Of a DNA stretch of 42,898 nucleotides, positions 1 through 42,898 are shown piece by piece. Both the position numbers and the translations under genes were made by a program. The notes below the pieces were generated by a model that was not told the origin of the DNA, made no database searches, and saw nothing but the letters and a program-made list of their open reading frames with translations. The DNA lies in contig JABIHA010000099.1 of the NCBI GenBank assembly GCA_018649885.1, forward strand, positions 1-42,898, given 5' to 3'. Positions within the stretch are counted from its first letter, which is position 1, and each line of letters opens with the position of its first letter. The stretch comes from Bacteriovoracaceae bacterium (lineage in GTDB: Bacteria > Bdellovibrionota > Bacteriovoracia > Bacteriovoracales > Bacteriovoracaceae).

Positions 1-122
1 AGCTTCCTTGTTTGTTTTTATTTTGCAATTTTAATGTGACAAGAAAGTTAAATACGGCGACGACACGTGGCCGTATGTCTTTAGAATCATGAAACTATTT
101 TGTTAAAGCAGTAGCATTCGTA
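1..122 (-). repeat. Left copy of 122-bp inverted repeat (end or leader of a multicopy element or gene)
   Basis: 1-122 is the reverse complement of 42770-42891 with 2 mismatches (positions 38 and 59). Confidence 0.95.
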
Positions 123-216
123 TCACGTACGAATGCCAGTACGAATGCCACGAATGCCACGCACGTACGAATGCCACGCACGTACGAATGCCCGAATGCC
201 CGAATGCCCGAATGCC
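121..216 (+). repeat. Irregular tandem array of CGAATGCC (8 copies)
   Basis: CGAATGCC starts at 130, 142, 151, 168, 185, 193, 201 and 209, with CACGTA/CACG-type spacers. Confidence 0.95.
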
Positions 217-370
217 AAAAATTGGAGCTGAAATTGTTGTATTGAAAGAAAATAAAGAGACAAGAGCTACCGGCGTGGTGGCAGCTCTTGCTGGATCAAG
301 TCAATGTGAGAACTGCGTTTATATGTCAGGTGTTGCATACAAAAAGAAGAAAACTGAAAAAATTAACTAA
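214..370 (+). pseudogene. Probable 3' remnant of a small gene (DUF4156/YbjQ-like C-terminus) lacking its 5' end
   Basis: Reads AKIGAEIVV...CENCVYMSGVAYKK*. The ORF's N-terminus is only the translated repeat array. A hairpin and T-tract follow. Confidence 0.4.
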
Positions 371-401
371 ATTTATATCATTCAATACTAATAGATATTT
401 T

Positions 402-430
402 GGGCCACATGAAAATGTAGCCCTTTTTTT
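402..430 (+). terminator. Probable intrinsic terminator, possibly bidirectional, between the remnant and the acnB 3' end
   Basis: GGGCCACAT-gaaa-ATGTAGCCC stem with 1 mismatch, followed by T7. Confidence 0.5.
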
Positions 431-443
431 ATGTCACGTACTA

Positions 444-3203
444 TTAATTTAGAGGTGGAGCGTACTTAGTTAGAACTATTCCATCTACCGCAGCTTTATA
501 CTCATCTAAATTAGGCACCCTACCGAGAATCGCAGATAGAACGACTACCGGAGTTGAGGAAAGTAGTGATTCACCTTTTTTCTCGTTAGTGTCTTCAACT
601 ACACGACCTTGGAAAAGACGAGTCGATGTTGCCATAACAGTATCACCCTTTGCAGCTTTTTCTTGATTGCCCATACAAAGGTTACAACCAGGACGCTCAA
701 GGTAGAGAATATTTTCATATTCTACGCGAGCAGCATTTTTGGGGGCATTATCATCAAATTCAAAGCCTGCATATTTTTGAAGGATCTCCCAGTCTCCCTC
801 AGCTTTTAACTCTTCGATTATATTATAAGTGGGGGGAGTTACAACTAGTGGAGCTTTGAATTCTACCTTACCATTTTGTTTTTCGATATTTTTAAGCATT
901 TGAGAAAGTATTTTCATGTCACCTTTATGAACCATGCATGAACCGATGAATCCTAGATCAACTTTCTTGTCACCTTGGTAAAATGAAAGAGGTCTAATTA
1001 CATCGTGAGTATATCTCTTAGAAACATCGGCGTTATGAACATCTGGATCAGCAATCATTGGTTCAACAATTTGATCAAGATCAACTACGAACTCTGAAGA
1101 GTATTTAGCATTATCATCTGGTCTTAGAGTTGGGCTATCACCAGATTTAATTTCACCGATTCTCTTATCTGCTATGGCCATTAGTCCTTTAAGAACTTGC
1201 CCTTTATTGTCCATGCCCTTGTCGATCATGATCTTTATTCTGCTTTTTGCGATTTCAAGAGACTCAATTAAAGTTTCATCATTAGAAATACAAATTGAAG
1301 CTTTGGCCTTCATTTCAGCGGACCAATCTGTGAAAGTGAAAGCTTGATCTGATAGGAGTGTTCCAATATGAACTTCAATAATCTTGCCTTGGAAAATATT
1401 TTCTCCTCCAAACTGCTTTAACATTTGATATTGAGTAGCGTGAACAACATCACGAAAATCCATATGATCTTTTAGAGTTCCTTTAAAAGTAACTTTAACA
1501 GATTCAGGAATAGGCATGGAGGCCTCACCTGTTGCCAGGGCCAGTGCCACTGTTCCGGAGTCAGCTCCAAAGGCCACACCTTTAGACATTCTAGTATGTG
1601 AGTCCCCTCCAATGATAATGGCGCGATCATCAACTGCTAAATCATTGAGGACTTTGTGAATCACATCTGTCATAGCAGGGTATTTTTTCTCTGGAGATCT
1701 ACCAGTAATAAGACCAAAGTCATTCATAAACTTCATTAGTTTTGGCGTATTTTCTTGAGCTTTAGCGTCCCAAACAGAAGCTGTGTGGCAACCTGACTGG
1801 TAAGCCCCATCAACAGAAGGAGCAATTACTGTTGCTGCCATCGCTTCAAGTTCCTGGCATGTCATGAGTCCAGTGGTATCTTGTGAACCAACGATATTTA
1901 CTTTAACTCTAACATAGGAGCCTGCGTGTAAAGTCTTTCCTGGAGTTGTACCAACTGCGTTTCTATTAAAAATTTTCTCTACAGCAGTGAGCCCTTGTCC
2001 GTCGTGTGAAACTTCTTTTGAAGGTGCATAGACTGACTTCAGATCCCGCCCAAGTGCCTGAGCTGCAAAAGCTTGAAGCTTTTTCCCAAATACCACAGCG
2101 TAAGAGCCACCAGATTTAATAGACTCCATTTTTTGTGGAGTAAGTGCAGAGGAAATATCAATGAGTTCTTTATCTCCATTATAAAGTTTTTTAGTTTTTG
2201 TATTAATAGTTAGAACTGTTCCAGTGTCTACAGAGTAAGTTTTCTCTAACTCTGGGTCACCATTACCGTCTAAAACTGTATTTCCACTAGAGTCAACTTT
2301 TTTGACCCAGTTATTAAGATCGATTCCAATTCCTCCTGTAACATTAACTGTTGTTAAAAAGATGGGCGAAATTCCATTGGTTCCACCAACAATTGGAGCA
2401 ATATTAATAAACGGAACATAGGGGCTAGCTTGCTTACCTGTCCATAAAGCGACGTTGTTAACGCCAGACATTCTAGATGAACCAACACCCATAGTGCCTT
2501 TTTCGGCAATTAGCATAACTCTTGCATCGGGATGAGCTTTTTGCAGCTCACGAATTTCTGCTTGCGCCTCAGGTGTGATTAAACACTGTCCATGGAGTTC
2601 ACGATCAGAACGAGAGTGAGCTTGATTTCCGGGGGAAAGTAAGTCTGTAGAAATATCACCAATACCTGCAACGTAAGTCACAACTTTAATTTCTTCATCT
2701 ACGGCAGGAAGTTTGGTGAAAAATTCTGCCCCTGCATAACTTTCAATTATTTCCTTAGCGGTAGCATTGCCACTATCTAATGCTTTTTTAAGTCGGTCAG
2801 TATCAGCTTCATATAAAAAGACCTGAGTTTTTAAAACTTCACCAGCCTCTTTGGCGATAGCAACGTCATCACCTAGAGCTAAATCAAGTAGGACATCAAC
2901 AGAAGGTCCACCTTTCATATGCGATAAGAGCTCATATGCAAAAGAAGGCGAAATTTCTTCTAAGCTAGACTTTCCGAGAATAATTTCTTTAAGAAATTTG
3001 GCCTTTTCAGTTGCGGCACTTGTAGTCCCCGGCACACTGTTATAAATGAAAAAATGAAGAGAGTCTTTTCGGTGCTCGCTCGCTGAATCTTTTATTTGAG
3101 AAATAATCTCTTTAAGCAGTTCACTACCATCAATTGGCTTAGGGTGTAGGCCTTGAGACTTTCTTTCTTCAATTTCTTTTAAATAATCTTGATACAAACT
3201 CAT
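444..3203 (-). CDS. acnB: Bifunctional aconitate hydratase 2 / 2-methylisocitrate dehydratase
   Basis: AcnB motifs TDLLSP..AHSRSD, GVGSSRMS, GSQDTTG, QSGCHT, DSHTR, FIGSCM, PGCNLCMGNQ, TSTRLF.GR. Start taken at MSLYQDY; the ORF track extends to 3233. Confidence 0.95.
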   Translation of the reverse strand: MSLYQDYLKEIEERKSQGLHPKPIDGSELLKEIISQIKDSASEHRKDSLHFFIYNSVPGTTSAATEKAKFLKEIILGKSSLEEISPSFAYELLSHMKGGPSVDVLLDLALGDDVAIAKEAGEVLKTQVFLYEADTDRLKKALDSGNATAKEIIESYAGAEFFTKLPAVDEEIKVVTYVAGIGDISTDLLSPGNQAHSRSDRELHGQCLITPEAQAEIRELQKAHPDARVMLIAEKGTMGVGSSRMSGVNNVALWTGKQASPYVPFINIAPIVGGTNGISPIFLTTVNVTGGIGIDLNNWVKKVDSSGNTVLDGNGDPELEKTYSVDTGTVLTINTKTKKLYNGDKELIDISSALTPQKMESIKSGGSYAVVFGKKLQAFAAQALGRDLKSVYAPSKEVSHDGQGLTAVEKIFNRNAVGTTPGKTLHAGSYVRVKVNIVGSQDTTGLMTCQELEAMAATVIAPSVDGAYQSGCHTASVWDAKAQENTPKLMKFMNDFGLITGRSPEKKYPAMTDVIHKVLNDLAVDDRAIIIGGDSHTRMSKGVAFGADSGTVALALATGEASMPIPESVKVTFKGTLKDHMDFRDVVHATQYQMLKQFGGENIFQGKIIEVHIGTLLSDQAFTFTDWSAEMKAKASICISNDETLIESLEIAKSRIKIMIDKGMDNKGQVLKGLMAIADKRIGEIKSGDSPTLRPDDNAKYSSEFVVDLDQIVEPMIADPDVHNADVSKRYTHDVIRPLSFYQGDKKVDLGFIGSCMVHKGDMKILSQMLKNIEKQNGKVEFKAPLVVTPPTYNIIEELKAEGDWEILQKYAGFEFDDNAPKNAARVEYENILYLERPGCNLCMGNQEKAAKGDTVMATSTRLFQGRVVEDTNEKKGESLLSSTPVVVLSAILGRVPNLDEYKAAVDGIVLTKYAPPLN

Positions 3204-3655
3204 GGAACATCCATTTTTAAGTGTTTGACGCATTACATCTTTTTAGGGGTAATTGAGAGTATTTTAACATTGAGTCAGTTACTCATAAAGGCTAAAACGT
3301 ATTTTGCAGAGATTGGAAATAAAGGTGTGACGGAATGCAGCTTCGAAGTGCTTCACCACCGCCTGCGAAAATGGTTGCCAGTGGCAAGCATTTGCGCAGA
3401 GTGGAACTCCTAGAGGAGACTTCCTAGTCGCCAATTAGAAATGTTACCCATGTCTCGATAAGATCATAAATTTAGATAAATTGCTGGTATTCTATTTGCG
3501 AATTTAGATGCCCTGCTCAGTAAAAGTATCACATACGCTTTTTCCGCTTTTTCGTATCCGCGATAGAAACCCTGCATTAAATGGAGATGCGAAACCAAAA
3601 GAGCATGGCTCCTAAATTCCTAAACTTTACCTGAATTTCTAATTTTTTTGACCTG

Positions 3656-4162
3656 CTATTCGTCTATTGCCTCTTCAATATCAATATATAGACGAGGGTA
3701 TTGTTCGTCCCCTTCTTGCAATTTTCCTTCTGGAAAAAACTCCTGATTTAAATATGCTACGTCTTCATCACTCAATTGATAGGTAAACGTTGGAGTATAT
3801 CCGCTATCTTTTGCAAATATCAAATATGCCTTTTGAATACTGTGGATTTGACCAATAAATTCAACTGTTCTGTTGTTGGGAACAATCCCACTTGAAAAAT
3901 CTATCTCAAATTGGCCAGTCTCTGGATCAACTTCAACATTTTTCTCCCAGCTGACCAAATCTTCTGACTCTAGAGCGTCTACTCCTGCCGTCGCATAAAG
4001 GTTATACTTGAGGTAGGCTTTGCCCACCTCCACTCCTTTACTGGCATCAGCAAAGTAGCCCGAGACAACTATACTATGTGGTAGGTTGTTCAGTATATTT
4101 ACTGTAAAGCAGCCTACTAAGCTTACAACTGCAATAAATCCAAATTTGAATGCCTGATACAT
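3656..4162 (-). CDS. Hypothetical protein with N-terminal hydrophobic/signal segment
   Basis: 168-aa ORF, AAGGA RBS upstream, N-terminal hydrophobic stretch. Confidence 0.7.
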   Translation of the reverse strand: MYQAFKFGFIAVVSLVGCFTVNILNNLPHSIVVSGYFADASKGVEVGKAYLKYNLYATAGVDALESEDLVSWEKNVEVDPETGQFEIDFSSGIVPNNRTVEFIGQIHSIQKAYLIFAKDSGYTPTFTYQLSDEDVAYLNQEFFPEGKLQEGDEQYPRLYIDIEEAIDE

Positions 4163-4398
4163 ATCAATTTTCCTTTTTTTAGTTCTTCTACTTATGCGTG
4201 CTAATGAAACAGTACTCTACAATACTTTTTCATGCGGGTAGTCAGAGTCGAGCAATTTAGAAAAAGTTTCGTATTCACTTCCGACAACACCATGAACTAG
4301 CTTCCAAGAAAAATAGGAAAAGATACAATGCTCAGTGAGAGGGGACTGTGAGAGGAATTGTTGCGCTAAAAGCTTGAATCTGCACACGTACCCTTTTT

Positions 4399-5538
4399 TT
4401 AAGGGAATAAATGAGATTTCATAATATGTCCAAAGCCTACAATTTGTGAAATATTTCGCGATCTAACCTTGATTCGATTGCCGGTATTTCCTTCCAAAGA
4501 AATAATCGCATCATCACTTCGAATCGCTAAAAACATACCAGTATGATTGGCCCTACCATTGCCGCTAGTATCTATCGCCAACCAATCTCCTCTTTTTGCC
4601 CTTTTGAGCTCTCCAAGAGTGGTGACTGAGTGGTAGTCACGATCAAAATATCGGCGCAATTGTCCGACATTGGAAAGATTGGTGATACCACCAAGAGTCT
4701 CTTGAGTGACCCAAGAATAAAACTCACTACACCACCATTCAATTAAGTCAGCACCATAATGGGTTCCATTTGCCCAACGGCTACCATTGAGTCCCACCAG
4801 TCCTTGCACTTGATTAAAGTATTGTTTAAAACCTTGCAGGAGGATCTTAGTTCTCGCCAGGCTAACGGGATTACTGGGATCGGTAGTGGTGGAGTAAAAA
4901 AGAATTTTACCGTAATCAGAAATCCGCCGATAAGTTCCATCATCATTTTTTACATAGAAGCGTGCTTGCAAAAAGTAAGGGGTATTTCCCACCAGGCCAT
5001 CCAAGCGCAAGGGACTTGCCCAGTGCATTCCTAAGTTAAGATTGTAATAGCGCTTCAAACTAACTTTTATTAACGGGGTAGTTTTTAATTTGTCATCGGT
5101 CTCCGCCAATCTGCGATAGCGGATTCTGGCGTAGAGCTCCTGTTTTAAATGCCAAAGGTCTAAGACTTCTTTTTTATTAATTTTGACCCTAGCGCCAATG
5201 GAAGTATGAGTATTTTTATATCCTTTTTTGGAATAAACATACTCAGTTTCATCTACTCTATTATTACAGTTATCATCGATATTATTAAATGCCACTTCGG
5301 TTCGATAGGGGTGTATATCGGCATCAAAATCATGGCAATCCCCCGTGGCAGAAACAAAATGCTTGGGACAAACATAAGTTTGTTCGTAGCTGACTTGAAA
5401 GTGAACCGCCGGAGAACCAATCTTGGCGTAATTATCGTCGTCCTGATCATAGACATTGTGATAGCACTTGATGTCATATGTTTGTTGGGCGAAAGCGTTA
5501 ACGGAAAACAAGAAAAAAAGACTAATGAAGTACTTCAT
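4399..5538 (-). CDS. Secreted CHAP-domain amidase/peptidase with a MopE-related metal-binding motif
   Basis: Signal peptide (VNAFA). DCHDFDADIHP..TEV..NNIDDNCNNRVDE resembles the MopE-related repeat. C-terminal WCSEFYSWV, GD, HTGM, EGN is the CHAP Cys/His/Glu pattern. GAGGAG RBS. Confidence 0.8.
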   Translation of the reverse strand: MKYFISLFFLFSVNAFAQQTYDIKCYHNVYDQDDDNYAKIGSPAVHFQVSYEQTYVCPKHFVSATGDCHDFDADIHPYRTEVAFNNIDDNCNNRVDETEYVYSKKGYKNTHTSIGARVKINKKEVLDLWHLKQELYARIRYRRLAETDDKLKTTPLIKVSLKRYYNLNLGMHWASPLRLDGLVGNTPYFLQARFYVKNDDGTYRRISDYGKILFYSTTTDPSNPVSLARTKILLQGFKQYFNQVQGLVGLNGSRWANGTHYGADLIEWWCSEFYSWVTQETLGGITNLSNVGQLRRYFDRDYHSVTTLGELKRAKRGDWLAIDTSGNGRANHTGMFLAIRSDDAIISLEGNTGNRIKVRSRNISQIVGFGHIMKSHLFP

Positions 5539-5638
5539 AAGACACTCCTCTACTAAAATCTAACAAACTTGTGCAGGTCCGTTAGTATCAGGAGTCACTT
5601 ATTCAGTTGATTTTTATCACAAATAAATAAGGAAAAAT

Positions 5639-5736
5639 AGGTGCCAAAATATTTATCAATTCCATTGCGGCAGTAAGCGTAGCATTGGTTGCACCGCTTA
5701 CTGCCGCAATGGAATTGATAATTCAGCCTGGCACCT
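5639..5736. repeat. Nested palindromic element (REPIN/MITE-like)
   Basis: Perfect 27-bp inverted arms 5653-5679 / 5695-5721, enclosed by AGGTGCCA (5639) and TGGCACCT (5729). Confidence 0.85.
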
Positions 5737-5744
5737 TTAGCAGT

Positions 5745-6194
5745 ATGGAAATTAGAAAATTAAATTCTCAAGACATTGATACTATCGCTAATTGGTTTAA
5801 TGAAGAATGGGGACATCTTTCAAATGATTTTTCGAAGGAAAATTCAATAAAGCAGATGAACGTGAGAGTCAATTCAAATCAAATACCACTAACCATAGTA
5901 GCAGAAGAAAAAAATATTGTAGGCACTGCTAGTCTAGTAGAGACTGATTTAGATTTACACAATGAACTATCACCATGGCTTGCTACGGTTTTTGTATCAG
6001 AAGAGTACAGAAAGCAAGGAGTAGGACAACAGCTATGCTTAGATATGTTAAATAAAGCTCGAGAATTGGGTTTTAAAAATTGTTATCTTTTTACTCCCAG
6101 TAAAGAAGAATGGTATCTAAAGCAAGGTTGGGAAACAATATTCAAAGAAAGTTATCGGGGAGATCAGATCGTTGTTATGAAATTTGAATTGTAA
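5745..6194 (+). CDS. GNAT family N-acetyltransferase
   Basis: PWLATVFVSEEYRKQGVGQQL acetyl-CoA motif A and WYLKQGW. Start moved to ATG 5745 because the longer ORF reads through the palindrome. Confidence 0.9.
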   Translation: MEIRKLNSQDIDTIANWFNEEWGHLSNDFSKENSIKQMNVRVNSNQIPLTIVAEEKNIVGTASLVETDLDLHNELSPWLATVFVSEEYRKQGVGQQLCLDMLNKARELGFKNCYLFTPSKEEWYLKQGWETIFKESYRGDQIVVMKFEL

Positions 6195-6234
6195 CAAAAT
6201 CATTCAGCAGATTTTAAGAAGAAAATTAATCGTT

Positions 6235-6309
6235 TGTAGTAATCTGTAGTTCCTTTTGAAATTCAATCAACAAATTTAGATAGTTATGGAGCTTCCCACC
6301 ACTTCCACC
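6235..6309 (+). mobile_element. att-like repeat, copy 1 (tmRNA/tRNA 3'-end-like core)
   Basis: About 63/75 identical to 6937-7010: TGTAGTAATCTGTAGT ... AATCAACAA ... TTCCCACCACTTCCACC. Confidence 0.6.
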
Positions 6310-6378
6310 GTTACGACTTGTCGTGTCGAACATTTGTTGATATCTTTTTTTATCAATAAAAGTTCCAGGAAGAAAAAT

Positions 6379-6924
6379 TTGTATTTTTATCATCTAAAAC
6401 CTAATCCATTTGAAGGCACAAAGTTAATCCCACTAAATCAGATGGATAGAGAGTCAGAAATTTATAAAACTCATGCTTCTAAATATTTAGGAAGAGAGGA
6501 CTTGAGAGATGAGCTTATTCCAGTTTTAAACTGCAAGTGGAACGATGTTGTACAGTTTTCTGCTCTTGATCCGCAGCTTATAGTAAATGAATTAAAAAAA
6601 CATCAACATGGTCTGAAACTAATAAGGCGAGAATACTTTAAGGTTCATATTAATGAGATCATTTCAAAGCACCAAGCAGTTATTTTTGATCGTGATCCAA
6701 GTAGAGGAAAAGGTAGTTTTAAAATTTATGATAAAGAAATAAGGCCACTTAATAGTGAGAATTATAAAGAATTAAAAGAGGTACCTAGAAAAACCATCGA
6801 ATATTGGCACAAGGTTAAGTCTGAAGTTGGGAAATTTTTATGGTTTCCATTTGTTACCCATATAATGGTTAAAGGAATTATTGAGACTGAAAATTTTGAA
6901 ACATGCGAACTTCATTTAGATTAA
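6379..6924 (+). CDS. Conserved hypothetical protein (resembles Bacillus 'group-specific protein' family)
   Basis: YH..P..F.G.KLIPLN, KY.GRE.L...IP.LNC.WNDVVQFS..DP, F.FV.HI.VKG.I. TTG start at 6379 after AGGA. Confidence 0.7.
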   Translation: MYFYHLKPNPFEGTKLIPLNQMDRESEIYKTHASKYLGREDLRDELIPVLNCKWNDVVQFSALDPQLIVNELKKHQHGLKLIRREYFKVHINEIISKHQAVIFDRDPSRGKGSFKIYDKEIRPLNSENYKELKEVPRKTIEYWHKVKSEVGKFLWFPFVTHIMVKGIIETENFETCELHLD

Positions 6925-6936
6925 AAATTTAGTTAA

Positions 6937-7011
6937 TGTAGTAATCTGTAGTCACTTTTTAAATTCAATCAACAATTTAAAACAGTTATGAGGTTTCCAC
7001 CACCTCCACCA
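6937..7011 (+). mobile_element. att-like repeat, copy 2 (tmRNA/tRNA 3'-end-like core, IHF-consensus site)
   Basis: Direct repeat of 6235-6309. Ends TTCCACCACCTCCACCA. AATCAACAATTTA fits WATCAANNNNTTR. Confidence 0.6.
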
Positions 7012-7065
7012 TTTGATGATGTAGCATTGCATCCCAAAATAAACAATTGTTGGTAATTCTCACTA

Positions 7066-7167
7066 ATGGCTACAATAATTATATTGAATGGAACATCTAG
7101 CGCGGGAAAATCTAGTCTCGCAATTGAATTGCAACGCTCTCTTCCAGGTCAATTTCTTAAAGGTTAA
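7066..7167 (+). pseudogene. Truncated chloramphenicol-phosphotransferase-like P-loop kinase (N-terminal 33 aa)
   Basis: Translates MATIIILNGTSSAGKSSLAIELQRSLPGQFLKG*, a typical CPT-family start with Walker A. Confidence 0.7.
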
Positions 7168-7244
7168 TCATCTTAAAGGTCGCATTAAGTTTAAAAATCT
7201 TAGATACTAAATTAATTCTCCCTTTATTTTAAATGGGTGCTAGT

Positions 7245-7355
7245 CTAGATTCAAACTACCAGCGCGACAGATTCTTTAAAAAATACTTCATATGGTGTCT
7301 TGTAGTCAAGGCCCTTTCTTGGAATCAAGTTAAAGCTATTTTCAAGCTCCTTTAT
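7245..7355 (-). mobile_element. IS30-family remnant: transposase C-terminus and right end
   Basis: Minus strand reads IKELENSFNLIPRKGLDYKTPYEVFFKESVALVV*, matching the IS30 N..PRK.L.YKTP.EVF...VAL tail. The stop lies within TGAATCTAG. Confidence 0.8.
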
Positions 7356-7640
7356 CCTATTTTCTCCAAGCTAGTAAATCCATGGTTTTTAGGGACCTTG
7401 GGCGCCCGGCTAGGGTCCAATAAAGAGGGCTTTTTTGAGGCCGTCGATAATTCAGAATGAGCAAAGTAAATCTGGTCAACTCTCTGAACTCCAGTTAACA
7501 ATTTTGCCTCAAACGACCTTTTGTCTTAACTATTCTTAAGATTTTTTTGTAAAAGATTATTTATCCACTCCCTTCTAAGCTGTGAAATACTATTTAAATT
7601 GATTTTTCCTGACCCTTTTAAAAACCATATAGGAATTAAT

Positions 7641-8957
7641 ATGCAGATTGGAATAATAATAGGGAGAATTGGCGGAGTTGATGGAGTCGCTCTTGAGACA
7701 GAAAAATGGATTGAGGTTTTGGAGAACCTTGGACATGAAATTTTTATCATTACGGGAAAAGTCACCAAAGACATCCACAAAAATATCCAAATCCTACCAG
7801 AATTAAACTTTCACCACCCCCTAGTGATTAGAGAGCAAGACGATGCTTTCTATCTTCAGCGGGTTAAAGAAGATACCATTGAAAAGAGGTTAGTTCATCT
7901 TACCCAACATATTGAAAAAGAATTATTGAGGTGGTTGGTAAAAAATAAAATCGATATTTTTATTTCGGAGAATGCTTCTTCTCTTCCCTGTCATTTAAGT
8001 ATGGGCTGGGCGATACAACAAGTGGTTGAGGAAACAAAAATTCCAACCATCACACACGATCATGATTTTCACTGGGAACGAGGGAAACGCTATAAAAGCA
8101 AGTACAAAATCGTACAGAAAATAATCAAAAATTGTTTTCCCCTTAGAGAGAGAGAGGTTGTTCACGCAGTAATCAATAGCCCTGCACAACAAGAACTAGA
8201 AAAAAGATTCGACTTACCCTCTGTGATAGTACCAAATGTTATGGACTTTAAAAAAGATTTCGCTAAGCGAGATCATTTTAACTCATCTCTTTTGGAGACA
8301 CTTGGTCTTTTTAAGGGAGACATTCCCATTTTCCAAGTAACCCGAGTCGTAAAGAGAAAAGGAATAGAGACCGCTATCAAGCTCATTAGTGAATTAGACA
8401 ACCCCAATATCAAACTCATTATTACAGGATGTATTGATGATGATCACAATGCTGAATATTACGGGGAGCTCACAGACCTGACCAATAGTCTACATTTAGA
8501 AAATCAAATTCGCTTTGCTTCAAATTCCTTTGGAAATGAGAGACAGATTGGCCCTCACCTAGCTTCAGATCTCTCTGCCAAAATGATCAAAAAAATGGGA
8601 AATGAAAATAAAATATATTCAATAAGTGATGCCTATGCCTATGCCACTGCTTGCACTTACTTTAGCTCCTATGAAGGTTTTGGTAATGCCTTTATCGAAT
8701 CCATTCAGGCCAAGGTCCCCATTTTTGTCAACAATTACAAACCTGTCTTTTGGCCCGATATTGGCATTCATGGCTTCAAAGTTATCATGCTTGAAAATAA
8801 CAGGCTCACAAATACAGCTATTAAAGATATGAAAAATATTATCTTTGACAAAAAATACGCCAAGGAAATTGCGGAACACAATTATAAATTAGGAACAAAA
8901 TTGTTCTCCTACGATGTCTTAGAAAAAAAACTTCTAGAACTTATATCAGGTTTTTAA
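7641..8957 (+). CDS. Glycosyltransferase family 4 (mannosylglucosylglycerate-synthase-like)
   Basis: DGVALETEKW, HDFHWER, TRVVKRKGIE, S.YEGFGNAFIES. AGGA RBS before ATG 7641. Confidence 0.85.
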   Translation: MQIGIIIGRIGGVDGVALETEKWIEVLENLGHEIFIITGKVTKDIHKNIQILPELNFHHPLVIREQDDAFYLQRVKEDTIEKRLVHLTQHIEKELLRWLVKNKIDIFISENASSLPCHLSMGWAIQQVVEETKIPTITHDHDFHWERGKRYKSKYKIVQKIIKNCFPLREREVVHAVINSPAQQELEKRFDLPSVIVPNVMDFKKDFAKRDHFNSSLLETLGLFKGDIPIFQVTRVVKRKGIETAIKLISELDNPNIKLIITGCIDDDHNAEYYGELTDLTNSLHLENQIRFASNSFGNERQIGPHLASDLSAKMIKKMGNENKIYSISDAYAYATACTYFSSYEGFGNAFIESIQAKVPIFVNNYKPVFWPDIGIHGFKVIMLENNRLTNTAIKDMKNIIFDKKYAKEIAEHNYKLGTKLFSYDVLEKKLLELISGF

Positions 8958-8959
8958 AA

Positions 8960-11900
8960 ATGAGAGATACAAATAAAAAAAACGGATACCGTTCTCTTTT
9001 AAATGAACTTAAACGGAAAAAGATCAACACTTGGTTTGACTTAACTTTATTCTTAGATCAAATCAAGGATAATCGCAAGAAAATCACCCCCTATCATAAC
9101 CTTGAGGACTTCTACAAAGGTATTGCTAAAGGAGTGGCCTTTATCACCTTTGACTATGGGATCGATGGCGTCACCATTGAAGTGGTCAAATATGCCAAAA
9201 CTTTAGAAAAAATTCTTTCCCCCTACAGATCAAAACAAAGGAAGAATGAAAACCTTATCCATCTTTTTGGAGGTTTTTTTTCGAAAGAAACTGAAATCCT
9301 TTTCTCCGAAGACTGGAAAACTCATCATCATGCCAATTTCCAAGCCTTTGATAGTTGGTGGGGCTACTACGACCTTTTCTTTAAAGACCTCTCCAGAGGA
9401 AGTGAGAGTTATAACAAGTTGGCCAAGGGGATCTGGGAACAAGTCATTGATATATGTATAGAGTTCGGTCACACCATTGTTCATGAGGATATTCGCCTTT
9501 TAATTCCTGTAAATGTAAATTCAAACCCTGGAAATCCACCCCTTGCCTATGCGCTTTGTCTTCTCAGTGAATATTTAAAAATCCCAGTACTTTGTAGCCA
9601 TCATGATTTTTTTTGGGAAGATGGTCATCCTCCCAACTCGAATAAAACCGGAGCTCGTGACCATTTTTTTAAAAACTACTTTGTGGGTGAGATATTTTCA
9701 GTAATCGAGCAGGTTTACCCATGGGATAGCCCCTTGTGGTTCCACACTGTCATCAATACTAAGCAAAAAGAAGAGCTAGTTCATAAAAATGGTTTTAATC
9801 CAATTGCCATAGAGGTCATACCAACCTCTATGGAATTGAAGAAACAAAGAGGCATCAATGAAAATGATAGAAGAGATATAATCAATCGATTGCAAATCAT
9901 TTTTCAGTGTGGAGAGGACAAAGGGTGTGTGCAATGTACAGATGATCGGGCCTGCACCCACTCTCTTGACTCATTTTGTGAAGATCCTCTAGAATTTGCA
10001 AAAAAAAGTAGACCTATTTTAATTGCCTATCAAATAAAAAAAACAATTTCGCTCGTTAAAAATAACATTATTCTCCTGCAACCAACACGAATCATTAGAC
10101 GGAAGCGAATAGAGATTGACTTTGAATTCATCCATAAACTTCTTCAAAATGAAGAGTTTAAGACCTATTTTTTGAAATTCATTGATCTTACCATCACTCT
10201 TCTAATCACAGGTCCCTACCAAATTAGTCAGTCTGAATATTTTATTGATCTAACAAAAAGATATAAAGACTTTATCGAAACTCTACCCACAGAGTTTCGA
10301 GACAGGATATTTTTGGGCTTGATCTTCGGACTCGAAAACAATCCCGATTTAAAAGAAAGGGGCCTTAAGGATCTCACCATCTATGACATCTACAATATTT
10401 CTTCAATTGTCCTTCTCCCTAGTGAAACTGAGGGGAGGGGACTTCCTATCATTGAAAGTTGTGCACTGGGCATCCCTATCATTAGTCATCGCTATACACC
10501 CGAGCACGTTTTCAAGGAAGTCATTGGAGAGGATCTAGAAAAAAGTAAACGTCTACAAATTCTCTCTTTTAAAGGGAAAACTATTCCCGATGACATTATC
10601 AAAAGTTCCGCTCAGCTCATCATGTACCCAGAGTGTAATCAAAAAGTTGCAGATGAAAATCACCTCGCAGTACACCATCGCTTTGGCCCTAAAAATTTAG
10701 AAATGGCCTTTGTTAAATCTTTAATTACTCTTTTTTGGAGAAGTCGTCCTAATAAACATCTTATCAATAAAGTAAAATCAAAAATCAAAGAGTACAAGGA
10801 AAGAACGTCCTACCAAGAAGGCTTTCAATTAATCACGGTCTGTGAGAATAGAAGGTATATGCCTGGAATCTCAATAATTGAGTACATGACCATGTTAAAA
10901 TCATTAATCGACCCCAGTTATTTTAGAACTGAGGAGAGAAAGTTAAAATCTAGGTTGATGAGGTTTGCATTAAAATTTTTGACCATTAGAAATGAAGGAA
11001 AACCATTAACAAGAGATGAGTACATTCGCTTTTTCAAACTCATCGAGTACCTCCTAGGCTACTATGATGGAAAAGACCCATTGATCATGGATCACTCACT
11101 TAGCTATCGACATCGCAATCAACGACATTACCCCTATCGAAAAATGACAGAACAGGAGCTCTGTGGTGTTATCGCCTCGCTTGGGAGAGATATTATAAAA
11201 GTAAATCGTCTCCCCGAGATCCCTCCAGTGAATTTTGCTCGTTTTGACAAAATTGAACAAGCAATATGCGATCTCCTCAATATTCCCAAGTTTAGGATCG
11301 CCATCGACGATACCGATTATTTGCTAAAAATACTAAAATCTAAACGTTCAATTGCCTATTTTCCCGGTGATAGATTGGCCCAAGAGATGGAGGTATTCGC
11401 TCTTTATTCTTATAAAATTAGGATGGGGCTCGATCCCCTTGCCCGACTAGATGATGATTCACTTGCTCATTTTGATCAAACTGAAGTCGGAACTTTTAAT
11501 ATCTTTGTGCGAGAGCAGCCTTTAACTTCAATCCATTACCATAGTGTTGTTAACTGGATCAACAAAAATGCCTTTAGCGAAATAAAAAAATTATACAAAA
11601 TTGGTTTTATCAGAATCATAAAAACAAAAGTCCTTTCCCTGGGACAGCACCTCGGACAATTGGGAAAGGTGGCCTTAAAAGAGCTACTCGCAATAAAAAA
11701 ACAAAATGGGGTGGTGATTAGCTTTGGAAGAAATCCCTTCATGCTAGATCTGATTGATATCGACTCCATTAGACTGGGGCGGGCACGGAATAACTACAAG
11801 GCCAATTTTATGGGCATTGGTAAAAACGATGCATTTATCCAGTGGGTGCCAGCCGGTTTTTCACCCAGTTTGGGCTTTCCCACTCCAATTCAAAGACCCA

Positions 11901-13174
11901 CAGATTTTTCACTTTTTTTTAAGTCAAAGGAATACCTTGAATCTGTGAAAAAATATGGTGAAGAAACCATCTTAAAAAATCTCAAAACCCAATGTAGTCG
12001 ATACAATATGCCAGTTGCTGAAGCACTCTCTTGCTTTTTAAAAGATCAGGATCATAAAGTAGAGGGAAATGCTATTATTAGTCACACCATAAGTGGTACG
12101 TACCCAGATCAATCCCCTTGGCTTGGCAATATCGTAAAGATCAGCAAGGAGCTGAAAAAAACATTCAAAATTAGGTATTTAAAACAAGATGCCAAGACTG
12201 TTGCCTCTATGGTTTCCGATTTTGAAGGTAAGAGCGGAAAGAAAGTAAAAGTTGCATGGAATGGTGGCTATATTCTTAACCCTGAACTCGTGGGAAAGCT
12301 TGGAATTGATGAAAATTTTATCGGCTCACCACTAGGACTCTTAATAAATGAGAGCCAAATTAAATCCCCCCCACTATTTAATAAAGTTGCCCTGCTCATC
12401 GATAAACAGGGTCACGCTCATATTGACCATGTCAATTTACAAGCAGGACTAACAATTATTTTTCCAGATGATTCGGTCCTCTTGCTCTCCTCCAAGCAAA
12501 GAAATAAAATATTAAAGAATGAGGCAAGCTTCTTTGATCTTTTCTCCAAAAAGGAGTATTCGATTAAAGGTTTTATCGCCTACCGTTTTGTCGGGAACAA
12601 AATCATTGAAAAAATTGAAGAGCAGGAAAACCTGTGTATTTTGCCGATAGGAATCACTCTCTGCGTTCCCCGAGGCTCTCAGTGGGACAACTACTCAGCA
12701 GGGGATGAAGTCACATTTTCAATTCCCAGCTTGGAAGAATACGTCGAATCTGTCGAGGCGGGTCCACTCCTCGTAAAAAATGGTAGACAGGCGATTAATA
12801 TGGAAAAAGAGGGTTGGACAACAGACTTTTCCATCGCCACTCAAGCAGCACGATTAGACTATATCAATATGAGAGGCCCCAAGTTAGGAGTTGGAATAAC
12901 GTCTTCTGGCGAAATCATTATTGTCGCCATTAATGGAAGAATTCGAGAAAGTGTCGGAGCGACTCACGACGAATTGGCCAATATTCTAATTGATGAGGGA
13001 TGCATGGAAGCGATGGGATTTGACCCTGGGGGTTCAGTTACGCTCTTGGTTGACGGAAAACAACTCAATATTTCCCCCTACAATCCCAATTACGAAGACA
13101 ATATCTATTCTTTAGACCCAACGCCGAGAAAAGTAGGCAGCGCTGTCTTTGTTCTTAAAGATGAGAAGGACTAA
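8960..13174 (+). CDS. Multidomain protein: GT4 glycosyltransferase, unknown central region, C-terminal phosphodiester glycosidase (NAGPA-like) domain
   Basis: N-terminal DGVTIE, HDFFWE, TRIIRRKRIE, EGRGLPIIES. C-terminal NGGY, AGPLLVKNG, PKLGVG, INGR..SVGAT..ELA, AMGFDPGGS. Confidence 0.85.
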   Translation: MRDTNKKNGYRSLLNELKRKKINTWFDLTLFLDQIKDNRKKITPYHNLEDFYKGIAKGVAFITFDYGIDGVTIEVVKYAKTLEKILSPYRSKQRKNENLIHLFGGFFSKETEILFSEDWKTHHHANFQAFDSWWGYYDLFFKDLSRGSESYNKLAKGIWEQVIDICIEFGHTIVHEDIRLLIPVNVNSNPGNPPLAYALCLLSEYLKIPVLCSHHDFFWEDGHPPNSNKTGARDHFFKNYFVGEIFSVIEQVYPWDSPLWFHTVINTKQKEELVHKNGFNPIAIEVIPTSMELKKQRGINENDRRDIINRLQIIFQCGEDKGCVQCTDDRACTHSLDSFCEDPLEFAKKSRPILIAYQIKKTISLVKNNIILLQPTRIIRRKRIEIDFEFIHKLLQNEEFKTYFLKFIDLTITLLITGPYQISQSEYFIDLTKRYKDFIETLPTEFRDRIFLGLIFGLENNPDLKERGLKDLTIYDIYNISSIVLLPSETEGRGLPIIESCALGIPIISHRYTPEHVFKEVIGEDLEKSKRLQILSFKGKTIPDDIIKSSAQLIMYPECNQKVADENHLAVHHRFGPKNLEMAFVKSLITLFWRSRPNKHLINKVKSKIKEYKERTSYQEGFQLITVCENRRYMPGISIIEYMTMLKSLIDPSYFRTEERKLKSRLMRFALKFLTIRNEGKPLTRDEYIRFFKLIEYLLGYYDGKDPLIMDHSLSYRHRNQRHYPYRKMTEQELCGVIASLGRDIIKVNRLPEIPPVNFARFDKIEQAICDLLNIPKFRIAIDDTDYLLKILKSKRSIAYFPGDRLAQEMEVFALYSYKIRMGLDPLARLDDDSLAHFDQTEVGTFNIFVREQPLTSIHYHSVVNWINKNAFSEIKKLYKIGFIRIIKTKVLSLGQHLGQLGKVALKELLAIKKQNGVVISFGRNPFMLDLIDIDSIRLGRARNNYKANFMGIGKNDAFIQWVPAGFSPSLGFPTPIQRPTDFSLFFKSKEYLESVKKYGEETILKNLKTQCSRYNMPVAEALSCFLKDQDHKVEGNAIISHTISGTYPDQSPWLGNIVKISKELKKTFKIRYLKQDAKTVASMVSDFEGKSGKKVKVAWNGGYILNPELVGKLGIDENFIGSPLGLLINESQIKSPPLFNKVALLIDKQGHAHIDHVNLQAGLTIIFPDDSVLLLSSKQRNKILKNEASFFDLFSKKEYSIKGFIAYRFVGNKIIEKIEEQENLCILPIGITLCVPRGSQWDNYSAGDEVTFSIPSLEEYVESVEAGPLLVKNGRQAINMEKEGWTTDFSIATQAARLDYINMRGPKLGVGITSSGEIIIVAINGRIRESVGATHDELANILIDEGCMEAMGFDPGGSVTLLVDGKQLNISPYNPNYEDNIYSLDPTPRKVGSAVFVLKDEKD

Positions 13175-13354
13175 ATATGGGGTACGCGGGTACATATAGA
13201 ATCGGCTACTCGCCTAAACAAAGTTTAGATTTTTTTTTGCCAAATTACAAAACGATACTGGGGCCCGCATGGAATGCTCAGCAATCCTTCTCTTTATTAA
13301 GTCATCGCCAAATTGATTAAGGTACGTGACCTAGTGAATCTAACACCATTCAAA

Positions 13355-13507
13355 GGGGCGTTAATTGAGCCTGAGCAATCGACCTATTGTTATTATTCCG
13401 CGTACTTGAGAATTTGAACCACAAAGTGCACCATTTAAGTTTTCAGGACGAACAGAAAGCGTTATTTCGTCATCAGAGAGCTTTTTTAATGAGACTACCA
13501 AGCTAGT
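13355..13507 (-). pseudogene. Internally deleted duplicate of part of the 18497-18961 gene and its downstream flank
   Basis: 13355-13400 matches 18459-18504 and 13401-13507 matches 18696-18802 (4 mismatches in 153 bp). The 191 bp between are missing. Confidence 0.9.
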
Positions 13508-13652
13508 GTTTTCTTTGCTTTGCTATAAATAATACGATGAGAATCTAATATTAATTTATCATAAATAAGAATTGAATATTTTGTAGAGTACATCATAACA
13601 ATGGGTACCTATGTTAAATTACATAGGCACAATTTTTTATATGAGGTATCCG

Positions 13653-14201
13653 ATGAAATTCTTTCTGTTTTCAATTTTTATTCTTATTGGTTTATCTTCT
13701 TTAAAAAATGCTTATAGCTTTACTCCTGCTGAATTAGTAACAGAATTTGAAAAATCTGTTAAAAATCGTGATCTGGAAACATATCGAGACCTCTTTGTTT
13801 ATGATTACTATTTAAGAGATGGCGAATTCCCCTCTGTACAAGAGGAGTTGTATATAATTGAAGACTATTTTGACTGGATTTTTGATGGTAGAGAACTCAG
13901 AGACTTCCATATCGAAGAGTATAAACCTGAAATACAAGGTTTTGGCAAATATGCTGTTTTTGAGGTTCCTGTAGTCTTCACTCATGTAATACCTGAGTCA
14001 GATGAAGCTTCTTTTTCTCAACCAAGTGATGAAAAATGGCAATACTTCTTTAGGTTTAGTTGTGAATTTTATAATCATGAAGATTTACTCAGTTCTACAG
14101 GATGTCTTCTTTTTCATAAAGACCTTGTTGATCACAAGGTTCCAGTGGGCGAAGGCATTGATGGCAATTGGGGCCTCACAATGATCCCTAAAGGACTATA
14201 G
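13653..14201 (+). CDS. Secreted hypothetical protein (possibly NTF2-like fold)
   Basis: GAGG RBS, signal peptide, F..SV.NRD.ETY.DLF helix pattern. Confidence 0.65.
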   Translation: MKFFLFSIFILIGLSSLKNAYSFTPAELVTEFEKSVKNRDLETYRDLFVYDYYLRDGEFPSVQEELYIIEDYFDWIFDGRELRDFHIEEYKPEIQGFGKYAVFEVPVVFTHVIPESDEASFSQPSDEKWQYFFRFSCEFYNHEDLLSSTGCLLFHKDLVDHKVPVGEGIDGNWGLTMIPKGL

Positions 14202-14229
14202 TAGAAGAAAGGTACCCCTTTTCCCCTTT

Positions 14230-16674
14230 TTAAAACCCAAGGATATTTTTTAAACGATTTATGAGACCAGGCTTCTCTAATATTTGTGCTTGAGTTACAG
14301 CTGCACTCTCAGCTACTTCTCCAGCTGCACTCTCAGCTACTTCTTCAGCTGCGCTCTCAGCTGCTTCTCCAGCTGCGCTCTCAGCTGCTTCTTCAGTTAC
14401 ACTCTCAGCAACAGGATCTGGGACTTCTCCATGTTTATAAATTTTATTATTAGGTAGACGTTCAAAACCAGCTAGATCTAAGAATTCATCAATATCTCTA
14501 CTTCTTCCCGATCTATCTTCAGCAACATACTCCATAAATGTCACGAACGATTTTTTATCTAGATTTTTTGAGATATGATCAGCTATCAGGGCAAGTGACG
14601 CCGTTCTTCCTGGAAGCTTAGAACTCAGAATAGCTCCAGAATATCTTACGGCCCTTCTCAATTCAGTATCACTGTACAAGTTTCTCAACATTAAAGATAA
14701 CTTACCCTGAACAGGGCCAGTTAAAAAGGTGCTAGCAGCAGAAACAGCTTCCTCTACTGCAGCGGCACTTTGAGAAGCAGATTCACTAGCTCTCATTCTT
14801 AAAACCCTAGAGGCCATCAAATCACTATCTTCAACGACTGCTCCTCCGACATGTTTAAAGCCAAGAAGTTCTAAAACGACCTTAATATCCTCAAGCCTTC
14901 CCTTCCTTTCCTGAATAGTAAATTCCATAAATGTCACGAATGATTTTTTATCTAAATTAAATGAAAGATGTTCAACTATCTGCTCAAGTGACGCCGTTGT
15001 CCCAGGAAGCTCAGAATTTAAAATAGCTCCAGAATATCTTATGGCCCTTCTCAATTCTGAATCACTAAAAAGACTTTTTATTAGTAAACGAAATTTATTA
15101 GTCTCTGATGGTGCGAGAAATCTTTCAAAAGCGATAGTTGAGCGAAGAGGAATACCTGAAAACTGGATAGTACCATCAAGTTGATTTCCTTGAACCCTTG
15201 AAAATAGCTCACTAAAGTTAGCATCTAGGCTTCTAGAATCAATAACGCCTCCGACTCCTGCTCCTATAGCTGACATCAGAATTTCTGCCTGCATTACTTC
15301 CCAACACTGATCCAGCCGATCTTGCAATTGTACGTAAGATCTTTGGTTTATTGAATCAACTCCTGCATCTACACTAGAGGCCAGTGCAGCAGATGTGAAT
15401 GCTGCGTCTTGAATTTGTTGACATTTTTTTGCGGTACCAATAATCGCGGGGGCATCAGCTAATAAAACAGGAATGGCCTGCTCAAAATAGAAGGCCATTC
15501 TCGCGGCTTGAACACCTCTATATCCCAGAATCCCACCTCGAATGGCGGAGCCTAATAAAGGACCACCTATTAGGCCAAGTGCCACGTCTCTAGAAATCTG
15601 TTCAATTGTTAAATATTTATCACACCAATTTGGAAGATGTGAGATGTGACAATTCGCCAGCTCTAACTGAGGGTTTTCTTCTATTACACTTGCCCCTTGG
15701 GTTAGCTCTAGCTCATGAAGAAGTGGAACCTTTTTTTTGCAATAACTCTCTTTTGCCTCAATTCCCAAGAAGTTTTTCTCAGAAGCTGCATAGGAGGCAA
15801 TCTCAGAAGGATTTGCTAAAAGATCTTGAAGCTGATCACGCTTATTTTTAAGAGCTTCTTTTTGTCTTTGAAATATAGTTAGTAAATTTTCTTTCAAATC
15901 GAATTCGTCTATATCTGATTTTTCAAAGAACGCTATTGTAGGAAAAGAAATTTTTAATGCTTCCATAAAGGCCGTGAGCTTATTTTTTTTAGTATCCCAA
16001 AGCACATACTCTTGCCTATCTTTACATTGTCCCTTCTCAAGAATTTCTTGCGGGTCTTTTCTATAACAAGCTCTTAAAAATGAACTTATTGCAAGTGTGA
16101 GTTTGTAACGTTCCTTAAAAAGCTCTCTGTATGTGAATAGCGATCTCATATTTTGACGAACAAGAACTCTGTCTTCTTCCGATTCTTCACTCTCTTCACT
16201 AAGCACCCTCAAAAAACCATTGGTAATTGGTAAGGATGATTTGATTTCTTCAAGTCTATTTTCAGCGGCCTTCTCAATCCATAGCAGTTTTTCAACTATG
16301 ACTTTGAGGCGATCCTTATTTCCATTTGCTATGAGAAAAATTTCACTTGGTATAGAAAATTGGGCCTCTGCCTGTTTTGATGCACATTCATAACTTGTAT
16401 AACTTTTAATATTTGAGCGGCGACAGCTCTTGGCCTGATCTCCTGCCATTTTTTGTTTTAATAGAGTAAAGATAGAGTGATAGCCAAGAGGACCTAGAGC
16501 TATGAGAGCTTGCCTATCCCAGATACTTCTAGCAATGTCATTTTCCCAAACCTCAGCAACTTTTGTGGATGTTTCAATTGAGCTATTGGCGCTCAAGTCA
16601 TCATGCATAAGACCAACCGCCATGCTAGGACTGCCACTGAAAATGCTAATTAAAATTCCCCACAAAATATTCAT
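14230..16674 (-). CDS. Large secreted or membrane-associated hypothetical protein with a duplicated ~70-aa helical domain and an acidic repeat tail
   Basis: Signal-like N-terminus from MNILWG, Gly-rich hydrophobic segments, two copies of L.SD.ELRRA.RYSGAIL.S.LPG.TASL...NLDKKSFVTFME. Confidence 0.8.
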   Translation of the reverse strand: MNILWGILISIFSGSPSMAVGLMHDDLSANSSIETSTKVAEVWENDIARSIWDRQALIALGPLGYHSIFTLLKQKMAGDQAKSCRRSNIKSYTSYECASKQAEAQFSIPSEIFLIANGNKDRLKVIVEKLLWIEKAAENRLEEIKSSLPITNGFLRVLSEESEESEEDRVLVRQNMRSLFTYRELFKERYKLTLAISSFLRACYRKDPQEILEKGQCKDRQEYVLWDTKKNKLTAFMEALKISFPTIAFFEKSDIDEFDLKENLLTIFQRQKEALKNKRDQLQDLLANPSEIASYAASEKNFLGIEAKESYCKKKVPLLHELELTQGASVIEENPQLELANCHISHLPNWCDKYLTIEQISRDVALGLIGGPLLGSAIRGGILGYRGVQAARMAFYFEQAIPVLLADAPAIIGTAKKCQQIQDAAFTSAALASSVDAGVDSINQRSYVQLQDRLDQCWEVMQAEILMSAIGAGVGGVIDSRSLDANFSELFSRVQGNQLDGTIQFSGIPLRSTIAFERFLAPSETNKFRLLIKSLFSDSELRRAIRYSGAILNSELPGTTASLEQIVEHLSFNLDKKSFVTFMEFTIQERKGRLEDIKVVLELLGFKHVGGAVVEDSDLMASRVLRMRASESASQSAAAVEEAVSAASTFLTGPVQGKLSLMLRNLYSDTELRRAVRYSGAILSSKLPGRTASLALIADHISKNLDKKSFVTFMEYVAEDRSGRSRDIDEFLDLAGFERLPNNKIYKHGEVPDPVAESVTEEAAESAAGEAAESAAEEVAESAAGEVAESAAVTQAQILEKPGLINRLKNILGF
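14299..14409 (-). repeat. Coding 24-bp tandem repeat (AA[GE]E[AV]AES), about 4.5 copies
   Basis: AGCTGCRCTCTCAGCTRCTTCTYC units on the + strand. Confidence 0.9.
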
Positions 16675-16899
16675 ATTCTCTCCCATCATTTTCAAATTAC
16701 TAGATCTATAACCATTGTAGAGATTTAGAAAAAAACTAGTCTTTAAAAAAATTAGAAGAATAACTATTTGAAAATACATTAAAATAAATAAATATTATTG
16801 AGAGATAGAACACTTTTAATTAGTACTAATGCGATCGCGATTATCCGACCAATAGACTCCGATAGTTGTTATTTAGCTTAATCTTACCGATAGGAAGTT

Positions 16900-18468
16900 G
16901 TGGAATTACGTTTAATCTCTCTATTAATCTTAGCTATTACCTGCAACTCACTATTTGCAGAAACCCTTATTTCTTGCAGAGGCCTTGGAGGAGCGCAACA
17001 CATTGATGGAAGTTGTTATTGTGAAACGACGAAACAAGAACTTGATCTTTCTTCCAATGAATTTTGTTTTGAAAAGGCCATCTCACTTGTTTTCAAGGAA
17101 AATAAAAAAGGCGAGAATGTGATGTGTCCATCATCTACCTTTATTCCAACAGCTGATAGTTACTTGGTAGAACACGAACAGTTTTGCAAAAACCCCATGC
17201 CGTATCTTTGTTCTAGTTTATTTAACCCCAAAATAAATAAAATTGATCAAGCAAGGGAAGAGTTTACTAGACTTGAAGATGCCGTATTAAAATCACCTAG
17301 CTATATTGAATATAATCAAAAACACTACAAAGTAGACTCTTGTAGGGATTTAGAAGATTTGCAAGGGCAACAATATATTAAGTGTGTCAAATATTATAAT
17401 GAATTACTTTCAGAAAAACTCTATACAGAAAAAAGAAAAGAGAAGGCTGAAATGCTTTTAGAGCATGCAAAAAGATTGATACTTTTTGAACTTTCTCAGA
17501 GAAAAATCCTAACTCAAAAACTTTCTATTGGGCAAGAGGATAAACAAAGGCGACTCGATGAGCTTGAGTATTTAGAAAAAGCTGTTTCCAGTATTAAACC
17601 CTATTTTGGAGTTATAGGATCGGACACTCAGGGAAATTCCATAGTATATGATTTGTATAGCAGCAATGCTCGTCATGAAAGTCAATATTTAGGAGGTGCT
17701 AAAAGAGGTTACCACAACTTAATTCCCCATGATGAAAATACTGTTTTCATTGCAGGGATGGTGACATTAGTAGATCATTCTCCGGACGAATTTTTGAGAT
17801 TTCTAATTCATGAAGTTGCACATACAATTGACCCCAATAGGTTGTTGGTCGATGGACAAACAACCTACTCATTTCAAGAAGAAATTGCTTGTTTAATGCG
17901 TGAGGATACAATTGGTGCCAAAGTAGCTGACCTCAATTGTCTTCACATTAGTCTTGAAAAATATCAAGGTGAGGAAAGGGAGAGTATAAAAAGAGTGATG
18001 GTACATGCTAGAAAAAATCCATTTGGACATTTTATAGAGGCCCTACCTGCTGGAGTAAAATGTTCACAAGGTCAGATTGGAGAGAGTTTTTCTGATTACC
18101 TAGGCGCTAAAGCTATAACTAGAAGCCTTGCTTTGGACAAGGAGTACGATACTAATTTTGGGATACGAGAAATAAAGGGGTTAAACTATATAGACATAAT
18201 GAGCCGTATTGATAAATACCCCCAACTAGGAAAACTTGGTCTCGCATTTTGTAATACAAATCCATCACAACAAGGACTTTCAAGAAATGACCACCATGGA
18301 GCAGCCTCCTTAGAAAGAGATCGCTTGAAACTTCTTTTTGCAGAACCTGAGATTCAGCAGATGAGTGGTTGCGACAACAGGTATGTGTTTGACGTAAAAT
18401 CACTAAATGATCCAATCGTTAAAGGCAAGGTAGGCCGATGCTCAGAAAAACTCATTGGGGGGCGTTAG
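16900..18468 (+). CDS. Secreted Cys-rich zinc metallopeptidase (gluzincin, M13-like)
   Basis: Signal peptide, IHEVAH, downstream GESFSDYLG (third-ligand ExxxD), late H...R motif. Confidence 0.7.
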   Translation: MELRLISLLILAITCNSLFAETLISCRGLGGAQHIDGSCYCETTKQELDLSSNEFCFEKAISLVFKENKKGENVMCPSSTFIPTADSYLVEHEQFCKNPMPYLCSSLFNPKINKIDQAREEFTRLEDAVLKSPSYIEYNQKHYKVDSCRDLEDLQGQQYIKCVKYYNELLSEKLYTEKRKEKAEMLLEHAKRLILFELSQRKILTQKLSIGQEDKQRRLDELEYLEKAVSSIKPYFGVIGSDTQGNSIVYDLYSSNARHESQYLGGAKRGYHNLIPHDENTVFIAGMVTLVDHSPDEFLRFLIHEVAHTIDPNRLLVDGQTTYSFQEEIACLMREDTIGAKVADLNCLHISLEKYQGEERESIKRVMVHARKNPFGHFIEALPAGVKCSQGQIGESFSDYLGAKAITRSLALDKEYDTNFGIREIKGLNYIDIMSRIDKYPQLGKLGLAFCNTNPSQQGLSRNDHHGAASLERDRLKLLFAEPEIQQMSGCDNRYVFDVKSLNDPIVKGKVGRCSEKLIGGR

Positions 18469-18496
18469 TTGAGCCTGAGCAATCGACCTATTTTTA

Positions 18497-18961
18497 TTAT
18501 TCCGTTGGGCATAAAACTTCATTAACATCTGCTTCAGGAAGGGGGATACACTCATATTTTTCAGAGGAGGCCGAGTAATATCGGTGATTTTCACCGTCAT
18601 AACATTTGGCCACATCCTGTTTGCAGGTTTGGTATGTTTTGCACTCACCAGTTGCATCCCTAGAGACGCATTCTTCCACCGTAACAGTTTCCACACGTAC
18701 TTGAGAATTTGAACCACAAAGTGCACCATTTAAGTTTTCAGGACGAACAGAAAGCGTTATTTCGTCATCAGAGAGCTTTTTTATTGAGACTACTAAGCTA
18801 GTACCTTTTGAATCTAAGCTGTCCAGAGCATTACAAAAAACCTCTATGTGCGGTTGATAATCATAAACAAGTTCCATTGTACTGATATCCACGACTTTGG
18901 CGTGAACAGCACCCATTAGTAATAATGAAGAAGTAAGTAGTTTAAAAGTTTTTCTCATCAT
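18497..18961 (-). CDS. Small secreted Cys-rich hypothetical protein
   Basis: GGAGG RBS, signal peptide ending AVHA, 8 Cys in the mature part. Confidence 0.75.
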   Translation of the reverse strand: MMRKTFKLLTSSLLLMGAVHAKVVDISTMELVYDYQPHIEVFCNALDSLDSKGTSLVVSIKKLSDDEITLSVRPENLNGALCGSNSQVRVETVTVEECVSRDATGECKTYQTCKQDVAKCYDGENHRYYSASSEKYECIPLPEADVNEVLCPTE

Positions 18962-19092
18962 GTCCTCCAACAATAAATTATCTCTGTATTTATTCATCTG
19001 ATATCTATAGTGACAGGTCTGGGCAGCACATTGTTATGAAATAAATTGTAAGCTTATAGTGATCTCTTAGATAAAATAAAAGTTATTTAGCA

Positions 19093-20607
19093 TTGACTGA
19101 TTATTTCACTCAAGATCTGTTAACTCAACTCCGACATGTAAGCATGAACAAATTATCTTTAATCGAAATGATTAATGAGTTGATGGTTATTGCTCCAGAG
19201 GAAGCATTGATTTCAATTGAGTATTTGATTAAAAAATATGGGCTTGAAACAAAGAATGATCGCGCGCGAATATTTAGGTGGTTTCATGACCTTAAGCTTT
19301 CAGAAATTGGAATTAAGTTTTTTAGTATAAAAAAAAGTGATTGTCTTGATTACGATACAAATACAATTGAAGGGGAGAAACTATTCTATTTAATGAGCTA
19401 TCTCAATTTGCGTGGAGCTGGCGATTTTGCTCTAAGCGTAGCAAAGAAAATGAAAGTTCACACGGCCGATGAATACCGTCTTCTTGGTGGAATCCATTTT
19501 ACAAATTTATATTTTGAAGAGTCCATACCATATTTTGAAAAGGCACTAGAGCTTTACATCAAAAAAGATATTGTCATACCCTATGGATTTTTTAATCTCG
19601 TCAATGCTTTGATCTATACTCATCAATTTGAGAGGGCCCATCACTATTTAGAGTTTATGAAAAACAATAAAAAGATCACTCAAAGAAACAAATGGCATAG
19701 AGAGCAAATGGCAGTAATTGAATTATATAAGGGAAACTTCGAAAAATGTTATCAAATGCTTAAGGAATGCGAGCGCATTTGCAATATGACTGAAACAGAA
19801 GGTGAAGATCGCAGTACGGCCTATATTGATTCATTTATTTTCATTACAGCAGTAAAAACAAAAAGAATGAAAGAGGCCAAAAGATATTACATCAGAATCT
19901 ATCGTGATTATTGTGACCAAATACAGTCAAGTTGGGTTACAGTCGGCGAATTATTTTATATTCTCTCTATGGTAAAGGATGAATTTTCAATACCAAATGG
20001 AAATTACAATTTTCTTAAGCTTCACCCGCGTGCCAATGAGCAAACAAATTCTCTTATTCCAGATTTGGGGAACTTCCCAGACGATATAGGAAATGAAAAA
20101 AGTGCTAGAATAAAAATTTATCAGGGAATAAATGAATATTCAATAAGTGGAAAACTTCACTATGGTATCCCCTTGGACTTAAAGTTAATTTCTCTTGTTA
20201 TGAGATCTGACTGGGTTGGCATCACCGTAGGTCGAGTACTTGCCCATTTATGGCCCGACCAGCCTCTTAGTTACTTACATCTCAAAGAAAGGTTGATTCA
20301 GCTTATTCGCAGAATCAAAATAAAGCTTAAAATAGAAATTGTTCAAAAAGGTGTCGTTTTAACTTTAGCTCATCATTCAAAGAAAGAAATTTATGTGAAT
20401 ATTTGCCAAAAACGTTGTCTTTCATTTTTTAATGATCACATTGAATTTAAGCGCTTTGATATTGAAAAGCACTACTCTCTATCTCAAAGCCATAGCTGTA
20501 ATCTTATTTCAATACTTCTTGAAACTGGAGTCATTGAAAAAGTGGGTGGTGGCCGAAATACCTTTTATCGCTATAAAAATTCTCAAGACTCTGAAAAATC
20601 AGCATGA
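19093..20607 (+). CDS. TPR-like helical-repeat protein with C-terminal winged-helix domain(s), putative transcriptional regulator
   Basis: FEESIPYFEKALE-type TPR helices, LW....Y.....RL.QLI.R (OmpR-like wHTH) and terminal GVIEKVGGGRNTFY wing. Confidence 0.65.
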   Translation: MTDYFTQDLLTQLRHVSMNKLSLIEMINELMVIAPEEALISIEYLIKKYGLETKNDRARIFRWFHDLKLSEIGIKFFSIKKSDCLDYDTNTIEGEKLFYLMSYLNLRGAGDFALSVAKKMKVHTADEYRLLGGIHFTNLYFEESIPYFEKALELYIKKDIVIPYGFFNLVNALIYTHQFERAHHYLEFMKNNKKITQRNKWHREQMAVIELYKGNFEKCYQMLKECERICNMTETEGEDRSTAYIDSFIFITAVKTKRMKEAKRYYIRIYRDYCDQIQSSWVTVGELFYILSMVKDEFSIPNGNYNFLKLHPRANEQTNSLIPDLGNFPDDIGNEKSARIKIYQGINEYSISGKLHYGIPLDLKLISLVMRSDWVGITVGRVLAHLWPDQPLSYLHLKERLIQLIRRIKIKLKIEIVQKGVVLTLAHHSKKEIYVNICQKRCLSFFNDHIEFKRFDIEKHYSLSQSHSCNLISILLETGVIEKVGGGRNTFYRYKNSQDSEKSA

Positions 20608-20756
20608 ATTTACCATGGTGAGATTACCCATTGCCAACATCTGTTCCAAGTTCTAAAGACAAAATCCTAAGACAAAGAAAAACTAACACAATAACTCCCT
20701 TATTCTTTTGGTTGTTGCTAGCGGTATTCCACAAAACCCAAAACTTCCTGCAGTAG

Positions 20757-21194
20757 TTAATTGGCACAATTGTCTAGACTAAACTGAGCTTGCAGTACTT
20801 TGGTTCCATCTTCAAGAAACATATGTTCACAATAATTTGATTTAATTTGAGTATCCACTTCTTGGTAGAGATCATTATACTTTGGTATAAAATAACAATT
20901 AAAGGATTCAGTGCTATTCGTGCCGTCATAATCATACTCAGTGGTTTGATAAGTTGTCATAGTGGTGTACTCTTCACTGTCAGTATAAAGAAAATTGGAC
21001 AAATCGACTTGCACAGTGCCTTCAGGATATATTTTTTTATTATTTTCGTAATGTTTAAATTCAAAAACTCCTTTATCTACGATACAACTTTGATGTGTAT
21101 TTGAATCGACAAAATTGACATATAGCCTAATATCTTTTGCAATATGTTCATCAACACAGGCAACTTGAGTAAGTAATAGAATTGATGGCAACAT
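20757..21194 (-). CDS. Hypothetical protein, probable lipoprotein
   Basis: AAGGAGG RBS, short hydrophobic leader ending VAC. Confidence 0.65.
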   Translation of the reverse strand: MLPSILLLTQVACVDEHIAKDIRLYVNFVDSNTHQSCIVDKGVFEFKHYENNKKIYPEGTVQVDLSNFLYTDSEEYTTMTTYQTTEYDYDGTNSTESFNCYFIPKYNDLYQEVDTQIKSNYCEHMFLEDGTKVLQAQFSLDNCAN

Positions 21195-21413
21195 GGTAAA
21201 CCTCCTTCAAGTTTGTAAAACCATAATGTTAATATATTTTAAATTAGCAATAATTGATGTTAAATAAATTGGAAGAATAGAAGGTAAATGATTACCTATT
21301 TAAAATTACACATAGATACTAATAAGTTACAATGCTGCCAAGAACGATTACAGCTACCAATAGTAAATTTTACATTAGGTTTAAGGAATGCGTGCCATGC
21401 TCTTTTGTTTTTG

Positions 21414-22331
21414 TCAAAAAGCGCCATACTCAAACGTGCTTCGACTGCGAGCTTCTTTTTTATATCTTTTGTAGACATTTTTCCATCTTGTAAAAGAAGG
21501 GAAAACTCTGAGAACCTTTCCTCGGTTTTCTGAAAAATTTGATATAATGGCACCAATTCCAACACCTCGAAAACCGAAGATGTCGAGTCCCTGGTCTATA
21601 TCTGGATTTGCTGCAAAAATAGCAGTGCCAACGACTCCAACTCTATAACTTCCAAAGCCACTATCCCAAGATCCAATCACCTTTTTTCTATTTCTTCCAA
21701 AATTGGTCAATTCCTTTCTGCCGGAAACACTGACAGAACCTCCTAACCCCAAAGAAAATTCTCCATGAACTCCAATTACTGCGGGATACACTTTGCCATT
21801 AGTTCCTGTGCAAACTCCTATTTCTAATCCTCCCACTAATGACATCACAATTCCTAAACTCAGTTCTAAGGTTCCCAAATGGCAATAAATTCGTGGTGCA
21901 TAGTAGTTGATCAAGGTTTTCGCAAATTGTTTTTCAAACTGACCAGTGGAAACAAATTCATCATACAAAGCATATTTTGCTTCATGAATACTGCGCCAAT
22001 TTTTTGATTCTTTCACTATAAGACTCTTAGATTTTAAACTTTCCTTTATGCATTCATTATTTAATTTAACCAATACTTCCTTATTGTGCTGTTGGTTCCA
22101 ACTAGATTGCAAAATATTCATTAGTTTCTTAATCGTTGGTAAATAATTGGGATGTATTTTGTCGTTAGTCTTCTTGCCTTTTATATTTCTATAAAAAGGT
22201 AAAAATCCTTCTTGTTCAACAATTCCCCGTACACATTTATTAATTTTATTTAGTGCTTTTTTATTTGCTATCTTTGAAAAAACTTGATTAGAAAGTAAAA
22301 TGCACAATAGGATAACGCAGATTTTTTTCAT
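21414..22331 (-). CDS. Secreted hypothetical protein with Gly-rich hydrophobic region
   Basis: 305-aa ORF, signal peptide, ATGA overlap with the upstream gene. Confidence 0.75.
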   Translation of the reverse strand: MKKICVILLCILLSNQVFSKIANKKALNKINKCVRGIVEQEGFLPFYRNIKGKKTNDKIHPNYLPTIKKLMNILQSSWNQQHNKEVLVKLNNECIKESLKSKSLIVKESKNWRSIHEAKYALYDEFVSTGQFEKQFAKTLINYYAPRIYCHLGTLELSLGIVMSLVGGLEIGVCTGTNGKVYPAVIGVHGEFSLGLGGSVSVSGRKELTNFGRNRKKVIGSWDSGFGSYRVGVVGTAIFAANPDIDQGLDIFGFRGVGIGAIISNFSENRGKVLRVFPSFTRWKNVYKRYKKEARSRSTFEYGAF

Positions 22332-22831
22332 AGACTGTTCTTTTCACAGTTGATAGTGACTTCTTGACCTAGTAATTTCATTTTGACCTCAAGGGCGGAT
22401 TCCTTGGTAACTCTAATTTTGATTGTTGAATCTTCGAGTAGATCAGAATTTTCAATTTTATATAATTCGAATTCGTCGTTTGAAATGATCGTCCCATCGT
22501 TTTTAAATCTCCCATTTGTCAAATTGAGTTCTAATACCGATGAATGGCAGCTAGGAGTAGTATCAAATTTAATTTGGACATCTTCTTGAAGGGAAGTTTG
22601 AACAGTTGTTTTTTCATTCTCATTAATTTTCCATTCACCTTGAGGGTAGATGAATGTGAACTGGGTGACTTTATTAACTATTTTAGTTGTAATATTTAAT
22701 ATTCGAGGAGCACCCAGTATTGAATTTATCATTGCATCACCAGATGTGCAAAGTTTATAGTCCCCAGAAAGTTCAGGGCACGCTAGGGCGGACGTAGAGA
22801 CGAAAAGTAATAGAATTCGGCATAAATGCAT
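22328..22831 (-). CDS. Secreted hypothetical protein (ACP.LSG.Y..C N-terminus)
   Basis: GAGGAG RBS, signal peptide ending ALA. Confidence 0.75.
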   Translation of the reverse strand: MHLCRILLLFVSTSALACPELSGDYKLCTSGDAMINSILGAPRILNITTKIVNKVTQFTFIYPQGEWKINENEKTTVQTSLQEDVQIKFDTTPSCHSSVLELNLTNGRFKNDGTIISNDEFELYKIENSDLLEDSTIKIRVTKESALEVKMKLLGQEVTINCEKNSL

Positions 22832-23167
22832 ATATTCTCCTCAGATGTTCTATGGATTACTTATTACATAGTTAAAAAAATATTGCGAACCACCAATTAT
22901 AATGTAGATCAAAATTACAAATTTCATTCTGTTTTGATAACAGTGTTACCTCTAGTATTTTAATTAGAATTAACTATTTTTTTGATCCTGAAAAATATTC
23001 TCAAAATTGACCATGACTATTTTCATTCTTTTATGTGGGAATGTTATCAATTATGAATCTCTTAAGGGAAAAGATTTTAAAAACTTCCAATAATTTTTAT
23101 TAATTATATCAAGTCATGGTAATTTTGATTGAATTTAAAAAATATTCATCTGAAAAAGGAAAATATT

Positions 23168-23980
23168 ATGAAGTTATTACTAATTCTTTTCGTAGCAGTT
23201 CTATTAAATATTAGTCGACCATTACTTGCCGATGATGACTTAGTCTATCAGCAGGATGAATTAAAGGATACTATTCAACGCTGCCTTGACTACCACAATG
23301 GTAATAACAACGGGTATAGCGAGTCAGAAGGAAAAGTTTTTTGTATAAATCTCGGAGATTTTTTTCTCTATGGAATAAATATTCGAAAGGATGGTGGACG
23401 TTATAAAAAATATTTTCTCGAATATATGAATGAAGTAGGGACCAGGGAATTCGATGAAATTGTAGCAATTATGATCAAATCCAAAATGGCATTAAAACAA
23501 AAGAAAAAGGTGTTTGGAAAGTATGACCGATTCTTTAGATTATTTTTTGATGTTAGGTATAATAGTAAAATTAGTCATTTAAAGGACCTAGTATTTTTCA
23601 AGAATACTCTAGAATTTAATAAATCAATTAATGATTTTACAATTGAACAAATCAAAGAAATTTATTCATTATTAACACAAGAAAATAATACTACAGAAGT
23701 TGTTCTTCAAAAGTTTAACTCAATTTTTCAATACGATGGCCCGGATATTGGATCGAATGAGGTTATTACAAAATCTACTTATGACTATATTCTTAAAAGG
23801 CGTACGGGGTTATTTTCTATTTCATCAGCATCCATTGATATCTACCTAGCTTTATTAAAAGACCATGCCACTAAGAATCTCAGTGTTGAAAAACTAAAAA
23901 AAATAATATTCTCTTTGGTTGAAAATAAAAAATTTGAAATATCCAGTGCCGATATTAAATCCATGATTTCAGGGAACTAA
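23168..23980 (+). CDS. Secreted hypothetical protein
   Basis: AAGGA RBS, signal peptide, very AT-rich. Confidence 0.7.
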   Translation: MKLLLILFVAVLLNISRPLLADDDLVYQQDELKDTIQRCLDYHNGNNNGYSESEGKVFCINLGDFFLYGINIRKDGGRYKKYFLEYMNEVGTREFDEIVAIMIKSKMALKQKKKVFGKYDRFFRLFFDVRYNSKISHLKDLVFFKNTLEFNKSINDFTIEQIKEIYSLLTQENNTTEVVLQKFNSIFQYDGPDIGSNEVITKSTYDYILKRRTGLFSISSASIDIYLALLKDHATKNLSVEKLKKIIFSLVENKKFEISSADIKSMISGN

Positions 23981-24306
23981 ATAAATGGAGAACCGTTAAG
24001 GTTAGCCTTCGCCTGGGCCGTTGAAGGCGGCACTTGAGCTTATCGAGAGGGGGAGTTGTGGTACTAATCTTACTTTAACTTACCCTATCCTATCCGAGCA
24101 GGGTCTTAACCTGAAGCCCTTTCACTATTCCATGGAGAAGTTCCTTCAAATGTGGGAGTCTTTTGAAAAACGAGCAGGAGTTACTCTATCACCTTCAAAA
24201 CTATCCCAATTCAAATAGTGGAGAAAATGATCAAAATTATTTCCAACATCTGTACCGGAAAATGCATGTTGAGTTGAAATTTAGAAAGTAAGTAAGGTCA
24301 AAGAAT

Positions 24307-25155
24307 TTAACTTGATGACGAAATCGCCTCTGTTAATGGGAAAAGTTGAATATTCAGTTGATAAGTGTCACTACCTTGATCTTCATCAAATTCACTATTT
24401 ATCATTCTTTTAAACTTAGAGATAACTTCCCCAAGTCGATGGTAATTTTCTTTTTTGATAGTTAAGGTAAGGCCAGATATTTCACGCTCAGTTACATCAA
24501 TCGTATCCAGTGCATCTTTTGCATTTTCAATCATTTGTTTATGAAATGTTCTTCTGGCGATATTAAGAAGATTGCTTGCCGAGTATACATATTCTGAGTT
24601 TTGAATTAATTTCCCAAATTCATTTCTGACCAAGACCTTGAGGTCAGTTAATCTATTGAGAGCGAATTTTACGTCATTAACACTAACTTTTGATCTCAGA
24701 CGATTTTGAATCCAAATGGGGTCTTCAGCAAAATCAGCAAGGTTAACCATTTCTTTTATGGCAATAAAATACCAATCTGAAATACTAGAAAACTGCAATT
24801 CATCAAGAAAGAGTCCTATCTTTTCAGGACTTAGGTGAACCAGTTTTTCTATAGCATTTAGGTGCGAGGAACGTGATTTCTTGCCTTTTTCGAATAATAC
24901 TAAGGTTTCAAAGTAATTGATCTCATCATGGTTGAATTTAAAGTAAGTACAAAGTTTTTGGCAAAGTACTTTCCCTGGATTTCGATGGCCATTGACAACA
25001 TTTGTAATCACCGAAGGTCCGGCCACTCCTATTGCCTTGGCCCATTGACGATAGCTGAAGTAGGGGTGCTTTTCCTTTTTCAGCCGAAAGTGGTCTGTTA
25101 GTACCTTTCTATAATCACGGTATTTAAATAGCTCTTGTGTTTCCATAGGCACCAT
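24307..25155 (-). CDS. TIGR02147 family (HTH plus DUF4423) putative regulator
   Basis: DYR..L......K...P.FSYR..A, V.NG.RN, WY..AI.E, FH.QMI..A..AL......RE.SGLT, YQLNIQLFPLT. Confidence 0.9.
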   Translation of the reverse strand: MVPMETQELFKYRDYRKVLTDHFRLKKEKHPYFSYRQWAKAIGVAGPSVITNVVNGHRNPGKVLCQKLCTYFKFNHDEINYFETLVLFEKGKKSRSSHLNAIEKLVHLSPEKIGLFLDELQFSSISDWYFIAIKEMVNLADFAEDPIWIQNRLRSKVSVNDVKFALNRLTDLKVLVRNEFGKLIQNSEYVYSASNLLNIARRTFHKQMIENAKDALDTIDVTEREISGLTLTIKKENYHRLGEVISKFKRMINSEFDEDQGSDTYQLNIQLFPLTEAISSSS

Positions 25156-25260
25156 AATAGCTCAGTAATGAGCTTAGGCGTTATGGAATGTTATCAAAAT
25201 GGAAAATTTTCAGCTTCAATTTTGATAACATGTATTTTTTTCACACTATAGAGATGTTAT

Positions 25261-25809
25261 TTAGATTTCGTGAAGAATACTAAAAGAGAAGTATTGGTAC
25301 TCAGCACCATCTTTGTATCTAAAATAAAGATTAACAAACTTATCATCACCCCAGTTGTCGGCATTGACAGTCACGACGAGAATATTTTGAACACCGCTCA
25401 GTGATCTTTGTAAAAGCTTGGTGGTTTCTCCCACACACAAGCTATAAGCATCCTCGGGATTCATCTCCCATGCGTCTTTAACATTCTTTAGGGCACCACA
25501 GAAAAAAGGCGTCCAATCTTTGTTAGGAATAAGATATTTTTCAACAATTTCTTTTGCAGGCATATCAGATCTAAGCATTTGTGCTTGGATGTTACGAAGT
25601 GTTTCAGGGAACTGAAGTGCAACCTTTGCAACGATAATGCCGGTAGGCAAACCGTATTCTTGACTGGTTGTCTCTGAGCCAAATTTTAGAAAGTAATCAT
25701 CTTGTTGTGAATCAGGGATAACAAGTTCTTCAAAAGCTTTGTAGGCAAAAAGGTCTGCAAAGGCCATTTGCCCCCACAAACTCAATGTCAGTAAGATGGC
25801 GAGTTTCAT
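25261..25809 (-). CDS. Secreted hypothetical protein
   Basis: AGGAG RBS, signal peptide ending AFA. Confidence 0.75.
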   Translation of the reverse strand: MKLAILLTLSLWGQMAFADLFAYKAFEELVIPDSQQDDYFLKFGSETTSQEYGLPTGIIVAKVALQFPETLRNIQAQMLRSDMPAKEIVEKYLIPNKDWTPFFCGALKNVKDAWEMNPEDAYSLCVGETTKLLQRSLSGVQNILVVTVNADNWGDDKFVNLYFRYKDGAEYQYFSFSILHEI

Positions 25810-26098
25810 ATACTTCTCCTATTTGAGTTGGTTTTAGTGTCTTGGATCGAAGATAGAAAAAGAAAAACGCCGCTACTAGTGCAAATGGAAAAATTACTAA
25901 TTGTTTCGTTAAATGTTCACAAACTTGATAACGAAAACCTAAATTTAGATAAAGTAGCGATAGAAACCCTGCGTTGAACATCTCTGGTCGAAATAATTGA
26001 GGTTGCAACACACTTTTCTATGAAGCAAAGAAAAAGTTTTGGACATGCGAAACCAAAAGAGCATGGCACCCTTTTTCTTTTTGATAGGTGCCAACATT

Positions 26099-28627
26099 TC
26101 AAACATGCCTCTTCATTCTAACAGGCCTTGAATTAGCTGGATCATCTGGCCAGTAGTGTCTCGGATAGCGTGGGCGTAAATCATTTCGAAGTAACTCCCA
26201 AGAAGCTCCCCAGAGCGAGGGCAAGTTATGTGCATTTTGAATCACTTTATTAGCAGGAGAAAGCAATTTAAACAAAATGGGTATTTCCCCATTTGCAATA
26301 CTCGGGTGTTCTTTAACTCCAAAAAGATCTTGAATACGTGCTTGAATAAAGGGAATATCTTCAAGATATTCGATGGTAAATGTTTTGCCGTTGCCAAGTG
26401 TGATTTGGAGTGGAACTTCAGTGTCTAATACGTATTGATCTTGTGGTGATAATTGATCTTGTATTAATTTTACTATCCCGCGTTTTTGTAAATCTTGATA
26501 TCCAGTATCAGGCTTAATACTGGCCTCAATAAATAACTCAAACATTTCACCTGTAAACTCTGGGCAATGGTGTTCAATGCCTGCTTGGTTTAAAAATGTT
26601 ACTCGTTTATTATATTCCTCAAATTTATGATCATCTTCAAAAGGCCATGGCCAGTTTGATTGCATTAACTGAGCAAGAGCTTTTCCCTTAGGAATAACTG
26701 GTGGCTGAGTAGTTGTTGAAAGCGTAAGGTTTCCATATTTTCTGATCGTAGAAAGGGTAAGGGAACCTTTTTTTTCATTAAAAGTACTCTCTTGTGCTGT
26801 AGATAAAAAATTTGAATTTGTATTTTCTAAATATTTTATTGTGATCTTAGAAGCGGTAACAATACTCGTTGCTATTGCGGCATTGGCCTTTGGATTTTCA
26901 AGCGCATCTAAAACAATGATAAATTCAGGAAGGCTTGTAGATAGAGCAGAATTAGAAGTTAGTTTTCCACCACGTCCCATACAAAAATTATAACTCTCTT
27001 GTTTCTTACCTTTTTTGACTACCTTTCGTTTTGCAGCAACACGGTCCGGATATCCGGACAAGAGTGCTAGACTTAGATCACTTAAGCTAGTTTTCTCTTT
27101 AGATATTTGATTTCCCAGTTTTAACCTTTTACTTAATGACTGGTAGAGTTCTATTACACGTTTATAGGCCCGCATATCAAGCATATGTAACTCGTAATCA
27201 CTTAGCTCAACATTGCGCCAGTAATTCGCCTTGATAAGGTCTAATTGCAGGCAGATATCACAAAACTCGTTTTCATCATCTGCATAGAACTTTGCTTGAC
27301 TAGATAGAACCATACCTTCATTGATGGTACAGACAGCGAGTAGGATATCATTTAATTTGGGGTGTCCTTGTGCTTTAAAGAGCATTGCTCCAAGTCTTGG
27401 ATGAAGCGGTAGCTTTGCTAAGTATTTTCCAAGCTCTGTTATCTTTTGGTCTTTAAGGGCACCTAAGATATTTAAAAGCTCAAGTGCTTTGTCTAAATTT
27501 TTTTGTTCCGGTAATTCAAACCAATTAAGTTCTTCTGGGTTATGGCCTAAATCTATTAGGTCCAGAATATAGTGGGAGAGTTCCACCCGTATGATTTCGG
27601 GAGGAGTAAAGCTTGTCCGCTGTGAGAAATCATTTTGGTGATAGGTTCTAAAAACTAGACCGTTTTGAACTCGGCCGGCACGACCTGCTCTTTGAGTAGC
27701 GCTGGCCTTTGAAATTTTTTCAAGTTGTAATAGGGGCATGCCACTCCACGGTGCAAAGCTGGCCCTTCTTTCCGTTCCGGTATCAATAACACCTGTAATA
27801 TTTGGAATTGTAAGTGAAGTCTCAGCTATATTTGTGGAGAGAATAATTTTTCTACTCTCACCAACAAAGGCCTTATTTTGATCTTTTTTCGGTAAGGTTG
27901 AGTGCAGGAGAACAATTTCGATATCTTTTGGTGCGAGATTTTTTAATTGATCTTGTAAGCTGCGAATAGCTCCCATTCCTGGTAGAAAAACTAAAATGTT
28001 TCGAGGGCAACGAGGGTCATGAAGCATCTCAATAACTGCATCCTGAGTCTCTATCTCATGATTTTCAATTTCAATTGGAAAGACTCTTCCTGGTACATTA
28101 AAAAGTTTTACTCCAGTCAAATACTTCTCTAGCTTTGTTGTATCTAAAGTGGCTGACATAACAATCAACTTTAAATCTGGTCTAGTTGTAGCTTGTAATT
28201 TTCTAATTAAGCATAAAGCGGTATCAGTGTGAATGCTGCGTTCATGAAACTCATCGAGAATTACCATGCTGTATTTACTAAGAGTAGGATCTTCTCGCAA
28301 ATAGGAGAGAAATAGACCCTCGGTGATAAAAAGAAGTCTTGTAACTGAACTTGTGATTTTATCAAATCGAATGTGATGTCCTACCAAAGTTCCAAGTTTT
28401 GTATCAAGGGTTTGAGCACATCTTTCAGCAGATAATTTGGCCGCTAATCTTCTAGGTTCTAAAACTAAAACTTTACCTGGTGTTTTTGAAATTAGGTAAG
28501 GTGGCAGACGAGTTGTCTTTCCAGCTCCAGTTTCGGCCTTTATTAAAAGACATGAGTTGCTGGACAGCGATTTGGTAATAGTCTCAAGCTGTTGATCTAT
28601 TGGGAATTTATTTGGTTCTAGTTGCAC
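26099..28627 (-). CDS. hrpB: ATP-dependent RNA helicase HrpB
   Basis: GAGKTT, EPRRLAA, DEFHER, MSAT, TNIAETSLTI, QRAGRAGR, C-terminal LLSPA...RYPRHYWPDDP. Confidence 0.95.
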   Translation of the reverse strand: MQLEPNKFPIDQQLETITKSLSSNSCLLIKAETGAGKTTRLPPYLISKTPGKVLVLEPRRLAAKLSAERCAQTLDTKLGTLVGHHIRFDKITSSVTRLLFITEGLFLSYLREDPTLSKYSMVILDEFHERSIHTDTALCLIRKLQATTRPDLKLIVMSATLDTTKLEKYLTGVKLFNVPGRVFPIEIENHEIETQDAVIEMLHDPRCPRNILVFLPGMGAIRSLQDQLKNLAPKDIEIVLLHSTLPKKDQNKAFVGESRKIILSTNIAETSLTIPNITGVIDTGTERRASFAPWSGMPLLQLEKISKASATQRAGRAGRVQNGLVFRTYHQNDFSQRTSFTPPEIIRVELSHYILDLIDLGHNPEELNWFELPEQKNLDKALELLNILGALKDQKITELGKYLAKLPLHPRLGAMLFKAQGHPKLNDILLAVCTINEGMVLSSQAKFYADDENEFCDICLQLDLIKANYWRNVELSDYELHMLDMRAYKRVIELYQSLSKRLKLGNQISKEKTSLSDLSLALLSGYPDRVAAKRKVVKKGKKQESYNFCMGRGGKLTSNSALSTSLPEFIIVLDALENPKANAAIATSIVTASKITIKYLENTNSNFLSTAQESTFNEKKGSLTLSTIRKYGNLTLSTTTQPPVIPKGKALAQLMQSNWPWPFEDDHKFEEYNKRVTFLNQAGIEHHCPEFTGEMFELFIEASIKPDTGYQDLQKRGIVKLIQDQLSPQDQYVLDTEVPLQITLGNGKTFTIEYLEDIPFIQARIQDLFGVKEHPSIANGEIPILFKLLSPANKVIQNAHNLPSLWGASWELLRNDLRPRYPRHYWPDDPANSRPVRMKRHV

Positions 28628-28742
28628 AAAGTATTTTATTGAAGTTTACTTCATTTGTAAAAGCGATTCACGGATTATTTGGAATTTAGGTGCCAACACC
28701 TGAGACAAATGCTGGCACCTTTTTCGTGGTATTTTCTGTGAG

Positions 28743-29393
28743 CTATAATTTAGACGTAATACCTCTTGCCAATCTGCCGGCGAAGGTTTCTTTTGTATCG
28801 CATCCAAGAACATCAAATGTGTCCATCCAATTAACGACACCGTCAATTATATATGTGGATTTTTGAGCAGACTCCCTAGTATAGATAAAGCGAGTCAGGC
28901 CATTGGGGCAGAAATCTAAACCGTAGACGGTAATAAAGTCTTGGTTCTCCTGAGGATCATGAAAAACTTTCTTTAGAGTCGGAAATAAATGTTCATTTAT
29001 AGTAAGCATCCCACACCGCATACTTTTTACTCTGCAATTTTCTCTATCAATATCTCTAATGCTTAGAGGAGCTATGTGCGAGGGGGGATCACCCTCGCTA
29101 CGTATTTTCGTTGGAAACTTGCTAGAATTCCTTCCAAAATTCCTGCCCGGATCAACTAGTTCACTGCCAGGGGGGCGATCACTTTCGTCAACTTCGTAAT
29201 AGAATTTCGAATCACCCCATTTCTTTGATGTACACACAACCACTTTAAAATCGTCTTGTATTTGGCAAGGGGGGATTTTTTCAACTTTATAAGATTTCTC
29301 AGTTTCAAAGTATAGGTATGAATCACTATTGGCCCAGCAAAGTGAGGAAAAAGTTGATATTATAATCAAAAATGTAATTTTATGATAACTCAT
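28743..29393 (-). CDS. Secreted hypothetical protein
   Basis: 216-aa ORF with signal peptide. Confidence 0.7.
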   Translation of the reverse strand: MSYHKITFLIIISTFSSLCWANSDSYLYFETEKSYKVEKIPPCQIQDDFKVVVCTSKKWGDSKFYYEVDESDRPPGSELVDPGRNFGRNSSKFPTKIRSEGDPPSHIAPLSIRDIDRENCRVKSMRCGMLTINEHLFPTLKKVFHDPQENQDFITVYGLDFCPNGLTRFIYTRESAQKSTYIIDGVVNWMDTFDVLGCDTKETFAGRLARGITSKL

Positions 29394-29554
29394 AGGTACC
29401 CCCCGATATTTATTTAATATTTATTATCCAAATAAATCTGCTTAATCCTCTGAGGATGTCAATCCTAAATCATCGCAACTTACTTCTTGAGCAAGGGCAG
29501 ACTCTTCAGCACCACAAAGATAGACTCTAAGATAACCTAGGCGTTCAGCTTTGC

Positions 29555-30100
29555 TCATGCTGGCCGCTCTTGTCTAAGGAAGTTCCCTTTGCGATATCTC
29601 ATTAATCTATAAAAATCAAGCCCACTTTGGTACCTGTTGCTAAAGTATTCTTTTTTATCAAGCAGATATAATTCCCTAGCTGTTGCTTCATGGAATTCTT
29701 CGTTGGGGCACTGCTTAGACCCAAAAACTTCGTGACCCAGGAGTGTGATATCGCTGATTGCTGGAAGGACCAACAAGCTTGACTCTGGATCATACCAAAT
29801 CTCTCGTTTTCTCCTGCGTTGGACCAGTTCAAAAGTTGGTCTTGCTTGAGGAGGCATATTGTCTTGGCAGGCTGCAATACTGCTACTTAAGAGATCTCCC
29901 ATTAAAATTGCTTCTTCACTACCACAGTCTGAAATTAAAAGGGTGGCGGTCCAAAGCTTTCTATATTTATATTCCCTACGTTCTTTTTCTTGACGATGTT
30001 CCTTTTCATGATCAGATCCTGGATGAGAAAAAACATTGGAAACAATGAATGTACTAAATAATAAGAAAAGGACGCCCGATTGATGAGTTAGTATTTGCAT
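29555..30100 (-). CDS. Secreted hypothetical protein
   Basis: Signal peptide followed by HPGSDH. GGGG RBS before ATG 30100. Confidence 0.6.
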   Translation of the reverse strand: MQILTHQSGVLFLLFSTFIVSNVFSHPGSDHEKEHRQEKERREYKYRKLWTATLLISDCGSEEAILMGDLLSSSIAACQDNMPPQARPTFELVQRRRKREIWYDPESSLLVLPAISDITLLGHEVFGSKQCPNEEFHEATARELYLLDKKEYFSNRYQSGLDFYRLMRYRKGNFLRQERPA

Positions 30101-30458
30101 AGAATTCCCCCAAGAAATTATGACAACATACAATTTAGTGACATTTTACCTCGACCAGGCTCAACAACTTACTTTTTTTCAAAATTTACATTAGATGTAT
30201 AATAAATTGACAGTAATACAGGTGCCGCAATGGAATCGATAAGTATGCTACCTATATGGCATAAACTCTAGCGATGCTAAATGTGAACCGCACCTTTTCA
30301 CACCTTTTCTAGACAGGTGCGAATATATTACAAAATTCATTTCATGGAATTTTTATTAAGGATACTATTTAATAAATAATCAAGGTCTACTTCACATTTA
30401 ACGAGAGTAAAGAAATTCTGTTTAGTGAGATTCTAGGCAAATTCCGGGGGGGATAGCA

Positions 30459-31088
30459 ATGACTTTAACGAAAAGTTTAACAGTAATAATTGCTTTAATT
30501 TGCTTTTGTTTAAACGCTTTTGCTGAAAGTGGTTACACCGTTGGCACAGAGCCTTACCTGAAATCTGATACAGAAAAAGATATTCACAGGTATCCAAATC
30601 AAGAAATTTTATGCTACGTAAGTTTAAATGCTGGATTGAGCCAGGCACCAGAGACTTTGCTAATTAATAAAATGAGACTTTCCAAAGATGGGGATACAAT
30701 AAGAGGGCAACTTAATGATTCCTCTGGTCGGTTTATTATTTCCTATGGCCTCGGATACAGGCTTACTTTACAAGGAGGCAATGTACTTGCTTCAGTTAAT
30801 TTTGCCTTCCAAGATGGTGCATACTCAAATTCAAGTGTGATTATTCCTACCGACGGTCCCCAAAACCTTTCTTTCAACGATCGAAGGGGATTACAAAATT
30901 ATGATATATATATTGATAGCAAGTACATCGATTCAGTTGGATTAAGATGCCTTTCAGCTACAGAAGACAATATCCAGAAATTCAGTGAAAAAGAAATCGA
31001 GCAGTTTCCTGGGCACAATATCGATAATGAGCAATTATTTGTAAATCCAGCTTTTACTGATAGATTACGATTGAATTTTGTCGACTAA
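30459..31088 (+). CDS. Secreted hypothetical protein
   Basis: Signal peptide ending AFA, G-rich RBS. Confidence 0.75.
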   Translation: MTLTKSLTVIIALICFCLNAFAESGYTVGTEPYLKSDTEKDIHRYPNQEILCYVSLNAGLSQAPETLLINKMRLSKDGDTIRGQLNDSSGRFIISYGLGYRLTLQGGNVLASVNFAFQDGAYSNSSVIIPTDGPQNLSFNDRRGLQNYDIYIDSKYIDSVGLRCLSATEDNIQKFSEKEIEQFPGHNIDNEQLFVNPAFTDRLRLNFVD

Positions 31089-31089
31089 A

Positions 31090-31113
31090 AAAGGTGCCAG
31101 TATAGGCACCTTT
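31090..31113. terminator. GGTGCC/GGCACC hairpin between convergent genes, likely bidirectional terminator
   Basis: AAAGGTGCC-agtata-GGCACCTTT. Confidence 0.6.
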
Positions 31114-31122
31114 ATAATATTG

Positions 31123-33258
31123 TTATAATCCTAATTTTTTAAGAAATGATACATTGGATATTGGCCTGTCGAGGAATAGTTCTACTGATTTAGTGATGTC
31201 TCTAGAACTTCCCTGAGAATAAATTTCTTGCCTTAATTTCAGACCTATTTCGGGATCTAAAAACCCTTTTTCGCTTTCAGAAAATTTGGATGCCATATCT
31301 GCAGCGATAGAATCAGACCATGCATAACCATAGTATCCAGCACTATATCCACCAGCAATATGTCCAAAATTAGTTAGAAAAGAAGCACCTTCTGCATGAG
31401 GCAAATGAACATCACCTAAGATTTTATTAGAATAGGCAACAAGATCTGGTAGATCCTCTTCTTTTAACTGGGTATGTAATTTAAGATCAAGCAGGCCATA
31501 AGAAAATTGCACTTTATAACCTGTTGCAACTGTCGCTTTTTCTACTTCTTCAATTTTCTTTAAAAAATTTGGATCTATTTTTGTTACGCCATCTTTGTAA
31601 TTAACAGCAAAGGTATCAAGTACCTGTTTATCCATAACAAAGTATTCAAGCATTTGTGAGGGCGCTTCTACAAAATCTCTGGCAACATTTGTTCCGGCCA
31701 TTGAAGGATATTTTGCTCTAGAAAGCATATTGTGTAAACCGTGACCAAATTCATGAAAAAGAGTTTCAACTTGACCAAAGGATAATAAGGAAGGTTTATC
31801 ACCTACAGGTCGTGGGAAGTTACAAATTAAGGCCCCTACAGGCTTTCTAAAACTTCCATCTTGATATTGTTTACCTGAAATCAAACCAAAGTGAGCAAAG
31901 TGACCATATTTTTCTTCTTTAGGTCGGGGATAGAGATCAAGATAAAGATAACCAAGTACTTCCTTTGATTTTGCATCTGAAACAGAAATTAATTGCAACT
32001 CATCGTCTGCAAACTTAGCAAAGTTTTCAATAAAATCAATTTTGAGTGAAAATACTTTTTCAAAAACGCTTAACATTCCCTTGAGAGTTTTATCAAGGGT
32101 GAAAAAGTCTTTCAATGCATTTAAATCTAGATCATATTTTTCCTTTTTAAGTATATTTTCATAATAGGAAACATCCCAATACTTTATTACAGCATTCGCT
32201 TCTCCTGTGGCCTTGACTTTCAGTAGTCTGAGTACTTCAATTTCTTGGTCAAATTTAGGTTGAAGTCCAGAATTGAGGTTACTCAAGAATTCGACTGCAT
32301 TGTCCCCAGTTTTTGCCATTCGATCTTCAGTTTGATAATCGGCCCAATTCTTATAACCAAGAATTTCTGATATTCTCATTCTTGTTTTTAGTATTTCTTG
32401 CATTACTGGGAGATTAATATCTTTGGCCACTGTTGATCTTGCAAGAGTTGCCTTCTTTCTCACTTCTTCTTTAGGAGAATATTTATAGACTGAACTGATT
32501 TGAGAATAAATAGTTGGTGATACATCAAAGCTACCATCTTCTTTAGCAGCAGGAGCGAGTTCTGATTCAAGGACTGATTTTGGCATTCCCTCCATCTCTT
32601 CTTTGGCAAAATGAGTGGAATTTTTTGATCCAAACGCTCTTACATTGGCACTAAATTTAGTGGACAACTCAGAGAGCTTCTTTTTTAGGCCTTTTAATTC
32701 TTCTTTTAATTTCTCATCTTCAAGGCTTAATCCAGACTTCTTGTAACCATTAATGGTGTCAACTACTAGCTTTTGATCCTGTCCTGATAATAAAACTCCC
32801 TTTTTTGTAAAGGCCATCAATTTATCAAATACATCCTTTCTTAATGAAGCATCAACATACCAAGAGTTATATTTCTGATTGAGTGCTTTTGATTTATCTC
32901 TCAAGACTTTTGAAGTAGAGGCGCTTTGCAGTAAGTAGTTTATAGAATCATTTCTTTCAAACTGATCAAAGGTGTTGTCGAGGGCCAAAAAAGTATTCTC
33001 AAAGCTAAGCTCTGAACCTTTTAAGTTTGCAATTTTATCGAGCGAATTATTAGCATTTTTAAGAGAGCTATTAACTAATTGTTCTAAACCATCCTCTGTA
33101 GTTGGAAATACCGGAAGATCAGCGTTTACTAAGTTATCACTAAATTTAACTGGAGCTGGTTTATTGCCTGGGCCACTATTATCTGATCCACAACTTGTCA
33201 TAGCAATACTAAGAGTGAGTAAGAGAGCAGATCTCCATACGAATTTTATTAGTGGCAT
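31123..33258 (-). CDS. M3A family (thimet oligopeptidase-like) metallopeptidase, lipoprotein
   Basis: LFHEFGHGLH, DFVEAPSQMLE, FGHIAGGYSAGYYGYAWS. Lipobox MTSC. Confidence 0.93.
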   Translation of the reverse strand: MPLIKFVWRSALLLTLSIAMTSCGSDNSGPGNKPAPVKFSDNLVNADLPVFPTTEDGLEQLVNSSLKNANNSLDKIANLKGSELSFENTFLALDNTFDQFERNDSINYLLQSASTSKVLRDKSKALNQKYNSWYVDASLRKDVFDKLMAFTKKGVLLSGQDQKLVVDTINGYKKSGLSLEDEKLKEELKGLKKKLSELSTKFSANVRAFGSKNSTHFAKEEMEGMPKSVLESELAPAAKEDGSFDVSPTIYSQISSVYKYSPKEEVRKKATLARSTVAKDINLPVMQEILKTRMRISEILGYKNWADYQTEDRMAKTGDNAVEFLSNLNSGLQPKFDQEIEVLRLLKVKATGEANAVIKYWDVSYYENILKKEKYDLDLNALKDFFTLDKTLKGMLSVFEKVFSLKIDFIENFAKFADDELQLISVSDAKSKEVLGYLYLDLYPRPKEEKYGHFAHFGLISGKQYQDGSFRKPVGALICNFPRPVGDKPSLLSFGQVETLFHEFGHGLHNMLSRAKYPSMAGTNVARDFVEAPSQMLEYFVMDKQVLDTFAVNYKDGVTKIDPNFLKKIEEVEKATVATGYKVQFSYGLLDLKLHTQLKEEDLPDLVAYSNKILGDVHLPHAEGASFLTNFGHIAGGYSAGYYGYAWSDSIAADMASKFSESEKGFLDPEIGLKLRQEIYSQGSSRDITKSVELFLDRPISNVSFLKKLGL

Positions 33259-33494
33259 ATTATCCCCCGGCAACAAAATGTTTAAACGCATCTACTAAAA
33301 ATACGAAGTTTTTATCTATATAATGCAATTGGAATGAGGCCACAAATAGTAGGGTCTCTAAATATCTCTAAATTACGTGATAAGTACTGAGAAATTTGAA
33401 AATAACAATTCAAGATGTAAGAAAAAACAAGTATTCAATACAATCGAAGGTCCATTTACTATATATCTGAAAGTTAAGGTGGCATTACGCACCA

Positions 33495-36400
33495 TTAACG
33501 AAAACCCTTGATGTGATCGAGATAGTACTCGGGAGCAGCTATATTGTAAGCGCCTAAGTAAACCTGCCATTCATAGAGTTTGTTGGGAGCAATATTGGGT
33601 TTTTTATCGATAACGTCATAAGCATAAGCGTGTTGGACTACACCGTTATCGCCTTTGACATCAATTTCTATTCGTTCATAACCTCGATTACTACATTCGA
33701 AGTGGTCAAGCGTTTTTAAGTCCTCATCTGTGATACTAACCAAAAGCCCCCAAACTTTATGCCCTGGAGCTGCCATCATGTCTGCGACACCTCCTTTCCT
33801 GGCCTCGGAGTAGCGGGTGTAACGGAGTTCATAGTCGTGAGCAGTGGCCCTCTTAATCACTTTGGCACTAGGGCAACGATTTTTAATTTGGTGGATATCC
33901 ATGTTTGAACCAAAACAAAAAACCAAGTTTTCACTTAAAGATTTGTCTGGTCCAAATCCACCCCCGCCTGGTGTACTGATAATGAGGCGATCACCCGGTT
34001 GAACTTCCACGGAAAAGCACTCTGACAATTCGGTGATCTCATTTTTTGATTCCAGTAGATTTATTCCTCGCGTCGCCTGCTTCCCTTGGCCCAGGCCTTG
34101 GGGAGACTCCTCTCGAAATTGGGTGATCATGCTGACACTCATCTTTTCAAGAAATACAATTTTGCGATAAAGCCCATCTCCTCCGAAATTTTGACCTGCT
34201 CCGCCACTTCCCAGGCGTATGGCCATTAGCTCGACTAAAACAGGGAAGCGTGACTCCATCACTTCAGGGTCGGTTAAAAGGGAGTTTGTCATATTCACTT
34301 GGACAGCACTTGCGCCCACTGCGGACGCAGTTGCGCCACTGCCTCCGGCCAAAGTTTCATAATACTGATATTTTTCGGTACCAAAACTAAGATTATTCAT
34401 CGTGCCTTGAGAATTGGCCTTGACCCCTAAGGCCTCAAAAACCAAGTCACAGATCACTTGTGAGGTTTCTACGTTCCCAGCGACAACGGCGTCGCTTGCG
34501 CCAGGATTTAGCATACAGTTTTCTGGAACTTGAATTTCAACACTTCTCAGGACTCCTTCATTGAGTGGGATATCTTCCATGATCAGGCAACGAAGAGCAA
34601 ACATGATCGAGGCCTTAACCACCGGCAGAGGTGTATTAAAGTTATTTTGCAATCTTGGTGAGCTACCTGCGAAGTTAAAAAAAAGTACTTTATCACGATA
34701 GAAAATCTCTAATTCTATCACTCTGTCCCCAGTGATAGTTTTCTTTACCTTACTAGAATCAAAGTTTTGCAACGCTTTTTCTATTTTCCTGTGGGTATAT
34801 TCGATAAGAGATTTGCCCATCTTTTGAACATAGGCCGTCCCACATTTATTTAAAATAGTGACAAGTTCTTCCAGCCCTTTTTGGTTTGCTGCCAGTTTTG
34901 CCTTGATGTCATGAAGATTGAGCTCATATTTTCGTACCGGATAAGGGCCAGAGCACAAAATATCCCTTAAGAGATCCTCATTAAAGTTACCTTGATGGAC
35001 CAATTTATGCAATTTGATGACTACCCCTTCCTGCTCTAAACACGTGCTATGTCCTGGCATGGATCCAGGGCTCACTCCACCAATGTCAGCGTGATGGCCA
35101 CGAGATGCCAGCCACATGACAATTTTTTCTTCAAAAAATACAGGGGTGATCACAGTCACGTCAGGAAGGTGGGTGCCACCACTCGTAGGGTCATTGGTGA
35201 TAAAGCTATCGCCGGGTTCTATCTTTGAAGCATGACTGATGACAAAGCGAACCGCATCACCCATGGAGCCCAAATGAACAGGTATATGGGGAGCATTGGC
35301 GATCAATTCTCCTTTTTCGTTAAACAAAGCACAGGAAAAATCATTGCGCTCCTTTATATTCACTGAACGGGCAAGCCGCTTAAGGGTAAGACCCATTTGC
35401 TCAGCGATAAACTGAAACCTTTGATAAAATATTTCAAGCTCAATGCGTTCGTCTCTGATATTTTTGACTTGTTCTTTTGGCTCAAATTTAAACTGCCAAA
35501 CTCCATTTTCAAAACGCTTACCACTCCAGTTTTTTTCTACAACTAGGCAAGTATTGTTCTCACTAATGAGGCCTTCATCATTAATCGACTCTGGTGAAGA
35601 TTTGAATTCCAATTGATGTGAATGCTCTTTAATATGAGATTTTAAGACGATGGTATCGCAAACAGGGGGGCCTTGAAGAGCAATCCCAAATGTTTGTTGA
35701 TAAAGGGTTTTGAATTTTTCCGAGGCCAAATAATATGACTCTGCTTGTATTTGAAATTCATGGTTACTGTCTTTAGCTCTTAGTAAGAAAAAGGGAGTTG
35801 AGTCGAAGGATTTTGAATCGAGCTTTTTTTCCATTTCTATTTTTAATGAATTGTGACCATCAACAAATCTGCCATTTAATCTGAGTCCAACCTGGGCCTG
35901 ACCTATTCCAAAAGCCGAAAGCACACTGGAAAGGGGGTGAATCAAGACACTCTCAATGCGCAGGCTCTCTGCCACTTTGAGGGCCATTTGTCCGCCAGCA
36001 CCACCAAAACTCACCAGCGTAAACTCTTTAGGATCAAGACCTTTTTCGACAGACACTTTGTGAATGGCGCGAGACATGGTCTCGACTGCAACCTCGATGA
36101 AGCCTTCGGCAAGCTCCAAGGCCGTAAGCCCTGAATCCTTAGAGAGCTCATTAAACTTCTCTCGGACGATCTTTTTATCAAGTCCACAATTTTGGTTAGG
36201 CCCAAATACTTTAGGGAACTTTTCTGGATCTATTCTTCCAAGAAAAAGGTTGGCATCAGTGATAGTTAAAGGCCCACCATTTTGATAACATGCAGGGCCT
36301 GGATAAGCGCCTGCTGATTCAGGTCCGACTTTTAATCTCCCATCGTCATAAGACAGGATTGAGCCTCCACCGGCTGCGACGGTATGAATATCCATCATGG

Positions 36401-37325
36401 GAGTAAGAAGTTTTATACCATGAAATTCCGGATGGTAATTGATCTGGACCTCACCACCATAAATGGAAACATCAGTTGAGGTTCCTCCCATATCAAAGCA
36501 AATGATTTTTTTCTCACCCTGCTTTTTTGCCGCATGGGTTGCACCAATCAGCCCACCGGCCGGTCCGGATAACAATGCATTATATCCTTTAAACCTATTT
36601 GCGTTACATAAACTCCCATCGGATTGCATGTAAAGAATGTTTTTTATGTTCAACAGGCCTTCAAGCTTTTGGGTGTACTGCTTGAGGTAGGGGGAGAGGT
36701 AGGCATCAAAGACCGCTGTTTCAGTTCGAGAAATATAATTGGCGACAGAGCTTACACGGTGAGAGAGAGAAACATATTCAAAGCCAAGCTTATAAGCGAG
36801 ACTTTCCAGAGCTAGCTCGTGCATAGGATTGATCGTTGAGTGCATAAAAGAAACCGCAAGGGACTTAATCCCCTTATTTAAAATGCGATGTAATTCAAAT
36901 TGTGCGATATCTTGGTCAAATTCTGTAAGTTCATAGCCTTCGGCATTCATGCGGCCTGGTATTTCTGTACTGTAGCAGTGGAGAGGCTCAATTTTTTCAA
37001 TGTCTAAGTCAAATAATCGTGGACGATTCTGCTGCCTAATGTTTAATACATCTCGTTGACCTAAAGTTGTTACCAGAGCACACTTGACACCTTTTTTCTC
37101 GAGGAAAGCATTGGTGGCAACAGTCGTTCCGAGTCGCACTTGTTCAATTGCCTCATGGAAACGTCTATGCCCAATTATGTGAGCGATTCCTTCTACAATG
37201 GCCGATTCATAGTTCACACTTTGAGAAAGTAGTTTATGAGTCCTATAAACCCCTTCTCGATTAACAGCAATAAAATCGGTAAAGGTACCGCCGCAATCAA
37301 TCCAAAATGTCCACTTCGTTGTCAT
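33495..37325 (-). CDS. 5-oxoprolinase (hydantoinase A+B) fused to a C-terminal gamma-glutamylcyclotransferase domain
   Basis: DCGGTFTD, LSGPAGG, DMGGTSTDV, PHIPVHLGSM, GTHLPD, HHADIGG, TPGGGGFG. Then FCFGSNM...VWG.L...LDHFE....Y.R, a GGCT/AIG2-like pattern. Confidence 0.9.
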   Translation of the reverse strand: MTTKWTFWIDCGGTFTDFIAVNREGVYRTHKLLSQSVNYESAIVEGIAHIIGHRRFHEAIEQVRLGTTVATNAFLEKKGVKCALVTTLGQRDVLNIRQQNRPRLFDLDIEKIEPLHCYSTEIPGRMNAEGYELTEFDQDIAQFELHRILNKGIKSLAVSFMHSTINPMHELALESLAYKLGFEYVSLSHRVSSVANYISRTETAVFDAYLSPYLKQYTQKLEGLLNIKNILYMQSDGSLCNANRFKGYNALLSGPAGGLIGATHAAKKQGEKKIICFDMGGTSTDVSIYGGEVQINYHPEFHGIKLLTPMMDIHTVAAGGGSILSYDDGRLKVGPESAGAYPGPACYQNGGPLTITDANLFLGRIDPEKFPKVFGPNQNCGLDKKIVREKFNELSKDSGLTALELAEGFIEVAVETMSRAIHKVSVEKGLDPKEFTLVSFGGAGGQMALKVAESLRIESVLIHPLSSVLSAFGIGQAQVGLRLNGRFVDGHNSLKIEMEKKLDSKSFDSTPFFLLRAKDSNHEFQIQAESYYLASEKFKTLYQQTFGIALQGPPVCDTIVLKSHIKEHSHQLEFKSSPESINDEGLISENNTCLVVEKNWSGKRFENGVWQFKFEPKEQVKNIRDERIELEIFYQRFQFIAEQMGLTLKRLARSVNIKERNDFSCALFNEKGELIANAPHIPVHLGSMGDAVRFVISHASKIEPGDSFITNDPTSGGTHLPDVTVITPVFFEEKIVMWLASRGHHADIGGVSPGSMPGHSTCLEQEGVVIKLHKLVHQGNFNEDLLRDILCSGPYPVRKYELNLHDIKAKLAANQKGLEELVTILNKCGTAYVQKMGKSLIEYTHRKIEKALQNFDSSKVKKTITGDRVIELEIFYRDKVLFFNFAGSSPRLQNNFNTPLPVVKASIMFALRCLIMEDIPLNEGVLRSVEIQVPENCMLNPGASDAVVAGNVETSQVICDLVFEALGVKANSQGTMNNLSFGTEKYQYYETLAGGSGATASAVGASAVQVNMTNSLLTDPEVMESRFPVLVELMAIRLGSGGAGQNFGGDGLYRKIVFLEKMSVSMITQFREESPQGLGQGKQATRGINLLESKNEITELSECFSVEVQPGDRLIISTPGGGGFGPDKSLSENLVFCFGSNMDIHQIKNRCPSAKVIKRATAHDYELRYTRYSEARKGGVADMMAAPGHKVWGLLVSITDEDLKTLDHFECSNRGYERIEIDVKGDNGVVQHAYAYDVIDKKPNIAPNKLYEWQVYLGAYNIAAPEYYLDHIKGFR

Positions 37326-37338
37326 GTCACTATCTTAT

Positions 37339-37395
37339 AGGTGCCAGGTACACGGAGTAAAGCATTAGACTCATACCACAGTGTACTTGGCACCT
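37339..37395. repeat. REP-like doublet with 15-bp inverted arms
   Basis: AGGTGCCAGGTACAC (37339-37353) and GTGTACTTGGCACCT (37381-37395), 1 mismatch. Confidence 0.8.
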
Positions 37396-37720
37396 TTGGG
37401 GGGAATCTTTTTTTGCCATTCTTTTGTGTACTTTATTAATGCTAGTAGGGAAGCATAGGGAAAGTAAGGAAGGCTAAGTGGTCGTAATCCTATATCGCAG
37501 CTTAGGAGAGTACAAAGCAATCATTTGAATTTCTAGATTATGCTAAAATCAACTAATTAGATGACTTGGGGTGAGTACAATTAGATTTGAAAAACACTAA
37601 AATTTATTTATTCGTCGGTCAATCTTAATTAATTTGTGTTTAGAGTTTTCCCGAAGGTAAACAATGAAGCCGTTTGTGGGGACAAAAGATATAAGAGTGA
37701 GGATAAGAATAGGAGTGGGA

Positions 37721-38872
37721 ATGCGATTAACTATATTTTTTATTGCATTGGTATTTTCTGCACACTCCTTTGGGGAATTTAAATTAACTGAACAAGAGTG
37801 TTCAACAATTCAACTTGATGCTGAAGGTGAAACTCTTGAAAATCACCCTTTCTTAGGGCAAGGCTCAACCGGTACCTGTTATTCTCATGCAAGCTCAAAA
37901 TTAATTGATCACCACATTATGAAAACTGAAGGGGTCCCATTTCATTCATCACCCATGGTGAATGCTATTTTATTCCAAGCAGCTATAAATGGAGATGATC
38001 TTTACGGGGGAAATAATAATTGCCAATTGTTAAATACAGCAAATAGAGAGGGTGTTTGTCCGAGAGAGAAATTTGAAGGGACTTTTAAGGTAAAAGACTT
38101 TGAGCCACTCCTTATGGAATTGTCTAGGATCTATAAAAGTTATAGTAAAGGGAGATCAAAGAAAAAGGATGCTATTGTAGCAAGAATACAAAAAAAGCTT
38201 GAAAGAAAGCACAAGCTCGAAAGTACTAAGCCTCCAACAACCATACAGGTTCAAAACTCTTTGGACCAAGGAAGCTTTGGAGATTTTTTAAAAGTTTTAT
38301 TAGTAGATAGTTATTGCCCTGATAGAAAAATCATGAATACTCCAATAAGCTGTGATGAAAAACGAATCTTTTCTCCAGATGAGTCAGAATCTTCAAGATC
38401 TATTCATCAAGGTTTAGAGCATGGAAATCCGACTGCTATTGAAATTTGTGGAAACGTATTAAGCAATTCTTCTTATGTCGGCGTAAACTGGGAATCAGAA
38501 GATCTTGCTCGTGGGAATCGTAATGCAACTGCTTCTGCGGGGGGAGATGATCCTTGTAGGGCTCATTGGCTTACAGTTATTGGAAGAGAATGGCAAAATG
38601 GATCTTGTCACTTTAAACTCTATGATTCTATGAATTCAAGGTCTTTTACTGAAGGGAAAATCAGCATCTCTGAAAAAAAAATCGGCCTCAATATTTTTCA
38701 ATATACTTCTATTTATAGTTTTTCTGAAAGTTTGAGAGGTAAAAGGCAACTGGTTAAACCGGGAGAAGTTGGTTCAGCGCAGACATATCAATTAGGTGGT
38801 TCACGAGATGGTGAACGTAAATTCCGAGAGCCAGAAACATATACAACTTCTGAAGTGCTTGCTGATGAATAA
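37721..38872 (+). CDS. Secreted papain-like (C1-type) cysteine peptidase
   Basis: Signal peptide, QGSTGTCYSHA (Gln/Cys), HWLTVIG (His), LYDS. AGGAG RBS. Confidence 0.75.
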   Translation: MRLTIFFIALVFSAHSFGEFKLTEQECSTIQLDAEGETLENHPFLGQGSTGTCYSHASSKLIDHHIMKTEGVPFHSSPMVNAILFQAAINGDDLYGGNNNCQLLNTANREGVCPREKFEGTFKVKDFEPLLMELSRIYKSYSKGRSKKKDAIVARIQKKLERKHKLESTKPPTTIQVQNSLDQGSFGDFLKVLLVDSYCPDRKIMNTPISCDEKRIFSPDESESSRSIHQGLEHGNPTAIEICGNVLSNSSYVGVNWESEDLARGNRNATASAGGDDPCRAHWLTVIGREWQNGSCHFKLYDSMNSRSFTEGKISISEKKIGLNIFQYTSIYSFSESLRGKRQLVKPGEVGSAQTYQLGGSRDGERKFREPETYTTSEVLADE

Positions 38873-38929
38873 TAAAGTTTAGATTTTTTGCTTTTTACCA
38901 CTTTCAAGATAGGAAAATAAGAAAAAATA

Positions 38930-38972
38930 AGTGCGTGGCTAGAATCAAATTGCCAGTGCATTGTGAAAAGTA
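38930..38972 (+). repeat. 43-bp direct repeat, copy 1
   Basis: Identical to 42722-42764. Confidence 0.95.
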
Positions 38973-39129
38973 CCTCTATTTTACCTCTATTGCCTCTATT
39001 CATACCTCTATTCAAATGAGCATGGCACCTAATTTGAAGTAAAGTCGGGCGGTCCCACTCTTGACCCCACACACCGGGTATATGGCACCTGTTTGGTGTA
39101 ATATTAAACTATGAAAAAAAGACTACTTA

Positions 39130-39780
39130 GTGATTAAAGATCTCGAACAACGTATCATTTACGAAAATGAAAATGTACTTGTCGTTAACAAACCATATAA
39201 TCTTCCCTCAACTGGGCGTTCATTAGATGATGATGACTGCTTACAGTTTTGGCTAATAAAGCGCCATGGAGGTATGGTTTGGGCAATTCATCAACTTGAT
39301 GCCGATACGAGTGGTGTTAATATTTTTGTAACTGAAAAAAAGTTGGTTTCTATATATAAAAAATCCTTAGAAAAAATGAATGCAAATAAAGAGTACTTAG
39401 TAATCGTTCATGGTGTTCCCGATTGGAATGAATGCGAAGAGTTTGGACCCATAGGTAAGATTGATGATCATAGTCTTGGCATTCACCCAGAAGGTAAAAG
39501 TGCACACAGCAAATTTACTGTAATTAAAAGAGGTGAAAATCATACATTTTTGAAAGCTCAAATTTTTACCGGACGAACACACCAGATACGAATACATCTA
39601 AGTCACCTTGGACACCCGGTCGTTGGTGATGATTGGTACTGTAAGCCTCCTTGTCAGGAGCATATACGTCAGGCACTACATTGCCATAAAATACACTTGC
39701 TCAGTAGCAATGAACTTTTCACGGCACCTTTACCCCTGGATCTAGAAGAGCTGATTGTAAAATTTAATATTAATGAATAA
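39130..39780 (+). CDS. RluA-family pseudouridine synthase (no S4 domain)
   Basis: VNKP, IHQLDADTSG, TGRTHQIRIHL..LGHPVVGD, QALH. Confidence 0.92.
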   Translation: MIKDLEQRIIYENENVLVVNKPYNLPSTGRSLDDDDCLQFWLIKRHGGMVWAIHQLDADTSGVNIFVTEKKLVSIYKKSLEKMNANKEYLVIVHGVPDWNECEEFGPIGKIDDHSLGIHPEGKSAHSKFTVIKRGENHTFLKAQIFTGRTHQIRIHLSHLGHPVVGDDWYCKPPCQEHIRQALHCHKIHLLSSNELFTAPLPLDLEELIVKFNINE

Positions 39781-39828
39781 ATGAAAAAGAAAAGAAAGAG
39801 CATGTCCCCCCTTTTTTAATTTGAATGC

Positions 39829-40872
39829 TCACTCCCCAACACTTTTGACTTCGATCACCTCATAGACTTGTTGGTAGGGTGATAACTCGCCTGATCCGCT
39901 ATCTTTATATTCTGGAAAGAGCCTGGAAAAATCGTTAGCGACAAGAAAACTCCCTTCTGTAGCAGAGTATCCATCAAAAAAATTACGTGCAGAGGTTTCA
40001 AATTCTAATCCTGAGGTGTCCCTTACCACCAGAGTGGAATAAAGATCGTTGGTGCTAAAAAGAGAGAGTGACGCTTTTATCATCTCATCTCTAGCTGGTT
40101 TAATAGCCTCAGGCGTTGTTAAAATACAGTACTTATGTTTTTGGAGCTCTACTAAAATTTTAGGTTCCTCTAAAAGATGACTATTGCCTGCGGTAATAAA
40201 AAGAACTGAACCTTCACTTCCTTCACCGCTAGAAAACCTGCGAATATTTTCAATCAAGGTAGTATTTCTCTGATCAAGTGTGGCAATATCCAGGCGCTTT
40301 ATCTGGGCCATATAGGAATCCGATTTCTTAACCTCTTCCTCTATTTCAAACATCTTGGCCTCTTTTAATACTTCACATTCAGCTTGTGATGAACAACCCT
40401 GGCCGATTGCAATTTGCTCAAATTCTGTGAAAAGCCTGGTGGCCCTTTCAAGGCTTTCTTTTGCCTGTGCCTGGTAACTTGTAACTTGCTCAACAATACT
40501 TAAATCATCCCAACCAAGACCAGTGAGATTTGCCGACAACTCCGTTCTATTTTGACTCATACCAAACACATCTCTTTTTAAATCAACCTCTCCCTCAAAA
40601 CCTTCGAGCATCCAATAAGATCGTTTCCCCGTGGACTGTTTTATTGAATTGGCCAGCCTTCCTATCAATTCATTTCTTTTTTCAATTAAAGAGACATTTT
40701 CATGCACTTCTCCAAAAAGAATAATTTCAGCTTCTTCAATGGGAGTTTGGCAAAGAGTTGGATGTGGGATAAGTCCTTTTGGAATCATAGAGGCCAGGTC
40801 AACTTCCTCACTCTTTAAATTAAAAGAGTAAAAACTGAGTGCAATTGCCAGGCTCCATACCACTATTTTCAT
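39829..40872 (-). CDS. Secreted protein of probable EreA/ChaN/TIKI-like fold
   Basis: IILFGEVH, WMLEG, RN, ITAGNSH pattern. Signal peptide. Confidence 0.6.
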   Translation of the reverse strand: MKIVVWSLAIALSFYSFNLKSEEVDLASMIPKGLIPHPTLCQTPIEEAEIILFGEVHENVSLIEKRNELIGRLANSIKQSTGKRSYWMLEGFEGEVDLKRDVFGMSQNRTELSANLTGLGWDDLSIVEQVTSYQAQAKESLERATRLFTEFEQIAIGQGCSSQAECEVLKEAKMFEIEEEVKKSDSYMAQIKRLDIATLDQRNTTLIENIRRFSSGEGSEGSVLFITAGNSHLLEEPKILVELQKHKYCILTTPEAIKPARDEMIKASLSLFSTNDLYSTLVVRDTSGLEFETSARNFFDGYSATEGSFLVANDFSRLFPEYKDSGSGELSPYQQVYEVIEVKSVGE

Positions 40873-41034
40873 CTTCTCTCCCCAAAGGTCATTATACCTC
40901 AATTTCCCTACTCATCAGACGGTTGATAATGACGGGATTCCATCTAGTTAAAGGTAGTAGAAATATTATTTATTTAGTTTGAAAAATAGCTTGAGATAAA
41001 GAGATAAAGTATCACGCACTGAAAAAGAGGCTTA

Positions 41035-41153
41035 ATTGATGTAATAAGAGGGCTTAGAGTGATGCTCGATAGTGATTTAGCAGAGCTTTATGGTGTAACG
41101 ACGAAGAGGTTAAGGAAAGAGAACTTTTAAGGTCGCAATTTGCGACCTTAAAA
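41035..41153 (+). pseudogene. ORF6N-domain gene remnant with internal deletion
   Basis: IDVIRGLRVMLDSDLAELYGVTTKRL, followed in another frame by ELLRSQFATLK. The usual intervening RN..RFP.DFMFQL segment is absent. Confidence 0.85.
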
Positions 41154-41281
41154 AAATCATTGGCATTGAAAGAAACCAGAAAAATATTTGTTGAGAATCA
41201 AACCTCCTCCAATTGATGATGCAGAGTTTAACCGCTAAGATGAAACGGGGCGCACACCGGGGCCAAGACGAGAATGGATTA

Positions 41282-42631
41282 TTAAATCACGAGATCATCC
41301 AGACCATTTGGAACGACTTCAAAATCAAGAAGTTCAGTGTTTTCTAATTGATCATATTTTTTTTCTGCTATCTTTCTTAAGTCATTAACCGTTAACTCAA
41401 CCATCTCGGTGTATTCAGCGCGTTCAACGAAAAATTCACTTTTTTTGCTGTTTGGTCGAACAATTATTGGCATATCATATCGAATGCCTACGTTTGGTAC
41501 TATCTCCGGCGATGAATCTAAAATATTTAAAAGGATTTGAGGACTTGCATACAAAAGACCTTGCCTCTTATCAAAAAAAGCATCGCTCATGGTATTTTTT
41601 TTCTTGATTAAGTTCAGATCTCTTCGCGATATGGCCATCCCGATAGTTCGAATTAGCCCTATATTTGTTATCTCGTCCCTACTGGACAAATCAAGGAGCT
41701 TCGCTGCTACCTTAATTTTGGCATTACAAGAGATTCGTTCCTTATATAGGGAATTGCATGAATTAATAGGCAGCTTAATATTATTTTTAGCAGCAAAATC
41801 CATGATCTTTAAAATCGACATCTCCGATTCGTGAACATTACAGCAGGTTTCGAGACGATTTAGCTTATATCCACGCAAACCCAACTCTTTTTCGTTATGT
41901 GAAGTAAGGCTCATTTCATGTAGATTGAGATAATCAACTCCGATTAATTCAAGTTCCTTGATTAACGTCTTAAGGCGCGAAAAATCCTCAGGCACGGCCG
42001 GAATTTCAACCGTGACTTTTGGTATATACTTCAAGGCCTTGGACAGCTTTGAGAGATCATAATCAAATGCGGCAATATTGAATCGCAATTCGTCTACTCC
42101 AGCTTCCTTTAACACTTTAAGTGCTGCTTCATTTACACCAAGGCCGCTGGTATAACACCAAATATACATCGTAGAAGAAAACTCTTTTCTTATAGCAGTA
42201 CAATATTCTTTAACCAGGTCCAAGTAAAGTAGCGGCTCTCCTCCACTAAATGAAACGCCGGTTGAGCCTATCGTTTTAAGATAGGTGATGAAACTTTGAA
42301 CACTTTTAAATTCAACTCCATTAGCATTGGGAGCTCGATCAACGGATTGTGAATCAGGACAAAAGAAACAGCCGTTGGGACATTTTCCTCCAATAAAAAG
42401 GCAGGTCCATTTCCCTTCAACACAGCTTTTGCAACCAGGAGAGAGTTCACCGTAATGTATTTTATTATTGTTTTGGATAAAGTGGCAGCTTTGCTCAAGT
42501 CCTTTCCACAATTCACTACGCTTGTCCGTCTCGGCTTGTGCTTCATTATGAGTAAAAAAATGATGGTTTTTAAAAGATTTCCCAAGCGTTTTTCTGCATT
42601 CAGATATTACTTTTGAACGGTCTTTGGTCAT
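41282..42631 (-). CDS. Radical SAM protein (COG2108/MJ0021-like)
   Basis: LSPGCKSC..G...CLFIGGKCPNGCFFCP (CxxxCxxC), SGGEPLL, YTSG, AGVDELRF, VEIPAVP. Confidence 0.9.
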   Translation of the reverse strand: MTKDRSKVISECRKTLGKSFKNHHFFTHNEAQAETDKRSELWKGLEQSCHFIQNNNKIHYGELSPGCKSCVEGKWTCLFIGGKCPNGCFFCPDSQSVDRAPNANGVEFKSVQSFITYLKTIGSTGVSFSGGEPLLYLDLVKEYCTAIRKEFSSTMYIWCYTSGLGVNEAALKVLKEAGVDELRFNIAAFDYDLSKLSKALKYIPKVTVEIPAVPEDFSRLKTLIKELELIGVDYLNLHEMSLTSHNEKELGLRGYKLNRLETCCNVHESEMSILKIMDFAAKNNIKLPINSCNSLYKERISCNAKIKVAAKLLDLSSRDEITNIGLIRTIGMAISRRDLNLIKKKNTMSDAFFDKRQGLLYASPQILLNILDSSPEIVPNVGIRYDMPIIVRPNSKKSEFFVERAEYTEMVELTVNDLRKIAEKKYDQLENTELLDFEVVPNGLDDLVI

Positions 42632-42721
42632 TTATCTTCTCTCCTGCACTACTACTTATACCATTTTGTAACCAAAGGTGCCAAACCAAAGGTGCCAGGC
42701 TAGATTCTAGTTCCGAATAAT

Positions 42722-42764
42722 AGTGCGTGGCTAGAATCAAATTGCCAGTGCATTGTGAAAAGTA
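42722..42764 (+). repeat. 43-bp direct repeat, copy 2
   Basis: Identical to 38930-38972. Lies 5 bp from the terminal inverted repeat. Confidence 0.95.
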
Positions 42765-42769
42765 TCACG

Positions 42770-42891
42770 TACGAATGCTACTGCTTTAACAAAATAGTTT
42801 CATGATTCTAAAGACATACGGCCACGTGTCGTGGCCGTATTTAACTTTCTTGTTACATTAAAATTGCAAAATAAAAACAAACAAGGAAGCT
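42770..42891 (+). repeat. Right copy of the 122-bp inverted repeat, with an 11-bp hairpin and RBS leading to an ATG at 42894
   Basis: Reverse complement of 1-122. ATACGGCCACG-tgt-CGTGGCCGTAT at 42816-42840, then AAGGAAGCTTT-ATG at the window end. Confidence 0.95.
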
Positions 42892-42898
42892 TTATGAA

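Follow-up and report, generated by a model that had tools for sequence, protein, structure and literature searches.

The window, a 42,898-nucleotide stretch of DNA from a Bacteriovoracaceae bacterium, carries at 33495..37325 (-) a single open frame of 1276 amino acids with no internal stops. The encoded chain runs from a 5-oxoprolinase-type hydantoinase/oxoprolinase A+B part through an 8-residue linker into a C-terminal gamma-glutamylcyclotransferase (GGCT) domain. Hydant_A_N (36792..37307 (-), aa 7-178) contains K31 and the phosphate-1 motif DCGGTFTD (aa 10-17), as defined in PMC8453981, and is followed by the actin-like ATPase part, Hydantoinase_A (35889..36728 (-), aa 200-479), with DMGGT (278-282) and GAYPGP (339-344). 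A shortened, poorly conserved Hydant_A_C region (35448..35888 (-), aa 480-626), about 55 aa below ordinary homologues, leads to Hydantoinase_B (33948..35447 (-), aa 627-1126), which holds the metal ligands D662, H719, D722 and H744 and ends in TPGGGGFG (1118-1125). The linker (33924..33947 (-), aa 1127-1134) varies in sequence among the fusions, is near-constant in length and was modelled with a pLDDT of 84. The GGCT domain (33498..33923 (-), aa 1135-1276) is of the human GGCT (C7orf24) type. Its FGSN loop (33903..33914 (-), aa 1138-1141), the counterpart of human Y22-G23-S24-N25, lies within FCFGSNM (1136-1142), and E1210 (codon 33696..33698 (-)), the counterpart of the human catalytic E98, lies within LDHFE; VWGL and YER are also present. 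Pfam matches exceeded the curated cut-offs for Hydant_A_N, Hydantoinase_A and Hydantoinase_B (E 1e-168) and, in the tail, for GGACT (1135-1238, E 1.6e-11) and AIG2_2 (1190-1271, E 3.7e-9). These matches, the motifs and the unbroken frame bear out the in-frame fusion of a 5-oxoprolinase with a GGCT proposed in the preliminary description. The fusion protein sequence shows no signal peptide.

That description also named a stop at the junction as a possible objection. None was found in assembled contigs, as distinct from raw reads: contigs from 3 of 4 runs, representing three separate studies, bridge the junction unchanged with 0 differing letters and 0 gaps (X3 33514-34342, X4 33200-34185, X6 33882-34122; none of the three is marked as a possible source), while the listed X7 contigs end on both sides of it without crossing. 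No RNA data set was listed, a result that is neutral on expression. These contigs, together with the fused relatives and the conservation of the protein, rule out chance read-through or misassembly. A recent degenerate appendage was likewise ruled out because the tail and the B domain are about equally conserved. Across fusions, pairwise identity averages 53% for the GGCT domain and 56% for the B domain, and the two diverge jointly (Spearman 0.85, from pairs that are not independent). The fusion is therefore genuine and no assembly artefact.

The oxoprolinase half has the three domains, the ATP motifs and the Asp-His-Asp-His site of the hydantoinase/oxoprolinase ATP-dependent lactamase family. 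It resembles eukaryote-type OPLAH/Oxp1 (Hydant_A_N + Hydantoinase_A + Hydant_A_C + Hydantoinase_B) in being one chain in A-B order, with the D-H-D-H metal site and all ASKHA ATP motifs (DxGGTxxD, DMGGT, GxxPGP and a conserved Lys, by the definition in PMC8453981). The four metal ligands align with D41, H99, D102 and H124 of caprolactamase CapB and are invariant in 32/32 full-length fusions, as are the ATP-motif residues tested save the first Gly of the adenosine motif (26/32). Identity to ordinary bacterial single-chain homologues is about 40-50% over residues 480-1130, and the closest unfused single-chain relatives, where named, are mostly called 5-oxoprolinase or hydantoinase B/oxoprolinase, these being automatic names. 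Unlike those homologues, the oxoprolinase part is only ~1125 aa long compared with a median near 1203, and no Hydant_A_C (PF19278) match is present. Two anchor motifs lie 171 aa apart here, and in ordinary homologues this span has a median of 227 aa and a range of 189-253 (n=78; in the span list G106 is a pattern artefact and P0034 went unmatched), so the compactness suspected earlier is real. Because the PF19278 match is also absent from some ordinary homologues, its absence marks a variant and does not exclude function. Across fusions this region averages 26% pairwise identity, and its spans along the tree are 239, 203, about 182 and about 171 aa.

The nearest solved A/B structures are caprolactamase CapAB (6yra), N-methylhydantoinase (7hk5/9h03) and the acetone and acetophenone carboxylases; no eukaryotic OPLAH was among the solved-structure matches. 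The ATP and metal residues are common to all of these and the modelled B domain matches CapB with a Z of 37.0. In contrast, their B parts are only 18-25% identical to that of the fusion, they act on other substrates and they lack a GGCT domain, CapB having its own small C-terminal domain at the GGCT position (PMC8453981). NCBIfam scores fell far below the curated cut-offs (CapA 288 vs 1000 bits, CapB 150 vs 1000, ApcC 158 vs 1500).

In a sequence search the isolated tail hit human GGCT (E 2.2e-8). In order to characterize its fold we modelled aa 1128-1276. Structure prediction returned the GGCT fold that had been anticipated, the model (pLDDT 92.8) lying nearest to human GGCT (PDB 2pn7, 2i5t, 2rbh, 3cry) with a TM of 0.85-0.88, a Z of 21.5, an rmsd of 1.9 Å over 146 residues and 27% identity. 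YkqA (Z 19.1), ChaC2 (12.8), the allophanate hydrolase C-domain (10.2) and GGACT-type A2LD1 (8.4) followed. ChaC and GGACT have the BtrG/GGCT fold and a catalytic Glu in common with the tail, yet as structural matches they are clearly weaker. Counterparts of human G23, S24, N25, E98, Y105, Y125 and Y139 (G1139, S1140, N1141, E1210, Y1216, Y1236 and Y1251) are invariant in 32/32 full-length fusions. The likely catalytic Glu is retained as claimed, E1210 falling at the alignment position that carries the substitution in human E98Q and E98A structures.

Apart from being fused, the tail differs from human GGCT at Y22, which is Phe, and at G99, which is Cys, here and in most close relatives. The Tyr of the YGS(N/L) substrate-binding loop is Phe in 24/32 fusions including this one, is kept in 8/32, and is present in 60/60 stand-alone relatives; the residue following the catalytic Glu is Cys in 25/32 and Gly in 4/32. 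Both substitutions had been pointed out in the preliminary description. On sequence comparison, what they add up to is derived states, because deeper-branching fusions keep YGSN (8/32) and EG (4/32). Either change could alter or lessen activity, which raises the question of whether the tail is a weak or inactive GGCT fold that binds 5-oxoproline or gamma-glutamyl compounds in a sensory or accessory role. Two independent losses of the domain (below) fit such a role, as does the appending of GGCT-like folds elsewhere (allophanate hydrolase, a Paulinella transit peptide). The C-domain of allophanate hydrolase/urea amidolyase (4iss, 5i8i) is a precedent for a GGCT-like fold joined to an amide-hydrolysing enzyme, although it is 8% identical, its host enzyme is unrelated and the fusion protein has no AH_C Pfam match. 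The invariance of the catalytic Glu and three active-site Tyr in 32/32 fusions and the fully canonical deep-branching fusions make this the least probable of the readings we weighed.

We propose, with a probability of roughly two in three, that the single polypeptide is a two-step salvage enzyme converting gamma-L-glutamyl amino acids to free amino acid and glutamate, a reading drawn from the domain architecture, the conservation of the protein, its predicted folds and the genome context. The order of the gamma-glutamyl pathway is textbook (PMC4538363), and the earlier reasoning that the two halves catalyze consecutive steps is upheld. In the first step, with E1210 as the acid/base residue, the C-terminal domain would cyclise the gamma-glutamyl moiety without ATP, giving 5-oxoproline and an amino acid. 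In the second, by analogy with the caprolactamase structure, ATP would activate 5-oxoproline at the actin-like A site, and the activated compound would pass to the B-domain metal site (D662/H719/D722/H744) to be opened to glutamate. The benefit of fusion would most likely be fixed 1:1 co-expression and proximity, so that the product of the first step does not accumulate; a sealed tunnel would not be needed. Likely substrates would be imported cytoplasmic gamma-Glu-amino acids from GGT transpeptidation, together with gamma-Glu-Cys produced by the GshA of the cell itself, and the oxoprolinase half would additionally remove 5-oxoproline formed spontaneously. Since enzymes for each of these two successive steps are already known, the chemistry is not new. 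A search of titles and the starts of abstracts, in a corpus that excludes most subscription journals, returned no report of the fusion.

In this genome the fusion gene is the sole oxoprolinase-family match and the sole GGCT-family match; GshA, GshB and one GGT are encoded, while ChaC and PxpA were not found. According to PMC12756093, the human-GGCT type acts on gamma-glutamyl amino acids, ChaC being specific for glutathione and GGACT for gamma-glutamylamines. PMC7022552 names GSH among GGCT targets. The latter statement would favor direct, ChaC-like degradation of glutathione, by which the cell would feed on prey glutathione, and since ChaC was not found in any of 212/212 family genomes this niche is open. 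We nevertheless regard direct digestion of the prey glutathione mentioned in the preliminary description as very unlikely. The tail is clearly further from glutathione-specific ChaC than from human GGCT (Z 12.8 vs 21.5), with ChaC not its best structural match and the ChaC profile (PF04752) unmatched by the fusion protein. Glutathione would likely need a preceding GGT step and, with no signal peptide on the enzyme, prey glutathione would need import. The fusion occurs, moreover, in just 10/237 family genomes, which also leaves a general role in predation unsupported.

Both halves could instead be active on other substrates, such as gamma-glutamyl amines, Glu-Lys isopeptide released by protein digestion, or a gamma-glutamyl compound bearing a substituent, with the compact oxoprolinase opening the resulting lactam. 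Enzymes with the same motifs can differ in this way: substrates vary across the family, and caprolactamase is without 5-oxoprolinase activity (PMC8453981). The fusions form a separate clade in which the A_C region is remodelled and two GGCT active-site positions have derived residues, and GGT is missing from one near-complete fused genome (G135, 99% complete). However, the predicted fold is far nearer GGCT than GGACT (TM 0.85-0.88 vs 0.57-0.59), and no second 5-oxoprolinase was seen in fused genomes (PxpA 0/9 tested), an argument that is weak because PxpA occurs in just 6/212 family genomes. Overall we consider a shift to other substrates improbable. GGT shows no enrichment among fusion carriers (8/9 fused genomes vs 162/212 overall), and neither GGT co-occurrence nor PxpA exclusion is informative as support. 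Gene neighborhoods gave no functional support either. Among fused and compact loci compared over 1.5-4.5 kb flanks, with some DNA entered twice, we found no conserved operon context. The only close common neighbor of fused genes is a 155-aa ORF present in two genomes, its copies being 75% identical, and other matches were weak; two unfused genomes of one genus have flanks in common, and the downstream M3 peptidase was unmatched in the other loci compared.

Channelling of 5-oxoproline, also suggested in the preliminary description, receives an indirect hint from structural modelling. In the AlphaFold model of B + GGCT (aa 622-1276, 655 aa; pTM 0.91, mean pLDDT 92.6) the GGCT domain appears docked. 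By a rough calculation a freely placed 147-aa domain would give a pTM of ~0.75-0.81, and 0.9 would need an inter-domain error of ~5-8 Å. The spacer between the flanking motifs is 13-15 residues in 31/31 measurable fusions (32 total; P0019 was omitted from this count and from the first tree as its motif was unmatched), while linker identity is 14%. Furthermore, the family already has an internal 40 Å tunnel that joins the A and B sites (PMC8453981). A docked GGCT might thus pass 5-oxoproline straight to the ATP site, or the sites might cross-regulate. Against this, the model excludes the A domain, where substrate enters caprolactamase (PMC8453981), and the 8-residue linker by itself limits placement and so raises pTM. 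In addition, the proteins that lost the tail have kept the oxoprolinase part, and since 5-oxoproline is stable there is little for channelling to protect. We therefore view a channelled or coupled enzyme as unlikely. Equally doubtful is its extended form, in which a rigidly docked GGCT feeds a streamlined oxoprolinase whose A_C shrank stepwise after fusion, so that in cultivable predators a single coupled or channelled enzyme would run the cytoplasmic half of Meister's gamma-glutamyl cycle, perhaps under redox control by the Cys next to the catalytic Glu.

Among the homologues listed, the fusion is present in 30 of the 34 top-ranking protein clusters, and the GGCT domain is not in the remaining 86 of 120. 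Named carriers are Halobacteriovorax vibrionivorans (WP_114705236.1) and Pseudobacteriovorax antillogorgiicola (WP_132322318.1), and the carriers make up a small set of predatory-type marine bacteria. A single-protein scan of genome contigs gave zero matches, and an Atlas search gave ordinary oxoprolinase clusters only, without a model. The fusion is an inherited architecture: the tree is compatible with one gain and two losses of the GGCT domain, which was lost at least twice, and 2/4 genomes that lost the fused domain have no GGACT-family match. A quick tree separated one outlying fusion, P0178, yet a single fused-GGCT clade was not rejected (p-AU 0.82; 15 fused + 25 stand-alone rows), leaving an independent origin unsupported. 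A search for relatives of its tail gave P0178 alone (1 of 714 candidates).

As a Rosetta-stone fusion, the protein links bacterial C7orf24-like GGCTs, a large, mostly unassayed family with 5877 representative proteins at E ≤ 0.001, to bacterial single-chain oxoprolinases. This link lends support to a bacterial gamma-glutamyl cycle arm that leads from GGCT to oxoprolinase. Coupling or channelling of 5-oxoproline could be tested directly on one expressible protein that occurs in named species, and naturally unfused sister proteins would provide the controls. For structural work on this oxoprolinase type the compact chain is likewise a candidate; the solved relatives we found comprise an N-methylhydantoinase, caprolactamase and carboxylases.

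Positions 33495-37325 (minus strand) hold one ORF of 1276 aa with zero internal stops. Pfam matches above cut-off assign it Hydant_A_N (aa 7-178), Hydantoinase_A (aa 200-479), Hydantoinase_B (aa 627-1126), GGACT (aa 1135-1238) and AIG2_2 (aa 1190-1271), which bears out the preliminary description of a hydantoinase A+B chain running into a GGCT domain without a stop. In sequence comparison human GGCT matches the final 146 aa (E 2.2e-8). Contigs from three of four compared sequencing runs, all of them marine metagenomes and from three studies, bridge the junction without differences or gaps, and no stop is present there. The fusion is real and conserved. Because the GC content of both gene halves (0.434) falls at about the top 5% among the genome's 1229 long ORFs, there is a mild hint that the whole gene was gained laterally. 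A 75-bp intergenic copy of its 3' end (window 33496-33570), 92% identical, lies on another contig (G000:C63:2101-2175, locus L003), and a contig of run X4 has loose ends at exactly 33496/33570, which fits a second copy of the 3' end.

The predicted structure of the tail (pLDDT 92.8) is that of a GGCT fold, as had been proposed, with human GGCT as its best structural match (TM 0.85-0.88, Z 21.5), followed by YkqA (Z 19.1), ChaC2 (12.8), the allophanate hydrolase C-domain (10.2) and A2LD1 (8.4). E1210 aligns to the residue that is mutated in two human GGCT structures, to Gln (3cry) or to Ala (2rbh); passages of PMC7022552 name this residue, E98, as the acid/base Glu. The likely catalytic Glu is therefore kept, as first suspected, and in 32/32 full-length fusions. 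Also invariant in these 32 are G1139, S1140, N1141, R1150-P1152, D1207, Y1216, Y1236 and Y1251, the three Tyr residues being putative active-site positions by alignment to human GGCT and a ChaC2 residue list. We regard a non-catalytic tail as highly improbable. In the oxoprolinase body, the equivalents of the caprolactamase ATP motifs and metal site (D41/H99/D102/H124, as defined in a section of PMC8453981) are D10-D17, K31, D278-T282 and G339-P344 and, by alignment, D662, H719, D722 and H744; all are invariant in 32/32 fusions with the sole exception of G339 (26/32). Mean pairwise identity among fusions is 61% in the A part, 26% in the A_C region (aa 480-626), 56% in B and 53% in GGCT. At the two unusual positions flagged earlier, FGSN for YGSN and EC for EG, residue 1138 is Phe in 24/32 fusions and Tyr in 8/32 (Tyr in 60/60 stand-alone relatives), and residue 1211 is Cys in 25/32 and Gly in 4/32. 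Since the canonical residues sit in deeper branches, Phe at 1138 and Cys at 1211 are derived states.

A model of the B and GGCT domains reached pTM 0.91, with Z 34-38 to acetophenone carboxylase, CapB and N-methylhydantoinase and Z 22 to GGCT; by a rough calculation such a pTM requires a defined inter-domain position. This value, together with a spacer of 13-15 residues in 31/31 measurable fusions, suggests that the GGCT domain is docked on the B domain. The docked model and fixed spacer length would also suit channelling or coupling between the two active sites, but the model excludes the A domain and a short linker alone restricts placement, and we consider such coupling unlikely.

When the tail was used as query, 14 clusters among 130 candidates were recovered, every one a full-length fusion. 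With residues 480-1130 as query, 7999 candidates were scored and the best 120 examined; the top 34 separated by score, 30 being fused and 4 ending just past the PGGGG motif (the compact unfused relatives), and a GGCT Pfam match was found in 0/86 of the others. When 1.84 billion representatives were searched with a profile, the best 150 included two further full-length fusions, P0178 and P0201, plus fragments. Taxon names, which P0178, P0201 and P0031-P0033 lack, place the architecture in MAGs of Halobacteriovoraceae, in several Halobacteriovorax (H. vibrionivorans among them) and in Pseudobacteriovorax antillogorgiicola of the class Oligoflexia. A genome scan gave 12 loci, of which 9 are fused (titled Halobacteriovoraceae, Halobacteriovorax, Bacteriovorax, Bacteriovoracia or Bdellovibrionales) and 3 are weak (31%) Verrucomicrobia matches. 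These names point to a Bacteriovoracaceae/Halobacteriovoraceae type for the family to which the window belongs. Within the family, 10/237 genomes from 7 genera carry the fusion (one copy cut at a contig end), 4 have the compact protein without the tail, 5 have an ordinary homologue, and 8 show nothing but a stand-alone GGCT match (E 1e-10); among 300 genomes sampled from the phylum's other families there were no fusions and three unfused homologues. The fusion is a patchy, accessory trait. P0126, a 169-aa fragment on a 1.2-kb contig with an oxoprolinase-like PGGGG ending followed by a canonical GGCT domain, is probably another deep-branching fusion. In the nearest stand-alone relatives a tandem pair of GGCT domains is a common arrangement (P0125, P0166, P0168, P0215, P0218), two of these proteins also scoring against the allophanate hydrolase C-domain profile, and P0219 (398 aa) oddly pairs HEPN_AbiV, a defence-type nuclease family, with a C-terminal GGCT fold.

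In the oxoprolinase-part tree a supported branch parts all fusions and the four compact unfused proteins from ordinary homologues. A 22-row subset forces three fused/unfused state changes. In a separate test on 15 fused and 25 stand-alone rows, one common origin for the fused GGCT domains was not rejected (p-AU 0.82). The simplest reading is one gain and two losses of the tail, on a tree whose root relies on four ordinary homologues and in which P0178 is a long branch. A grouping of the subset's fused rows that leaves out the compact unfused proteins was rejected (p-AU 5e-51). The compactness originally noted for the oxoprolinase part holds in the A_C region: the span across it, measured between two anchor motifs, is 168-174 aa in most crown members (177-181 in two unfused ones) versus a median of 227 aa in 78 ordinary homologues; deeper members have 178-185 aa, P0201 203 and P0178 239.

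A literature search by titles and abstract openings yielded no report of this architecture, and such a fusion goes unmentioned in the sections consulted of PMC13274462, which records eukaryote-type oxoprolinases in 115/984 prokaryotic genomes. Public databases label the proteins just as oxoprolinases. This fusion of two known consecutive enzymes is apparently undescribed.

No conserved gene neighbourhood was found around the fusion in the compared loci. The next gene downstream, in the same orientation and after a gap of 203 bp that contains no terminator-like site, encodes an M3-family oligopeptidase with a lipoprotein-like N-terminus (31123-33291, minus strand); it had no match beside the fusion in the other compared loci. 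Elsewhere in the window, 7599-13174 (plus strand) encodes a glycosyltransferase and then a 1404-aa protein with a weak glycosyltransferase-1 match and a C-terminal NAGPA phosphodiester glycosidase domain. The ORF at 4399-5538 (minus strand, 379 aa) carries a MopE-type metal-binding motif and matches CHAP weakly, short of the cut-off (E 0.006).

The fusion gene is the sole oxoprolinase-family and sole GGCT-family match in its 92%-complete genome, where GshA (PF08886), GshB and a GGT, apparently with a lipoprotein signal at its N-terminus, are present and neither ChaC nor PxpA was found. Glutamate-cysteine ligase type varies among fused genomes, being PF08886 here (C151:18159-19328) and PF04262 in G091, G135 and G246, while none of three families was found in G106. 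Across the family, GGT occurs in 162/212 genomes (8/9 fused), PxpA in 6/212 (0/9 fused genomes tested) and ChaC in 0/212, counts that fit salvage and do not discriminate. In passages of PMC12756093 the substrate of ChaC is GSH, that of GGACT is gamma-glutamylamines and that of GGCT is gamma-glutamyl amino acids, but one passage of PMC7022552 places GSH among GGCT targets. Direct GSH breakdown by the fusion protein seems to us very unlikely. That both halves act on other substrates is somewhat less improbable, though still doubtful. With these queries most family genomes have no recognised 5-oxoprolinase (OPLAH type in 19/237), yet GGT is widespread; possibly 5-oxoproline is tolerated or exported there, or else handled by an enzyme that is not recognised as such. 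For the fused genomes we favor, at a probability of roughly 0.68, salvage on one chain, for which we infer both catalytic steps: the tail would release an amino acid and 5-oxoproline from a gamma-Glu-amino acid and the oxoprolinase body would convert 5-oxoproline to glutamate with ATP, the benefit of fusion being co-expression and proximity of the two activities.
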